This document shows positions 1 through 51,769 of a DNA stretch of 51,769 bases, piece after piece. This DNA comes from Bacteroidia bacterium (lineage in GTDB: Bacteria > Bacteroidota > Bacteroidia > NS11-12g > UBA955), in assembly GCA_044373665.1 (NCBI GenBank), contig JBIPNH010000006.1, positions 1 to 51,769 on the forward strand. The letters are read 5' to 3'. The stretch's first letter is position 1; each line of letters starts with the position of its first letter. The notes under the pieces were generated by a model. That model was not told the DNA's origin. It saw only the letters and a list, made by a program, of their open reading frames with translations, and did not search any database. A program made the translations under genes and the position numbers.

Positions 1-3000
1 GGAGGAACGCCAACAAGTTCAAGTGGTCCATTCGTGTCTGTTCTTTGGAATGCGACCGGACCCTATAGTTTGTCTCTTTATCAAATTGACCCTGCTACAG
101 GCTGCCAATCAAGCGCTATTAACTACACTGTAAATTCTATTTTACCATTGTCGCCTGCTACTATAATTGGAGCAAGTTCAGCTTGTTCAAATTCTGCAAT
201 CGCTGGCGCCTATTCAACTCCTTCCCCTGGTTCTAGCTTTGTTTGGACAATTACACCAACAGCCGCAGGAAGTGTAACCTCAGGAAATTATTCTCCTAAT
301 ATTGATGTGCAATGGAACAATTGGACCGGAACCGCCTTGATAACTTTAGTAAGAAATGTTTGCGGTGTTAGTCATACTACATTCTTTTCGGTTAATGTGA
401 CATCACCTCCAACACCTTCTATTACAGTACCGCCTTCTGCATGTCAAGGTGCAACCGTAACTATGAGCAGCAGTTCTCCTGGAGCTACTTTTACATGGAA
501 TTTTGGCAATGGTGGAACGGGTTCTGGGTCTCCTGTTACGCATGTATTTAACAGTCCTGGTACTTATAATGTTATTGTAACGGCTAATTACAGCGGTTCA
601 TGCACAGGAAGTGCTACTGCAGCCTCTACTATTGTAATTAATCCAAGACCAATTGTTAATATATCAACGCCCGACCCTAATATTTTTTGCGGTACAGTGG
701 GCAATGTTTCCATGTTTGTCGCAGCGCCAGCTATTGCTACCACTTATCAATGGTACCGATCGCCATCAACATTGCTTGCAACAGGCCCTTCTTATACTTC
801 AAATGTAATTGGAACCTATTATGTTGTAGCCACTAATTCTTTTGGTTGCACCGGCACAAGTAATACTATTTTAATAGACACAACTTGCAAAAAATGTATT
901 CCTGATCCTAATTATTTAGTTGATTTTGCTATCATTAAACAAGCGTGTAACAAGGATAGTTTTTCTGGAACATACACCAGTGGCGCGAGCAGTCCTTTCT
1001 ATAACTTTGATGACCCATTTGGTAGTCCAAATATTGTGTTTGGCAATACCGCTACACATACTTTCCCTGAACCTGGTTATTACCGTGTTAGATTTTGCGT
1101 TAATGTTCCTGATACTAGTCAATTAGATTCATGTACTATCTGTAAAATGAGAGTTGATACCATTAAATACATTCCTAATTTTTATACTTCATTTACGTGT
1201 TTAAATGGCTCAGGCAGTATGCAATTGAATTTAGTTAATACAACAAAAATTTTATCTGGCTACCCCACTCCTTCTTATGCTTGGAATATCAATAGTAATC
1301 CTGTGTTTAGTACCTCTGCAAATACTTCAATTGTGTTAAGCACTGGAACATACAATGTCACTCTCACTGTGAATGGAGTATGCGTAAAAACCATCTCCGT
1401 AACAGTACCCGGATTTCCTCAAGCCAATTTTTCTGCACCCGATTCAGTCTGTGTTAATGCCCCCATACCGTTTACCAATACAAGTACCGGATTTTACACC
1501 AAATCTGTGTGGCATTTTGGTGACCTATCTTCTGTAATAGCAAATTCACCAATAAAAGCTTATGCAAGTGCTGGTTTGTTTAATGTTAAGTTAGTTATTA
1601 CCAATGTTTATGGATGTAAAGATTCAATCATTAAATCAATTAGAGTTTTACCAAATACACTCTCTGCGCTTATCAATGCTATGGGGCCTACTTCTTTCTG
1701 TGAAGGGTCTTCTGTTACTTTACAAAGTTCTGTTAGTTTGGGATACCCAAGTTATGGCTATTTGTGGAATACCACAGCCACCACTGCCAATATTAACGCA
1801 CAATACACAGGTAAATATTATTTAGATGTTAGTGACAGTAAAGGCTGTTTTTCACGTTCTAACTTTATTGATGTTTTGGTTCATCCACAACCTCGACCTA
1901 ATATTAGTGGTCCAAATTCTGTGTGTTTTGGAACAAATCCTAAATTTTCTGTCAATTATCCTGCTACACCATACACTATTAATTGGAGTTTGGATGGCGC
2001 CAACACCCCTTGGCTTAATCAACCTAATGCAACCTTCTTCGGGCTTTCGGTTGGACCACATTCATTGGTAGTTCAAGTAACAAGTCCCAATAATTGTGTT
2101 GGCCTCGATACTTTTAATTTTATGGTTAATCCGACACCAAACGCATATATTCTGCCAAACGCTTCATTGTGTGAAGGACAGTCGCACTTATTGGTTGGAG
2201 GTTCGTTTTCGCCAAATATTATGGCTAATTACTGGAATACGGGGTCAAACAATGACTCAATAACAGTATCTGCCCCTAGTACTTATTTATTCACAGTAAT
2301 TGACTCTAACGGTTGCAAAAATACAGTTTCTAAAACAGTATATCCTTTACCTGACTTCTGTGGCTTGCTGACTGGATGTTATGATATTTGTGATACTGTA
2401 ACACAATTGGTATGGCATGCACCTAAAGGATATGCTTCTTATCAATGGTATTATTTCAACAATCCAATTCCTTGGGCCACTAATGATACTTTCCATGTGC
2501 CGCTTTATCAATCGGGAACTTACTACTTAAGACTTACTTCGGCGCAGGGTTGTACCAAATTGTCTCCTGCCATAATCATCAAGTTTATCAATTGTGGTTC
2601 CGATTGTCAATTAAATGCAAGCGTACAAATTGCTTGCTCACAAGTGAATCAACAAGGCTATCAAACATACAGTGTAACGATGCAAATTAACAACAGCTTG
2701 TCGAGTGGGGCAGGGGTTTCGGTTACATCGCCTAATGGTATTATTAGCGGCTTATCACCAGGCACTTTACCTTTAGGCCTTAGTACAGTAACCTTTACGT
2801 TTACAGATGTGCCTCCGGTAAACACTTCAACTTGCTTTACGGTAACATTGTTTGATGAAAACAAAAAATGCGACACAACCATTTGTGTTAAGTTGCCACC
2901 TTGTGAGGACAAGTGTGAAAAATCAATTCGATTAAAATCGTTCGATTGTGCAGGTACAGATGGTTCAGGTAATCCAATGTATCAAATGTGTTTGGATGTT

Positions 3001-3813
3001 TTCTGGGGAGGTAGTAATGGTTCTTCATTAAGTGTTAATACAACATCAGGCACTGTTACAATTAGTCCTGTTACTGTTAACAATGGCAATCAAACCATTT
3101 GTTTTACCTATACAGATTTACCTCCTTTGAATAATGCGGCTATGTTTTATTTCAATTTCTTTGATCCTCAAAAAGAAAAAATTTGTAAAGACTCTTTGAG
3201 AGTTGGCTACAAGCCATGTAAAGATACTTGTAAAGTAGGTGTATATGGTTTGTGTGTGCATTGTAAAGAGCAAAGTACCACAGGAACTTTGTATGACATT
3301 GAACTTACGGTAATGAATACTTTGGGAACAAATGCCAATGTTTCTGTTTTACCAATAGCTGCAGGTTCATTCGGAGCTCCGGTGCCTAATCCCGTTCCAC
3401 CAGGCATTTCAAACGTTAATATCCCTTTCACTGATTTGGGTCCAAGAGACAGTATCATATGCTTTAGAATATTGTTAACGGCACAAAATAAGTCATGCTG
3501 GCAAGATGTTTGTGTGTATTTACCTGAGTGTGATGAGCACAGTAATTTGAATAAAATACAAGCATTGTCATTCTTTAGTTTGGCTCCAAATCCTGCGGAT
3601 GATGTTGTATTAATTCAATTATCACCATTACAAACGGATAATAATAGCATTGAAGTTAGAGATATGTCAGGGAAGTTGTTAGAAACTCATGACATAGCTA
3701 GTAATGAAACACAAAGAAAATTGACCATTAATAATTGGTCGGATGGCGTTTACTACGTAACACTAAAAAGCAACGGTGTATTTAGAGGCACTATTAAGTT
3801 GGTTAAACAATAG
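1..3813 (+). CDS. Large secreted PKD/Ig-like repeat protein with T9SS type A C-terminal sorting domain (5'-truncated by the window)
   Basis: Frame 1 is open from base 1 (GGTPTSSSGPF before the track's GTG at 34). PKD motifs WNFGNG..HVFNSPGTYNV, FDDP..HTFPEPGYYRV and WHFGD..KAYASAGLFNVKL. The C-terminus FSLAPNPA...IEVRDMSGKLL...WSDGVYYVTL...KLVKQ matches the T9SS type A CTD pattern. Confidence 0.85.
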   Translation, partial: GGTPTSSSGPFVSVLWNATGPYSLSLYQIDPATGCQSSAINYTVNSILPLSPATIIGASSACSNSAIAGAYSTPSPGSSFVWTITPTAAGSVTSGNYSPNIDVQWNNWTGTALITLVRNVCGVSHTTFFSVNVTSPPTPSITVPPSACQGATVTMSSSSPGATFTWNFGNGGTGSGSPVTHVFNSPGTYNVIVTANYSGSCTGSATAASTIVINPRPIVNISTPDPNIFCGTVGNVSMFVAAPAIATTYQWYRSPSTLLATGPSYTSNVIGTYYVVATNSFGCTGTSNTILIDTTCKKCIPDPNYLVDFAIIKQACNKDSFSGTYTSGASSPFYNFDDPFGSPNIVFGNTATHTFPEPGYYRVRFCVNVPDTSQLDSCTICKMRVDTIKYIPNFYTSFTCLNGSGSMQLNLVNTTKILSGYPTPSYAWNINSNPVFSTSANTSIVLSTGTYNVTLTVNGVCVKTISVTVPGFPQANFSAPDSVCVNAPIPFTNTSTGFYTKSVWHFGDLSSVIANSPIKAYASAGLFNVKLVITNVYGCKDSIIKSIRVLPNTLSALINAMGPTSFCEGSSVTLQSSVSLGYPSYGYLWNTTATTANINAQYTGKYYLDVSDSKGCFSRSNFIDVLVHPQPRPNISGPNSVCFGTNPKFSVNYPATPYTINWSLDGANTPWLNQPNATFFGLSVGPHSLVVQVTSPNNCVGLDTFNFMVNPTPNAYILPNASLCEGQSHLLVGGSFSPNIMANYWNTGSNNDSITVSAPSTYLFTVIDSNGCKNTVSKTVYPLPDFCGLLTGCYDICDTVTQLVWHAPKGYASYQWYYFNNPIPWATNDTFHVPLYQSGTYYLRLTSAQGCTKLSPAIIIKFINCGSDCQLNASVQIACSQVNQQGYQTYSVTMQINNSLSSGAGVSVTSPNGIISGLSPGTLPLGLSTVTFTFTDVPPVNTSTCFTVTLFDENKKCDTTICVKLPPCEDKCEKSIRLKSFDCAGTDGSGNPMYQMCLDVFWGGSNGSSLSVNTTSGTVTISPVTVNNGNQTICFTYTDLPPLNNAAMFYFNFFDPQKEKICKDSLRVGYKPCKDTCKVGVYGLCVHCKEQSTTGTLYDIELTVMNTLGTNANVSVLPIAAGSFGAPVPNPVPPGISNVNIPFTDLGPRDSIICFRILLTAQNKSCWQDVCVYLPECDEHSNLNKIQALSFFSLAPNPADDVVLIQLSPLQTDNNSIEVRDMSGKLLETHDIASNETQRKLTINNWSDGVYYVTLKSNGVFRGTIKLVKQ

Positions 3814-3833
3814 TTAATTTATTTTCACTTCTT

Positions 3834-3867
3834 AAAAAGCAAGTTCAGCAATGAACTTGCTTTTTTT
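3834..3867 (+). terminator. Intrinsic terminator, potentially bidirectional
   Basis: AAAAAGCAAGTTCA-GCAA-TGAACTTGCTTTTTTT: perfect stem, GNRA loop and T tract, 20 bp after the stop codon. Confidence 0.85.
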
Positions 3868-4034
3868 AATCAAAATATTTTCCCTACTTCGTTGTAAGAT
3901 TTTGTGTGAAATGGGTGTCTGGAAATTACTCCTTTCTTAATAAGACTTAACATAATAGGGTAGATTCTGATGCATTTGCTGAACTTGATAAAATCGCTTG
4001 CCTACAAACTCATTGCGCAAAATTAATCCAAACC

Positions 4035-4162
4035 GTCATGCTGGAAAAAGCAGAGCGTTGATTGTGTGCTGCGCTTTTATTCAGCATCTTTTAGTGAGAT
4101 TCTGAAATCTGTGTTGAAACAGATTCTGAATAAATTTTGAGGACAAAATTTTCCAGAATGAC
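4035..4162. repeat. Nested inverted-repeat element (REPIN/MITE-like)
   Basis: The ends GTCATGCTGGAAAA and TTTTCCAGAATGAC form a 14-bp inverted repeat with 1 mismatch. Internal TTATTCAGCATCT and AGATTCTGAATAA form a second inverted repeat with 1 mismatch. Confidence 0.65.
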
Positions 4163-4179
4163 AATACTATGTAATCGGC

Positions 4180-4203
4180 AGACGCCAAGCACGGCGTCTC
4201 TAC
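4180..4203 (-). repeat. GTAG-type REP-like palindrome
   Basis: The minus strand reads GTAGAGACGCCGTGCTTGGCGTCT: a GTAG tetranucleotide next to an AGACGCC/GGCGTCT hairpin. Confidence 0.6.
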
Positions 4204-4209
4204 CAATAA

Positions 4210-4320
4210 TCACGCTGCAAGGCGTGAAACAATTAAACAATTTAACAATCACGCTGCAAGGCGTGAAAACAATTTAACAATTAACCAATTAACATCCCGC
4301 TGCACGGCGTGAAACAATTA
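4210..4320. repeat. Three copies of hairpin TCACGCTGCAAGGCGTGAAAC separated by AACAATT-rich spacers
   Basis: Copies start at 4210, 4249 and 4295; the third has 2 substitutions. Each folds as TCACGC/GCGTGA. Confidence 0.8.
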
Positions 4321-4329
4321 ACTGTCATA

Positions 4330-4356
4330 TACAGACGCCTCGCAAGGCGTCTGTAC
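4330..4356 (-). repeat. REP-like palindrome (GTAC variant)
   Basis: TACAGACGCCT-CGCA-AGGCGTCTGTA is a perfect 11-bp stem and shares its AGACGCC/GGCGTCT core with the element at 4180. Confidence 0.65.
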
Positions 4357-4362
4357 CATTAA

Positions 4363-4404
4363 CTAATAACTAATAACTAATAACCACTAACCACTACCCA
4401 CTAA
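4363..4404. repeat. Heptamer tandem repeat (CTAATAA)x3 + (CCACTAA/C)x3
   Basis: Six consecutive 7-mers read directly from the sequence. Confidence 0.85.
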
Positions 4405-4409
4405 GGCAC

Positions 4410-4440
4410 AAAAAAAAGGGTTGAATAATCAACCCTTTTT
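4410..4440 (-). terminator. Intrinsic terminator of the exbB-exbD operon (bidirectional shape)
   Basis: AAAAAAAAGGGTTGA-ATAA-TCAACCCTTTTT, 20 bp past the exbD stop on the minus strand. Confidence 0.85.
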
Positions 4441-4460
4441 CTAAATATTGTTAATGAAGA

Positions 4461-4934
4461 TTAATCTTTGGTTTTAACCATTCCTTTGTTTGTAGAATAG
4501 ATGATTTTAAGCGCATTCGCTTCTCTTAAACCTTGTTTTACATCTTGAACAATGCCCATTTTAATGTCTCTGTCAGCTTTGATAGAAACTGTAAATAAAG
4601 GAACTAAGTTACTTGGTAATCTTTTTTTCTCTTCTTCTACCCATACTGGAATGGATCTAGGATCTTTAAAAGCATCGTTTAATTGTAAACGGGTAGAGGT
4701 TCCAAAAATTTCAGGTTGTTTTGGTTTCCCAATGTATAAATAGGTAACTACTTGTTTATTTTCAAGTGTTGTTACTTCAGTAGCAACCGGAACAGATATT
4801 TTAACTTTTATTTCATCGTCTTTCATTTTGGTTACAACCATGAAGAAAAACAACAACATAAATACGATATCGGGTAACGAAGCCGTGTTAATATTCTGTG
4901 AATCTGAGCTACCGCTTTTTTTGAATTTTGCCAT
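4461..4934 (-). CDS. exbD: Biopolymer transport protein, ExbD/TolR family
   Basis: INTASLPDIVFMLLFFFMVVT transmembrane motif with the conserved Asp; C-terminal SIKAD...MGIVQDVKQGLREANALKI. Confidence 0.92.
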   Translation of the reverse strand: MAKFKKSGSSDSQNINTASLPDIVFMLLFFFMVVTKMKDDEIKVKISVPVATEVTTLENKQVVTYLYIGKPKQPEIFGTSTRLQLNDAFKDPRSIPVWVEEEKKRLPSNLVPLFTVSIKADRDIKMGIVQDVKQGLREANALKIIYSTNKGMVKTKD

Positions 4935-4952
4935 TAGTCGTTTTTAATTATT

Positions 4953-5507
4953 TTATTTTAAATCGAAAGCATTTTCTGGTTCAGCTTCTGAAATTTTTTG
5001 AGGGTATTTTTTTGCGACTTCTTGTTGTTGTTTACTTCCTTTTCCTAACTCAGCATAAGTAGAACCGTATTGATTCAACGCATATTCATCACGCAATTCA
5101 TTGTAGGCGCGTTTCAATTCGTTTTGAACCATAATGTAAACACCATAAGAAGTGCCTTTGTCATTTTTCAATGAAATAACAGCCTTATCTGGATTTTCAC
5201 TTAAATTTGGGTCAATACCATTGTTTGAAATGAATTTTTTAGTGCTTTCGGTTAAATCCTCGATGTTCATCCAATTGTTTTCAACAAGCAATTGATTATT
5301 GGCGTTAATTAAAACCTCATAAATATTTCTTGCTTTAATGGTAGGAGGGTCAGGTTGATCCTCAGTTAATTTTGGCGGAAGTTTAATAGGAATACCCTTG
5401 TCACTGTCAATACTTGTGGTTACCAAAAAGAAAATAAGAAGCAAGAAGGCAATATCTGCCATCGAACCTGCGTTAATTTCTGGTAATTTTCTTGAAGTTC
5501 TAGCCAT
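4953..5507 (-). CDS. exbD: Biopolymer transport protein, ExbD/TolR family
   Basis: [23 protein letters not shown] motif; lies in an operon with exbB. Confidence 0.92.
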
Positions 5508-5510
5508 GGT

Positions 5511-5939
5511 TTAGAATCTTTTAATAAAGTCTCTGATTGAAGCAAAAAAGGTTAAAGCTACAGCACCAACTAAAATGATATAAGTTGCAATGATGCTACC
5601 ACCAATCATTCTTGAATAAAATACTGTGTCAACTCCAAATTCAGCCCAATTAGGTTGTAATACTGCACTGTCTGAAAAGTATCCTATTACAGTTAAAACA
5701 GTTAAAATACCTAAACCAACCATGAACATCATAGCAGATTTTGGTTTCTGTAATAAACTTTTGATAGCGAGCGCAATTGAAGACAAAAGAGTAACAACCA
5801 ATAAAATATACATTAATATCATACCTAATCCAACAGGCATGTCAACATCATTACTACCAGCTATTAGGATCATCATCGTTAATATAACTGACAAGCCGAT
5901 AGTGACAGCGTAAAAAATATTTTTACTCAGTTTGTTCAT
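5511..5939 (-). CDS. Four-TM membrane protein of the Bacteroidota exbB-exbD operon
   Basis: Four hydrophobic segments; tightly packed between exbB and exbD. Confidence 0.75.
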   Translation of the reverse strand: MNKLSKNIFYAVTIGLSVILTMMILIAGSNDVDMPVGLGMILMYILLVVTLLSSIALAIKSLLQKPKSAMMFMVGLGILTVLTVIGYFSDSAVLQPNWAEFGVDTVFYSRMIGGSIIATYIILVGAVALTFFASIRDFIKRF

Positions 5940-5944
5940 ATTGC

Positions 5945-6757
5945 TTATTTTACAATTTTATTTTTGATTAACATATCAGTTAATGAGATAGAAGCATCTT
6001 CCATTTCGTTAGCGATACTGTCTATTTTAGATAACAATAAGTTATAGAATATTTGAAGGATAATCGCAACAATCAAACCTGCAACTGTTGTTAACAATGC
6101 CACTTTAATACCACTCGCAACAATGGTTGGAGAAATATCACCTGCTGCTGCAATCATATCAAATGCATAAATCATACCTACAACCGTTCCTAAGAAACCT
6201 AACATCGGTGCTAATGCAATGAACAATGAAATCCAAACCATTCCTTTTTCTAATTGTCCCATTTGAACTGAACCATAAGATTGAACTGCTGCATCTACTT
6301 TTTCAATACCTTCGTCAACTCTATCTAAACCTTGGTAATAGATACTAGCGATAGGGCCTTTTGTGTTTCTGCACTCTTCTTTTGCAGCTTCAACACCTTT
6401 AGTACGTAAAAGTTCTTCAACTCTACTTACAAATTTTTGAGTGTTGATACCCATTAAGAATAATGAGATGATTCTTTCAATAACAATAGCTAATCCAATA
6501 AGCATACAAATCAATACCGGTGCCATCCAAATTGGATCTCCCTCGATGAATTTGTTTTTGATTACTTGGTGTCCTGATGGTGCTTCTGCTTTTTTCTCTT
6601 CTTTTGCTGGGGCTTCAGTTGCAACAGCCTCTGTTTTAACATTGGTGTCTGGTGTAGTTTCTTCTGTAGCAGGTGCTGGAGGAGTTTGAGCCATTACAGA
6701 ACTCATGTTACTGCTAAACAAGCTAATTCCAAGAATTAAGGCGAATAATTTTTTCAT
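5945..6757 (-). CDS. exbB: MotA/TolQ/ExbB proton channel family protein
   Basis: Motifs IALAPMLGFLGTVVGMI and GIKVALLTTVAGLIVAI; N-terminal signal peptide. Confidence 0.93.
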   Translation of the reverse strand: MKKLFALILGISLFSSNMSSVMAQTPPAPATEETTPDTNVKTEAVATEAPAKEEKKAEAPSGHQVIKNKFIEGDPIWMAPVLICMLIGLAIVIERIISLFLMGINTQKFVSRVEELLRTKGVEAAKEECRNTKGPIASIYYQGLDRVDEGIEKVDAAVQSYGSVQMGQLEKGMVWISLFIALAPMLGFLGTVVGMIYAFDMIAAAGDISPTIVASGIKVALLTTVAGLIVAIILQIFYNLLLSKIDSIANEMEDASISLTDMLIKNKIVK

Positions 6758-6785
6758 TTTTTTTTATTTTCTATTAATGAGACTG

Positions 6786-6793
6786 CAAAAATA
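6786..6793 (-). promoter_or_regulatory. Bacteroidota -7 promoter box for the exbB operon
   Basis: Minus strand TATTTTTG fits TAnnTTTG, about 30 bp upstream of the ATG. Confidence 0.55.
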
Positions 6794-6905
6794 TTAAAAT
6801 ATTCCACAATCTAAATTAAATATTAGTTAAATCTTTCTTTTTTTTCATCTTTTTAACGATAATTTTTATTTCTACCTTACAAATTCGTTAATTTGTGACA
6901 TACTT

Positions 6906-8270
6906 ATGACAAAATCTACGGTTAAATATTTTTGTAAGAATTGTGGTTACTCTGCCACTAAATGGCTTGGTAAATGTCCCTCGTGTGAGGAATGGAACAG
7001 TTTTACTGAAGAAATTGTCAATAAAACCGACCATTCTAAGAAATTATGGAACAAGTCTGAAAGTGGAACGCCCAGTAAAGCCATTCCTATGCAAGAAATA
7101 GAAAAAGGTTCTGAAACCAGAACTCTTTTGCCTGATAGTGAACTAAATCGCGTTCTTGGTGGTGGTTTGGTTTCTGGCTCTATAACACTCATTGGTGGAG
7201 AACCCGGCATTGGTAAATCAACCCTACTGCTGCAACTAGCACTCAAAATCAATCAACACGTCCTCTATATCAGTGGTGAAGAAAGCGAATCACAGTTAAA
7301 AATGCGTGCCGAACGGATTGGTATTGCCAACCAAAATTGCTATGTCATGTGTGAAACGTCGCTCGAAAACCTGATTTCCTTTTTGCAAAAAAATACGCCC
7401 GAACTCCTAATCGTGGATTCGGTACAAACCCTTTCTAGCGATTCTATTGATTCACCTCCCGGAAGTATCAGTCAGATAAAATATGCCACAGCCGAATTGC
7501 TTCGTTTTGCTAAGTCAACGGGTATTCCAGTGTTTTTAATCGGGCATATTAATAAGGATGGTAACATTGCGGGTCCTAAGGTTTTGGAACACATGGTGGA
7601 CACAGTTTTGCAATTTGAAGGCGACCGCCATTACAATTACAGAATTTTACGAACTCTCAAAAATCGTTTTGGTTCGGCTAGCGAAATCGGAATATACGAA
7701 ATGCGTGGCGATGGTCTTCGTGAAATCGAAAATCCTTCCGAAATATTGATTTCTGAGCGTGAGGAATTGTTGAGTGGTATTACCATCAGTTGTGCTGTGG
7801 AAGGTATTCGCCCTATATTGTTAGAAACACAATCTTTGGTCAGTTCTGCTGTTTATGGAACCCCACAGCGTACAAGCAATGGATTTGATTTAAGACGCCT
7901 CAGTATGCTTTTGGCCGTTCTCGAAAAACGATGTGGTTTCCAATTAGGAGTTAAAGACGTGTTCGTCAATATAGCAGGGGGCATGAAACTCGAAGACCCT
8001 GGATTGGATTTGGGGATTGTTGCAGCCGTTTTGTCTTCATACCAAAATGTACCAATCAATTCTCATATCGCTTTTTCAGCAGAAATTGGTTTAAGTGGTG
8101 AAGTTAGAGCGGTGTCACGTATCGAACAAAGAATCTCTGAAGCCCAAAAATTAGGGTTCAAAGAAATTATGATTTCTAAATATAACAAAGGAATCGACCT
8201 GAAATCTTACCAAATAAAAATTATCCAAATAGGAAAAGTTGAAGAAGCTTTTGAATACCTCTTTGGGTAA
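6906..8270 (+). CDS. radA: DNA repair protein RadA/Sms
   Basis: Zn finger CKNC...CPSC, Walker A GEPGIGKS, KNRFG motif and a Lon-like C-terminus. Confidence 0.97.
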   Translation: MTKSTVKYFCKNCGYSATKWLGKCPSCEEWNSFTEEIVNKTDHSKKLWNKSESGTPSKAIPMQEIEKGSETRTLLPDSELNRVLGGGLVSGSITLIGGEPGIGKSTLLLQLALKINQHVLYISGEESESQLKMRAERIGIANQNCYVMCETSLENLISFLQKNTPELLIVDSVQTLSSDSIDSPPGSISQIKYATAELLRFAKSTGIPVFLIGHINKDGNIAGPKVLEHMVDTVLQFEGDRHYNYRILRTLKNRFGSASEIGIYEMRGDGLREIENPSEILISEREELLSGITISCAVEGIRPILLETQSLVSSAVYGTPQRTSNGFDLRRLSMLLAVLEKRCGFQLGVKDVFVNIAGGMKLEDPGLDLGIVAAVLSSYQNVPINSHIAFSAEIGLSGEVRAVSRIEQRISEAQKLGFKEIMISKYNKGIDLKSYQIKIIQIGKVEEAFEYLFG

Positions 8271-8436
8271 ACCCAAATTAAGCACTAGACATTCTATTGC
8301 AAGCTAAATCTCTTCAAATCAGCTAATTATTGTTTTTCTTAACCATCCGACAATGTGGATGCTTTTCAAAATACAATAAGCTGATTTTTTGATATTTAAC
8401 TCTAATAACGAATTTCTAATACTTAAATTGGGTAAT

Positions 8437-8471
8437 AAAAAGGGACTTAACACTTAGTTAAATCCCTTTTT
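8437..8471. terminator. Bidirectional intrinsic terminator between radA and the M16 peptidase gene
   Basis: AAAAAGGGACTTAAC-ACTTA-GTTAAATCCCTTTTT between convergent genes. Confidence 0.7.
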
Positions 8472-8507
8472 AAAGTATAATAATAATAAAATCCTCTGAA
8501 TAGGGTA

Positions 8508-11432
8508 TTAGTACCCGAAAATTTCTTCTAAAGTTAACGATTTGAATTCGCCATATTGACGTAAATCAGCTTCTTTGATTTTATCTTTAGAGCCCACAAC
8601 TGCCATCGACCATTTGGCATTTTTTACAGCTTGTTCATGCAATTGCTTAATGTCATTAAAGGTCATTTTTTGGATTGATTCATAAACCATTTTTCTGTAA
8701 TCATAGTCAATACCCATGTCAATAGCGCTTAAATATCTAAAGAATAAGTTGGTTTTATTAATACGTTCGGCTTCTATTGAACTTAAAATAGAGGCTTTGG
8801 CTTGGTTAAAACTTTCTTCATTCTCAGGCATATTACTTAGCAATCCATTCATGGTTTTAATGGCATCGTGTAACTTGTCTGCTTGCGTACCAACATAAGC
8901 TATCAATAAGTCGTTTTTGCCTTTTTCCATCGATTGATTGTAGTAGGCATAAGTAGAGTAGGCCAAGGCACGAGATTCTCTGATTTCCTGAAAAACAACA
9001 CTGCTCATACCACCACCAAAATACTCATTGAATGCTTTAATAGCAGGGATTTGATTGATGTTAAACTCACCCAATGAACTGCGCCAATTGATTTCAGCTT
9101 GTACCATTTCATAGTGGGTAAAGTACACCATGTTTTTGGTTTGAACTTGTGGTTTAAACACAATAGCCGGAGGAATAACAAGAAACTGTTTTGGAACAAC
9201 GTGAAGTTGAGTTATGGTTTGGGTTGCCATCGTTTTTTCCTCAGGACCGTAATAAAAAATGTGGTGCTTGTATTGGTTCAAACTTTTAATAATACTGATT
9301 AATTCAGTTGCAGTAAGTGCATTTAACTCAGCGTTATTCAGTAAGTATGTTCTTGGATTGTTTTTGCCGTAAAGCGCATAAGTGCTCAATGCAGAAGCAA
9401 TTGCTCTTTTGTTAAGTTTTTCGTCTTCTCTCGATTTTTTAATGCTCGCAATGTAATCTTTTAAAGCTTGATTGTCTCCTTTAGCATTACTCAATAAATG
9501 CTCGAATAGGGTTAATGCTTCTTTAAAGTTTTGTTGAGGACCGCTTAAGTAAATGTAACTTCTTTTATCTCCTGCAGAAACACCATAATTACAAGCCAAT
9601 TGGTAAAACTTTTTACTGATTTCGTCTGCTTTGTATTGGTCGGTTCCTATGTATTGCAAATACTCTATAGCAAGTGGCATTTTTTTGTTGTTAAAACGCC
9701 CCATGTCCAACACGTAATACAATGTAAACAACTGATTGTCTTCATTTTTTTTGTAATAAAAATCTAAACCAGCAATGTTTTCTTTTTGTAAATTTTGTTG
9801 GTAATTTACAAAAACTGGAAGCATAGAATCCGCTTCTTCGCTCAATAAATCATTAACAAACAAAGAGGTTTTGTCTCTGTTAAGCGCCACTTCTGTAATA
9901 GCAGGTTTTTCAATTTTTGCAATTTTAGGTTTTTCGCCAGTGCGTTTGTATATAACGGTGTAACCATTGTTGTAATATTCATTGGCAAAGTCCATTATTT
10001 CCTGTTTAGTTACAATGCTCATTTTGAAATTGTCATTCAACACATCAATCCATTTGCGGTCGGTTACAAAAGCATCTAATAAGGAATAAGCAACACTTTC
10101 ATACTGTTCATATTTCTTAATTTCATCTACCATATTATTGGTAATAATGCCTTTTAGTAATTCATCGTCAAATTCACCTTTTTTGATTTTTTCTATTTGT
10201 GATAAAAGCAGTTCTCTTAATTCCTCAAGCGACTGTCCTTGCTTAGGTGAACCGTAAAACAAATGAACGGAATAGTCTTTCATAAATTCAGGAGAACAAC
10301 CTGCATTCAATGCTTTTTGCTGTTTTACTAGGTTTAAATCTATCAAACCAGCTTTGCTATTACTTAATAACAAATCAATAACTCTAACCATCAAAGCCTC
10401 TCTGCTCGAAATACCATCAAAACGCCATCCCATCACTAGGCTTGCTTCATCTGGTCCTGTAATTGAAATGCTGTCAGGGCGACCTCTTGGATATTCAATG
10501 GGTGACTTGAATTCGGGAACTGTGGAAGGTTTCATGTAAGAAAAATGTTCGTCTATCATTTCTATTAACTCATCAGGATTAAAATCACCTACCATTATAA
10601 TTGCCATGTTATTAGGAACATAATAGGTGTTGTAATACTCTCTGATTTTGACCAAAGAAGGGTTTTTTAAATGATCAACTGTACCAATCGTTGTTTGAGT
10701 TCCATAAGGATGTTGGCGAAACAAACTGGCAAACAAGCCCTCGTAAACTTTGCTCATGTCGTTGTCCAATGAAATGTTTTTTTCTTCATAAACAGCTTCT
10801 AGTTCAGTGTGAAATAATCTAAAAACGGGTTGACGGTATCTCTCTGCTTCCAGTTGAACCCATTGGTGGATTCTGTTAGAAGGAATATTATTGACATACA
10901 CTGTTTGTTCTACACTTGTAAAAGCATTGGTGCCTTGTGCGCCTATTGATTGACAAACTTTATCGTATTCATTGGCAATGCTGAATTGTGAAGCTATGCT
11001 ACTGATGCTGTCTATCTGTCTGTAAATAGATGTTCTTAATTTTTCGTCTTTGGTTTGGTTGTATTTTTCATACAATTGGTCAATTTGCTTTAGATAAATA
11101 CTTTCTTTGGCATAATCTTGAGTGCCATATTGGTCGGTACCTTTAAACAAAAGGTGTTCCAAGTAGTGGGCTAATCCAGTATTGTCGGCAGGGTCGTTTT
11201 TACTACCTGCTTTTACAGCGATTAATGTTTGAACACGAGGCTGTTCTTTGTTTACAGATAAAATAACGGTTAGTCCATTGGGAAGGACATACCATCTTGC
11301 ACCTGTAGGGTCGTTTGCCACTTTGGTGTAAGTGTATTTACCATTAGTGGTTTTGCCGTAGGTAGAATAGCGGGTTTGTGAATTGACTTGAAAACCAAGC
11401 AATACAAAGCAGATTAATATAAATTTGTTCAT
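8508..11432 (-). CDS. M16 family (insulinase/pitrilysin-like) zinc metallopeptidase, secreted
   Basis: GLAHYLEHLLFKGT (HxxEH), NAFTS, and EIRESRALAYS in the C-terminal half; signal peptide. Confidence 0.93.
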   Translation of the reverse strand: MNKFILICFVLLGFQVNSQTRYSTYGKTTNGKYTYTKVANDPTGARWYVLPNGLTVILSVNKEQPRVQTLIAVKAGSKNDPADNTGLAHYLEHLLFKGTDQYGTQDYAKESIYLKQIDQLYEKYNQTKDEKLRTSIYRQIDSISSIASQFSIANEYDKVCQSIGAQGTNAFTSVEQTVYVNNIPSNRIHQWVQLEAERYRQPVFRLFHTELEAVYEEKNISLDNDMSKVYEGLFASLFRQHPYGTQTTIGTVDHLKNPSLVKIREYYNTYYVPNNMAIIMVGDFNPDELIEMIDEHFSYMKPSTVPEFKSPIEYPRGRPDSISITGPDEASLVMGWRFDGISSREALMVRVIDLLLSNSKAGLIDLNLVKQQKALNAGCSPEFMKDYSVHLFYGSPKQGQSLEELRELLLSQIEKIKKGEFDDELLKGIITNNMVDEIKKYEQYESVAYSLLDAFVTDRKWIDVLNDNFKMSIVTKQEIMDFANEYYNNGYTVIYKRTGEKPKIAKIEKPAITEVALNRDKTSLFVNDLLSEEADSMLPVFVNYQQNLQKENIAGLDFYYKKNEDNQLFTLYYVLDMGRFNNKKMPLAIEYLQYIGTDQYKADEISKKFYQLACNYGVSAGDKRSYIYLSGPQQNFKEALTLFEHLLSNAKGDNQALKDYIASIKKSREDEKLNKRAIASALSTYALYGKNNPRTYLLNNAELNALTATELISIIKSLNQYKHHIFYYGPEEKTMATQTITQLHVVPKQFLVIPPAIVFKPQVQTKNMVYFTHYEMVQAEINWRSSLGEFNINQIPAIKAFNEYFGGGMSSVVFQEIRESRALAYSTYAYYNQSMEKGKNDLLIAYVGTQADKLHDAIKTMNGLLSNMPENEESFNQAKASILSSIEAERINKTNLFFRYLSAIDMGIDYDYRKMVYESIQKMTFNDIKQLHEQAVKNAKWSMAVVGSKDKIKEADLRQYGEFKSLTLEEIFGY

Positions 11433-11534
11433 TTTGATGAATAAAAAAGGATTTCAAAAATAGATAAAAAATAAGGTTTTGAAAATTAATTTACAGAGAA
11501 TTACGCTCGTTTATCTAAAATTGCTCACTTGAGA

Positions 11535-11963
11535 TTACAGTTTTTTTAGCATTTTTGAGTGTGGAATGCCCACTTCCATAAATTCACTTCCTTCAATGCT
11601 ATAATTGAGCTTTAGATAAAACGGAACTGCTGTTTGTCGGGCATTGAGTTCCATTGTTTTATAACCATTGTCACGTGCCCATTTTTCGGCATACACCACC
11701 ATTTCTTTGCCTACACCCATGTTCTGAAATTCGTTTTTTACAGCAACTTGTCTCATTTTAAGGGTATGGTCAGCGCTGTTTCTTAATAACAAAACCCCTG
11801 CAAGTTGAGTGTTAAGGTAACAGCCTATGTGCACTTGAGAGGATTCTTGTTCCAATTCCTCATTGGTAAAATCCAAACCCAATGGTGTTCTTAATATTTC
11901 CCTTCTCAACTGAATAGAGTTTTTTTGTTCGGGACCACCAAAGGAAAGTATTTCGCAACGCAT
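11535..11963 (-). CDS. GNAT family N-acetyltransferase
   Basis: MRQVAV...FQNMGVG acetyl-CoA loop; LNARQTAVPFYLKLNY; EVGIPH. A TAATTTTG box lies upstream (11980-11987, minus strand). Confidence 0.9.
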   Translation of the reverse strand: MRCEILSFGGPEQKNSIQLRREILRTPLGLDFTNEELEQESSQVHIGCYLNTQLAGVLLLRNSADHTLKMRQVAVKNEFQNMGVGKEMVVYAEKWARDNGYKTMELNARQTAVPFYLKLNYSIEGSEFMEVGIPHSKMLKKL

Positions 11964-12094
11964 GAGTTTGTATAAAGAGCAAAATTACAAATAATAAAGT
12001 TAAAATAATCAATGTGAAATTATAATATGATACTAAATTTGGGAGATTATTACGAAATATTTCCAATTTGATGATTTTATAGTTTTATTTGTGA

Positions 12095-13201
12095 ATGACT
12101 TTTAAAGTATTTAAGTTTCTTTTCGTTGTCATTTGTTGTATTGTTTTTATGAATTGCAGTAATTCCAATAAATTAAATTCCAAAATTTATACCGATACAT
12201 TAGCAATAAGTGGATTTAATTCTTCAAGATTAGTTCAGTACAAAAGTGTTGCGGATACAAATTTTTTGGCTTTTTATGAAACAAAAACAAACCAAATTAA
12301 AGTTACAAATTTGGAGAATTTAAATTACTATATTATAACGCCTCATATGGATGAAAATAAACGTTTAAGAAGTTTTTATTTCCAAAATCTTGATACAATA
12401 ATTTTATTTTATGATGATGAAATACAATTGGTAAATATTAAAAATAAATTGATTGGTTTTACAAAGTATAAAAATGAATTTTTAATCGGAGAGACACCAT
12501 GTATTATTGATGATTATTTCGTTTATAGTAATATTTTTTATCTTTCTGATAAACAATCTATAATTGCAATGGCACATCCCTATTTAAGTTATTGGACCAA
12601 CGATTTTTTTAAGTATCCAATTGAAGTTGAAATTAGTTTAAAGGATGGAAGTGTTAAACCACTTAACAATATCAAATATCCAAATCAATACCAACAAAGT
12701 AACTATGGGAATGCTTTCTTTTTTGATAGATTTTTTGATGGTTCATCAATCTATTATTCTTTTCAGGCATCTGATAAAATATTGGAATACAATACTAAAA
12801 CTAGTAACACTTCTTTTTATGAATCAAAATCCTATGTAGAATTCCTTGGAGAAGTTGAACCATTTAATACGAAATTCAAAGAAGATATGAATATTGTAAC
12901 GCTACATTTGGTAAATAACCCAACTTATCTCGACATATTTAAAGATACTTTTAAGAATGTATATTACAGGTTTGCATATACTGCGGCCAAAAATAAAGGG
13001 TTAAATGCTAAATATGAAGATAAAGAATTATACTTGTTCATCCTTAATAATAAATTTGAGGTTTTGGATAAAGTATTAATTAAAGATAAGGTTGTTTTTG
13101 GTTCATCATTTGTAACCAAAAAAGGTTTTTATATTCCAAAATTTAATGAAAAAAATACCAATATTACTGAATTTAAGGTTATTGATTTTACTAGTCTTTA
13201 G
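12095..13201 (+). CDS. Putative beta-propeller lipoprotein (DUF4221-like)
   Basis: Lipobox-like CIVFMNC; motifs YPNQY...YG, IYYSFQASD, IFKD..KNVYYRF and ILNNKFEV recall DUF4221 proteins; very AT-rich. Confidence 0.55.
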   Translation: MTFKVFKFLFVVICCIVFMNCSNSNKLNSKIYTDTLAISGFNSSRLVQYKSVADTNFLAFYETKTNQIKVTNLENLNYYIITPHMDENKRLRSFYFQNLDTIILFYDDEIQLVNIKNKLIGFTKYKNEFLIGETPCIIDDYFVYSNIFYLSDKQSIIAMAHPYLSYWTNDFFKYPIEVEISLKDGSVKPLNNIKYPNQYQQSNYGNAFFFDRFFDGSSIYYSFQASDKILEYNTKTSNTSFYESKSYVEFLGEVEPFNTKFKEDMNIVTLHLVNNPTYLDIFKDTFKNVYYRFAYTAAKNKGLNAKYEDKELYLFILNNKFEVLDKVLIKDKVVFGSSFVTKKGFYIPKFNEKNTNITEFKVIDFTSL

Positions 13202-13586
13202 TTCTTGTAATTCAGCCGAAAAGATAGATTATAATGATTATTACAAAGGTCGTTTTGAGGCAATTTTAGAAGAATCTTTTATTAAATCAGATGATATAAA
13301 AACCAATCTGTTTATTATTCCTAAAACTCAATGTAATTCTTGTGATATTGGTACCTATGACATTGTTAAATCATATAAAAGCAAAATTAATAATGAGAGA
13401 TTTATATTGTTGTTTATTACAAATGATACTTTGAATTCTGATTTAATCAATGAATTTAAAAACACTTATAATTTCGAAGTTTATAAAATGAGTACAGAAG
13501 ATGCTCATAAAAAGAATTTATATTTTCTTGAGGCAATGTATTTGCAAATTCTTAATTCAAAAGTAATAGAATACAAAGTGCTTTAA
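13146..13586 (+). CDS. Hypothetical lipoprotein with a thioredoxin-like CxxC motif
   Basis: Lipobox LVFSSC; LFIIPKTQCNSCD; overlaps the upstream gene by 56 bp. Confidence 0.55.
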   Translation: MKKIPILLNLRLLILLVFSSCNSAEKIDYNDYYKGRFEAILEESFIKSDDIKTNLFIIPKTQCNSCDIGTYDIVKSYKSKINNERFILLFITNDTLNSDLINEFKNTYNFEVYKMSTEDAHKKNLYFLEAMYLQILNSKVIEYKVL

Positions 13587-13662
13587 TGAGTATCATAAAA
13601 ATTCTATTGTAATTTCATCGTTTTTTTGCACTTTTGAAACTTTAAAATCAATCATTCGACGC

Positions 13663-14865
13663 ATGAAAAAAAATTTATTGACCATTATTTGTCTCTCATT
13701 AACGCTTTCTCTTTTTGCTCAGGATACCATCCGAAATAAAAAAAATGGCGGCTATTTATTTAAAAAAATGGCTGAATTGGAAACCAATAGTGTGCAAGAC
13801 CAAAATAGAACAAGCACTTGTTGGAGTTTTTCTTCTTTGTCGTTTTTTGAAAGTGAATTGATTAGAATGGGTAAAGGGAAACACAATTTAAGCGAAATGT
13901 TTGTGGTGCGCAATGCATATGTTGGTAAAGCTGATATGTATGTGCGAATGATGGGCTTACATAATTTCGGTCCAGGTGGTGCTTTTCACGATTTGCCTTG
14001 GGTTATTCGCCGTTATGGTATCGTACCCGAAGAGGTTTACAAAGGTTTGAACTACGGCGTTGATAAACACAACCATGCCGAACTTGATGCCGTTTTGAAA
14101 GGAATTGTGGATGCCGTTAAAGACAATCCTCAAGGTAAACTTACTTCCGCTTGGAAAGGTGCTTTTGAAGGTGCTATTGATGCATACTTGGGAAAAATTC
14201 CCGAAAAATTTACTTACCAAGGTAAAGAATATACCCCCCTTACTTTTTCAAATTCTTTGGGTTTAAATATGGACGATTATGTGTCTTTAACTTCATTTAC
14301 TCACCATCCCTATTACACACAATTTGCCATTGAGGTACAAGACAATTGGGCCATGGTACAAAGCTATAATGTTACTTTAGACGATTTGCAAAATACTGCG
14401 GTTTATTCATTAAGCAAAGGTTACACTTGGGCTTGGGGTGCCGATGTCAGTGAAAAAGGATTTTCATTTAAAAACGGAGTAGCCATAGTGCCTACTCACG
14501 ATTCATTGATAGCGCAACACGGCAAAGACAGTAAAGGGTTTAACAATGCTGGTGCTGATAGAACAGGTGCTGCTTTTAACCAACCGATGCCCGAAAAAGA
14601 AATTACGCCTGCCATTCGTCAGGAAGCGTTTGATAATTACCAAACTACTGACGACCACGGCATGCATGCCACCGGATTATACACCGACCAATTAGGTTAT
14701 AATTATTTTAAAATTAAGAACAGTTGGGGTAGTGGCAATGATTGTCAAGGATACTTGTATTGCTCTATGCCGTATTTTAGACACAAAACAATCAATATTT
14801 ATTTGCATAAAAATGCTTTACCTAAAGAGTTGGCCAAAAAATTAGGCATAACCCAAACCAACTAA
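13663..14865 (+). CDS. pepC: Aminopeptidase C / bleomycin hydrolase-like cysteine peptidase (C1B)
   Basis: QNRTSTCWSFS (catalytic Cys), DDHGMH (His) and KNSWG (Asn); signal peptide. Confidence 0.9.
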   Translation: MKKNLLTIICLSLTLSLFAQDTIRNKKNGGYLFKKMAELETNSVQDQNRTSTCWSFSSLSFFESELIRMGKGKHNLSEMFVVRNAYVGKADMYVRMMGLHNFGPGGAFHDLPWVIRRYGIVPEEVYKGLNYGVDKHNHAELDAVLKGIVDAVKDNPQGKLTSAWKGAFEGAIDAYLGKIPEKFTYQGKEYTPLTFSNSLGLNMDDYVSLTSFTHHPYYTQFAIEVQDNWAMVQSYNVTLDDLQNTAVYSLSKGYTWAWGADVSEKGFSFKNGVAIVPTHDSLIAQHGKDSKGFNNAGADRTGAAFNQPMPEKEITPAIRQEAFDNYQTTDDHGMHATGLYTDQLGYNYFKIKNSWGSGNDCQGYLYCSMPYFRHKTINIYLHKNALPKELAKKLGITQTN

Positions 14866-14871
14866 TCGCCA

Positions 14872-15369
14872 TTGAAACTGATATTAGTACCGGCTATTTC
14901 GGACACAGAACTGGATGAACTTGCCCAATTGGCGGCGCAAATATGGTCGGCTTACTATCCGCCTATCATTGGGGAAGCACAGGTAAAGTACATGCTACAA
15001 AAGTTTTATTCTGCGGCTGCATTGCTTGAGCAAGTAAAAGAAGGACAACGTTTTTATTTGGTTAAAAGTCAAACGGAAACCTTAGGTTTTGTGGCTTTAA
15101 GCAGTCAGGAAGATTGGAGTGTTTTTATCAATAAGTTTTACTTAAAAATAGGCGAACAAAACAAAGGGTATGGCGAGCAAGTGTTTGATTTGATTAAAGA
15201 AAAACATCCACACAGCAAACTAACATTAACCGTGAATCGACAAAATTACAAAGCCATTAATTTTTACTTTAAATTAGGGTTCAAAATTCAAACCGTAGCC
15301 GATTTCGATATTGGGAATGGCTATGTGATGAACGATTTTGTGATGGTTTATGAGCCATTGAATGAGTGA
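14872..15369 (+). CDS. GNAT family N-acetyltransferase
   Basis: KFYL...QNKGYG; LTVNRQNYKAINFYFKLGF; DIGNGYVMNDFVM. Confidence 0.88.
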   Translation: MKLILVPAISDTELDELAQLAAQIWSAYYPPIIGEAQVKYMLQKFYSAAALLEQVKEGQRFYLVKSQTETLGFVALSSQEDWSVFINKFYLKIGEQNKGYGEQVFDLIKEKHPHSKLTLTVNRQNYKAINFYFKLGFKIQTVADFDIGNGYVMNDFVMVYEPLNE

Positions 15370-15519
15370 TTCTTTGCTTAGTAGATAAAGAAGGAAAAAA
15401 ATGCTTCAATAGTTTGTGATTTTTACAAAAGAATTTTAGAAAAAAATAATTATTGTTATAGTATTAAAAATGAAATAGTTGATTAATAAAAAGACACTTA
15501 TTGTGTGTAATGCGTTGAT

Positions 15520-15557
15520 TTAGATCTAATTAAATTTGTTTAATAGGCGAAAAGATC
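15520..15557 (+). promoter_or_regulatory. Promoter of the methyltransferase gene: -7 box flanked by two GATC sites
   Basis: TAAATTTG at 15531-15538; palindrome TTAGATCTAA at 15520-15529; second GATC at 15554-15557. Confidence 0.55.
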
Positions 15558-15575
15558 AAATATTTGTTCATTAAA

Positions 15576-16055
15576 ATGAATGTAAATTTTGAAAAATCAA
15601 TAAATACAACTGTTGAATGGTTGACGCCTCCTGAATTGGTTAAAAGTTTAGGTGAATTTGATTTAGATCCATGCACTCCATTAAATCCTCCATTTGTTCA
15701 TGCTAAGGTCAATTTCAATATAAAAGATGATGGATTGTCAAAAGAATGGTTCGGAAGAATTTATATGAATCCTCCCTATGGAAAAGGCATGGAAAAATGG
15801 ATTGAAAGGTTAAAAATTCATGGCAATGGAATTGCGCTAATTTTTGCAAGAACAGAAACTAAATGTTTTTTTAATCATATTTGGGATGATGCAGATGCTG
15901 TATTGTTTGTTAAAGGGCGAATAAAGTTTTATAATTTAGAAGGTAAACAAATGGGAACACCGGGAGCGCCGAGTATATTTATTGCATACGGAAAAAACAA
16001 TGCATTGGCATTAGAAAAGTCAGGTATACCAGGAAGGTTTATAATGTTAAAATAA
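15576..16055 (+). CDS. Phage-type DNA N6-adenine methyltransferase (Dam-like, PF05869-type)
   Basis: Motifs EWLTPP, FDLDPC, DGL..EW.G, catalytic MNPPY, IALIFARTET and VLFVKGRIKF. The ATG at 15576 is preferred over the track's TTG at 15564. Confidence 0.85.
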   Translation: MNVNFEKSINTTVEWLTPPELVKSLGEFDLDPCTPLNPPFVHAKVNFNIKDDGLSKEWFGRIYMNPPYGKGMEKWIERLKIHGNGIALIFARTETKCFFNHIWDDADAVLFVKGRIKFYNLEGKQMGTPGAPSIFIAYGKNNALALEKSGIPGRFIMLK

Positions 16056-16250
16056 TTCATGCAGAATAAATTCTGCTACATTATATTCAGCATCAATAAT
16101 CCAAGTGTTTTCTTTCAAAAGTTTAATGATTGCTTCATTTTCATTTAGAACATTTTCAACAATACCAAGAACCTGAAGGTTTTCCACTTCATAATCTGAA
16201 TTTGGCGCAATTGTTTGTCCCTCTTTTGTTAGGATAATATATTTTTTCAT
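16047..16250 (-). CDS. Small acidic hypothetical protein (67 aa) coupled to the PLD-wH gene
   Basis: ATGA start/stop overlap with the upstream PLD gene (16247-16250); its 3' end overlaps the MTase 3' end by 9 bp. Confidence 0.7.
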   Translation of the reverse strand: MKKYIILTKEGQTIAPNSDYEVENLQVLGIVENVLNENEAIIKLLKENTWIIDAEYNVAEFILHELF

Positions 16251-17041
16251 TTATAAAGTTTTTTGTAAAGACCTTTTCCTTTAAATTCAATTAGACCTAT
16301 GTCTCTTAAATATTGTAACTGTTGTCTTATTTTATCTTTTATGTGGTTATTTTCAGGATAAATTTTTTGTAATGTTTTTTCAAAGCTATTAATTTCATTT
16401 AGAGAAAATGTTTGACTTGGAATAGATTCTAAGCATTTATATACCTCTAATTTCCAACCTTTTAAAGAAGAATAAATAATGTTTTGTGGTATTTCTAAAA
16501 TGTCATTTTCAATTTCATCCGTATTGTTAATCAAACTTGGGTTAGAAATAGGTTGCATGGGTTGCATTTGAGACAAAATATTACGAACCCAATCAATATC
16601 TGTTTGTTTTATTTTACCCGTATTTTCATCATTTGATAATTGGTTATAATCTTTAACAACATCAGAAACTATGGATTTGTCATCTGTGTAAAAACCGTAT
16701 TCAAAATTATTAAGAAGTCCACCATTTGTTAAATTACTTGATGTTATTATTGCTTTTTCATCATCAAATAAATAAATTTTAGAGTGAAGTGATGTGTGAT
16801 TTTTAACGATACCTTTATTGCTAATTATATTTTCTAAACCATTTAAATCGAGAGAGCCAGAATGAATGTTATTTAATTTAAAAGAGGTTATCAATTCAAA
16901 TTTGGTGTCTTTTTTCTTAATTTTTAATAACTCATTGCAAATATTTTCTTTGACAAATGGTGACGTAATTTTGATGGATTTTTTGGATTCAAAAACCAAG
17001 TCCATTAATTCCGTTTTCCAAGGTGTTTTTATAATTCTCAT
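16247..17041 (-). CDS. PLD-family nuclease fused to a DpnI-type winged-helix domain (putative m6A-dependent type IV restriction endonuclease)
   Basis: Single HKD motif LHSKIYLFD...ITSSNLT.GGL.NNFE, with N-terminal ITSPF. The C-terminus FSLNEINSFE..L...YPENNHIKDKIRQQLQYLRDIGLIEF.GKGLY matches the DpnI C-terminal (Dam-replacing HTH) consensus. Confidence 0.85.
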   Translation of the reverse strand: MRIIKTPWKTELMDLVFESKKSIKITSPFVKENICNELLKIKKKDTKFELITSFKLNNIHSGSLDLNGLENIISNKGIVKNHTSLHSKIYLFDDEKAIITSSNLTNGGLLNNFEYGFYTDDKSIVSDVVKDYNQLSNDENTGKIKQTDIDWVRNILSQMQPMQPISNPSLINNTDEIENDILEIPQNIIYSSLKGWKLEVYKCLESIPSQTFSLNEINSFEKTLQKIYPENNHIKDKIRQQLQYLRDIGLIEFKGKGLYKKLYK

Positions 17042-17214
17042 CTACCAGTTCAATTTTTGCTTCGATTCAAACATAAACATATTTCAAGCAATTTTCAAAT
17101 GAATTTTAATTTTGATTCTTCGTTATGTGTTTTCACGATTACAATATTTAGAGTCATTGAGCGTTATTCTATCAATGAAAATAAAGCTACATGAATCTTT
17201 AATTTTTAATAGTC

Positions 17215-18135
17215 ATGAATCACAAGCTTCTGTTTTTTGCAATTACCATGGTCGTTGTTCTCGTTACAACGGCTTTTGTTAACACCTCTTCCAACGAATA
17301 CACTCTAAAGGACGCCCTGCTAAAAAAGTTGGTTACGGTTCAAGTTTATAACAATACCAAGTCATCCCATTATGGGCAACCTATTCTGTTGCAAGTAGCA
17401 AATTTAAAAAATTATCCCATCAAACTAAAGGTTGAAAAAGGCAGTTTGTTTGAGCCTGATTTGCCACAATACCAAACCATTATTATTAGCAACGACCAAC
17501 AAATGCCATTGGCTGCCAATCAAGAAAAAAGCAGTTATTTGCTTTATGGTTTTTGTGTTGAATCACACGATGCAGCCCCAGGAAGTAAAAAAATAAGCTA
17601 CCAATTGGGCAAAAAAGCAGAACCTAAAGTGTGTTCAATGGTCGATTTTATCTCCAAAGAAAATTTGCAAGGTTCTTACGAAGGGCAAAATGCCGTTTGG
17701 GTTTTGGTCAATAATCAATCTTTGGACAATGTTATTGGTTTTGATACTTTAAGTACCAACAAGCTTCATAAGTTTATGTCGAAGTTAACTGGTAAACCAA
17801 TGCCGCCACCTCCTGCCAAAAACGATTACAAACGCAACTATCACGCCACCGAATACCGTCCCAAACTAACTGTAAGAGGACAGGTTAATTTGCAAGGTCC
17901 TCGCAGCAGTAAAGTTCAAATTGGTTTGTTTGATTCCGCTAATATTTGTGTCAGAGAATTGTATGTCAATAATGCGGTTCCCAAAGGCAAACAATCAGTT
18001 GGGTATAGCTTTGATGCTTCTGAATACCAAAACAGGTATTATTACATTAAAACCATGGTGGATGATGTCATTGTATTTCACAGTCGCTATGATTTTAAAA
18101 CAGGAAAAATTTGGCAAGTCGAAAGACGATTTTAA
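17215..18135 (+). CDS. Secreted hypothetical protein; thioester-domain-like motifs plus a FlgD/T9SS-like Ig C-terminus
   Basis: Signal peptide; GFCVESHDAAP and GQNAVW motifs; Pro-rich linker PMPPPP; C-terminal VQIGLFD...VRELY...YYYIK. Confidence 0.5.
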   Translation: MNHKLLFFAITMVVVLVTTAFVNTSSNEYTLKDALLKKLVTVQVYNNTKSSHYGQPILLQVANLKNYPIKLKVEKGSLFEPDLPQYQTIIISNDQQMPLAANQEKSSYLLYGFCVESHDAAPGSKKISYQLGKKAEPKVCSMVDFISKENLQGSYEGQNAVWVLVNNQSLDNVIGFDTLSTNKLHKFMSKLTGKPMPPPPAKNDYKRNYHATEYRPKLTVRGQVNLQGPRSSKVQIGLFDSANICVRELYVNNAVPKGKQSVGYSFDASEYQNRYYYIKTMVDDVIVFHSRYDFKTGKIWQVERRF

Positions 18136-18222
18136 GTATTTGTCAAGGTTTTGTTGTTAAATAAATGGTTTTATAGACATTTCTAATGCTTTTTTGGGAT
18201 AAAACATAAGCGTTCATATCCT

Positions 18223-18230
18223 TATATTTG
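18223..18230 (+). promoter_or_regulatory. -7 promoter box directly before the kynU ATG
   Basis: TATATTTG followed by CAGC and then the ATG at 18235. Confidence 0.65.
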
Positions 18231-18234
18231 CAGC

Positions 18235-19503
18235 ATGAATTTTGAAAATTCGCTTTCTTTTGCACAAAAGTTAGACAGCAGCGACCGTCTTCAATCCTTT
18301 AGAGAAAAGTATTTTATCCCTCACGTTAACGGGAAAGAGGCGCTTTATTTTACAGGGAATTCCCTAGGATTACAACCTAAGTCTGTATTATCAGCTCTAC
18401 AAACTGAGTTGGAAGATTGGAAAAATTTAGGTGTCGAAGGGCATTTTCATGGTAAAAACCCATGGTTTCACTACCACAAGTTTTTGACCAATGGCGCTGC
18501 TTTGGTCGTGGGAGCGAAACCCATAGAAGTCGTGGTGATGAATCAACTGACCTCTAATCTTCATTTTTTATTTGTTAGTTTTTACCGACCAACAAAACAA
18601 AGGTTTAAAATTATTATGGAAGCGGGCGCTTTTCCTAGCGACATGTATTTGGTGGAATCTCAGGTTAAGTTTCATGGGTTCAATCCCAATGAGGCTATTG
18701 TTGAGGTAAAACCGCGTGAAGGTGAATTTACGCTCCGCCATCAAGATATTTTGGATACAATCGAAGCGCACAAAGACGAAGTTGCTTTGGTGTTTTTTAG
18801 TGGTGTTCAGTATTACAGTGGTCAGGTGTTTAACATTAAAGAGATTACTGAAAAAGGACATGCTTGTGGTGCTGTTGTAGGGTTCGATTTGGCGCATGCT
18901 GCCGGTAATATTGAGCTAAAGTTGAACGAATGGAATGTGGATTTTGCAGCTTGGTGCAGTTACAAATATTTAAACTCAGGTCCCGGTGGTGTGGCAGGTG
19001 CGTTTGTTCACGAAAGACATGCCACTGATACAAGTTTACCTCGATTTGCAGGTTGGTGGGGACACGATGAACAAGAGCGTTTCAAAATGTTAAAAGGCTT
19101 TGTTCCCGAAGAAGGAGCGGCAGGTTGGCAGCTGAGTAATGCCCCTGTTTTTAGTATGGCTGTTCACCGCGAAGCACTTCAATTGTTTGAGGCTGCGGGA
19201 ATGTCTACATTAGTAGAAAAAGGTAAAAACTTAAATGCCTATTTGCAATTTGTAATAGAAGAGGCGATGAAACACAATGCCTTATTGAATTTTAAAATTA
19301 TTACGCCACCGTCTCCCGAAAGAGGTTGTCAAATCAGTTTGTTGACAGATGACAATGGTAAAATGATTTTTGATTATTTAACCCAAAATGGGGTAATTGC
19401 CGATTGGAGAAATCCAAATGTTATCCGTTTAGCACCCGTGCCAATGTATAATACTTTCGAGGATATATATACATTTGGAGCCTTATTAATGAATTATAAA
19501 TAA
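18235..19503 (+). CDS. kynU: Kynureninase
   Basis: YFTGNSLGLQPK, FPSD.Y, DLAHAAGN, PLP-lysine motif WCSYKYLNSGPG, GWWGH, IRLAPVPMYN. Confidence 0.96.
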   Translation: MNFENSLSFAQKLDSSDRLQSFREKYFIPHVNGKEALYFTGNSLGLQPKSVLSALQTELEDWKNLGVEGHFHGKNPWFHYHKFLTNGAALVVGAKPIEVVVMNQLTSNLHFLFVSFYRPTKQRFKIIMEAGAFPSDMYLVESQVKFHGFNPNEAIVEVKPREGEFTLRHQDILDTIEAHKDEVALVFFSGVQYYSGQVFNIKEITEKGHACGAVVGFDLAHAAGNIELKLNEWNVDFAAWCSYKYLNSGPGGVAGAFVHERHATDTSLPRFAGWWGHDEQERFKMLKGFVPEEGAAGWQLSNAPVFSMAVHREALQLFEAAGMSTLVEKGKNLNAYLQFVIEEAMKHNALLNFKIITPPSPERGCQISLLTDDNGKMIFDYLTQNGVIADWRNPNVIRLAPVPMYNTFEDIYTFGALLMNYK

Positions 19504-20373
19504 ATGACCATATACAAAGAACTTGCGTTAACCGCAAAGGAGCCGTTTGATGAAAATGTAGATATTATTTCTGCTTATTTGGGTGAATTTGGTTTTGAAG
19601 GCTCTGCCGAAGATGAAATCATAAAAGCCTATATCGCTGAGGAGTTGATGGGTGACGATGAAATAGTAATATTGGTTGAACAGTTGATTGAAAAAAACTT
19701 AATTGAGCCAACTTATACCATTGAATTAATAGCGCCTAAAAACTGGAATGAAGAGTGGGAGAAAAACTATTTTCAACCAATTTTAATTGGCGATCAATGT
19801 TTGATTAAAAGTAGTTTTCACCAAACAGATATTAAAGCCAATTATGAAATAGTGATAGACCCAAAAATGAGTTTTGGAACCGGTCACCACGAAACCACAA
19901 GTATGATGGCAGAATTTTTATTGGAGCTTCCAATGAAAGATAAAATGGTTTTAGACATGGGAACAGGCACAGGGATTTTAGCTATTTTGGCTAGTATGTT
20001 GTGCTGTACTAAAGTTATTGGGATAGACAATGACAGTTGGTGTTATGAGAATGCTCAAGAAAATTTAGAGAAAAATAACATACACAATGCCGAAATTATT
20101 CTAGGAGATGCCGGTTTATTGAAATCTTATCCTGCCACTTTTGACATTGTTATTGCAAACATTAACAGACATATTTTGATTTCAGACATTAAATATTACG
20201 TTAAAGCCATGAAAAAAAACAGCATCTTGTTATTGAGTGGTTTTTACAAAGAAGATTTTGATGCTATTGATGCTGTTTGTCAACAAAACCATTGTGTATT
20301 TGTGAACAGTAAAACAAAAAACAATTGGATGAGTGCCGCTTTTAAGAAAAACGAAGATGAAATTAGTAAATAG
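19504..20373 (+). CDS. prmA: Ribosomal protein L11 methyltransferase
   Basis: NWNEEWE, IDPKMSFGTGHHETT, VLDMGTGTGIL, ANINR, LLSGF. Confidence 0.94.
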   Translation: MTIYKELALTAKEPFDENVDIISAYLGEFGFEGSAEDEIIKAYIAEELMGDDEIVILVEQLIEKNLIEPTYTIELIAPKNWNEEWEKNYFQPILIGDQCLIKSSFHQTDIKANYEIVIDPKMSFGTGHHETTSMMAEFLLELPMKDKMVLDMGTGTGILAILASMLCCTKVIGIDNDSWCYENAQENLEKNNIHNAEIILGDAGLLKSYPATFDIVIANINRHILISDIKYYVKAMKKNSILLLSGFYKEDFDAIDAVCQQNHCVFVNSKTKNNWMSAAFKKNEDEISK

Positions 20374-21064
20374 AATAGCCATTATTACAGGCGTAAGCAA
20401 AGGAATAGGAGAATCGCTTTGCAAACAATTGCTTACAGAAGGTTGTGTTGTAATAGGATTGGGAAGAAATAACAATGCCATTCAACATGAAAATTACCAA
20501 TTTATTCCCACCGATGTTCGCAATGTGAACGAAGTAAATGCGGCCATGGAACAAGTGTTGGCTAGCAGACACGGGAAAATAGATATTTTAATTAACAATG
20601 CCGGTTTGGGTTACTTTGGCAACGTAGAAGATTTGCCCTTGGAGCAATGGGATGAAATGTTTCAAACCAATATCAACGGCATGTTTTATTGCACACGCAA
20701 AGTAGTGCCTGTGATGAAAGCCAACGGGGTAGGGCATATTATTAATATTTCCAGTACAGCGGGTTTGGAAGGAATGCCGATGGTAAGCGCCTATTGTGCT
20801 ACCAAATGGGCAGTGAAAGGATTTAGTGAGAGTTTATGGAAAGAATTGAGAGACTTTAAAATAAAAGTGACTTGTGTGTATCCGGGCAGTGTAAAAACGG
20901 ATTTTTTCAGAAACAGTCCTTCTATTCAGCCGCACGACTACATGTTGATGCCCGATGATGTTGCCGCCATGATTGTGTATTCATTAAAAACTCCCGATAA
21001 TTTCCATCAAGTTAATTTAGAAGTAAGACCATTGCAACCCAAAGGTCCTAAATCTGTACAATAA
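20357..21064 (+). CDS. Short-chain dehydrogenase/reductase (SDR)
   Basis: TGVSKGIG, ILINNAG, INISS and YCATK (YxxxK). The start was moved to the ATG at 20357. Confidence 0.92.
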   Translation: MKLVNRIAIITGVSKGIGESLCKQLLTEGCVVIGLGRNNNAIQHENYQFIPTDVRNVNEVNAAMEQVLASRHGKIDILINNAGLGYFGNVEDLPLEQWDEMFQTNINGMFYCTRKVVPVMKANGVGHIINISSTAGLEGMPMVSAYCATKWAVKGFSESLWKELRDFKIKVTCVYPGSVKTDFFRNSPSIQPHDYMLMPDDVAAMIVYSLKTPDNFHQVNLEVRPLQPKGPKSVQ

Positions 21065-21123
21065 AATTCCTATTTTAGAGTTCTTATTGTTTTAAAATAA
21101 AAATGATTAACTTTGTTTAAAAT

Positions 21124-22545
21124 ATGAAATTCTGGACGAAACTCTGTATAATTTTGATTTCCTTGGTTTTAATGGAATCGTGCCGCAAGGACGATGCTGT
21201 TTTAAAATCGGCAGGAACACTCGGTTTTTCAAAAGATACTATTTTATTTGACACCGTTTTTACTCGACTTCCCGGTACCGCTTATCCTCGTTCCATAAAC
21301 AAAAGGTTTATGGTAAGAAACCCTTACAAAGAAACCATTTTTGTAAATGCAAGGGTCATGGGAGGCAGTGCTTCATCATACCGTTTCAATGTAGACGGAC
21401 GATTTGGGAAAGAAATAGCAGACATAGAAATATTGCCCAAAGACAGTGCTTGGGTGTTTGTGGAATGTACGCTAGAACCCAATCAGTTAACACAACCTGC
21501 CTTGGTGCGCGACAGTATTGAATTCGAAACCAATGGTAACAGACAATATGTGCAATTGGCTGCTTATGGTTGGGATGCTTATTATTTCAACGATACTCTT
21601 TTTGAACAAGACATTACGTTAACAAAAACAGACAAACCTTATGTAATAGTCAATACCTGTTTTGTTGATGAGGGGGTTACCATGACGATTGGTCCGGGGG
21701 TACACATATACAGTACTGCCAATTCAGTGTTTGTAAGCAATCCCAATAGAATCATTAATGTGAGTGCTATCAATGTATTTGGGACTTTAAAAGTAAATGG
21801 AACTGCCGATAATCCTGTTGTTTTTCAAGGGGATAGATTGGATGTAAAATTCAAAGATTTGCCTGGTCAGTGGCGAGGTATTCGTTTTTTTAGAGGGAGT
21901 GTAAACAATGAAATACGCCATTCTATTATAAAAAATGCAACCATTGGCGTGTGGGTTGATTCCTTGTCGGAAAACACGCAAGAGAATCTTAAAATCTACA
22001 ACACCATTATCAAAAACATCAGCGCTTACGGGGTATTAGGACTAACAGCACAAATTTATATGGAAAATTGTGTGGTTGCCAATTGCGGTGCCAACACAGT
22101 CCTAGGTTATTGGGGCGGTTATTACACATTCAGGCATTGTACCTTTTATGCAGGAGGAGGCCGAAGAGACCCACATTTGATTTTCAATAATCAATTGCGT
22201 AATGATAACAACCAAGTTACTCGTACTTTCCCTATTGGTTATGCTTTTTTTAATAGTATTATTTGGGGACCTAATCAAACTGAGATAGGGTTAGATATTA
22301 ATACCACTGTTTTGCCAGATTTTGCTATATTTAGGTCAAGTATTATACGTTCTAAAACAGCCTTTGGTGGAAACGATTTGTTGTTTAATACCGATCCTTT
22401 ATTTAAACAAATTAGCACATCCGATTTTAAATTAAATGCTGGTTCGCCAGCCATAAATAAAGCCAATGTAAATTTCTCTGTACCTGCCGATTTAGATGGA
22501 AAAGCAAGAGACAGTGAACCTGATATTGGGGCATACGAATTTTAA
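21124..22545 (+). CDS. Lipoprotein with right-handed beta-helix repeats and a choice-of-anchor-Q-like C-terminus
   Basis: Lipobox LMESC; FSKDTILFDTVF; GTADNPVVFQGDR...PGQWRGI; C-terminal DFKLNAGSPAINKA...DLDGKAR...PDIGAYE. TAACTTTG box at 21108-21115. Confidence 0.7.
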   Translation: MKFWTKLCIILISLVLMESCRKDDAVLKSAGTLGFSKDTILFDTVFTRLPGTAYPRSINKRFMVRNPYKETIFVNARVMGGSASSYRFNVDGRFGKEIADIEILPKDSAWVFVECTLEPNQLTQPALVRDSIEFETNGNRQYVQLAAYGWDAYYFNDTLFEQDITLTKTDKPYVIVNTCFVDEGVTMTIGPGVHIYSTANSVFVSNPNRIINVSAINVFGTLKVNGTADNPVVFQGDRLDVKFKDLPGQWRGIRFFRGSVNNEIRHSIIKNATIGVWVDSLSENTQENLKIYNTIIKNISAYGVLGLTAQIYMENCVVANCGANTVLGYWGGYYTFRHCTFYAGGGRRDPHLIFNNQLRNDNNQVTRTFPIGYAFFNSIIWGPNQTEIGLDINTTVLPDFAIFRSSIIRSKTAFGGNDLLFNTDPLFKQISTSDFKLNAGSPAINKANVNFSVPADLDGKARDSEPDIGAYEF

Positions 22546-22556
22546 ATTATTGATAA

Positions 22557-23228
22557 ATGAAAATAAAACTACTTATAATTATTGCCTTTTTAGTCGTGTT
22601 AAATCCAATTAAAGCACAAAGTAAAATGTGTATGTGTAGCGCGGATTCGGGCATTTTTTTTCCTCAATACGAAATTGGTCTTAGTTCAAACATCATGTTT
22701 GAATACCCTTTAAGTAAAACCATTTTCAATGGCATTATGGTTAAAAAACATTTCCCAAAATTCATATTGAGGGCAGGCGTTAATCAAAACAGTGGGCCAT
22801 TTGAGTTTAATGTTGACGGAAATACCTATGGAAGTAAAGACAGTGGTACATTTAAATTAAATACGATAAGAGTGGGAATTGAAAAAGTATTTTTTCCAAG
22901 TAAATTATCGCCTTATGTCGCTGCCGACTTGTTTTATGCTATTTCTTCGTCAGAGGGCATCTTTGCTGATTGGGGAGGATTTAGAGGGACATACATGGAA
23001 AGGGCATACGATAATGTATCAAACAGAATTGGGGTTATGCCCTCATTTGGGATTAAATACCGTCCTATTTCGCAATTATCATTTGGAATAGAAACCAATT
23101 TTTCGATTTATTACTACAACAATAAATTCACCGATTTAAGTAATAAAATCATAGAAACTAAATCTGGTATGAATGGTGCAATTGTCCGTTCAGCTTTGTT
23201 TACCATCAACTACCATTTGTTCGAATAA
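22557..23228 (+). CDS. Putative outer-membrane beta-barrel protein
   Basis: Signal peptide, amphipathic beta strands (GIKYRPISQLSFGIE) and an aromatic C-terminus INYHLF. Confidence 0.6.
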   Translation: MKIKLLIIIAFLVVLNPIKAQSKMCMCSADSGIFFPQYEIGLSSNIMFEYPLSKTIFNGIMVKKHFPKFILRAGVNQNSGPFEFNVDGNTYGSKDSGTFKLNTIRVGIEKVFFPSKLSPYVAADLFYAISSSEGIFADWGGFRGTYMERAYDNVSNRIGVMPSFGIKYRPISQLSFGIETNFSIYYYNNKFTDLSNKIIETKSGMNGAIVRSALFTINYHLFE

Positions 23229-23247
23229 TAGTTAGGTATTTTAGGTC

Positions 23248-23745
23248 TCAACGTTTTGTTTTATCTAAAATAATAAACTCAAAATCATAAAGGTGTTTTT
23301 CATCTTTAGGGTGATGTTCAGAGTAGGATTGTTGCCATTCTTCGGGATTCAATTCCGGGAAAAAAGTATCGGCATTTTCAAACACATGGTTCACAATAGT
23401 AATGTATAAACAATCTGCTATTTGAATCAATTCACGATACACCTGACCACCGCCAATAATCATCAATTCTTCGGTGTTTTCTGGAAGCGCTTTTAGGGCC
23501 TCTTCTATAGAAAATACATGAATAAAACCTTCAATGATGTCCTCGTTTTTGGAAGAAATAACCAAATTCAAACGGTTAGGCAAGGGCTTGCCTAATGAAT
23601 TCATGGTGTTTCGGCCCATTAACATGGGTTTACCCTTGGTGTGTTTTACAAACCATTTAAAATCATCGGGTAAATGCCACATCAATTGGTTGGCTGCCCC
23701 TATGGCAAAGTGTTTGTCGATGGCAGCTATAAGCGATATTTTCAT
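23248..23745 (-). CDS. folA: Dihydrofolate reductase
   Basis: WHLPDDFKWF, MGRNT..S.GKPLPNRLN, IIGGGQVY, ADTFFP. Confidence 0.96.
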   Translation of the reverse strand: MKISLIAAIDKHFAIGAANQLMWHLPDDFKWFVKHTKGKPMLMGRNTMNSLGKPLPNRLNLVISSKNEDIIEGFIHVFSIEEALKALPENTEELMIIGGGQVYRELIQIADCLYITIVNHVFENADTFFPELNPEEWQQSYSEHHPKDEKHLYDFEFIILDKTKR

Positions 23746-23747
23746 GG

Positions 23748-24905
23748 TTAATCTTTAAAAAAATGTTTTCCTTGGGTGTTAATGACACCACGTTTTTGGT
23801 TTATTATAATCATGGCATAGCCATTTTTAAAGGCAGATGCCCCATCGTAACGGTGTGGAATCAAAAGTCTGCAATTGGAGTTCATATAGCCCCATTTTCC
23901 ATCCTTGTCTCTAACGGGAATAAGGCCATTGCCTATTTCACCCACTTGGGTAGGTTTGGTTTGAAATTGTCCCATTACGTAAAAGTATTTGTCCATAATT
24001 CTTAAATCAGGCATATACATTCCCAACATGCCAAAGTAAAGTGAATCGCCTATGTGTTTGGCATAAGAAAATAAAGGAGAAAAGCGTTTTTGTCTGTCAA
24101 GGAAGTAGTAATCCCAACCAATATCATTTCGGTTTTTAATCACACATTTGCCATCTCTGAATTCTTTTTCAATGGTTATGTATTCGGAATAATCAATACT
24201 GTCGTTAACAAAATCACGCATAATAACTTGACCGCTACTGTCTATAAATTGCAGGACGTAGGTTAATCCATAAGGGGCAATTTTGCTAATTGTTTTTACA
24301 TAAACGGCTGCTATTCCCTCCGAGAAAATACCTGCAGGAATGATGCTGTCAGGTAAGGATAAAGTAGTTCCTTGCTTGTTTATATAAAAGTATTTTCCCT
24401 TGCTTAAACCTAACAAAAAACCAGATTGAAATTTTTGACTACTTGTGTCAAAGTTAGGGGGTCTTACCCATTCACCTTTTCGATTAATAATGCCCAGTTT
24501 TTTGTTTACAGAAACAACTGCTAAACCCTCAGAAAAACTTTCCAAAGCATCGTAAGTTTTGTTAAATTCAGACTGTCCGGAGGTGTTAATATAGTAGGAT
24601 TTAAATTTGGTATTTTGAACATGACAAAGGCCTTCGCTGAATTCTCCATGGAATCTATAGGCTTCTGTTATTATTTTGCCTGTAGAGTTAATGCCGTAGA
24701 AAAGGGTGTCAATTTTAATAAAAGCAAAATCTTCGGTAAAAAATTCCGTTTCATCGTATTGTGGTTCAATGATGATTTTGCCAGAAGTGTCGCTGTAACC
24801 CCATTTTTCATTGACCCTGTATGGAATAAGTTGAGCCCAAGATACAGTAAGGGAAAAAGAATAAATAATATAAAGTAGAAGATGTTTCATGAACTTAATA
24901 GACAC
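23748..24905 (-). CDS. WG (KWG) repeat-containing secreted protein
   Basis: Repeated KWGY...G..II.PQYD and FSEGLA.V units. Confidence 0.88.
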   Translation of the reverse strand: MSIKFMKHLLLYIIYSFSLTVSWAQLIPYRVNEKWGYSDTSGKIIIEPQYDETEFFTEDFAFIKIDTLFYGINSTGKIITEAYRFHGEFSEGLCHVQNTKFKSYYINTSGQSEFNKTYDALESFSEGLAVVSVNKKLGIINRKGEWVRPPNFDTSSQKFQSGFLLGLSKGKYFYINKQGTTLSLPDSIIPAGIFSEGIAAVYVKTISKIAPYGLTYVLQFIDSSGQVIMRDFVNDSIDYSEYITIEKEFRDGKCVIKNRNDIGWDYYFLDRQKRFSPLFSYAKHIGDSLYFGMLGMYMPDLRIMDKYFYVMGQFQTKPTQVGEIGNGLIPVRDKDGKWGYMNSNCRLLIPHRYDGASAFKNGYAMIIINQKRGVINTQGKHFFKD

Positions 24906-24926
24906 AATAGTTACAAATTTAGTGCC

Positions 24927-25331
24927 TTATTGTTTAATATCCGAACAAACTTCTATTAAAACACCATTGGTGCTTTTGGGGTGAGCAAAAGCAATGCTTT
25001 TGTTATCAGCACCATTTTTAGGAACTGAATGAATCATTTCTATGCCTTCAATAGTCAAACGTTTAATTTCCTCAGCGGCGTCATTTACTCCAAAAGCAAT
25101 GTGGTGAATACCTTCGCCTTTTTTTTCAATAAATTTGGCAATGGCACTCTCAGGTTTTGTAGCTTGTAGTAATTCGATTTTGGTGTCGCCTACCATAAAA
25201 AAACTAGTAATAACACCCTCACTTTCTACTTCCTCAGTTTTGTAAGGCTGAGTGTTTAAAAGTTTGGAAAATAATAAATTAGACGCTTCAATGTCTTTAA
25301 CGGCGATGCCTATGTGTTCTATTTTATTCAT
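24927..25331 (-). CDS. mce: Methylmalonyl-CoA epimerase (VOC family)
   Basis: IEHIGIAV, KIELL, GEGIHHIAF, HPKSTNGVLIE. The start at ATG 25331 is supported by a TACTTTTG box at 25347-25354 (minus strand). Confidence 0.93.
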   Translation of the reverse strand: MNKIEHIGIAVKDIEASNLLFSKLLNTQPYKTEEVESEGVITSFFMVGDTKIELLQATKPESAIAKFIEKKGEGIHHIAFGVNDAAEEIKRLTIEGIEMIHSVPKNGADNKSIAFAHPKSTNGVLIEVCSDIKQ

Positions 25332-25392
25332 TAAAAAATTTAAAAACAAAAGTATGTAATAATTTCGTTTTATTTGCGTTTATTAAAAATCT

Positions 25393-27762
25393 ATGTTCAA
25401 ACATTTTGTTTTATTCTTATTGTGTTTTTTTGTTTTATCTCATTTAAAGTCTCAATACATTGTTTATGGGTATGTTCAAGACTCTAGTTCACTCGAAAAA
25501 CTTATTGGTACAAACATAAAAGTACTTAACGGTAGCTCGAGTACTATTAGTAATAATTATGGATATTTTAGCTTAAAGGCCAATAAGGATACTGTCATTT
25601 TAAGTATTTCTCACATTGGTTACAAGCAAACCTTTATATCCATCAATAAAAATACACCTATGCCTATCACTATTCCTGTGGTGCAAGAGGGAATTATGTT
25701 TGATAATGTAACTTTTAAATTAAAAAAAGAATCCAAAATGGTGGAAGATGTGCAAATGAGTACAATCAATATTTCATCGAATCAAATTAAAATGTTACCA
25801 AGGTTTATGGGTGAAACGGATTTGATAAAAGCCATTCAACTGATGCCGGGTATAAAAGGGGGTTCCGAAGGGAGTGCAGGTTTGTATGTAAGAGGTGGTG
25901 GGGCCGACCAAAATTTGATTTTATTAGATGGGGCAATGGTTTATAACCCTTCGCATTTATTTGGTTTTTTCTCTGTTTTTAATACCGATGCCATCAACAA
26001 TGTGCAATTGTTAAAAGGCGGTTTCCCATCCAGATACGGAGGACGTTTAAGTAGTGTTTTGGACATCACTATGAAAGATGGGAATATGAAAAAATTTAAG
26101 GGAGAGGGTAGTATAGGCGCATTGGCAAGTAAATTCACTTTTGAAGGTCCCTTAGTTAAAGACAAAGTCTCGTTTATGGTTTCTGCACGCAGAACTTATT
26201 TGGATTTAATTTTGCAGCCAATATTAAGGTCAAGTTCAGGTAATCCCAATTTAAACCAAGGCTATTTTTTCTCGGATTTTAATGCCAAATTAAATTGGAA
26301 ATTGAATTCCAAAAACAGATTGTATTTAAGTTTCTACAATGGTATCGATAAGTTTTATCAAGAAAATAAACCTTATTCTTATTTGTATGATGGTAATGTG
26401 ATAAAGGAGCAAAGTTTGGCGCGTAATCAATGGGGCAATCAATTGGCTACTCTTAAATTCAATCAAATTATTAATAAAAATTTGTTTGTTAATACACAAC
26501 TTAATTTAACCAAGTATTTTTACGAAATAGATGAGTCTGTTTCAAACAGTGAACAAACCGATACAGGCTTAACGGAGCAATACAATTTTAATGGATTTGG
26601 CAGTCGCATTAATGACATAACACTAAAAAGCGATGCCGAATACAACCAAGGAAAGCATTACATTCGATTTGGCTTGTCGGCTATTCATCACCAATTTGTG
26701 CCTGGACAAAGTAAAGTAGTTTATAGAAAAACAGGAGAAAGAAGCATTGATACCGCCTTTGGAAGTGGTAGAACAAATTCATTGGAAATGAGTGCTTATT
26801 TAGAAGACGATTACGATTGGTCGACCCGATTTAAAGTGAACTATGGATTGCACTTTAATCTTTACAACTACAAAAAGAGTTTTTTCCCAACAATACAACC
26901 CCGAATGGCGGTTCGCTATCTCATTAATAAATCACTGTCATTAAAAGGGTCGTTTGCTAACATGTCTCAAAACATTCATTTACTAACTAATAACACCATT
27001 GGTTTGCCTAATGATTTGTGGGTTCCTGCTACCAATTTAATAAAACCAATGCGGTCGAACCAAGTAGCAATGGGAGTTGCCAAAACCTTGGGCAAGTATG
27101 AATTCACCTTTGAAACCTATTACAAAACGATGAAAAATGTGATAGAATTCAAAGAAGGGGCCTCCTTTTTGAATGTCAACAATTCATGGGAAAATAAAGT
27201 AGCCGTGGGTAATGGAGAAGCCTATGGATTTGAGTTTTTAGCACAAAGAAAATCAGGGAATTTTACGGGATGGGTTGGCTATACGCTTTCGTGGGTTAAG
27301 CGCACCATTCCTGAATTAAACTTTGGTAAAGCGTTTTTTTATAAGTATGACAGCAGGCATGATTTTTCTTTTGTCTTGAATTACAAGGAAAATGAAAAAT
27401 GGGATTATGGCTTGGTTTGGGTTTACAGAACAGGCAATGCGCTGACTATGCCAACAGGGGCTTATCCTGGAACAGTTATTGGTGGTTTAGGAGGTTCAGG
27501 TCTTGGTTATGGCACTGTTTATACCTATTCAGGTAGAAATAATTTTAGATTTGCCGATTATCACCGCTTAGATTTAAGTGTGACACGCCATTACAAGAAA
27601 AAATGGGGGATGATAGATTTGAATTTTAGTGTGTACAATGCCTACAGCAGAATAAATCCATTTTATTACAGAATAGGCACAGATTTTAAAGGGAATAAGC
27701 AAATAACAAGAGTGGGTTTGTTCCCGATTTTACCATCTGTTAACCTTGGTTTTAAATTTTAA
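25393..27762 (+). CDS. TonB-dependent receptor with N-terminal carboxypeptidase-like domain
   Basis: GE.DLIKAIQLMPG, GLYVRGGGADQNLILLDG, KGGFPSRYGGRLSSV; C-terminal Phe. Confidence 0.92.
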   Translation: MFKHFVLFLLCFFVLSHLKSQYIVYGYVQDSSSLEKLIGTNIKVLNGSSSTISNNYGYFSLKANKDTVILSISHIGYKQTFISINKNTPMPITIPVVQEGIMFDNVTFKLKKESKMVEDVQMSTINISSNQIKMLPRFMGETDLIKAIQLMPGIKGGSEGSAGLYVRGGGADQNLILLDGAMVYNPSHLFGFFSVFNTDAINNVQLLKGGFPSRYGGRLSSVLDITMKDGNMKKFKGEGSIGALASKFTFEGPLVKDKVSFMVSARRTYLDLILQPILRSSSGNPNLNQGYFFSDFNAKLNWKLNSKNRLYLSFYNGIDKFYQENKPYSYLYDGNVIKEQSLARNQWGNQLATLKFNQIINKNLFVNTQLNLTKYFYEIDESVSNSEQTDTGLTEQYNFNGFGSRINDITLKSDAEYNQGKHYIRFGLSAIHHQFVPGQSKVVYRKTGERSIDTAFGSGRTNSLEMSAYLEDDYDWSTRFKVNYGLHFNLYNYKKSFFPTIQPRMAVRYLINKSLSLKGSFANMSQNIHLLTNNTIGLPNDLWVPATNLIKPMRSNQVAMGVAKTLGKYEFTFETYYKTMKNVIEFKEGASFLNVNNSWENKVAVGNGEAYGFEFLAQRKSGNFTGWVGYTLSWVKRTIPELNFGKAFFYKYDSRHDFSFVLNYKENEKWDYGLVWVYRTGNALTMPTGAYPGTVIGGLGGSGLGYGTVYTYSGRNNFRFADYHRLDLSVTRHYKKKWGMIDLNFSVYNAYSRINPFYYRIGTDFKGNKQITRVGLFPILPSVNLGFKF

Positions 27763-27766
27763 AAAT

Positions 27767-28648
27767 ATGAGATATTTAGTTATAATTCTAGTTGTTTTAG
27801 TGTTTTCTTCCTGCGAAAAAACAGAGAAAATAGAAGATTACCCAACTCATAAAAGTTTGTTGGTGTCCAATTGCATTTTCGACCAAAATACCGGTTTCAT
27901 TTTTACACTTTCCAAAAGTTTGTCACCATTGGACAATGCACCATTCAAGCAATTGGTTCATCCAAGGGCTTATGTAAAATTGTATGAAAATGATATATTG
28001 ATTGACTCATTTGGGTATCAAGTTGGTAATTCTCTTGCAAGTGATCAAAATCCAAAACCCAATTTTAAATACCGATTTGAAGCCTTTTTTCCGGGTTTTA
28101 CAAAAGTTTCTGGAGAGGATATCATGCCAGAAATTATTGACATTGTTGATGTTAAAACAAGTAAAATTGTCAAGAATTATGATTATACTAATGCATTAAC
28201 TTTGGACATGGATTTAACCTTGAGTAACACGCACCAAAACAATGATTACGTTATTTTAGAATTCATCAGACCGATAGAAATTGATACCCTTAACAAAACT
28301 TATTTTTTTGAAGAGCTTGTCGACTTAAAGTTAAAAAATTCAATATTTGAGTTCGAGAAACTCGACAATAAAATATACATAAAAACAAATGGTCAGAAAA
28401 TCAATCAATTAAGTATAAGAAGAGAATCAATTGAATATGCTTATGGAATTCAAAGTACTCAGAACAAAATGCAAGTAAGTATTTCAAATTGCTCAAAAAC
28501 AACCTTTGAGTATTTGAGAAGGTTCAATTTACAACGCTTAAACGAATTTGATCCATTTGCAGAACCGACACCTGTCTCCAATAACATAAAGAACGGTTAT
28601 GGTATTTTCGGTGCAACGGGAATAATATTGAAGGAGTTTACTTTTTAG
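27767..28648 (+). CDS. DUF4249-like lipoprotein partner of the TonB-dependent receptor
   Basis: Lipobox FSSCEK after the ATG at 27767; C-terminal PFAEPTPVSNNIKNGYGIFGA; sits directly after the receptor gene. Confidence 0.8.
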   Translation: MRYLVIILVVLVFSSCEKTEKIEDYPTHKSLLVSNCIFDQNTGFIFTLSKSLSPLDNAPFKQLVHPRAYVKLYENDILIDSFGYQVGNSLASDQNPKPNFKYRFEAFFPGFTKVSGEDIMPEIIDIVDVKTSKIVKNYDYTNALTLDMDLTLSNTHQNNDYVILEFIRPIEIDTLNKTYFFEELVDLKLKNSIFEFEKLDNKIYIKTNGQKINQLSIRRESIEYAYGIQSTQNKMQVSISNCSKTTFEYLRRFNLQRLNEFDPFAEPTPVSNNIKNGYGIFGATGIILKEFTF

Positions 28649-28833
28649 AATTGATTGTTTGCAGAAGTTTAAGTTATTTTGCTAATAACCAAAGAGAAAA
28701 GAAGAACAGTAATGGTTTGAATTAGGAGTTTAATAGTATTTATTGCCCATAAAATACAGCTATTATCAAACATTATCATGTTCAGCTTGTTATCTTTTTA
28801 ATCGAAAATTGTGAAAAAACTGATAAATATCAT

Positions 28834-28864
28834 TATTTTTGCACAATAGAATTAGTCTAAATAA
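28834..28864 (+). promoter_or_regulatory. iscS promoter box followed by a candidate dyad operator
   Basis: TATTTTTG at 28834-28841, then AATAGAATTAGTCTAAATAA (TAGA-N5-TCTA dyad) between the promoter and the ATG. Confidence 0.5.
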
Positions 28865-28869
28865 GAATT

Positions 28870-30084
28870 ATGTTAAAACTACCAATCTACCTAGATAATA
28901 ATGCTACCACACCCATGGACCCTAGGGTTTTGGAAGCAATGATGCCATATTTTACCGAAATATTCGGAAATGCAGCCAGCAGAAATCACCCCTTTGGTTG
29001 GAAAGCAGAAGAGGCTGTGGATTATGCCAGAGAGCAAGTAGCCGCCTTAATCAACGCCGATGAAAAAGAAATAATCTTTACAAGTGGTGCAACCGAATCT
29101 AACAACTTAGCTATCAAAGGCGTGTTCGAAATGTATGCGGCTAAGGGTCAACATATCATTACCGTTGAAACTGAACACAAAGCGGTATTGGATGCTTGTA
29201 AACACATCGAAAAATTAGGCGCTCAAGTTACTTACTTAAAAACCAATGAGCAAGGTCTAATCACTGTAAAACAAGTTGAAGATGCTTTACAACCCAATAC
29301 AATTTTGGTTAGTATTATGTACGCCAACAACGAAATTGGGGTTATTCAACCCATGAAAGAAATTGGTGCTTTGTGCCATTCTAAAGGGATTTTATTTCAT
29401 ACGGACGCTACACAAGCAGTTGGCAAAATTCCAGTTGACGTAATAGCTGACAATATCGATTTATTGAGTTTTACAGGTCACAAAATGTACGGTCCTAAAG
29501 GAGTTGGTGCTTTGTATGTAAGAAGAAAAAATCCAAGAGTTAAGGTTACTGCTCAAATGGATGGTGGTGGACACGAAAGAGGCATGAGAAGTGGAACTTT
29601 GAATGTGCCCGGTATAGTTGGTTTTGGTAAAGCTTGTGAATTGTGCAAAAATGAAATGCAAGCTGATACGGATAGAATCATAAAAATGAGAGACCATTTA
29701 GAAAAAGAATTATTGGTGCTTGAAGAGTCATACATCAACGGAAGTAAAGAACACAGATTGCCGCATGTAAGCAATATGTCTTTTAAATATGTAGAAGGAG
29801 AAGGATTGATAATGGGAGTTAAGAACATTGCTGTTTCATCAGGTTCGGCATGTACTAGTGCTAGTTTGGAGCCAAGTTATGTGTTGAAAGCATTAGGTTT
29901 AGACGATGAGTTAGCACATTCATCATTGCGATTTGGCTTAAGCAGATTTACAACAGATGAAGAGGTGGATTATGCTATCAATCACGTGAAAGAGGCGGTT
30001 ACTAAGTTGAGAGACATGAGCCCGTTGTGGGAAATGTTTAAGGAAGGAATAGATTTGAAGTCTATTCAATGGGCAGAACATTAA
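28870..30084 (+). CDS. iscS: Cysteine desulfurase IscS
   Basis: [28 protein letters not shown] (PLP Lys) and SSGSACTS (catalytic Cys). Confidence 0.97.
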
Positions 30085-30088
30085 AAGC

Positions 30089-30123
30089 TAGGGAATAGGT
30101 GTTAGGATTAAGGGAATAGGGTT
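30089..30123 (+). repeat. Degenerate G-rich heptamer tandem repeat
   Basis: TAGGGAA TAGGTGT TAGGATT AAGGGAA TAGGGTT. Confidence 0.75.
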
Positions 30124-30181
30124 TATAAGAAAGTAAATCAAAAATCATAAATCAACCGCGAAACAACATTAATAAAAATCA

Positions 30182-30199
30182 TTCCGATAGCTATCGGAA
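30182..30199. repeat. Perfect 18-bp palindrome TTCCGATAGCTATCGGAA
   Basis: Self-complementary; the CCGATAGCTATCGG core is one I recognise as a dispersed intergenic repeat in Bacteroidota. Confidence 0.75.
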
Positions 30200-30235
30200 C
30201 AAAAAATCAAAAATTAAAAAAATCAAAAATAAATT

Positions 30236-30652
30236 ATGGCTTATTCAGAAAAAGTAATCGATCATTATAACAATCCAAGAAATATTGGAACGTTAGATAA
30301 AAATAAAAAAGAAGTTGGTACAGGTTTAGTAGGTGCACCAGAGTGTGGTGATGTTATGCGTTTGCAAATTGAAGTAGACGAAGTAACAGGCATTATTAAA
30401 GATGCTAAATTCAAAACATTTGGTTGTGGAAGCGCTATTGCCTCTTCTTCATTGGCAACAGAATGGCTCAAAGGAAAATCAGTAGATGATGCCTTAAAAA
30501 TCGACAACATGGATATTGTTGAAGAATTGGCGTTACCTCCTGTTAAAATCCATTGCAGTGTATTGGCAGAGGATGCCATTAAGTCTGCCATCAATGATTA
30601 CAGAGCTAAAAACGGTTTAGCACCTATAGAGGACGATAAAAAACACTATTAA
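30236..30652 (+). CDS. iscU: Fe-S cluster scaffold IscU
   Basis: GAPECGDVM, FKTFGCGSAIASSS, LPPVKIHCS. Confidence 0.97.
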   Translation: MAYSEKVIDHYNNPRNIGTLDKNKKEVGTGLVGAPECGDVMRLQIEVDEVTGIIKDAKFKTFGCGSAIASSSLATEWLKGKSVDDALKIDNMDIVEELALPPVKIHCSVLAEDAIKSAINDYRAKNGLAPIEDDKKHY

Positions 30653-30711
30653 TAGGGGCGAGGGGTTAGGAATTAGGGGCAAGGGGTTAGGAAATAGGGG
30701 TAGGGGAAAGG
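30653..30711 (+). repeat. G-rich heptamer tandem repeat with six GGGG runs
   Basis: TAGGGGC GAGGGGT TAGGAAT TAGGGGC AAGGGGT TAGGAAA TAGGGG TAGGGG. Confidence 0.85.
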
Positions 30712-30989
30712 AGATCGCCGTGTCTAGGCTCAATATAGCGGGCAAGGATTTAGGGATTAAGAGATTAGGGAGTTTGGGATAGTCTTGACTAGCCTTAGAT
30801 TAAAGGGTAGGAAAGGTGAAAAACAATAAAGCTACCTAAAATTCAAAAACTAATCGTGAGTAGGATTATAAAATGAAATAAAAAAATAAAGCGTATAGCA
30901 GCATTAATAAAATCAAAAATTATAAAATCAACCGCGGAGCAGCATTAATACAATTAAAAAAACAAATTAAAACATTAATAAAATAAATT

Positions 30990-31325
30990 ATGTCAGCAGA
31001 TATAACAATAACAGATAGAGCACTTGACAAAGTTAAACAGTTGATGAGTCAGGAAAATATGGGTCCAGATTATTTTGTGAGAGTTTCTGTAAAAGGGGGA
31101 GGTTGTAGTGGTTTAAGTTATGATTTAGATTTTGACAACGAGCCAAAAGATGGAGACCAAGAATTTATTACCAACTCAATTAAAGTGGTTTGTGATTTAA
31201 AAAGTTACTTGTATTTGGCAGGTACTGAATTAGATTTTACCGATGGATTAAATGGAAAAGGTTTTAACTTTATCAATCCTAATGCCAAAAGAACTTGTGG
31301 ATGTGGCGAAAGTTTCGCCGTTTAG
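30990..31325 (+). CDS. iscA: A-type Fe-S carrier (HesB/IscA family)
   Basis: GGGCSGLSY and NPNAKRTCGCGESF. Confidence 0.95.
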   Translation: MSADITITDRALDKVKQLMSQENMGPDYFVRVSVKGGGCSGLSYDLDFDNEPKDGDQEFITNSIKVVCDLKSYLYLAGTELDFTDGLNGKGFNFINPNAKRTCGCGESFAV

Positions 31326-31355
31326 CTAGCGATTTCGTTTATATTTTTAATTAAT

Positions 31356-31390
31356 AAAAAAAACCTCCCTGTTTACAAGGAGGTTTTTTT
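31356..31390. terminator. Bidirectional intrinsic terminator
   Basis: AAAAAAAACCTCC...GGAGGTTTTTTT between convergent genes. Confidence 0.85.
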
Positions 31391-31409
31391 ATGGAAAAGT
31401 TTTTGGGAT

Positions 31410-31940
31410 TTATTTAGCGCTTGCTTTGATAGTCCAAATAACATCTGCTTTTAAATCCATAGCAGGAATTGGTCCTGAACTTACTCCTTTAACTCTGTAA
31501 GTAAAAGTAGTGGATTTGATATAATTAGCCAAGTTTTCGTTGCTATTAACCGTTAAAGTCAAATTGTTTTGGTCGTCTAAAACTGGATTTTTTGAAGCAA
31601 TAAGAACTTCAGGATTACCGTCTGCTGCGATATATAACTCAATTTTTTCAATAGAATTAAAGTTTAAAGTAGAGTCCGTAATTGTAACTTTGGCAGAACG
31701 AAGGGTTAATTCATCCAATAAATCGAGTGATGTATTGTTTTTTTCAAGCTCTTGTTTTAACGAAGAGGTTAAAACAGATTCACCTATTACATATTCTCCC
31801 GGTGCTTCAATTGCTTCCACTGAAAGAGTGGCTTCGGTAGTGTAATCAAAGTTAATACTTGTTAGTTTTTCAAGGCATCCGCCCATTGTTAATACACTGA
31901 TAAAGAGTATTAAACTGGTATTTATAAAAAGTTGTTTCAT
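31410..31940 (-). CDS. Hypothetical lipoprotein
   Basis: Lipobox-like LTMGGC; TACCTTTG promoter box at 31969-31976 (minus strand). Confidence 0.7.
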   Translation of the reverse strand: MKQLFINTSLILFISVLTMGGCLEKLTSINFDYTTEATLSVEAIEAPGEYVIGESVLTSSLKQELEKNNTSLDLLDELTLRSAKVTITDSTLNFNSIEKIELYIAADGNPEVLIASKNPVLDDQNNLTLTVNSNENLANYIKSTTFTYRVKGVSSGPIPAMDLKADVIWTIKASAK

Positions 31941-31987
31941 GATATGATTATTTTTAATAATTTACTTACAAAGGTAAATAAATGGTT

Positions 31988-32440
31988 TTAATTGTTATCA
32001 AAGATTTTTTTAAGTGCTATATTGATCGATTTTCCGTCAGTTTTGCCAGCTAGGTTTTTCATAGCAACGGGCATTATTTTACCAACTTCTTGCATACCGC
32101 TTGCACCCACTTCGGCGATTATAAGTTTTAAGGCATCAATAAGTTCAGTTTCACTCATCGCTTTTGGTAAATAAGTTTCAATAACAGCAAGTTCTTCTTT
32201 CTCTCTTTGAGCTAAATCGTTGCGGTTTTCTTTCTCAAAAATTTCAATACTGTCTTTACGTTGTTTAGCCATTTTCATCATAGCTTTCATGGCGATTTCG
32301 TCGTTAATGTCCTTATTGCCTGTTTCTGTTCCTGCAATTAAAAAAGCTGATTTCATAGCACGGATTGCTCTCAATCTAATTTCATCTTTCGCTTTCATTG
32401 CGTCGATTAAGTCTTTATTTATTTTTTCTACTAAGTTCAT
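31988..32440 (-). CDS. GatB/YqeY domain protein
   Basis: AMKAKD..RL.AIR, KQRKDSIEIF, EL.VIETYLP. The start was moved to ATG 32440, downstream of a TAAATTTG box (32459-32466, minus strand). Confidence 0.92.
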   Translation of the reverse strand: MNLVEKINKDLIDAMKAKDEIRLRAIRAMKSAFLIAGTETGNKDINDEIAMKAMMKMAKQRKDSIEIFEKENRNDLAQREKEELAVIETYLPKAMSETELIDALKLIIAEVGASGMQEVGKIMPVAMKNLAGKTDGKSINIALKKIFDNN

Positions 32441-32665
32441 TGTTGTTATTTTACACTGCAAATTTAAGGAATTATCAATTAAAAGAGGTATTTCTGATAA
32501 CAAGACAATATAAACTTGTTAAATGTGGTTTGAAAGTGATAATACAAAGCATTTCTTTTAGTTTATATTTACAACTTAAGTTTGCTATATGTAAATTATG
32601 CATGTGCTTTATTCTGTAATCAAAAGGTGATTTAATCTGCGATTTTTTGTTTCTTTGCATTCCAA

Positions 32666-33271
32666 TTGAACTATTCATCCAAAATAATTGAGAATGCAGT
32701 AAAAGCCTTATCGGGTTTCCCTGGAATAGGTACGCGAAGTGCATTAAGGATGGTTGTTTTTTTGCTAAAAAGACCAAAAGAGGAAGTTAATCAGTTGGCA
32801 GATGCGTTGATATTATTAAAAACAACTTTAAAGTCATGTCGTGTTTGTCACAATATAAGTGATGAAGAGGTTTGTAATATCTGTAAGTCGCCCAATCGCA
32901 ACCACAGACAATTGTGTGTAGTTGAAGACATGCAGGATGTAATGGCAATAGAAAATACGGCTCAATTCAATGGTTTGTATCATGTGTTAGGAGGAGTTAT
33001 AGCACCTATGGATGGTGTTGGTCCCGATTCACTTAATATTAACTCATTGGTTACAAGAATAGAAAATGGTCAGTTTGAAGAAGTGATTATAGCATTAAAT
33101 CCAAATGTTGAAGGTGATACCACAACTTTTTATATTGCAAGAAAGCTTAAAACAGCTTCCGTTCAAATCAGTACAATAAGTAAAGGAATTTCAATTGGAA
33201 GTGAATTGGAGTTTGCGGATGAAATTACTTTGGGAAAATCCATCTCCTTAAGAGTGCCTTATCAGATTTAA
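32666..33271 (+). CDS. recR: Recombination mediator RecR
   Basis: PGIGTRSALR, Zn finger CRVC...CNIC, LCVVE, YHVLGG, EGDTT, ELEFADEITL; TTG start. Confidence 0.96.
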   Translation: MNYSSKIIENAVKALSGFPGIGTRSALRMVVFLLKRPKEEVNQLADALILLKTTLKSCRVCHNISDEEVCNICKSPNRNHRQLCVVEDMQDVMAIENTAQFNGLYHVLGGVIAPMDGVGPDSLNINSLVTRIENGQFEEVIIALNPNVEGDTTTFYIARKLKTASVQISTISKGISIGSELEFADEITLGKSISLRVPYQI

Positions 33272-33490
33272 ATTTAGTATTTTATACTCAAATATTAGTA
33301 TAAATTAATTCTATATTTCATAATTTATGAGCTTATTATACTATCTAAATTAGTGGAATTTCCGTCAAAATTTTGTTAATATGTCTTTATTTATTTGAAA
33401 ATCATTGATTTATATGTTGATTTGTTATATATTTAAGAAGTGAATAATTAAGTATTTTGCAACACCTTTCTTTTAAAGGGGTATATTTTA

Positions 33491-34096
33491 GTGAGAGTAA
33501 CTCTATTTTTGTTTGTTTTTTTTGTATTAAAGGGGCATTTAAGTGCGAAAAATACGCCTTTGCATTTTAAGTGCAAAAAATACACAATAGACAACGGTTT
33601 GCCAGACAATTGGGTTAAGGAAATGGTTTTCGACCAAAAGGGTTTTTTGTGGATGGCTACATTAAATGGGATTTCAAAATTTGACTCTTATCAATTTCTC
33701 AATTTTACTACCAACAGTCCAATAAAGTTAAAATGGCAAGCATTTAAGTCAATCATTTATATTGACAATGAAGTTTGGGCTTCTTCGGACTCAGGTATTG
33801 TGATAATTAATACTCGTAATTACAAAGTAACTTATTTGGATGTAAATAAAAAACTGGGTATCGTTCATAGGTTATGCAAAACCGCCGACAATATTGTTTA
33901 TTATTTTCAGTCAAACGGCTATTTGACTCAAATTAAAAAAGGCAAACTTTCTAAAACCGTCTTTGTATATAAAAATTGGTTTCGAAGGATGGAGTATGAT
34001 AATTTTGGAAATGTCTTTATAGCCTATAATACAGGAAGGGTTGATGTGCTTAATGGACAAACATTAAAAATAGAACAAAAATTATACTTAAATTAA
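33491..34096 (+). pseudogene. Truncated sensor-kinase N-terminus (two-component regulator beta-propeller repeats)
   Basis: YTIDNGLPDNWV..MVFDQKGFLWMATLNGISKFD is a Reg_prop signature. At 201 aa there is no Y_Y_Y, TM or kinase domain. Confidence 0.6.
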
Positions 34097-34100
34097 AAAT

Positions 34101-34280
34101 ATGATAAAATTAGCAATTATAGAAGGACTTAGTTACAAACTAATTGCCGCCAAATATGATATTTCTATTGATACGGTTAGAAAGCATATCAAAAACATAT
34201 ATTCCAAGCTACACATTAGAAGTAAGGCGGAAATTTTTAGTTTGAAAGATAAAAACAGTAATTTTTTCAATCAATTTTAG
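34101..34280 (+). pseudogene. Internally deleted NarL/LuxR-family response regulator (59 aa; not in the ORF track)
   Basis: Manual translation: MIKLAIIE-GLSYKLIAAKYDISIDTVRKHIKNIYSKLHIRSKAEIF...QF*. This is a receiver beta-1 strand fused in frame to a LuxR HTH. Confidence 0.75.
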
Positions 34281-34709
34281 TTCTACAGGAAAAATGAATT
34301 AGTAATTAACAGTTGATTAGTTCTTGTTTTTAGGTTTTTTATTCTATTAAAATAGACAATTAAATAAGTGTGGATTTTAATAGTAAAGTTGTCCTATTTA
34401 AAAAGCTTAAGTGTTTATTAGTAAACAAAGTACAAGTTAAATGGAAGTGATGCATTTGTGTAAATTGTGGCATTCTTATTGTTTATGTTATTATAAGGTG
34501 TAAAAAAAACCCAAACACAGGTAAGTGGAATATAAAATACTCAATTATTTTTGATGTGTTAATGTTTGGTTTTTCAAGAGCTTAGTATATATTTAACAAT
34601 AATAGAGTCAATGAAGCATAAAATGGAAGTTATAAAATTAAAGACGGTGTTAAGAATCATGTTATTTTTTAGCAGTATTTAATTTTATTGGTTTTTTGAT
34701 TAGGTTTTT

Positions 34710-35885
34710 ATGTTCATTTTTAAATATTCTTTCATTTTAATTTTTCTCCTTTTTTCACATCTCTTGGGTGCACAAGTTTTAACAGGTGCTTCGCAAGTAA
34801 ACAAGTATTTACCCCTTATTAAAGGTAAAAAGGTGGCAATGGTGGTTAATCATACCAGTTTAATTAACCAAACCCATTTAGTAGATTCGCTCTTAAGTTT
34901 AGGAATTCAAGTTACTTGTATTTTTGCGCCTGAACATGGTTTTAGAGGTGACAAGAGCGCCGGAACACATTTTAACAGTGATATTGATGATAAAACAGGC
35001 ATAAAGATAATCTCCCTTTATGGCAGTCACAAAAAACCAACAAAGGAAGATATGCAAAATGTAGAATATGTCATTTTTGATATACAAGATGTAGGGGTTC
35101 GTTTTTACACTTACATTAGTACAATGCATTATGTAATGGAAACTTGTGCCGAATTAAATTTACCTTTCATAGTATTGGACAGACCCAATCCAAATGGTCA
35201 TTATGTAGATGGTCCTGTTTTGCAAAAAGATTTTCAAAGTTTTGTTGGTATGCATCCTATTCCATTGGTGCATGGCTGTACGGTTGGAGAATTAGCTCAA
35301 ATGATAAATGGAGAAAAGTGGTTGCAAGGTGGCTTGAATTGTTCATTGGAAGTTGTTAAAGTTGCCAATTATACCCATCTAACTCCTTATCAATTGCCTG
35401 TGAAACCATCGCCTAACTTAATGTCTCAGAGTGCCATCTATTTGTACCCTAGTTTGGGTTTGTTTGAAGGGACTGTGGTGAGTATGGGGCAGGGAACAAA
35501 CAAAGCATATCAATGCTTTGGTTCACCTGACTTAGGTTTTGGTAATTATAAGTTTGTACCCAGAAGTATCAAAGGGGTAGCCGAAAATCCTAAGTTCTTA
35601 AATGATACTTGTATTGGGTTTGATATGACTTTGTACGGAGAAGAAAGACATTTTGAGCAACAAGAGTTAAACTTAAACCCATTAATTATGAGTTTTCATT
35701 ACGCTAAAGACCCACAAAGTTTTTTCAATAAAAACGGGTTTTTTGATAAATTAGCGGGTACAAATAAGCTAAGAATTCAAATATTAGAAGGTAAATCTGT
35801 CTATGAAATTAGACAATCTTGGCAACAAGAAATAAATATTTATAAAGAAATAAGGGCTAAATATCTGTTATATCCCCAAAATTAG
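34710..35885 (+). CDS. DUF1343 / NamZ-like exo-beta-N-acetylmuramidase
   Basis: IFAPEHGFRG, SLYG, FDIQDVGVRFYTY, LDRPNP, HGCTVGELA, PSPNL. Confidence 0.9.
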   Translation: MFIFKYSFILIFLLFSHLLGAQVLTGASQVNKYLPLIKGKKVAMVVNHTSLINQTHLVDSLLSLGIQVTCIFAPEHGFRGDKSAGTHFNSDIDDKTGIKIISLYGSHKKPTKEDMQNVEYVIFDIQDVGVRFYTYISTMHYVMETCAELNLPFIVLDRPNPNGHYVDGPVLQKDFQSFVGMHPIPLVHGCTVGELAQMINGEKWLQGGLNCSLEVVKVANYTHLTPYQLPVKPSPNLMSQSAIYLYPSLGLFEGTVVSMGQGTNKAYQCFGSPDLGFGNYKFVPRSIKGVAENPKFLNDTCIGFDMTLYGEERHFEQQELNLNPLIMSFHYAKDPQSFFNKNGFFDKLAGTNKLRIQILEGKSVYEIRQSWQQEINIYKEIRAKYLLYPQN

Positions 35886-35949
35886 GGTCTATTTCATAAA
35901 TAAATAGTTTTTTTTACTAAACAATTTGGATAATTGACAATTTATTCAC

Positions 35950-35957
35950 TACATTTG
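35950..35957 (+). promoter_or_regulatory. -7 promoter box of the rpmB operon
   Basis: TACATTTG, 19 bp before the rpmB ATG. Confidence 0.65.
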
Positions 35958-35976
35958 CACTCCCAATTTAAAACGT

Positions 35977-36210
35977 ATGTCAAGAGTTTGTGATTTATCA
36001 GGAAAAAAGGCGTTAGCAGGTAATAATGTGTCTCATAGTAACCGTAAAACTAAACGTAGGTTTTACCCAAATTTACATGAGAAAAGATTTTTTATACCTG
36101 AAACAGCAGAGTGGATTACCCTTAAAGTATCTGCCTCTACTATAAGAACTATTAATAAAATAGGCATTACCGAAGCATTAAACAGAGTATTTAAGAAAGG
36201 AACAATATAA
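35977..36210 (+). CDS. rpmB: 50S ribosomal protein L28
   Basis: [10 protein letters not shown]...[18 protein letters not shown]. Confidence 0.97.
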
Positions 36211-36212
36211 TC

Positions 36213-36395
36213 ATGGCAAAAAAAGGCAATCGCATACAAGTAATATTAGAATGCACCGAACAAAAAAACTCGGATGTACCAGGCATGAGCAGATATATTA
36301 CAACCAAAAACAAAAAAAATACAACTGAAAGAATTGAATTGAAAAAATACAATCCTTTCATGAAAAAAGTAACCGTTCACAAAGAAATTAAATAA
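36213..36395 (+). CDS. rpmG: 50S ribosomal protein L33
   Basis: [16 protein letters not shown]...[22 protein letters not shown]. Confidence 0.97.
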
Positions 36396-36402
36396 TTAAA
36401 TT

Positions 36403-36555
36403 ATGGCAAAGAAAGTTGTTGCAACATTAAAAAAAGCAGGAGAAGGTAAAGACTTTGTTAAAGTTTTCAAAGCAGTAAAATCCAAAAACGGTGCATATTC
36501 TTTCAAGGAAGATATCATCACCGGAGAGGAAGCGAAAACTTATTTTAATAAATAA
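36403..36555 (+). CDS. DUF4295 protein (Bacteroidia ribosomal protein bL38); not in the ORF track
   Basis: Manual translation: MAKKVVATLKKAGEGKDFVKVFKAVKSKNGAYSFKEDIITGEEAKTYFNK* (50 aa); located between rpmG and ftsY. Confidence 0.9.
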   Translation: MAKKVVATLKKAGEGKDFVKVFKAVKSKNGAYSFKEDIITGEEAKTYFNK

Positions 36556-36576
36556 TAAACAAATTATATTTAGATT

Positions 36577-36603
36577 GCCTCCGGAAACGGGGGCTTTTTT
36601 TTT
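36577..36603 (+). terminator. Intrinsic terminator between the r-protein genes and ftsY
   Basis: GCCTCCG-GAAA-CGGGGGC followed by T9. Confidence 0.85.
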
Positions 36604-36624
36604 ACCATTTAATCAATAAACTAA

Positions 36625-37593
36625 ATGTCAATATTTGATATTTTTAAATCCAATAAAAAAGTGGAGGCTCAAACGCCTGAAATTTCGAAAGGACTTGAAA
36701 AAACGAAAGATAACTTTTTTACTAAACTCTCTAAAGCAGTTGCAGGAAAATCGACAGTTGATGCCTCCTTTCTAGATGAATTGGAGGAAATTTTGGTTTC
36801 AAGCGATGTCGGTATTACCACAACTGTAAAAATTATTGAAAGAATAGAATCCCGAGTTAAGCAAGATAAGTATTTAAATACCGCTGAGTTACACTCTATT
36901 TTAAGAGATGAAATTAATCTACTGTTAACCGAAAATAAAAAAACACCTGATTTTGACTTTACAATGAGTAATCAAGTAAAGCCATTCATACTAATGGTTG
37001 TAGGTGTTAATGGGGTTGGTAAAACAACAACAATTGGCAAAATGGCCAATCAGTTTGTGAAAAATGGTAACAAGGTTTTATTAGTAGCAGGAGATACCTT
37101 TAGAGCAGGTGCTGTGGATCAATTAGAAATATGGAGTCAGAGAGTTGGATGTGGTTTTTTTGCAAAAGGCATGAATACCGATCCTTCTGCAGTAGCATTT
37201 GAAGCGCTTCAAATGGCCAAAAATGAACAATTTGATGTTGTTATTGTTGATACCGCAGGAAGATTACATAATAAAGTTAATTTGATGAACGAGCTAAGCA
37301 AAATTAAAAGAGTAATGTCCAAAATATACGACTACGCTCCCAATGAAGTAATGCTCGTTTTGGATGCCTCTACCGGTCAAAATGCCTTTGAACAAGCCAA
37401 GCAGTTTACTGCCGCTACCGAAGTTAGTTCTCTTGCGCTTACCAAATTAGATGGCACTGCAAAAGGAGGGGTTGTTATTGGTATTAGCGACCAATTCAAA
37501 ATTCCTGTTAGAGTTATTGGCGTAGGTGAAGGAATTCAAGATATTCAGTTATTTAATGCCAAATCTTTTGTAGATTCTTTATTCGAAGTGTAA
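36625..37593 (+). CDS. ftsY: SRP receptor FtsY
   Basis: GVNGVGKTTT, DTFRAGA, DTAGR, TKLDGTAKGG. Confidence 0.97.
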   Translation: MSIFDIFKSNKKVEAQTPEISKGLEKTKDNFFTKLSKAVAGKSTVDASFLDELEEILVSSDVGITTTVKIIERIESRVKQDKYLNTAELHSILRDEINLLLTENKKTPDFDFTMSNQVKPFILMVVGVNGVGKTTTIGKMANQFVKNGNKVLLVAGDTFRAGAVDQLEIWSQRVGCGFFAKGMNTDPSAVAFEALQMAKNEQFDVVIVDTAGRLHNKVNLMNELSKIKRVMSKIYDYAPNEVMLVLDASTGQNAFEQAKQFTAATEVSSLALTKLDGTAKGGVVIGISDQFKIPVRVIGVGEGIQDIQLFNAKSFVDSLFEV

Positions 37594-37594
37594 A

Positions 37595-38911
37595 ATGAAA
37601 ACAAAATCTTTAAAGCAAAATAAAATAAATATTATTACACTTGGATGTAGTAAAAATTTGGTTGATAGTGAAGTGTTGTTAAGTCAACTTAAAGGCAATG
37701 ATATGGACGCCACTCACGAGTCTGAAAAAGATGATGCTAATATTATTGTCATCAATACTTGTGGATTTATAGACAATGCCAAACAAGAAAGTATAGACAC
37801 TATTCTTCAATATGTGGATGAAAAAGAAGCCGGAAGAATTGATAAACTGTATGTTACAGGTTGTTTGTCTCACCGATATAAAGACGAATTGGAAAATGAA
37901 ATTCCTCAAGTAGATGCCTATTTCGGTACTTTGGAATTGCCTAATTTGTTGAAAACACTAGGAGCTGACTATAAACACGAACTTATCGGTGAAAGACTCA
38001 CTACCACACCCCAACATTTTGCCTATTTAAAAATAAGCGAAGGTTGTAATAGACCTTGCTCGTTTTGTGCTATTCCTTTAATGAGAGGTAAACACGTTAG
38101 TAAATCAATAGAACAAATAGTAACCGAAGCTCAAAATTTAGCTAAGAACGGCACAAAAGAATTGATGTTGATTGCACAAGACAGCACTTATTATGGGATT
38201 GATTTGTATGGCGAAAGAAAGTTGAAAGAACTATTGGAAGCCTTGTCAGAAGTAGAAGGTATTGAGTGGATTCGTTTACACTATGCTTATCCATCACAGT
38301 TTCCTACCGAAATATTGCCGGTTATGGCCTCTAAGCAATCTATTTGTAAATATTTAGACATGCCCGTTCAGCATATTTCAGACAATGTTTTAAAACAAAT
38401 GCGCAGAGGGATAACTAAAAGAAAAACATACGAGGTCCTTAACGAAATTAAAGAAAAAGTACCCGGGATTTCATTGAGAACAACTTTATTGGTTGGACAC
38501 CCTGGTGAAACAGAAGCGGATTTTGAGGAGCTAAAACAGTTTGTGAAAGATTTTCAGTTTGACAGACTCGGTGTATTTACATACTCACACGAGGAAAATA
38601 CCCATGCCCATTCCTTCGAAGACGATGTGCCTGAACATATTAAAAAAACTAGAGCGGCTGAAATTATGGCCATTCAAGAAGAGATATCTCTCGAAAAAAA
38701 TAAACTTAAAATTGGAACTACTTTAAAGGTTTTATTTGATAGAAAAGAAGGTGAGTATTTTATTGGAAGAACAGAAGCAGACTCTCCTGAAGTGGATAAT
38801 GAAGTTTTAGTTGAAGCGAAAAACCAATATGTAAAAATTGGAGATTTCGCTAATGTACTAATCACCTCAGCAGAATCATTTGACTTAATGGGTACTGTTG
38901 TTAATTCATAG
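37595..38911 (+). CDS. rimO: Ribosomal protein S12 methylthiotransferase
   Basis: LGCSKNLVDSE, NTCGFI, radical SAM motif CNRPCSFC, and TRAM-region DSPEVD. Confidence 0.96.
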   Translation: MKTKSLKQNKINIITLGCSKNLVDSEVLLSQLKGNDMDATHESEKDDANIIVINTCGFIDNAKQESIDTILQYVDEKEAGRIDKLYVTGCLSHRYKDELENEIPQVDAYFGTLELPNLLKTLGADYKHELIGERLTTTPQHFAYLKISEGCNRPCSFCAIPLMRGKHVSKSIEQIVTEAQNLAKNGTKELMLIAQDSTYYGIDLYGERKLKELLEALSEVEGIEWIRLHYAYPSQFPTEILPVMASKQSICKYLDMPVQHISDNVLKQMRRGITKRKTYEVLNEIKEKVPGISLRTTLLVGHPGETEADFEELKQFVKDFQFDRLGVFTYSHEENTHAHSFEDDVPEHIKKTRAAEIMAIQEEISLEKNKLKIGTTLKVLFDRKEGEYFIGRTEADSPEVDNEVLVEAKNQYVKIGDFANVLITSAESFDLMGTVVNS

Positions 38912-38915
38912 TGTC

Positions 38916-40502
38916 ATGACTTTTAATGCCAATCAACTACCATTTTTAAGTACAGCAACCAAAGCATTTATTGATAAGAACCCTGACCTAGTCAAGCTAT
39001 TTGAATCACAATCCTCTTTTTTTTCAGTCCACAATGCCTTAGCGCACAAAAAACAGTTCAAACAAGAAGACCGAAAAGTATTAGTTGAAGAATTAAAAAG
39101 TCAATACGAAAAACTTAAATTGAATTCAGTTGATAGTCAACAATTAGTTGCCAATATTGAACTCATACAATCACCCAATACATTCACTGTTACCACAGGT
39201 CAGCAATTACACCCCTTGCTTGGTCCCTTGTATGTGCTTTATAAAATTAATGATACCCTTCAATATGCAACATTGCTTAAGGAGGTTTATCCCGAATTGA
39301 CTTTTATTCCAGTTTTTTGGTTAGCCTCTGAAGACCACGATTTTGATGAAGTTAAAAATGTAAACTTGTTTGGTAAAACCTTTCAATGGAAATCGAACGA
39401 ATCAGGAGCCATTGGAAGATTTAGTCCCATTGGTGTAGTAACTTTAATTGAAGAAATACTTGAATCAGTTTCATTAAATGACGAGCAGAAAGGGCTTTTA
39501 AGTGATTGGAAAACATGTTATGCAGAATCCCAAACCATGTCAGAAGCAACAACCAAAATGGTTCATTCTGTTTTTGGATTCGACAAAGTGCTAGTGATAG
39601 ATGGTGATTCCAAAGGGCTTAAAAAACAGTTAATACCTGCTATCAAAAAAGACATTTTAAGTTCAAGTAATTATAAAGCTTTCAATCATTTTTCGGATAA
39701 ACTGAAAGAACAAAAATACTCACTTCAATTAGGTGCTAGAGAAATTAATTTTTTTTATCTCGATAATCAACTTCGCTCAAGAATTGTGAAAGAGGGGAGT
39801 CTTTATTCTGTTTTGGACACCGAATTAAAGTTTACTGAGTCAGAGCTAATAACATTGATTGAAACACAAACAGAAAAATTCAGCCCTAATGCTGTTTTAC
39901 GCCCATTGTATCAAGAAACCATATTGCCCAATGTGGCTTATGTTGGAGGCAACGCAGAAGTTAACTATTGGTTGCAGTTGAAAGAGATTTTTGATGAAAA
40001 CAAAACTGCAGCTCCAGAAATAAGATTGAGAACAAGTGTGTGGTTGCTTAATAATAAACAACAGAAGTTGCTAAATTCGTTGTCGTTCGACCCCATTCAT
40101 TTTTTTGAAATCAAAGAGAAGCAAGACTTCTTGAATTATTTAAGTGTTTCAAACACAATCTTCAAGGAATTGATTGGTGAATTTGAAGGATTAAAAGAAA
40201 AAATTCACGATGAAACGCGTAAAGCAGGCATCAATGAAATGTCCTCAATAGTGGAATTGGGCAAAGACTATTCAAAACTTTTAAAGAAAATCAATCAGCT
40301 TTATTTAGACAAATTAAGTATAGAATTGGAAGATAAACTCAATAAAATCAATGAATTGTTTGAAGGTAATTTTACCAAAGAGTCCTTACAAGAACGCAAA
40401 CAATTTGGTGCAGAATGGCTTCTAAAAAATTCCAATTTGATAGGCTTATTAACATTTAAGCCACAATTAGGCAAGCATTTAGCAGTAATCTTAAATAATT
40501 AA
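38916..40502 (+). CDS. bshC: Bacillithiol biosynthesis cysteine-adding enzyme BshC
   Basis: VTTGQQ...GPLY..YK, PVFWLASEDHDFDEV, FSPNAVLRPLYQE.ILP...YVGG.AE..YW.QL. The start was moved to ATG 38916. Confidence 0.9.
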   Translation: MTFNANQLPFLSTATKAFIDKNPDLVKLFESQSSFFSVHNALAHKKQFKQEDRKVLVEELKSQYEKLKLNSVDSQQLVANIELIQSPNTFTVTTGQQLHPLLGPLYVLYKINDTLQYATLLKEVYPELTFIPVFWLASEDHDFDEVKNVNLFGKTFQWKSNESGAIGRFSPIGVVTLIEEILESVSLNDEQKGLLSDWKTCYAESQTMSEATTKMVHSVFGFDKVLVIDGDSKGLKKQLIPAIKKDILSSSNYKAFNHFSDKLKEQKYSLQLGAREINFFYLDNQLRSRIVKEGSLYSVLDTELKFTESELITLIETQTEKFSPNAVLRPLYQETILPNVAYVGGNAEVNYWLQLKEIFDENKTAAPEIRLRTSVWLLNNKQQKLLNSLSFDPIHFFEIKEKQDFLNYLSVSNTIFKELIGEFEGLKEKIHDETRKAGINEMSSIVELGKDYSKLLKKINQLYLDKLSIELEDKLNKINELFEGNFTKESLQERKQFGAEWLLKNSNLIGLLTFKPQLGKHLAVILNN

Positions 40503-40607
40503 TCAGCTTGTAATCAAATAGTTGAGTCTATTTTTTAAATAGTAGATTATTTTAAGGTTAATTGTTTTGTTTTTTGTACTTAAATCTTATACCTTTGCCA
40601 ATTCAAA

Positions 40608-42116
40608 ATGAAAACCAAATTTGTAATGAATTTAAGAAAAACGTTAGTATTAGGATTTTGTTTGTTTGCAGCATCTTTGTTTGTAAACGCACAAGAAAAA
40701 GAGAAGATGGCAGATCATCCTTATGCCAAATCTAAATGGGCTGCTGGTAAAACAGCTGACTCAGGACAAGTTTTACAAGGTTCCTATTTCCAAGATAGAA
40801 GAGCCAAAAAATGGTCTGTAGGTTTAATGGGAGGTATTACAGCCTTACACGGTGATGCTGACAAAAAACAAATGGGATACAATTTTGCACCGTTTGTTAA
40901 GTATTCAATTTCACAAACATTTGCATTAAGAGGTGAATACAACTTTGCAATGTTAAGAGGTGAGCGTGATTATCAAAACCCAACTTTCTTTAAAGATAAT
41001 TTCAGATTTAGAACCAATACTCAAGATTGGAACATTCAAGCGCATTTCACTTTAGGAAATATTTCATTCCTAAGACCACTTAGAAAAACACAAATGTATT
41101 TATATGCAGGTATTGGACAAGGTTCATACAGAGCAAATGCATACTTTGTTGACCAACGTTTATTTACAGGTGACTACTACTTTACTACAAACTTAGGTAG
41201 AGGTACTGCAAATCCAAACTTAGGTAAAAACGTAACAGAATCATACGAAGGAAGACATTTAATTATTCCTTTGGGTGTTGGTTTCAAACATTACATCAGT
41301 AAAAGTTTTGACTTAGGTTTAGAATACCGTTACACTTACTTAAGATCTGATGATATCGATGTTTACAATACTGCAATTTGGGCTAACAGATGGTGGGATT
41401 CATACTCTTTCTTAAGAGCTAGTTTCGCATACAAATTTGGTTCTAAAAACGCACAACACTACGATTGGTTAAGTCCAGTTGAATCTATCTACGAACAAGT
41501 AGCTGATATTAAAAAGAAAACAGATTGTTTAGGTGTTGACGATGACAAAGACCACGTGTCTAACTGTTTCGACCAAGACAACACTACGCCTGATTCTTGT
41601 ATGGTATACGGAAACGGTATGGCTGTTGATAGCGATGCTGATGGTGTTCCAGATTGTCAAGATGCTGAACCATTCTCAGACAAAGGTGCTATTGTTGATG
41701 CAACAGGTGCTTCAGTTGACAGTGACGGTGACGGTATTGCTGACCACAGAGACAGAGAAAACAATTCTAGCCCAGGTGCATTAGTTGATGCTAATGGTAT
41801 CGAGATTAAAATGTGCTGCAGCTGTGAAGGTGCTACTTTCCCTCCAATCTCAATCTCTAGCAACTGCTTAACTAAAGAAGTTAAAAACATGTTGTATGCT
41901 GTTGCAGACAAAATGAGACAATGTCCTGAAAACAAATTAGTATTGAACGGTCCAGGTGGAAAAAGTTCTAAATACAACGCTGCTGGTAACACTCGTTGCA
42001 TGGAAGAAATCGTTAAATTCTTAAACGAGAAATTTGGTATCTCTAGAGACAGAATTATTACCAACTACAACGCTGGAACTGAATCTAAAAATACAATTGA
42101 ATTAATTATTAAATAA
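40608..42116 (+). CDS. OmpA-family outer-membrane protein with thrombospondin type 3-like repeats
   Basis: Signal peptide, beta-barrel N-domain, DSDADGVPDCQD and DSDGDGIADHRD repeats, and an OmpA-C-like tail (FGISRDRI). TACCTTTG box at 40590-40597. Confidence 0.8.
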   Translation: MKTKFVMNLRKTLVLGFCLFAASLFVNAQEKEKMADHPYAKSKWAAGKTADSGQVLQGSYFQDRRAKKWSVGLMGGITALHGDADKKQMGYNFAPFVKYSISQTFALRGEYNFAMLRGERDYQNPTFFKDNFRFRTNTQDWNIQAHFTLGNISFLRPLRKTQMYLYAGIGQGSYRANAYFVDQRLFTGDYYFTTNLGRGTANPNLGKNVTESYEGRHLIIPLGVGFKHYISKSFDLGLEYRYTYLRSDDIDVYNTAIWANRWWDSYSFLRASFAYKFGSKNAQHYDWLSPVESIYEQVADIKKKTDCLGVDDDKDHVSNCFDQDNTTPDSCMVYGNGMAVDSDADGVPDCQDAEPFSDKGAIVDATGASVDSDGDGIADHRDRENNSSPGALVDANGIEIKMCCSCEGATFPPISISSNCLTKEVKNMLYAVADKMRQCPENKLVLNGPGGKSSKYNAAGNTRCMEEIVKFLNEKFGISRDRIITNYNAGTESKNTIELIIK

Positions 42117-42133
42117 TTAATATAAAATATATG

Positions 42134-42167
42134 AAAAGCCTCAAGATTTTCTTGAGGCTTTTTTTTT
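42134..42167 (+). terminator. Intrinsic terminator
   Basis: AAAAGCCTCAAGA-TTT-TCTTGAGGCTTTTTTTTT. Confidence 0.88.
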
Positions 42168-42185
42168 AAATTTAAAATCGAAAAA

Positions 42186-43007
42186 ATGATGGAACAACTC
42201 AGAAAAATTATAGAACAAACTTGGGATAACAGAGAACTTTTAAAGACCGAAGAATCTCAAAAAGCTATTCTTCAATTAATAGAACTCCTTGACAAAGGCC
42301 AATTAAGAGTAGCTCAACCCATTGAAAACAACAAATGGCAAGTGAATGAATGGATAAAAAAAGGCGTAATACTGTATTTTCCTATTTCTGCCAATAAAAC
42401 TGAAAAAATGGGAGCTTATGAATTTTATGATAAAATTCCTTTAAAATCAGACTTTGAATCACAGTCGGTGCGTTCTGTTATGGGTGCAGTAGCTCGATAT
42501 GGTTCTTTTATTAATAAAGGTGTAATTCTAATGCCTAGTTTTGTCAATATTGGTGCATATGTAGACAGTGGAACCATGGTGGACACTTGGGCTACCGTAG
42601 GAAGCTGTGCGCAAATCGGTAAAAATGTACATTTAAGTGGTGGTGTTGGTATAGGTGGAGTTTTAGAGCCTGTTCAAGCTGCCCCAGTTATTATTGAAGA
42701 CGACTGTTTTATAGGTTCACGTTGTATTGTGGTGGAAGGAGCTCATATTGCCAAAGAAGCGGTTTTAGGCGCAGGTGTAACCATTACTCAATCAACCAAA
42801 ATAATTGATGTTACCACTCCCGAAAGAGTAACTTACCAAGGTTATGTGCCTGAAAGAAGTGTTGTAATCCCCGGAAGTTATGAAAAGGAGTTTCCTGCAG
42901 GTAAGTTTCATGTGCCTTGTGCTATTATTATAGGAAAAAGAAAACCAAGCACCGACCTTAAAACTTCATTGAATGACGCTCTAAGAGAACACAATGTAGC
43001 AGTTTAA
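42186..43007 (+). CDS. dapD: Tetrahydrodipicolinate N-succinyltransferase
   Basis: WQVNEWIKK, LMPSFVNIGAYVD.GTMVDTWATVGSCAQIG, GGVLEP.QA.P. Confidence 0.96.
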   Translation: MMEQLRKIIEQTWDNRELLKTEESQKAILQLIELLDKGQLRVAQPIENNKWQVNEWIKKGVILYFPISANKTEKMGAYEFYDKIPLKSDFESQSVRSVMGAVARYGSFINKGVILMPSFVNIGAYVDSGTMVDTWATVGSCAQIGKNVHLSGGVGIGGVLEPVQAAPVIIEDDCFIGSRCIVVEGAHIAKEAVLGAGVTITQSTKIIDVTTPERVTYQGYVPERSVVIPGSYEKEFPAGKFHVPCAIIIGKRKPSTDLKTSLNDALREHNVAV

Positions 43008-43012
43008 TTATT

Positions 43013-44089
43013 GTGAATATTGGATTTGATGCAAAACGTTTTTTCCATAATCAAACAGGATTAGGAAACTATAGCAGAGATTTAGTCAATGCTTTAGCCT
43101 CTTATTTTCCTGAGCACCACTATTTTTTATTTGATAAAAAAGGGGGACAAGAACTAAAATCCCCTCTTGAACTTGTTTTACCTTCTAGTTCCAATCAATC
43201 TTTTGTGTGGAGAGCCAAGCAAGTCTTGAAAGAAAAGGCTTTCCAAAACCTGGATGTTTTTCATGGTCTAAGCAATGAGTTGCCTTTTGGTAATTATCCA
43301 AGTCATGTCAAAAAAATTGCAACTATTCACGATGTGATTTTTAAATCCCATCCACAAAATTATTCATTTATTGACAGGTCAATATACCACATCAAAACAA
43401 AACATGCAGCAACTATTGCTGACACAGTTATTGCAACAAGTGAGTTTACTTCACAACAAATTCAATTGTATTATCCAGTTAAGTCAAGCAATATTAAGGT
43501 TGTCTATCAAGCTTGTAATGAAATATTTTACCAAGCAATTTCAGACACAGCGGTGCAAACATTTAAAGAGAAATACAGGCTCGACAATCCATTTTTTTTA
43601 TATGTTAGCAGTTTTAATCAACGCAAAAATCACCTATTTTTATTAAGAGCATTTAAAAAATACCCAAACCAAAATCATCATTTAGTTTTGGCAGGTTCCT
43701 TGGGCGATAGTTTCGAAGCGGTTAATCAGTTAATAGCTGACTTAGATTTATCGAAGCGTGTTACTATTTTGCCCAATATAAATCAACAAGAATTGCCGAT
43801 TTTGTATCAATCAGCTTCGTGGTTTGTTTATCCAAGTATTCAAGAAGGTTTTGGAATTCCATTGTTGGAGGCCATGACCTGTCATTTGCCAATTTTAGCT
43901 TCTAATATTCCTGTATTTAAAGAAATTGCAGCCAAAGAGGTGTTGTTCTTTGATTTACACAATGAAGAGCAACTATTAAAGCAATTAATAACGCTTAGTG
44001 AAATACATAAAATTAATTATTCGACTCACATACAGCAATATAGCAAAGAGTCTATAGCCAAACAATTAATGGCCATTTATCAAAGTTGA
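43013..44089 (+). CDS. Glycosyltransferase family 4 (GT-B)
   Basis: IGFDAKR...TGLGNYSR, TIHD, RKN, YPSIQEGFGIPLLEAM. Confidence 0.92.
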   Translation: MNIGFDAKRFFHNQTGLGNYSRDLVNALASYFPEHHYFLFDKKGGQELKSPLELVLPSSSNQSFVWRAKQVLKEKAFQNLDVFHGLSNELPFGNYPSHVKKIATIHDVIFKSHPQNYSFIDRSIYHIKTKHAATIADTVIATSEFTSQQIQLYYPVKSSNIKVVYQACNEIFYQAISDTAVQTFKEKYRLDNPFFLYVSSFNQRKNHLFLLRAFKKYPNQNHHLVLAGSLGDSFEAVNQLIADLDLSKRVTILPNINQQELPILYQSASWFVYPSIQEGFGIPLLEAMTCHLPILASNIPVFKEIAAKEVLFFDLHNEEQLLKQLITLSEIHKINYSTHIQQYSKESIAKQLMAIYQS

Positions 44090-44153
44090 AAAAATTGAGA
44101 TTTATCTTAATTTTTAGATTTATATTTGGCACAAATATTGACAAATAAAGTTT

Positions 44154-45212
44154 ATGAATATGATAAAATTAAGAGCTATTTTTGCAGCTTTAGTATTAAT
44201 GATGACATTAGAAGAATCAATTGCACAACAAGAAGACGGTTTATATGCCAAATTTACCGTAAGTAAAGGAACGTTTTTAGTTAAATTATTTCCAGATAAA
44301 GCCCCATTAACGGTATGTAATTTCGTTGGTTTGGCTGAAGGTAAAATAAAAAACTCAGCTAAAGCTGAAGGTGTTCCTTTTTATGATGGATTAAAATTTC
44401 ACAGAGTAATTAGCCAAGCCAACGGTGATGGTCAAGATTTTATGGTTCAAGGGGGCGATCCTCAAGGTACTGGTATGGGCGGTCCGGGTTATTCTTTTGC
44501 TGACGAATTTCACCCTAGTTTAAAACACGATGCTCCTGGTTATTTGTCTATGGCAAACTCAGGTCCTAATACCAACGGAAGTCAGTTCTTTGTAACAATA
44601 GTACCAACACCATGGTTAGACAATAAACACAGTATTTTTGGTAAAGTTATTGATGGTCAATCTATTGTTAATACAACAAGAACGAATGATGTATTAGTAA
44701 AAGTTGAAATCATCAGAAAAGGTGCAGTTGCTAAAAAATATGTTGCCAATCAAGTTGAGTTCGATAAACTTAAAGCAAGTGTTGTAGAAAGAAAAGCAGC
44801 TTTATTGAAAGCTGAAAAAGAAAAAAAAGACAAAGAATTCAGTGATTTAGTTTTAAAAACATATCCTACTGCAAATAAAACAAGCAGTGGTTTGTATTAT
44901 GTTGTTGAACAAGAAGGTACTGGTCCTCAAGCAATGGCAAAAGATACAGTTAGTGTTCATTATGTAGGTAAATTGATTGATGGTACTGAATTTGATAATT
45001 CATACAAACGCAATAATCCTATCACATTTGAACTAGGAGTTGGTAGAGTTATTCCAGGTTGGGACGAAGGGATTGCTTTAATGAGAGTGGGAGCAAAATA
45101 CAAATTGATAATTCCTTATCAATTAGGTTATGGAGATCGTGGTGCAGGTGGAGTAATTCCTCCATACGCAACTTTGATTTTTGATACAGAATTAGTAGAA
45201 GCTAAAAAGTAA
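44154..45212 (+). CDS. Peptidyl-prolyl isomerase, cyclophilin-FKBP fusion
   Basis: Cyclophilin motifs FHRVI, QGGDP and [15 protein letters not shown], plus FKBP motifs VHYVG.L.DGTEFD and [16 protein letters not shown] box at 44121-44128. Confidence 0.94.
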
Positions 45213-45231
45213 TTTCAATAAATATTTAAAG

Positions 45232-45257
45232 AAACCGTCCAAAAGACGGTTTTTTTT
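45232..45257 (+). terminator. Intrinsic terminator
   Basis: AAACCGTC-CAAAA-GACGGTTTTTTTT between convergent genes. Confidence 0.75.
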
Positions 45258-46284
45258 ATGGCTTGTCTGTAATCTCGTAAGATAAGTTGGCACTTGCCCA
45301 AAAGGTAATTTTCTTGTCTTGTTCAAAGATGTAGAATGCTTTTAATTCAGGGTGTTGTTCACATAGCTTAATGGCTTCTTTTAATCCCATTACCATTGCC
45401 GCTGTTGCATATGCATCTGCTTCTGCTGCCGAAGGTGCTAATATAGTAGCGCTGAGCATTTCGTTGCGAGCAGGAAAACCAGAGACAGGGTCGATGCTAT
45501 GCCCGTACCTTTTGCCGTTCTTAAAAAAGAAATTTCGATAGTTACCACTTGTTGCCAAAGCATAATTCTTAAGCGGAATTGAACAAAATTCAATTTTTTT
45601 CTGTGAGTTAAGTACCGGTTTTTCTATTTTAATAGGCCAATAAGAATCATGTCCGTTGTTTCCTTTTGCCCTTATTTCACCACTAATGTTGATGTAGTAG
45701 TTTTTAAAGTGATAAACAGAATCAAAAAGTTGAGCAATAATATCCACGACATGACCTGCCGCTATACCATTAAAATTAACTTGTTGGTTTGCATTTGCTT
45801 TTTGAGGAATTTTGCCGTTAAAATCAACTAAAAAACCGTAGTTTAAATTTTTTAAACTGTCAACAATGCGTTGGTCTATCAACTCAGGATTTTGTTTGTT
45901 GTTGCCAAATCCCCAATAATTAATCAATGAGCCAATACCAGGATTAAAGCTGCCATTAGTTTGTTGGTATACATGGCGAGAAATACTGTCTAATGCTACG
46001 AAATAGTGTTTAGACTCGTTGTATGAAATAGAATCTTCAGAATTTAAGCTTTGGTTGTTATTGAACTTTGATACAATAGATTGACTGTCGTAAGTGCTAA
46101 CCAAGTAACTATAAAACCCTAGGATATAATCGATTTTTTCTTGAATATTGATGCTGCTGTCATAGGCAATTTCATAAGTTGAGCCCATGGTTTTGCCTTT
46201 CAATATCGTGTACTTGTCGACAGTTTTATGGTTTGAACAAGCCAATAAGAAAAGCAACGAAAAAATAAGTGTGCTTAGTTTCAT
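45256..46284 (-). CDS. apbE: FAD:protein FMN transferase (lipoprotein)
   Basis: Lipobox LLAC, GKTMGSTY, ALATSGNYR, HSIDP.SG.P, ADAYATA. Confidence 0.9.
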   Translation of the reverse strand: MKLSTLIFSLLFLLACSNHKTVDKYTILKGKTMGSTYEIAYDSSINIQEKIDYILGFYSYLVSTYDSQSIVSKFNNNQSLNSEDSISYNESKHYFVALDSISRHVYQQTNGSFNPGIGSLINYWGFGNNKQNPELIDQRIVDSLKNLNYGFLVDFNGKIPQKANANQQVNFNGIAAGHVVDIIAQLFDSVYHFKNYYINISGEIRAKGNNGHDSYWPIKIEKPVLNSQKKIEFCSIPLKNYALATSGNYRNFFFKNGKRYGHSIDPVSGFPARNEMLSATILAPSAAEADAYATAAMVMGLKEAIKLCEQHPELKAFYIFEQDKKITFWASANLSYEITDKP

Positions 46285-47309
46285 GGTTTAATTAAAAAAT
46301 CTCGGTTGGTTTTCATCACTTTCCCAAATACGTAGTCTTGAATTTGAACCACTTCTTTGTTGTTATTGTTGATGAAAGCGTAAAAATTTTCAATATCATA
46401 TTCCAAAGGATTGCCTTGACGGTCAAATTGAATATTGGTGTCCTCAAACATGCCTTTTTTATGAATTTTAAGTTGGGTTGTTTTACCCGCAGCTGTAAGT
46501 GATAAAGTCAAAAGGGGTGGCGTGTTGTAAATAGAGTCAATTTGTTTATCATTCAAGTTGATTGGAAAACCCTCGTAAGCCAAATTCTCCCACAACTTTA
46601 AATAAGATTTGAGTTTGTTTAAATTTACTACTTTATTATTTTCAAGTGCTTTACCATTTACAATAAGTTGAGGCTCTTGGCCTTTACTGTTTTTAATTTC
46701 AAAAGATTGGACTTCGTTTTGATGCCATTTTACTTGAATGTTTTCAATTTTTTCATCAGTAGCTGCAAAAACTGTTTTAGAACGCCACGCTTTGGCATCG
46801 GTATAAAAACGCGTATTCAAAAAGCCATTAAAACCAGGAATGTGACAAATATAAGGCTCTTTAGCTTTATCCATATAAAAGTAAGTGCCCATTTCATTAC
46901 TGGTATTGTTGCCTACATAAAACACTTTGCTCAACTCGTTGTTTTCGTATATCTCTACTTTTGTGCCGTTTAAAGCAATGTTTTTGATTACCTGATTCAA
47001 CTGTTTTTTAGAAACAGGTTTTTTTACTCTTACTTTTCTAAGCGTTTCCAACAAAATTTCAATTTGCGAAATGTTTCCAATGTGCTCATTGTTAATAAGC
47101 CATTCCTTAGCATTAACCTTGCTTAAGGTTACATATTCTTTAGAGAATTTATTGGTAATAAATATCTTATCTATTTTGTCAGTTGATTTAAAATCAAAAG
47201 CTTTCTCATTGTTGTTGAGGGTAGATACATTTTTGTTATTAAAAACAAAATAGACCACCGCAAGGGCAACAATGGTAACGATTAAAACAAGCGTTTTTTT
47301 ATTAAACAT
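46281..47309 (-). CDS. Membrane-anchored DUF4340-like protein
   Basis: N-terminal TM segment; FYVGNNT...GTY...PYICHIPGFNGFLNTRF...WRSK.VF; 4-bp overlap with apbE. Confidence 0.6.
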   Translation of the reverse strand: MFNKKTLVLIVTIVALAVVYFVFNNKNVSTLNNNEKAFDFKSTDKIDKIFITNKFSKEYVTLSKVNAKEWLINNEHIGNISQIEILLETLRKVRVKKPVSKKQLNQVIKNIALNGTKVEIYENNELSKVFYVGNNTSNEMGTYFYMDKAKEPYICHIPGFNGFLNTRFYTDAKAWRSKTVFAATDEKIENIQVKWHQNEVQSFEIKNSKGQEPQLIVNGKALENNKVVNLNKLKSYLKLWENLAYEGFPINLNDKQIDSIYNTPPLLTLSLTAAGKTTQLKIHKKGMFEDTNIQFDRQGNPLEYDIENFYAFINNNNKEVVQIQDYVFGKVMKTNRDFLIKP

Positions 47310-47367
47310 AATTGGGTGTAAAAAGAATAGTATTGTTTTGACAAAAAAGAATTGTCGTTAGCTGCAA

Positions 47368-48858
47368 TTATCTGCTGTAGTTTGGCGCTTCTTTAGTAAT
47401 TTTTATGTCGTGAGGATGGCTTTCTTTGATACCAGCGTTACTAATTTTGATAAACTGAGCTGTTTGTAAATCTTGAATAGTACCTGCACCGCAGTATCCC
47501 ATACCGGCTTTTAAACCCCCTACATACTGGTAAATCACTTCGCTTACCTTTCCTTTGTATGGCACTGTACCAACAATACCTTCGGGAACTAATTTCGAGA
47601 TTTCAGATTCAGCATCTTGGAAATAGCGGTCTTTACTGCCTTCTTTCATGGCTTCAATACTACCCATTCCACGGTATGATTTTACCATTCTACCTTCGTA
47701 AATATTAGTATCGCCAGGACTTTCATCAGTACCAGCAAACATACCACCAGCCATAATAGAACTAGCCCCTGCAACAATAGCTTTTACTAAGTCACCGCTG
47801 TATCTAATGCCACCATCTGCAATAACAGGAATACCAGTGTCTCTTAAAGCATCAGCGCAGTTCATAATAGCGGTCAGTTGAGGGACACCAATACCAGCAA
47901 TAATTCTTGTGGTACAAATGCTGCCCGGACCAACCCCAACTTTTACTGCATCAGCACCCGCTTTTGCTAATTCCAAAGCAGCTTCACCAGTAGCTATATT
48001 GCCTACAATAACATCTAATTTTGGAAATGCTTTTTTAATTTTCTTTAATTCAGTTACAACGCCTTTAGAGTGACCATGTGCAGTGTCTAAAGTAATAACA
48101 TCAACTTCCGCATCCACTAAGGCTTTAACACGTTCTAAGGTATCGGCAGTAATGCCCACAGCAGCACCAACGATTAAACGGCCAAACTTGTCTTTACAAG
48201 CACGGGGATGGCTTTTTAATTTTTGAATGTCTTTATATGTAATTAATCCTGCTAATTTGCCTTTTTTATCAATAATTGGCAATTTTTCAATTTTATGTTT
48301 TTGAAGAATAGATTCAGCTTTTGCTAAATCGGTTCCAATTTCGCCAGTTACTAAACCTTTGGTGGTCATCACTTCGGAGATTTTTTTCGAAATGTTTTTT
48401 TCAAATCTCAAGTCGCGATTGGTGATAATACCAACCAAATTATTTTTAGTATCAATAATAGGAATACCGCCAATGTGGTGTTCTTTCATTAATTTAAGAG
48501 CATCATTTAAAGAAGAATCACCTGTAAGAGTAATTGGGTTTTGAATCATCCCACTTTCACTTCGTTTTACTTTAGACACTTCTTTTGCTTGTTGAGCAAT
48601 AGTCATGTTTTTATGAATGATACCAATTCCGCCCTCACGAGCTACAGCTATAGCCATGCCACTTTCAGTAACAGTATCCATAGCAGCCGAGATAATCGGA
48701 ACATTTAAAGTAATATTTTTAGTTAATTTCGTTTGAGTATTAACATCTCTTGGAAGAATTTCACTGTAACGAGGAAGTACTAATACGTCATCAAAAGTAA
48801 GACTGTCAGAAATGATTTTGTTTTGGATACTAAACGAATTTTTTGTTGTTTTAGCCAT
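47368..48858 (-). CDS. guaB: IMP dehydrogenase
   Basis: [16 protein letters not shown], a CBS pair, [31 protein letters not shown] box at 48888-48895 (minus strand). Confidence 0.98.
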
Positions 48859-49191
48859 GCAAATAGTTAGATAGGTTATTTGCGGTGCAAAGATAAGAGT
48901 TTTATTTGAATTTTAAAACTGCATTGTAATGGCATAAACTAATAAATACTTACTTTGTGATAAATTATTGATATTGAATTTGAAAATCAATAGATTGTGC
49001 GTTTAAAAAAATATTTTCCAAGCAATGGTTCATGTCAAACCAGTAAGGCATTTCATTGATAGAATCAAAGGCGCGGGTTGTGTTAAAAGCTACTTTTTTA
49101 TTGGATAGGTTTAAATGTTTAATGAAGAATAGATTTAGAATGGATTTTTTTATTTTTTATTTTAATGTTTGATATTTGAGGTTTTTTGGTT

Positions 49192-49220
49192 TAAATTTGT
49201 TTTGTCATAATTTATGACAA
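49192..49220 (+). promoter_or_regulatory. -7 promoter box followed by a perfect inverted repeat (candidate operator)
   Basis: TAAATTTG at 49192-49199; TTGTCATAA-T-TTATGACAA at 49202-49220. Confidence 0.55.
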
Positions 49221-49237
49221 CTTAAAAAACTTAAAAA

Positions 49238-49717
49238 ATGAAAAAGAACTTTCTAAAAATCGCAGTAATTATATTCTTTGTAATGGGAATTAATTCAAAT
49301 TTAAAAGCGCAAGCAGGGGGTAATGTTTGTCCACCTGGTAGTTGCCCACCTTGTGCAACTACCAGTTTTTCATCTTCGCCACTACTGCCCCCTGGATGTC
49401 AATTATATTGGTATTGGAGATATGGAGGTACTCCAAATTGTGGAGATGTATTTGCTTGGACAAACACGTTACCATCAGCTTCTTTGACTGGACCATGTAT
49501 GCGATGTACAGATTCTGATCCATGTCGATGTCCGGAATATATATACCTTACAGATGGGATTAATACTCTATTCATCTCAAATATTGCTTCTTTAACTGGA
49601 ATTGGGCCTTATCCGTTTACTTTCACATATCCAGCATCTTCTATTAATTGTGGAAATTTTATTATTACAATCACTGTAAATGGTCCTAACAATTTTAGTA
49701 TTTCAACTGCTCCTTAG
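49238..49717 (+). CDS. Small secreted Cys/Pro-rich hypothetical protein
   Basis: Signal peptide ending LKA-Q; CPPGSCPPC and CMRC...CRC motifs. Confidence 0.7.
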   Translation: MKKNFLKIAVIIFFVMGINSNLKAQAGGNVCPPGSCPPCATTSFSSSPLLPPGCQLYWYWRYGGTPNCGDVFAWTNTLPSASLTGPCMRCTDSDPCRCPEYIYLTDGINTLFISNIASLTGIGPYPFTFTYPASSINCGNFIITITVNGPNNFSISTAP

Positions 49718-49741
49718 GTATACTCTATTTAATTAACAATT

Positions 49742-49788
49742 TGCCTAATTCAATATTTTAAATTAAATTTATTGTATTAGGCATTTTT
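49742..49788 (+). terminator. Intergenic stem-loop with T tract
   Basis: TGCCTAAT-T-CAATA...TATTG-T-ATTAGGCA followed by TTTTT. Confidence 0.45.
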
Positions 49789-49797
49789 AAAATATAA

Positions 49798-51769
49798 ATG
49801 AAGATTACATTATTCAATACATTGGTTTTTTTTAATTTGCTGATTAACATTAGCTTAAATGCTCAATTAATGAATGAAAATTGGGTTTTATCAAATGGAA
49901 GGAAAATAAATTTCAAACAAAAAGAAGTGAATTTTTTTAAAAACGAATTTGATAGCAATAATTTTTATAAACTATGTAGACTATCTTCATTTACTAATGG
50001 TGATAATAAAGTTATACTTTTAGCTAATTCAGACTCAATTATTAACGAAGATAAAAAAAAAATCGTTGATTTAAATTTACTAAATACTACTAATAATGGA
50101 AGTATTTATCAATTTGAAAGTTTCCCCTTTGAATCTTTTGTAGTTAAAAAACCTAATTCTACTAATGTGTTATCTTTTAGGGTATCAACAAATTATTTCT
50201 TTAATAATCTAAACTCAAGTTTCCCTTACGCTAAACTAACATGTGCTGAAATCGACCCTTATTTTAACAACAATCAAGGTAGATTAGTAAATAATAAGTT
50301 ATTGAGAAATGATTGTTCTGGCAGTTTTAGGGTTGTTAAACATCAAAATAACAAAGATTATTGGTTGTTAGTTGCCAACGTATTAAAACATGAAATTTAT
50401 AGTTATCTAATTAATGAAAATGGAGTTTCAAATTCCCCTACAAATGTATTTAAATTGTTAGATTTTAACTTAAATTTAACCGTTCAATCTGACATAAAAG
50501 TTTCACCAAACAATCAATTAGTTTTACTAAATGTAAATTATGGTAATAGTATTAATTATGGGACTCCCACTAATTTACTTTTATTAAATTTTAATAATAA
50601 TAATGGGGCTTTTTCATTTCAAGCTAAAACCAATTACAAATCATCTATTTATTCATTTTATACAATAGATTTCTCGCTCAATTCAAAGTATGTTTATTGT
50701 CAAATAGACTCTTCAAATAAATCTTTAGCTTTTATTAATGGATTGTATGCTTTGAAAATCAATGACATTGATACCAATATATCATTGTTCAATAAAACTT
50801 TGATTGGAAATTTTTTAACTATTGAATTGAAAAATGGGCTTGATAATCACATGTATTTAGCTAAGCAAAATTACCAATTCGATATAAATAATTTTGATAT
50901 TTATAATAGAAATTTATTTATTCTTAAATATAATAATTCTCCAACAAAAGCATATATAAAAAATTTTAATTATACAGATACATTGTCTTCGTTACTACCT
51001 CAGTTTAGAATCTTTCCCAACACCATCCACACCTCGTATTCTTTTATCATTCATCCAGACACTGCTTGTCAAAATTTTCCCATTCGGTTTGAAGCCAACA
51101 ATGGCTATGCTGATTCTTTTATTTGGAATTTTGGAGATGGTAGTACTCAAACATTTGGTGAATCAGATTCTATCTATCACTCATACTCCAAAAGTGGAAA
51201 ATACAATGTGTTTGCCATTCACATTGGAGATGGTAATAATGATACCATTTTTTCTCAAATAGAAATAATTAACGCCCCACCCATCCAACTTGGTTCCGAC
51301 ACCCTCATTTGTCAAAATAAACCCTTAAACCTATTTGCTGATACCATACATTATCAAACCTTTTTATGGAATACTAATGATACCTCTTCGTTTCTAACGG
51401 TCAATCAATCGGGCTTGTATCATGTAAAAGCGAGTAATCCATATTGTGCCAGTTATGATAGTGTATATGTTGAAACAGTGAATTGTAATTATAAAGTACA
51501 AAAAACATGTTTTAAGGATACTACCACATTTACATTTGAAGAACTTAATTTAGATTCAATTTTATTGAAACAAAATAATCAAACATTAAAGTCAAGCATC
51601 CATTCAGAATTTCAATACACCTTTACCAAAAAAGGTCAACAAGATATTCAATTAAAACTTTATAAAAACAATCTATATGCCACAATAGATGTTCCCTTAA
51701 AAATTGATACCATCATAACGCCCCCAATTATAACGGATACGCTCATTTGCAGGAATACCTCGTATGATG
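49798..51769 (+). CDS. Large secreted protein with beta-propeller-like N-domain and PKD domain (3'-truncated; not in the ORF track)
   Basis: Manual translation begins MKITLFNTLVFFNLLINISLNAQ (signal peptide) and includes HQNNKDYWLLV, PKD IWNFGDGST...HSYSKSGKYNV and PPIQLGSDTLIC in the same frame. I saw no stop before the window end. Confidence 0.8.
   Translation, partial: MKITLFNTLVFFNLLINISLNAQLMNENWVLSNGRKINFKQKEVNFFKNEFDSNNFYKLCRLSSFTNGDNKVILLANSDSIINEDKKKIVDLNLLNTTNNGSIYQFESFPFESFVVKKPNSTNVLSFRVSTNYFFNNLNSSFPYAKLTCAEIDPYFNNNQGRLVNNKLLRNDCSGSFRVVKHQNNKDYWLLVANVLKHEIYSYLINENGVSNSPTNVFKLLDFNLNLTVQSDIKVSPNNQLVLLNVNYGNSINYGTPTNLLLLNFNNNNGAFSFQAKTNYKSSIYSFYTIDFSLNSKYVYCQIDSSNKSLAFINGLYALKINDIDTNISLFNKTLIGNFLTIELKNGLDNHMYLAKQNYQFDINNFDIYNRNLFILKYNNSPTKAYIKNFNYTDTLSSLLPQFRIFPNTIHTSYSFIIHPDTACQNFPIRFEANNGYADSFIWNFGDGSTQTFGESDSIYHSYSKSGKYNVFAIHIGDGNNDTIFSQIEIINAPPIQLGSDTLICQNKPLNLFADTIHYQTFLWNTNDTSSFLTVNQSGLYHVKASNPYCASYDSVYVETVNCNYKVQKTCFKDTTTFTFEELNLDSILLKQNNQTLKSSIHSEFQYTFTKKGQQDIQLKLYKNNLYATIDVPLKIDTIITPPIITDTLICRNTSYD

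Follow-up and report, generated by a model that had tools for sequence, protein, structure and literature searches.

The closest described relatives of this locus are nucleases in which a PLD domain is fused to a C-terminal DpnI-type winged-helix (wH) domain. In the accessible text of PMC11037411, the PLD-wH fusions Aba4572I and CbaI are N6-methyladenine-dependent type IV enzymes, wH fusions show Dam+-dependent toxicity, and Aba4572I adjoins a predicted CGATCG methyltransferase (MTase), with possible self-restriction. PLD-wH proteins number 27 in that text, where an MTase neighbour counts as a rarity. The cassette reported here was not found in the accessible text of PMC11037411; its supplementary tables on genomic conflicts may list such cases.

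Other systems are related in part. In the Pgl system of Streptomyces coelicolor, according to the accessible part of the account, phage DNA is marked and then restricted, and a toxic MTase is held by an antitoxin. The S. pneumoniae DpnI cassette (dpnC/dpnD) carries a small gene after the nuclease gene. To our knowledge, an intact adenine MTase is not part of either the DpnI cassette or the Neisseria drg cassette. The nuclease described below shares the PLD domain and the C-terminal DpnI-type wH with Aba4572I and CbaI, but is one of three interchangeable effectors and is accompanied by a PF05869-type MTase and a small partner protein. Unlike a stand-alone type IV or type IIM enzyme, it has a neighbouring MTase, and the two are linked in 71 of 80 related loci.

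The window, i.e. the whole stretch of 51,769 nt that was analysed, contains an islet of three genes packed between positions 15576 and 17041: an MTase gene on the forward strand, followed on the reverse strand by a small open reading frame (ORF) and a PLD-wH nuclease gene. The 3′ ends of the MTase gene and the small ORF overlap by 9 nt (16047–16055), and the nuclease stop overlaps the small ORF start by 4 nt (16247–16250). The nuclease gene lies 192 bp from the intact adenine MTase gene with only the small ORF in between. The left neighbour (14872–15369) is a GNAT acetyltransferase and the right neighbour (17215–18135) encodes a 306-aa protein that gave no match in the family search; both are unrelated to the islet. 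The initial annotation of three packed genes with overlapping ends between unrelated genes is confirmed in its positions, overlaps and neighbours. None of the three genes between the GNAT gene and the 306-aa gene matches a Pgl/BREX type 2 family (PglW, PglX, PglY, PglZ).

In the relative G001, whose GNAT is 94% identical, the same two flanking genes are found ~400 bp apart without the trio and with one 60-aa ORF between them. The islet is thus an insertion of ~1.85 kb (~15370–17214). Judged by eye, the G001 60-aa ORF is like the DpnD/PcfM protein of another relative, G003. In G018, which belongs to the same genus, the site carries a DpnI-type trio. Alternative cassettes at one chromosomal site within a genus are found likewise for the DpnI and drg cassettes.

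The nuclease gene (16247–17041, reverse strand) encodes 264 amino acids. Residues 1–160 (16562–17041, reverse strand) constitute a PLD (HKD) nuclease domain with matches to PLDc_2 (53.9 bits), RE_NgoFVII and PLDc (23.3 bits); the sequence HSKIYLFD, starting at residue 86 (H86 codon 16784–16786), represents the H-x-K-x4-D motif. The last 80 residues (16250–16489, reverse strand) are a DpnI-type winged-helix reader domain (DpnI_C, 100.1 bits), and residues 192–262 align with the winged helix of DpnI in 4ESJ (chain residues 187–257, E-value = 5.6e-18). The recognition helix, IKDKIRQ, keeps DpnI K229, R231 and Q232, and E228 is replaced by D. The initial description as an HKD nuclease with a DpnI-type wH therefore stands, methyl-pocket residues included. 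The PLD-wH architecture was seen in at least 120 clusters among the matches listed, of 485 matches.

The MTase ORF extends from a TTG at 15564 to 16055 (163 aa), but the start conserved in relatives is the ATG at 15576, which gives a putative phage-type N6-adenine DNA MTase of 159 aa (15576–16055, forward strand). It matches the Pfam family PF05869 'Dam' with 38.6 bits (cut-off 28.1) and contains NPPY, in agreement with the NPPY adenine MTase first annotated, and PADLOC labels it an 'orphan methyltransferase'. The NCBIfam equivalog TIGR01712 (phage_N6A_met) scores below its cut-off (26 versus 97.05 bits), and a PDB sequence search gave a best match at chance level (E-value = 0.4). NPPY and DLDPC are invariant across 55 relatives, which argues for retained catalysis, and dN/dS values of 0.06–0.17 indicate purifying selection.

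M.Phi93DAM of Lactococcus phage phi93 makes G6mATC, as seen by SMRT sequencing and by DpnI/DpnII digests. It is homologous to the window MTase over its full length (hhalign probability 99.2%), and the window MTase is probably specific for GATC as well; M.Phi93DAM is the nearest characterised enzyme that could be checked, at an identity of only 30%. MTases of Bacteroides, Phocaeicola, Halomonas and Pseudomonas phages are 45–54% identical to the window MTase. The T1 and HP1 Dam enzymes are presumably phage orphan Dam-type MTases of PF05869 as well. The window MTase has the small fold, the NPPY and the full-length homology of phage PF05869 enzymes such as M.Phi93DAM, but it is chromosomal, has a small ORF partner (76 of 80 loci) and has its own GATC-bearing promoter. 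The Hia5/Hin1523 non-specific adenine MTases were considered as kin and set aside: in the accessible part of the source they are 281-aa enzymes related to D12 Dam, a different family.

A search of the host genome for PF01555 gave no match. PF02086 matched once (21.8 bits), in a 182-aa ORF adjoining a coaD-like gene; this ORF was rejected as a second Dam and, on inspection only, is read as RsmD-type. The window MTase is accordingly the sole candidate GATC methylase found in this genome.

The small ORF (16047–16250, reverse strand) is the last gene of the nuclease operon and encodes a 67-aa acidic protein, a predicted partner of the MTase, that is present in 76 of 80 loci. Its net charge is −7 (median −9 over 68 relatives), and dN/dS values of 0.05–0.46 indicate purifying selection. 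Searches against Pfam, NCBIfam and PADLOC gave no match; an atlas feature match (score 0.97) leads to clusters labelled AF_1447/PF27350, a family for which the local Pfam copy gave no match. AlphaFold2 predicts a strand-strand-helix-helix-strand topology (mean pLDDT 94), Foldseek against the PDB returned nothing at E ≤0.001 (best E-value = 0.71), and no DNA-binding fold is recognisable in the model or from the PDB fold search. The possibility that the protein is DpnD/PcfM (PF14207) was rejected at the sequence level: Pfam shows no match at E ≤0.1 and hhalign gives a probability of 0.1% against the G003 DpnD-like protein, a reference that itself scores 52.9 bits to PF14207. In this the small ORF differs from that of the DpnI cassette.

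Complex prediction gives the small protein together with the MTase a score of 0.63, and the best of three controls, one in which the MTase was replaced, reaches 0.13. Of 80 solved complexes, 58 attain the mark used for such scores, as do 2 of 110 mismatched pairs; these counts are only a rough guide here since the small protein complex was run with its own alignments and three chains. Contact agreement between runs was at least 38% with a partner pLDDT of at least 72, and every listed contact is on the MTase and not on the nuclease wH domain. The small protein is thus predicted to bind the MTase rather than the wH domain, contrary to the initial suggestion that it restrains the nuclease. Among 50,697 phage records, the small ORF occurs in 1 and MTase homologues in 514. 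Enzymes of this family therefore work without the small protein, and a regulatory role is more likely for it than that of a catalytic subunit; it may inhibit the MTase, activate it or simply tether it.

To follow the islet in other genomes, 80 loci were anchored on close relatives of the MTase (66–94% identity, Bacteroidota and Acidobacteriota). The small ORF lies convergently behind the MTase in 76 of these loci, and in 71 a nuclease gene is situated upstream of the small ORF, consisting of 48 DpnI orthologues, 12 PLD-wH proteins and 11 proteins of a third uncharacterised type (T3, PF27126). Among 400 genomes sampled evenly from the class, the MTase matches of at least 299 bits number four, and each shows the MTase-small ORF-wH adjacency. 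The ORFs are intact in most loci. The initial annotation had proposed a survey of co-occurrence, and its outcome is a trio that recurs in two phyla. There are also partial forms: T3 and the small ORF without the MTase (G134, G152), the small ORF beside a degenerate wH without the MTase (G386), T3 and the MTase without the small ORF (L090), and a pair of MTase and small ORF that lacks a nuclease (L016). A literature search on the trio, on AF_1447/PF27350 and on PF27126 found nothing relevant.

The wH helix reads [IK/IT]DKIRQ in 50 of 58 proteins; K, R and Q are invariant and match the pocket residues of DpnI. All 45 full-length DpnI-type proteins carry R-x-G-W-x-G-C, corresponding to DpnI R135/W138/G140 as given in the accessible part of the source, and one DpnI-type example that was checked scores 350 bits against DpnI 4ESJ. 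These residues support the reading of G6mATC by the DpnI-type and PLD-wH effectors. With T3 the similarity is not evident: its N-terminal domain compared with the DpnI wH gives an hhalign probability of 0.1%. AlphaFold2 predicts a wH-like H-E-H-H-E-E topology for T3 residues 1–70 (pLDDT 82–93), followed by pLDDT values of ~37–57 up to residue 190 and 50–70 beyond (mean 61.7). T3 also weakly matches a PADLOC 'Type II restriction enzyme' model (E-values of 9e-6 and 3e-11).

On the MTase tree the three nuclease types are intermixed (28 changes versus a shuffled mean of 29.1), and each of them occurs beside near-identical MTases. Five sister pairs show 80–96% homology that runs through the MTase, the small ORF and any flanks that are present, and that ends precisely at the nuclease gene. 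Between the window and its sister locus L013, only the catalytic domain is exchanged, PLD versus DpnI-type. The nuclease has thus been swapped by recombination on a constant core of MTase and small ORF, and the islet appears to be one copy of a widespread, horizontally mobile cassette of many lake and soil bacteria.

Remnants of other methylases are found next to many copies of the cassette. D12 Dam matches occur near it in 20 loci, mostly as N-terminal fragments, with an intact ORF in only 3, the metagenome-assembled loci L083, L085 and L087, where the D12 Dam is directly upstream of the nuclease. Matches to beta-class MTases occur in 44 loci and are mostly partial, e.g. the first 55 residues are missing in L023 and the gene is in pieces in L036. 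The cassette MTase stays intact while the adjacent D12 Dam and beta-class genes decay, and in 9 of 11 T3 loci it is the sole intact MTase nearby. The truncated Dam and beta-class genes in the flanks point to a dam-replacing cassette with interchangeable nucleases rather than to the defence hotspot of remnants that was first considered. The Neisseria drg cassette also replaces Dam genes; in the accessible part of the source it is at the leuS/dam locus.

Two GATC sites are situated in the MTase promoter. Site 1 (15523–15526, unstranded), whose position is conserved, is just upstream of a −33-like TTTG (15535–15538), and site 2 (15554–15557, unstranded), 31 bp from site 1, abuts a −7-like box, AAATATTTG (15558–15566); these boxes follow the Bacteroidota promoter consensus. 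An inverted repeat, ACACTTATTGTGTGT (15494–15508, unstranded), is found upstream of the promoter and was seen by eye in many related loci. The GATC pair is present in 61 of 76 MTase promoters and missing from 15. All 61 sequences are distinct, column conservation is at least 90%, and the spacing is 29–35 bp (~31 bp), such that the pair brackets the −33 box and abuts the −7 box. A sigma-70 promoter scan of 15200–17300 gave 16 sites where 13.4 are expected; the model is uninformative for the phylum Bacteroidota.

The 120 nt upstream of the MTase contain 145 GATC observed versus 47.9 expected, a 3.0-fold enrichment. The observed/expected ratio falls to 0.07–0.14 within the genes for the nuclease and the small protein, and in the stretch ahead of the nuclease gene it is 0.17. 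The upstream region of the nuclease-small ORF operon in the window (17042–17214, reverse strand) is free of GATC; over the 150 nt in front of the nuclease gene, a GATC is present in only 3 of 69 loci. These counts support GATC as a cis-element of the cassette, and the promoter pair together with the M.Phi93DAM homology supports, indirectly, the initial view of GATC as its cognate site. The host genome as a whole is strongly depleted in GATC. This was rejected as a signature of the cassette and is suggestive at most: among related genomes (27–60 kb each) the ratio is 0.23–0.70 with the trio and 0.15–0.84 without it, overlapping ranges, and depletion that is also found in non-trio relatives is not ascribable to the cassette.

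Of 73 loci, 37 have overlapping 3′ ends of the convergent MTase gene and small ORF, and in 22 the two ends are separated by 0–18 nt; no terminator-like site was seen at the junction in the window. One 168-nt contig from an RNA library spans 15999–16132, over the overlap; it is strandless and possibly DNA carry-over.

We tentatively favour an interlocked write/read module, an account that we hold with less than even confidence. Expression of the nuclease operon would supply the small protein, which would bind the MTase and keep it inactive, and convergent transcription without a terminator would damp MTase expression further. With the MTase held off, host GATC would be unmethylated and the nuclease would restrict Dam-methylated invaders like any methylation-dependent enzyme. 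If operon output collapsed or the small protein was lost, as on phage takeover or cassette loss, the presumed triggers, the MTase would be freed and would methylate GATC on all cellular DNA, phage DNA included. Leftover nuclease would then cut the marked DNA, resulting in abortive infection, addiction or a Pgl-like marking of phage progeny. Several observations count against this interlock. The MTase is just 30% identical to M.Phi93DAM and scores below the TIGR01712 cut-off. A potentially lethal pair of MTase and nuclease demands very tight control, and the partial forms, the 15 of 76 promoters without the GATC pair and T3, without detectable similarity to the DpnI wH, are to be added. The intact Dam beside the nuclease in L083, L085 and L087 would be lethal under the model unless the nuclease is controlled.

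Such a mechanism would have the same inverted logic as Pgl, with a marking step that is conjectural here; there is no homology to Pgl, no PglW, PglY or PglZ, and the effector is a defined methyl-dependent nuclease. MANTIS was rejected as an analogue, as hemimethylation marks self there, which is the classical logic, according to the accessible part of the source. As in type II toxin-antitoxin systems and with C proteins, the predicted binding target of the small protein is a potentially harmful enzyme, whose own promoter has a possible operator, and the convergent genes allow antisense control. However, the small protein has no recognisable DNA-binding fold and is encoded in the nuclease operon, not with the MTase.

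The alternative that survives best, though we consider it unlikely, is that the MTase and nuclease are compatible co-residents. The MTase motif would not be GATC, or the enzyme would act on single-stranded DNA or on one strand, as pneumococcal DpnA does, and no substrate of the nuclease would be made on the chromosome. Sites would be un- or hemimethylated and largely ignored by DpnI-type enzymes, the small protein would be a regulator or subunit of the MTase, and the MTase would have a separate role, e.g. protection against DpnII-type enzymes or epigenetic regulation. The combination is indeed viable and stably inherited in many lineages, the identity to a characterised GATC enzyme is just 30%, hemimethylated sites are cut poorly by DpnI according to the accessible part of the source, and the remnants around the cassette come from a DpnM-like and a DpnA-like gene. 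However, co-residence leaves unexplained the constant pairing with a reader of methylated GATC across nuclease folds, the two promoter GATC sites kept amid GATC depletion, and the decay of the adjacent Dam and beta-class genes beside an intact MTase.

A bistable epigenetic switch, which we regard as distinctly unlikely, would give two mutually exclusive phage-resistance phenotypes from one genotype, for which the pneumococcal DpnI/DpnII polymorphism is a parallel. In a Dam-like state the promoter GATCs would be methylated, the MTase on, and the nuclease-small ORF operon silenced by convergent transcription; in a DpnI-like state DNA would be unmethylated, the small protein would hold the MTase in its off state, and the nuclease would be on. 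The overlap of the GATC pair with MTase promoter elements, the convergent overlapping genes without a terminator, a small protein made with the nuclease yet predicted to bind the MTase, and a nuclease that tolerates an adjacent intact Dam in three loci are all consistent with a switch. On the other hand, entry into the methylating state by a cell in the nuclease state looks dangerous, and genome-wide GATC depletion is unexpected were GATC often protected. In three DNA runs the population contigs carry the PLD-wH form in a single sequence form with no joints listed, which is mute on epigenetic state and on cassette polymorphism.

It is improbable that the cassette is primarily an establishment or control device, in which the MTase-small protein complex is a GATC-binding regulator like the controller proteins of restriction-modification (R-M) systems and methylation is secondary. 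The complex would time or limit the nuclease when the cassette enters a Dam-methylated recipient whose dam is replaced. An undelayed methyl-dependent nuclease would kill a Dam+ recipient, the promoter pair is a possible operator, and the Dam and beta-class fragments in the flanks of a dam-replacing cassette are as in Neisseria drg, within the accessible part of that source. Against a mere regulator, the invariant NPPY and DLDPC argue for retained catalysis, and the GATC pair is at the MTase promoter and not at the nuclease promoter, which has GATC in 3 of 69 loci.

Classical restriction-modification, with a nuclease that attacks unmethylated DNA and an MTase that shields the host from it, is very improbable. 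A convergent M/R layout is common among type II systems and is found here, T3 weakly matches the PADLOC 'Type II restriction enzyme' model, and the MTase is the sole intact one nearby in 9 of 11 T3 loci. But 48 loci carry DpnI orthologues with the methyl-cleft motif kept in 45 of 45 full-length proteins, PLD-wH retains the methyl-pocket residues of its wH, and near-identical MTases are found beside each of the three nuclease types. Chance juxtaposition of decaying remnants, the alternative named in the initial annotation, can hardly be entertained: the site is variable within the genus (only the 60-aa ORF in G001, a DpnI-type trio in G018) and truncated MTase genes lie beside many copies, but the recurrence of the trio in two phyla with mostly intact ORFs under purifying selection refutes it.

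The usual rule of restriction is that methylation marks self, or that methyl-dependent enzymes stand alone. Here dozens of lineages in two phyla inherit a writer jointly with a reader, the two probably sharing one mark, along with a small partner, a GATC-bearing promoter and exchanged nucleases. This suggests that cells can tag DNA for cleavage by a nuclease of their own and keep this step tightly controlled. Possibly, though at less than even odds in our view, the cassette is a self-contained mark-and-cut module whose methylase is self-inhibited until infection or cassette loss, or else a Dam+/DpnI+ epigenetic toggle, and methylation would then be a signal for death or marking and not a label of self. 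If the writer feeds the reader, this would be a simple three-gene case of inverted self/non-self logic, and it would explain PLD-wH enzymes that are hard to express and wH nucleases found beside MTases. A conservative reading still gives a new family of dam-replacing cassettes with clear swapping of effector domains on a constant core, a protein that is a candidate inhibitor or regulator of Dam-type methylases, and a new abundant nuclease family (T3, PF27126) that is likely a restriction effector.

The three tightly packed genes described in the initial annotation are confirmed by the ORF listing and by family matches. The MTase open reading frame (15564-16055, +) carries NPPY and matches Pfam PF05869 'Dam' at 38.6 bits (cut-off 28.1) as well as the PADLOC 'orphan methyltransferase'; its match to the NCBIfam phage_N6A_met equivalog is 26 bits, under the cut-off of 97.05. 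In relatives, the MTase starts at the ATG equivalent to window position 15576. The small ORF (67 aa, 16047-16250, -) and the 264 aa nuclease (16247-17041, -) face the MTase. The nuclease displays a PLD/HKD domain, with HSKIYLFD at residue 86, and a DpnI_C winged helix (100.1 bits), an architecture termed PLD-wH; the wH domain of the DpnI structure 4ESJ aligns to residues 192-262. There is a 4-nt overlap of the nuclease stop with the small ORF start, and the 3' ends of the small ORF and the MTase overlap by 9 nt. Lake-water metagenome runs of numerous studies contain the stretch; in two of these runs, contigs cover the whole trio.

The islet is flanked by a GNAT acetyltransferase gene (14872-15369) and by a 306 aa gene without a family (17215-18135). 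In the relative G001 (GNAT 94% identical) the flanking genes lie only about 400 bp apart, thus the islet is an insertion of approximately 1.85 kb. A single 60 aa ORF (L140:1287-1469, +) is situated between the G001 flanks and is judged by eye to be like the DpnD/PcfM protein of another genome, G003. The GNAT/306-aa site seems to accept alternative DpnI-type cassettes. G003 itself carries DpnI and the DpnD-like gene at another location (L006), without the MTase.

The MTase alignment was scanned against one genome per species, yielding 103 relatives, and the best 80 (66-94% identity) were kept; as intact MTases anchor the selection, it is biased towards intact copies. The loci come from Flavobacterium, Runella, Arcicella and Chitinophagales, but also from Acidobacteriota (Pyrinomonadaceae). 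Cultured isolates carrying the trio include Runella salmonicolor S5 (PLD-wH), Runella aurantiaca YX9 and Flavobacterium daejeonense DSM 17708 (both DpnI type), and Flavobacterium filum DSM 17961 (T3, the third nuclease type described below). The small ORF is found convergent behind the MTase in 76 of 80 loci by tblastn. Upstream of it is a DpnI-type nuclease in 48 loci, PLD-wH in 12 and a third type of 236-247 aa, called T3 here, in 11. The wH gene is cut by a contig end in three, and the nuclease is absent from six, among them L058 and L084, where the contig ends right after the MTase. As an unbiased check, 400 genomes were sampled evenly across the class, and DpnI_C was found in 13. MTase matches of at least 299 bits occur in four genomes (G206, G215, G248, G429), all four in MTase-small ORF-wH adjacency; matches of 171 bits or less in this sample show no small ORF or wH neighbours. 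The small ORF is present in 7 of the 400, four being the trio genomes. G386 shows a small ORF beside a degenerate wH, G134 carries T3 and the small ORF with the MTase missing, and G152 has two divergent small ORF copies, one adjoining a T3-like gene. Over four close pairs, the MTase has a dN/dS of 0.06-0.17 and the small ORF one of 0.05-0.46. The alternative raised in the initial annotation, chance juxtaposition of remnants, is excluded by this recurrence in both samples and by the low dN/dS.

When mapped onto the tree of 77 MTases, nuclease type requires 28 changes compared with 29.1 when labels are shuffled, thus nuclease type is not inherited with the MTase. Five sister pairs display 80-96% nucleotide homology over the MTase and small ORF, plus the outer flanks where shared; the homology breaks off at the nuclease gene and picks up again on its upstream side. 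The swap is clearest between the Runella loci L046 (PLD-wH) and L051 (DpnI type); L019/L021, L031/L034 and L040/L047 are further pairs. When the window is compared with L013, homology continues through the wH-coding part, which indicates that only the catalytic domain, PLD or PD-(D/E)XK, has been exchanged. From these sequence comparisons the cassette is a constant core, MTase and small ORF, with exchangeable nuclease effectors.

T3 is exemplified by L019:4691-5401 (-) and L085:4672-5412 (-), with nine further loci and also L096:2674-3417. It has no match in the local copy of Pfam, is precomputed as PF27126 with 2891 relatives, every one annotated as hypothetical, and matches PADLOC REase_II weakly. 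The N-terminal 70 residues are predicted to have a winged-helix topology; a profile comparison with the DpnI wH domain showed no similarity. A motif, IDVIWFN...FEVE, is PD-(D/E)XK-like by eye. T3 is probably an uncharacterised restriction effector.

The other two nuclease types show features of methyl-dependent enzymes. A DpnI-type protein of the cassette, the one example compared, aligns full-length to DpnI with 350 bits. All 45 full-length DpnI-type proteins contain R-x-G-W-x-G-C, corresponding to DpnI R135, W138 and G140, which are described as the methyl cleft of the catalytic domain. The DpnI wH pocket residues reported are E228, K229, R231 and Q232 (PMC3424567); the window protein reads D-K-I-R-Q at this pocket, and its K, R and Q are invariant across 58 wH domains of the cassettes. 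These residues argue for the DpnI-type and PLD-wH nucleases being predicted readers of G6mATC. PLD-wH enzymes are reported to be toxic in Dam+ E. coli and less so in Dam-, and one adjoins a predicted CGATCG MTase, where possible self-restriction was remarked upon (PMC11037411). The PLD-wH architecture is common: 485 proteins match at E ≤1e-5, and PLDc_2 and DpnI_C are both present in 120 of 120 of the matches listed.

The candidate writer of this mark belongs to a family widespread in phages. NPPY and DLDPC are invariant among 55 aligned MTase relatives, and full-length homologues with 45-54% identity are found in 514 phage records, including Bacteroides phage B40-8. The T1 and HP1 Dam enzymes are members of the same family and methylate GATC. 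The lactococcal phage enzyme M.Phi93DAM is described as a 140 aa protein with NPPY as its sole recognisable motif, and its G6mATC product as shown by SMRT sequencing and DpnI/DpnII digests. Full-length alignment of the window MTase with this enzyme shows 30% identity (E = 1e-16; hhalign probability 99.2%). We infer that the window MTase would have GATC specificity.

Two GATC sites 29-35 bp apart precede the MTase gene in 61 of the 76 loci with enough upstream sequence, and no two of the 61 promoter sequences are the same. Conservation is at least 90% in the GATC columns, with a variable spacer. One site is just upstream of a TTTG (-33-like), and a T/A-rich TTTG box (-7-like) directly adjoins the other; the Bacteroidota promoter consensus is TTTG / TAnnTTTG. 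The window has its pair at 15523 and 15554. GATC observed/expected is 3.0 in the 120 nt upstream of the MTase (145 vs 47.9), 0.43 in the MTase gene, 0.14 in the small ORF, 0.07-0.10 in the nuclease genes and 0.17 in the 150 nt upstream of the nuclease, where any GATC is present in 3 of 69 loci. The promoter pair and this enrichment indirectly support GATC as the putative site of the cassette. Across the 2.66 Mb of the window's own genome, no palindromic tetramer is avoided as strongly as GATC (1674 sites, observed/expected 0.28); GGCC ranks second (0.47). Relatives without the trio are also GATC-depleted, thus the depletion is not a hallmark of the cassette. Upstream of the MTase promoter, at 15494-15508, there is also an inverted repeat, ACACTTATTGTGTGT, which recurs in many related loci, including loci without the GATC pair.

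The small protein is acidic, with a net charge of -7 in the window and a median of -9 over 68 relatives. Its model (pLDDT 94) displays a strand-strand-helix-helix-strand order with no fold match in the PDB; Atlas clusters labelled AF_1447/PF27350 resemble it. DpnD/PcfM was considered as its identity, but is unrelated at the sequence level. Co-folding of the small protein, MTase and wH domain as three chains gives a complex score of 0.63; the best of three controls, the run with a substituted MTase, scores 0.13. Among 80 solved complexes 58 attain the mark for this score, as do 2 among 110 mismatched pairs; these counts are a rough guide here, with own alignments and three chains. Runs show at least 38% contact agreement and a partner pLDDT of at least 72. 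The predicted contacts listed are all on the MTase (95-99, 102-103, 107, 115-118, 134-136, 138, 156-162) and take in ARTET and FVKG, motifs shared across the family. The predicted interface includes residues 55-61 of the small protein. The modelling supports a putative binding of the small protein to the MTase.

A search of 50,697 phage records for the small ORF gave one weak match, L095:2629-3192 (+), in an uncultured 462-kb phage record, with no MTase nearby. The match is to the C-terminal part of a 187 aa protein, thus the small-protein fold also occurs fused elsewhere. As phages almost entirely lack the small ORF, the MTase family needs no small ORF for catalysis. Of 73 loci, 37 have a 4-9 nt overlap between the 3' ends of the MTase and small ORF, and 22 have a gap of 0-18 nt; in the window there is no terminator-like site between the two genes. 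In ten loci (L026, L033, L044, L048, L055, L057, L062, L066, L071, L082) a Y1-transposase-like ORF is situated within this junction, recognised by its likeness to L053:4590-5096, which matches PF01797 and lies just downstream of an MTase in a locus without the small ORF. This looks like repeated targeting of the junction.

The setting of the cassette is dam-replacing. D12 Dam (PF02086) matches are found upstream of the nuclease in 20 of 80 loci by tblastn, most spanning only the first 25-105 residues; in L020 the match is near full-length, yet the longest ORF stops after 187 aa. A syntenic relative of the window genome, G018, carries a 73 aa Dam N-terminal fragment adjoining a DpnI-type trio. 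Beta-class (PF01555) MTase matches are present in 44 of 80 loci on the far side of the cassette MTase, most partial to the query; the first 55 residues are missing in L023, the gene is fragmented in L036, and L020 has a 309 aa ORF with DPPY kept. In the window's own genome, PF01555 gives no match, and the sole PF02086 match reads by inspection as an RsmD-type gene next to coaD. The setting matches the pneumococcal DpnI/DpnII cassette locus. A 'dam replacing gene' is described in Neisseria, and the cassette likewise sits at displaced dam genes. Intact-looking D12 Dam ORFs remain in three MAG loci, L083:5431-6339 and L085:5429-6271 (with T3) and L087:1706-2662 (with the DpnI type), where they overlap or abut the nuclease start. 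An intact Dam together with the nuclease would be a conflict if both are active; the L087 MTase promoter also lacks the GATC pair. Beside other cassettes are two putative defence-type genes, a 1190 aa ORF in Cloacibacterium rupense (L016:1-3571, -) with an N-terminus Cas9-like by eye, and an AAA_15 ATPase, by Pfam match, in Flavobacterium filum (L034:1907-3736, -).

DpnI-type and PLD-wH enzymes, phage Dam-type MTases and dam replacement are already known. A literature search did not find the conserved trio, the small partner, the promoter GATC pair or effector swapping; such neighbours may be listed in the supplementary conflict tables of PMC11037411, outside that search. The gathered facts fit an interlocked write/read module, in which the nuclease operon would supply a small protein restraining the cassette's own GATC methylase, the MTase promoter would sense, or be bound at, GATC, and the effector could be any G6mATC-dependent nuclease. 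A rival is a compatible MTase with another or strand-limited specificity. Others are a switch with bistable Dam+ and DpnI+ states, a device purely for control during establishment, and classical restriction-modification. Within the interlocked module, release of the MTase would be a further step, against which are counted the partial cassettes (G134, G152, G386, L016, L090), the intact Dam beside the nuclease in three MAG loci and the GATC pair missing from 15 of 76 promoters. Tentatively, and a little short of an even chance, MTase release would mark DNA for the nuclease, resulting in abortive infection, addiction or a Pgl-like marking.
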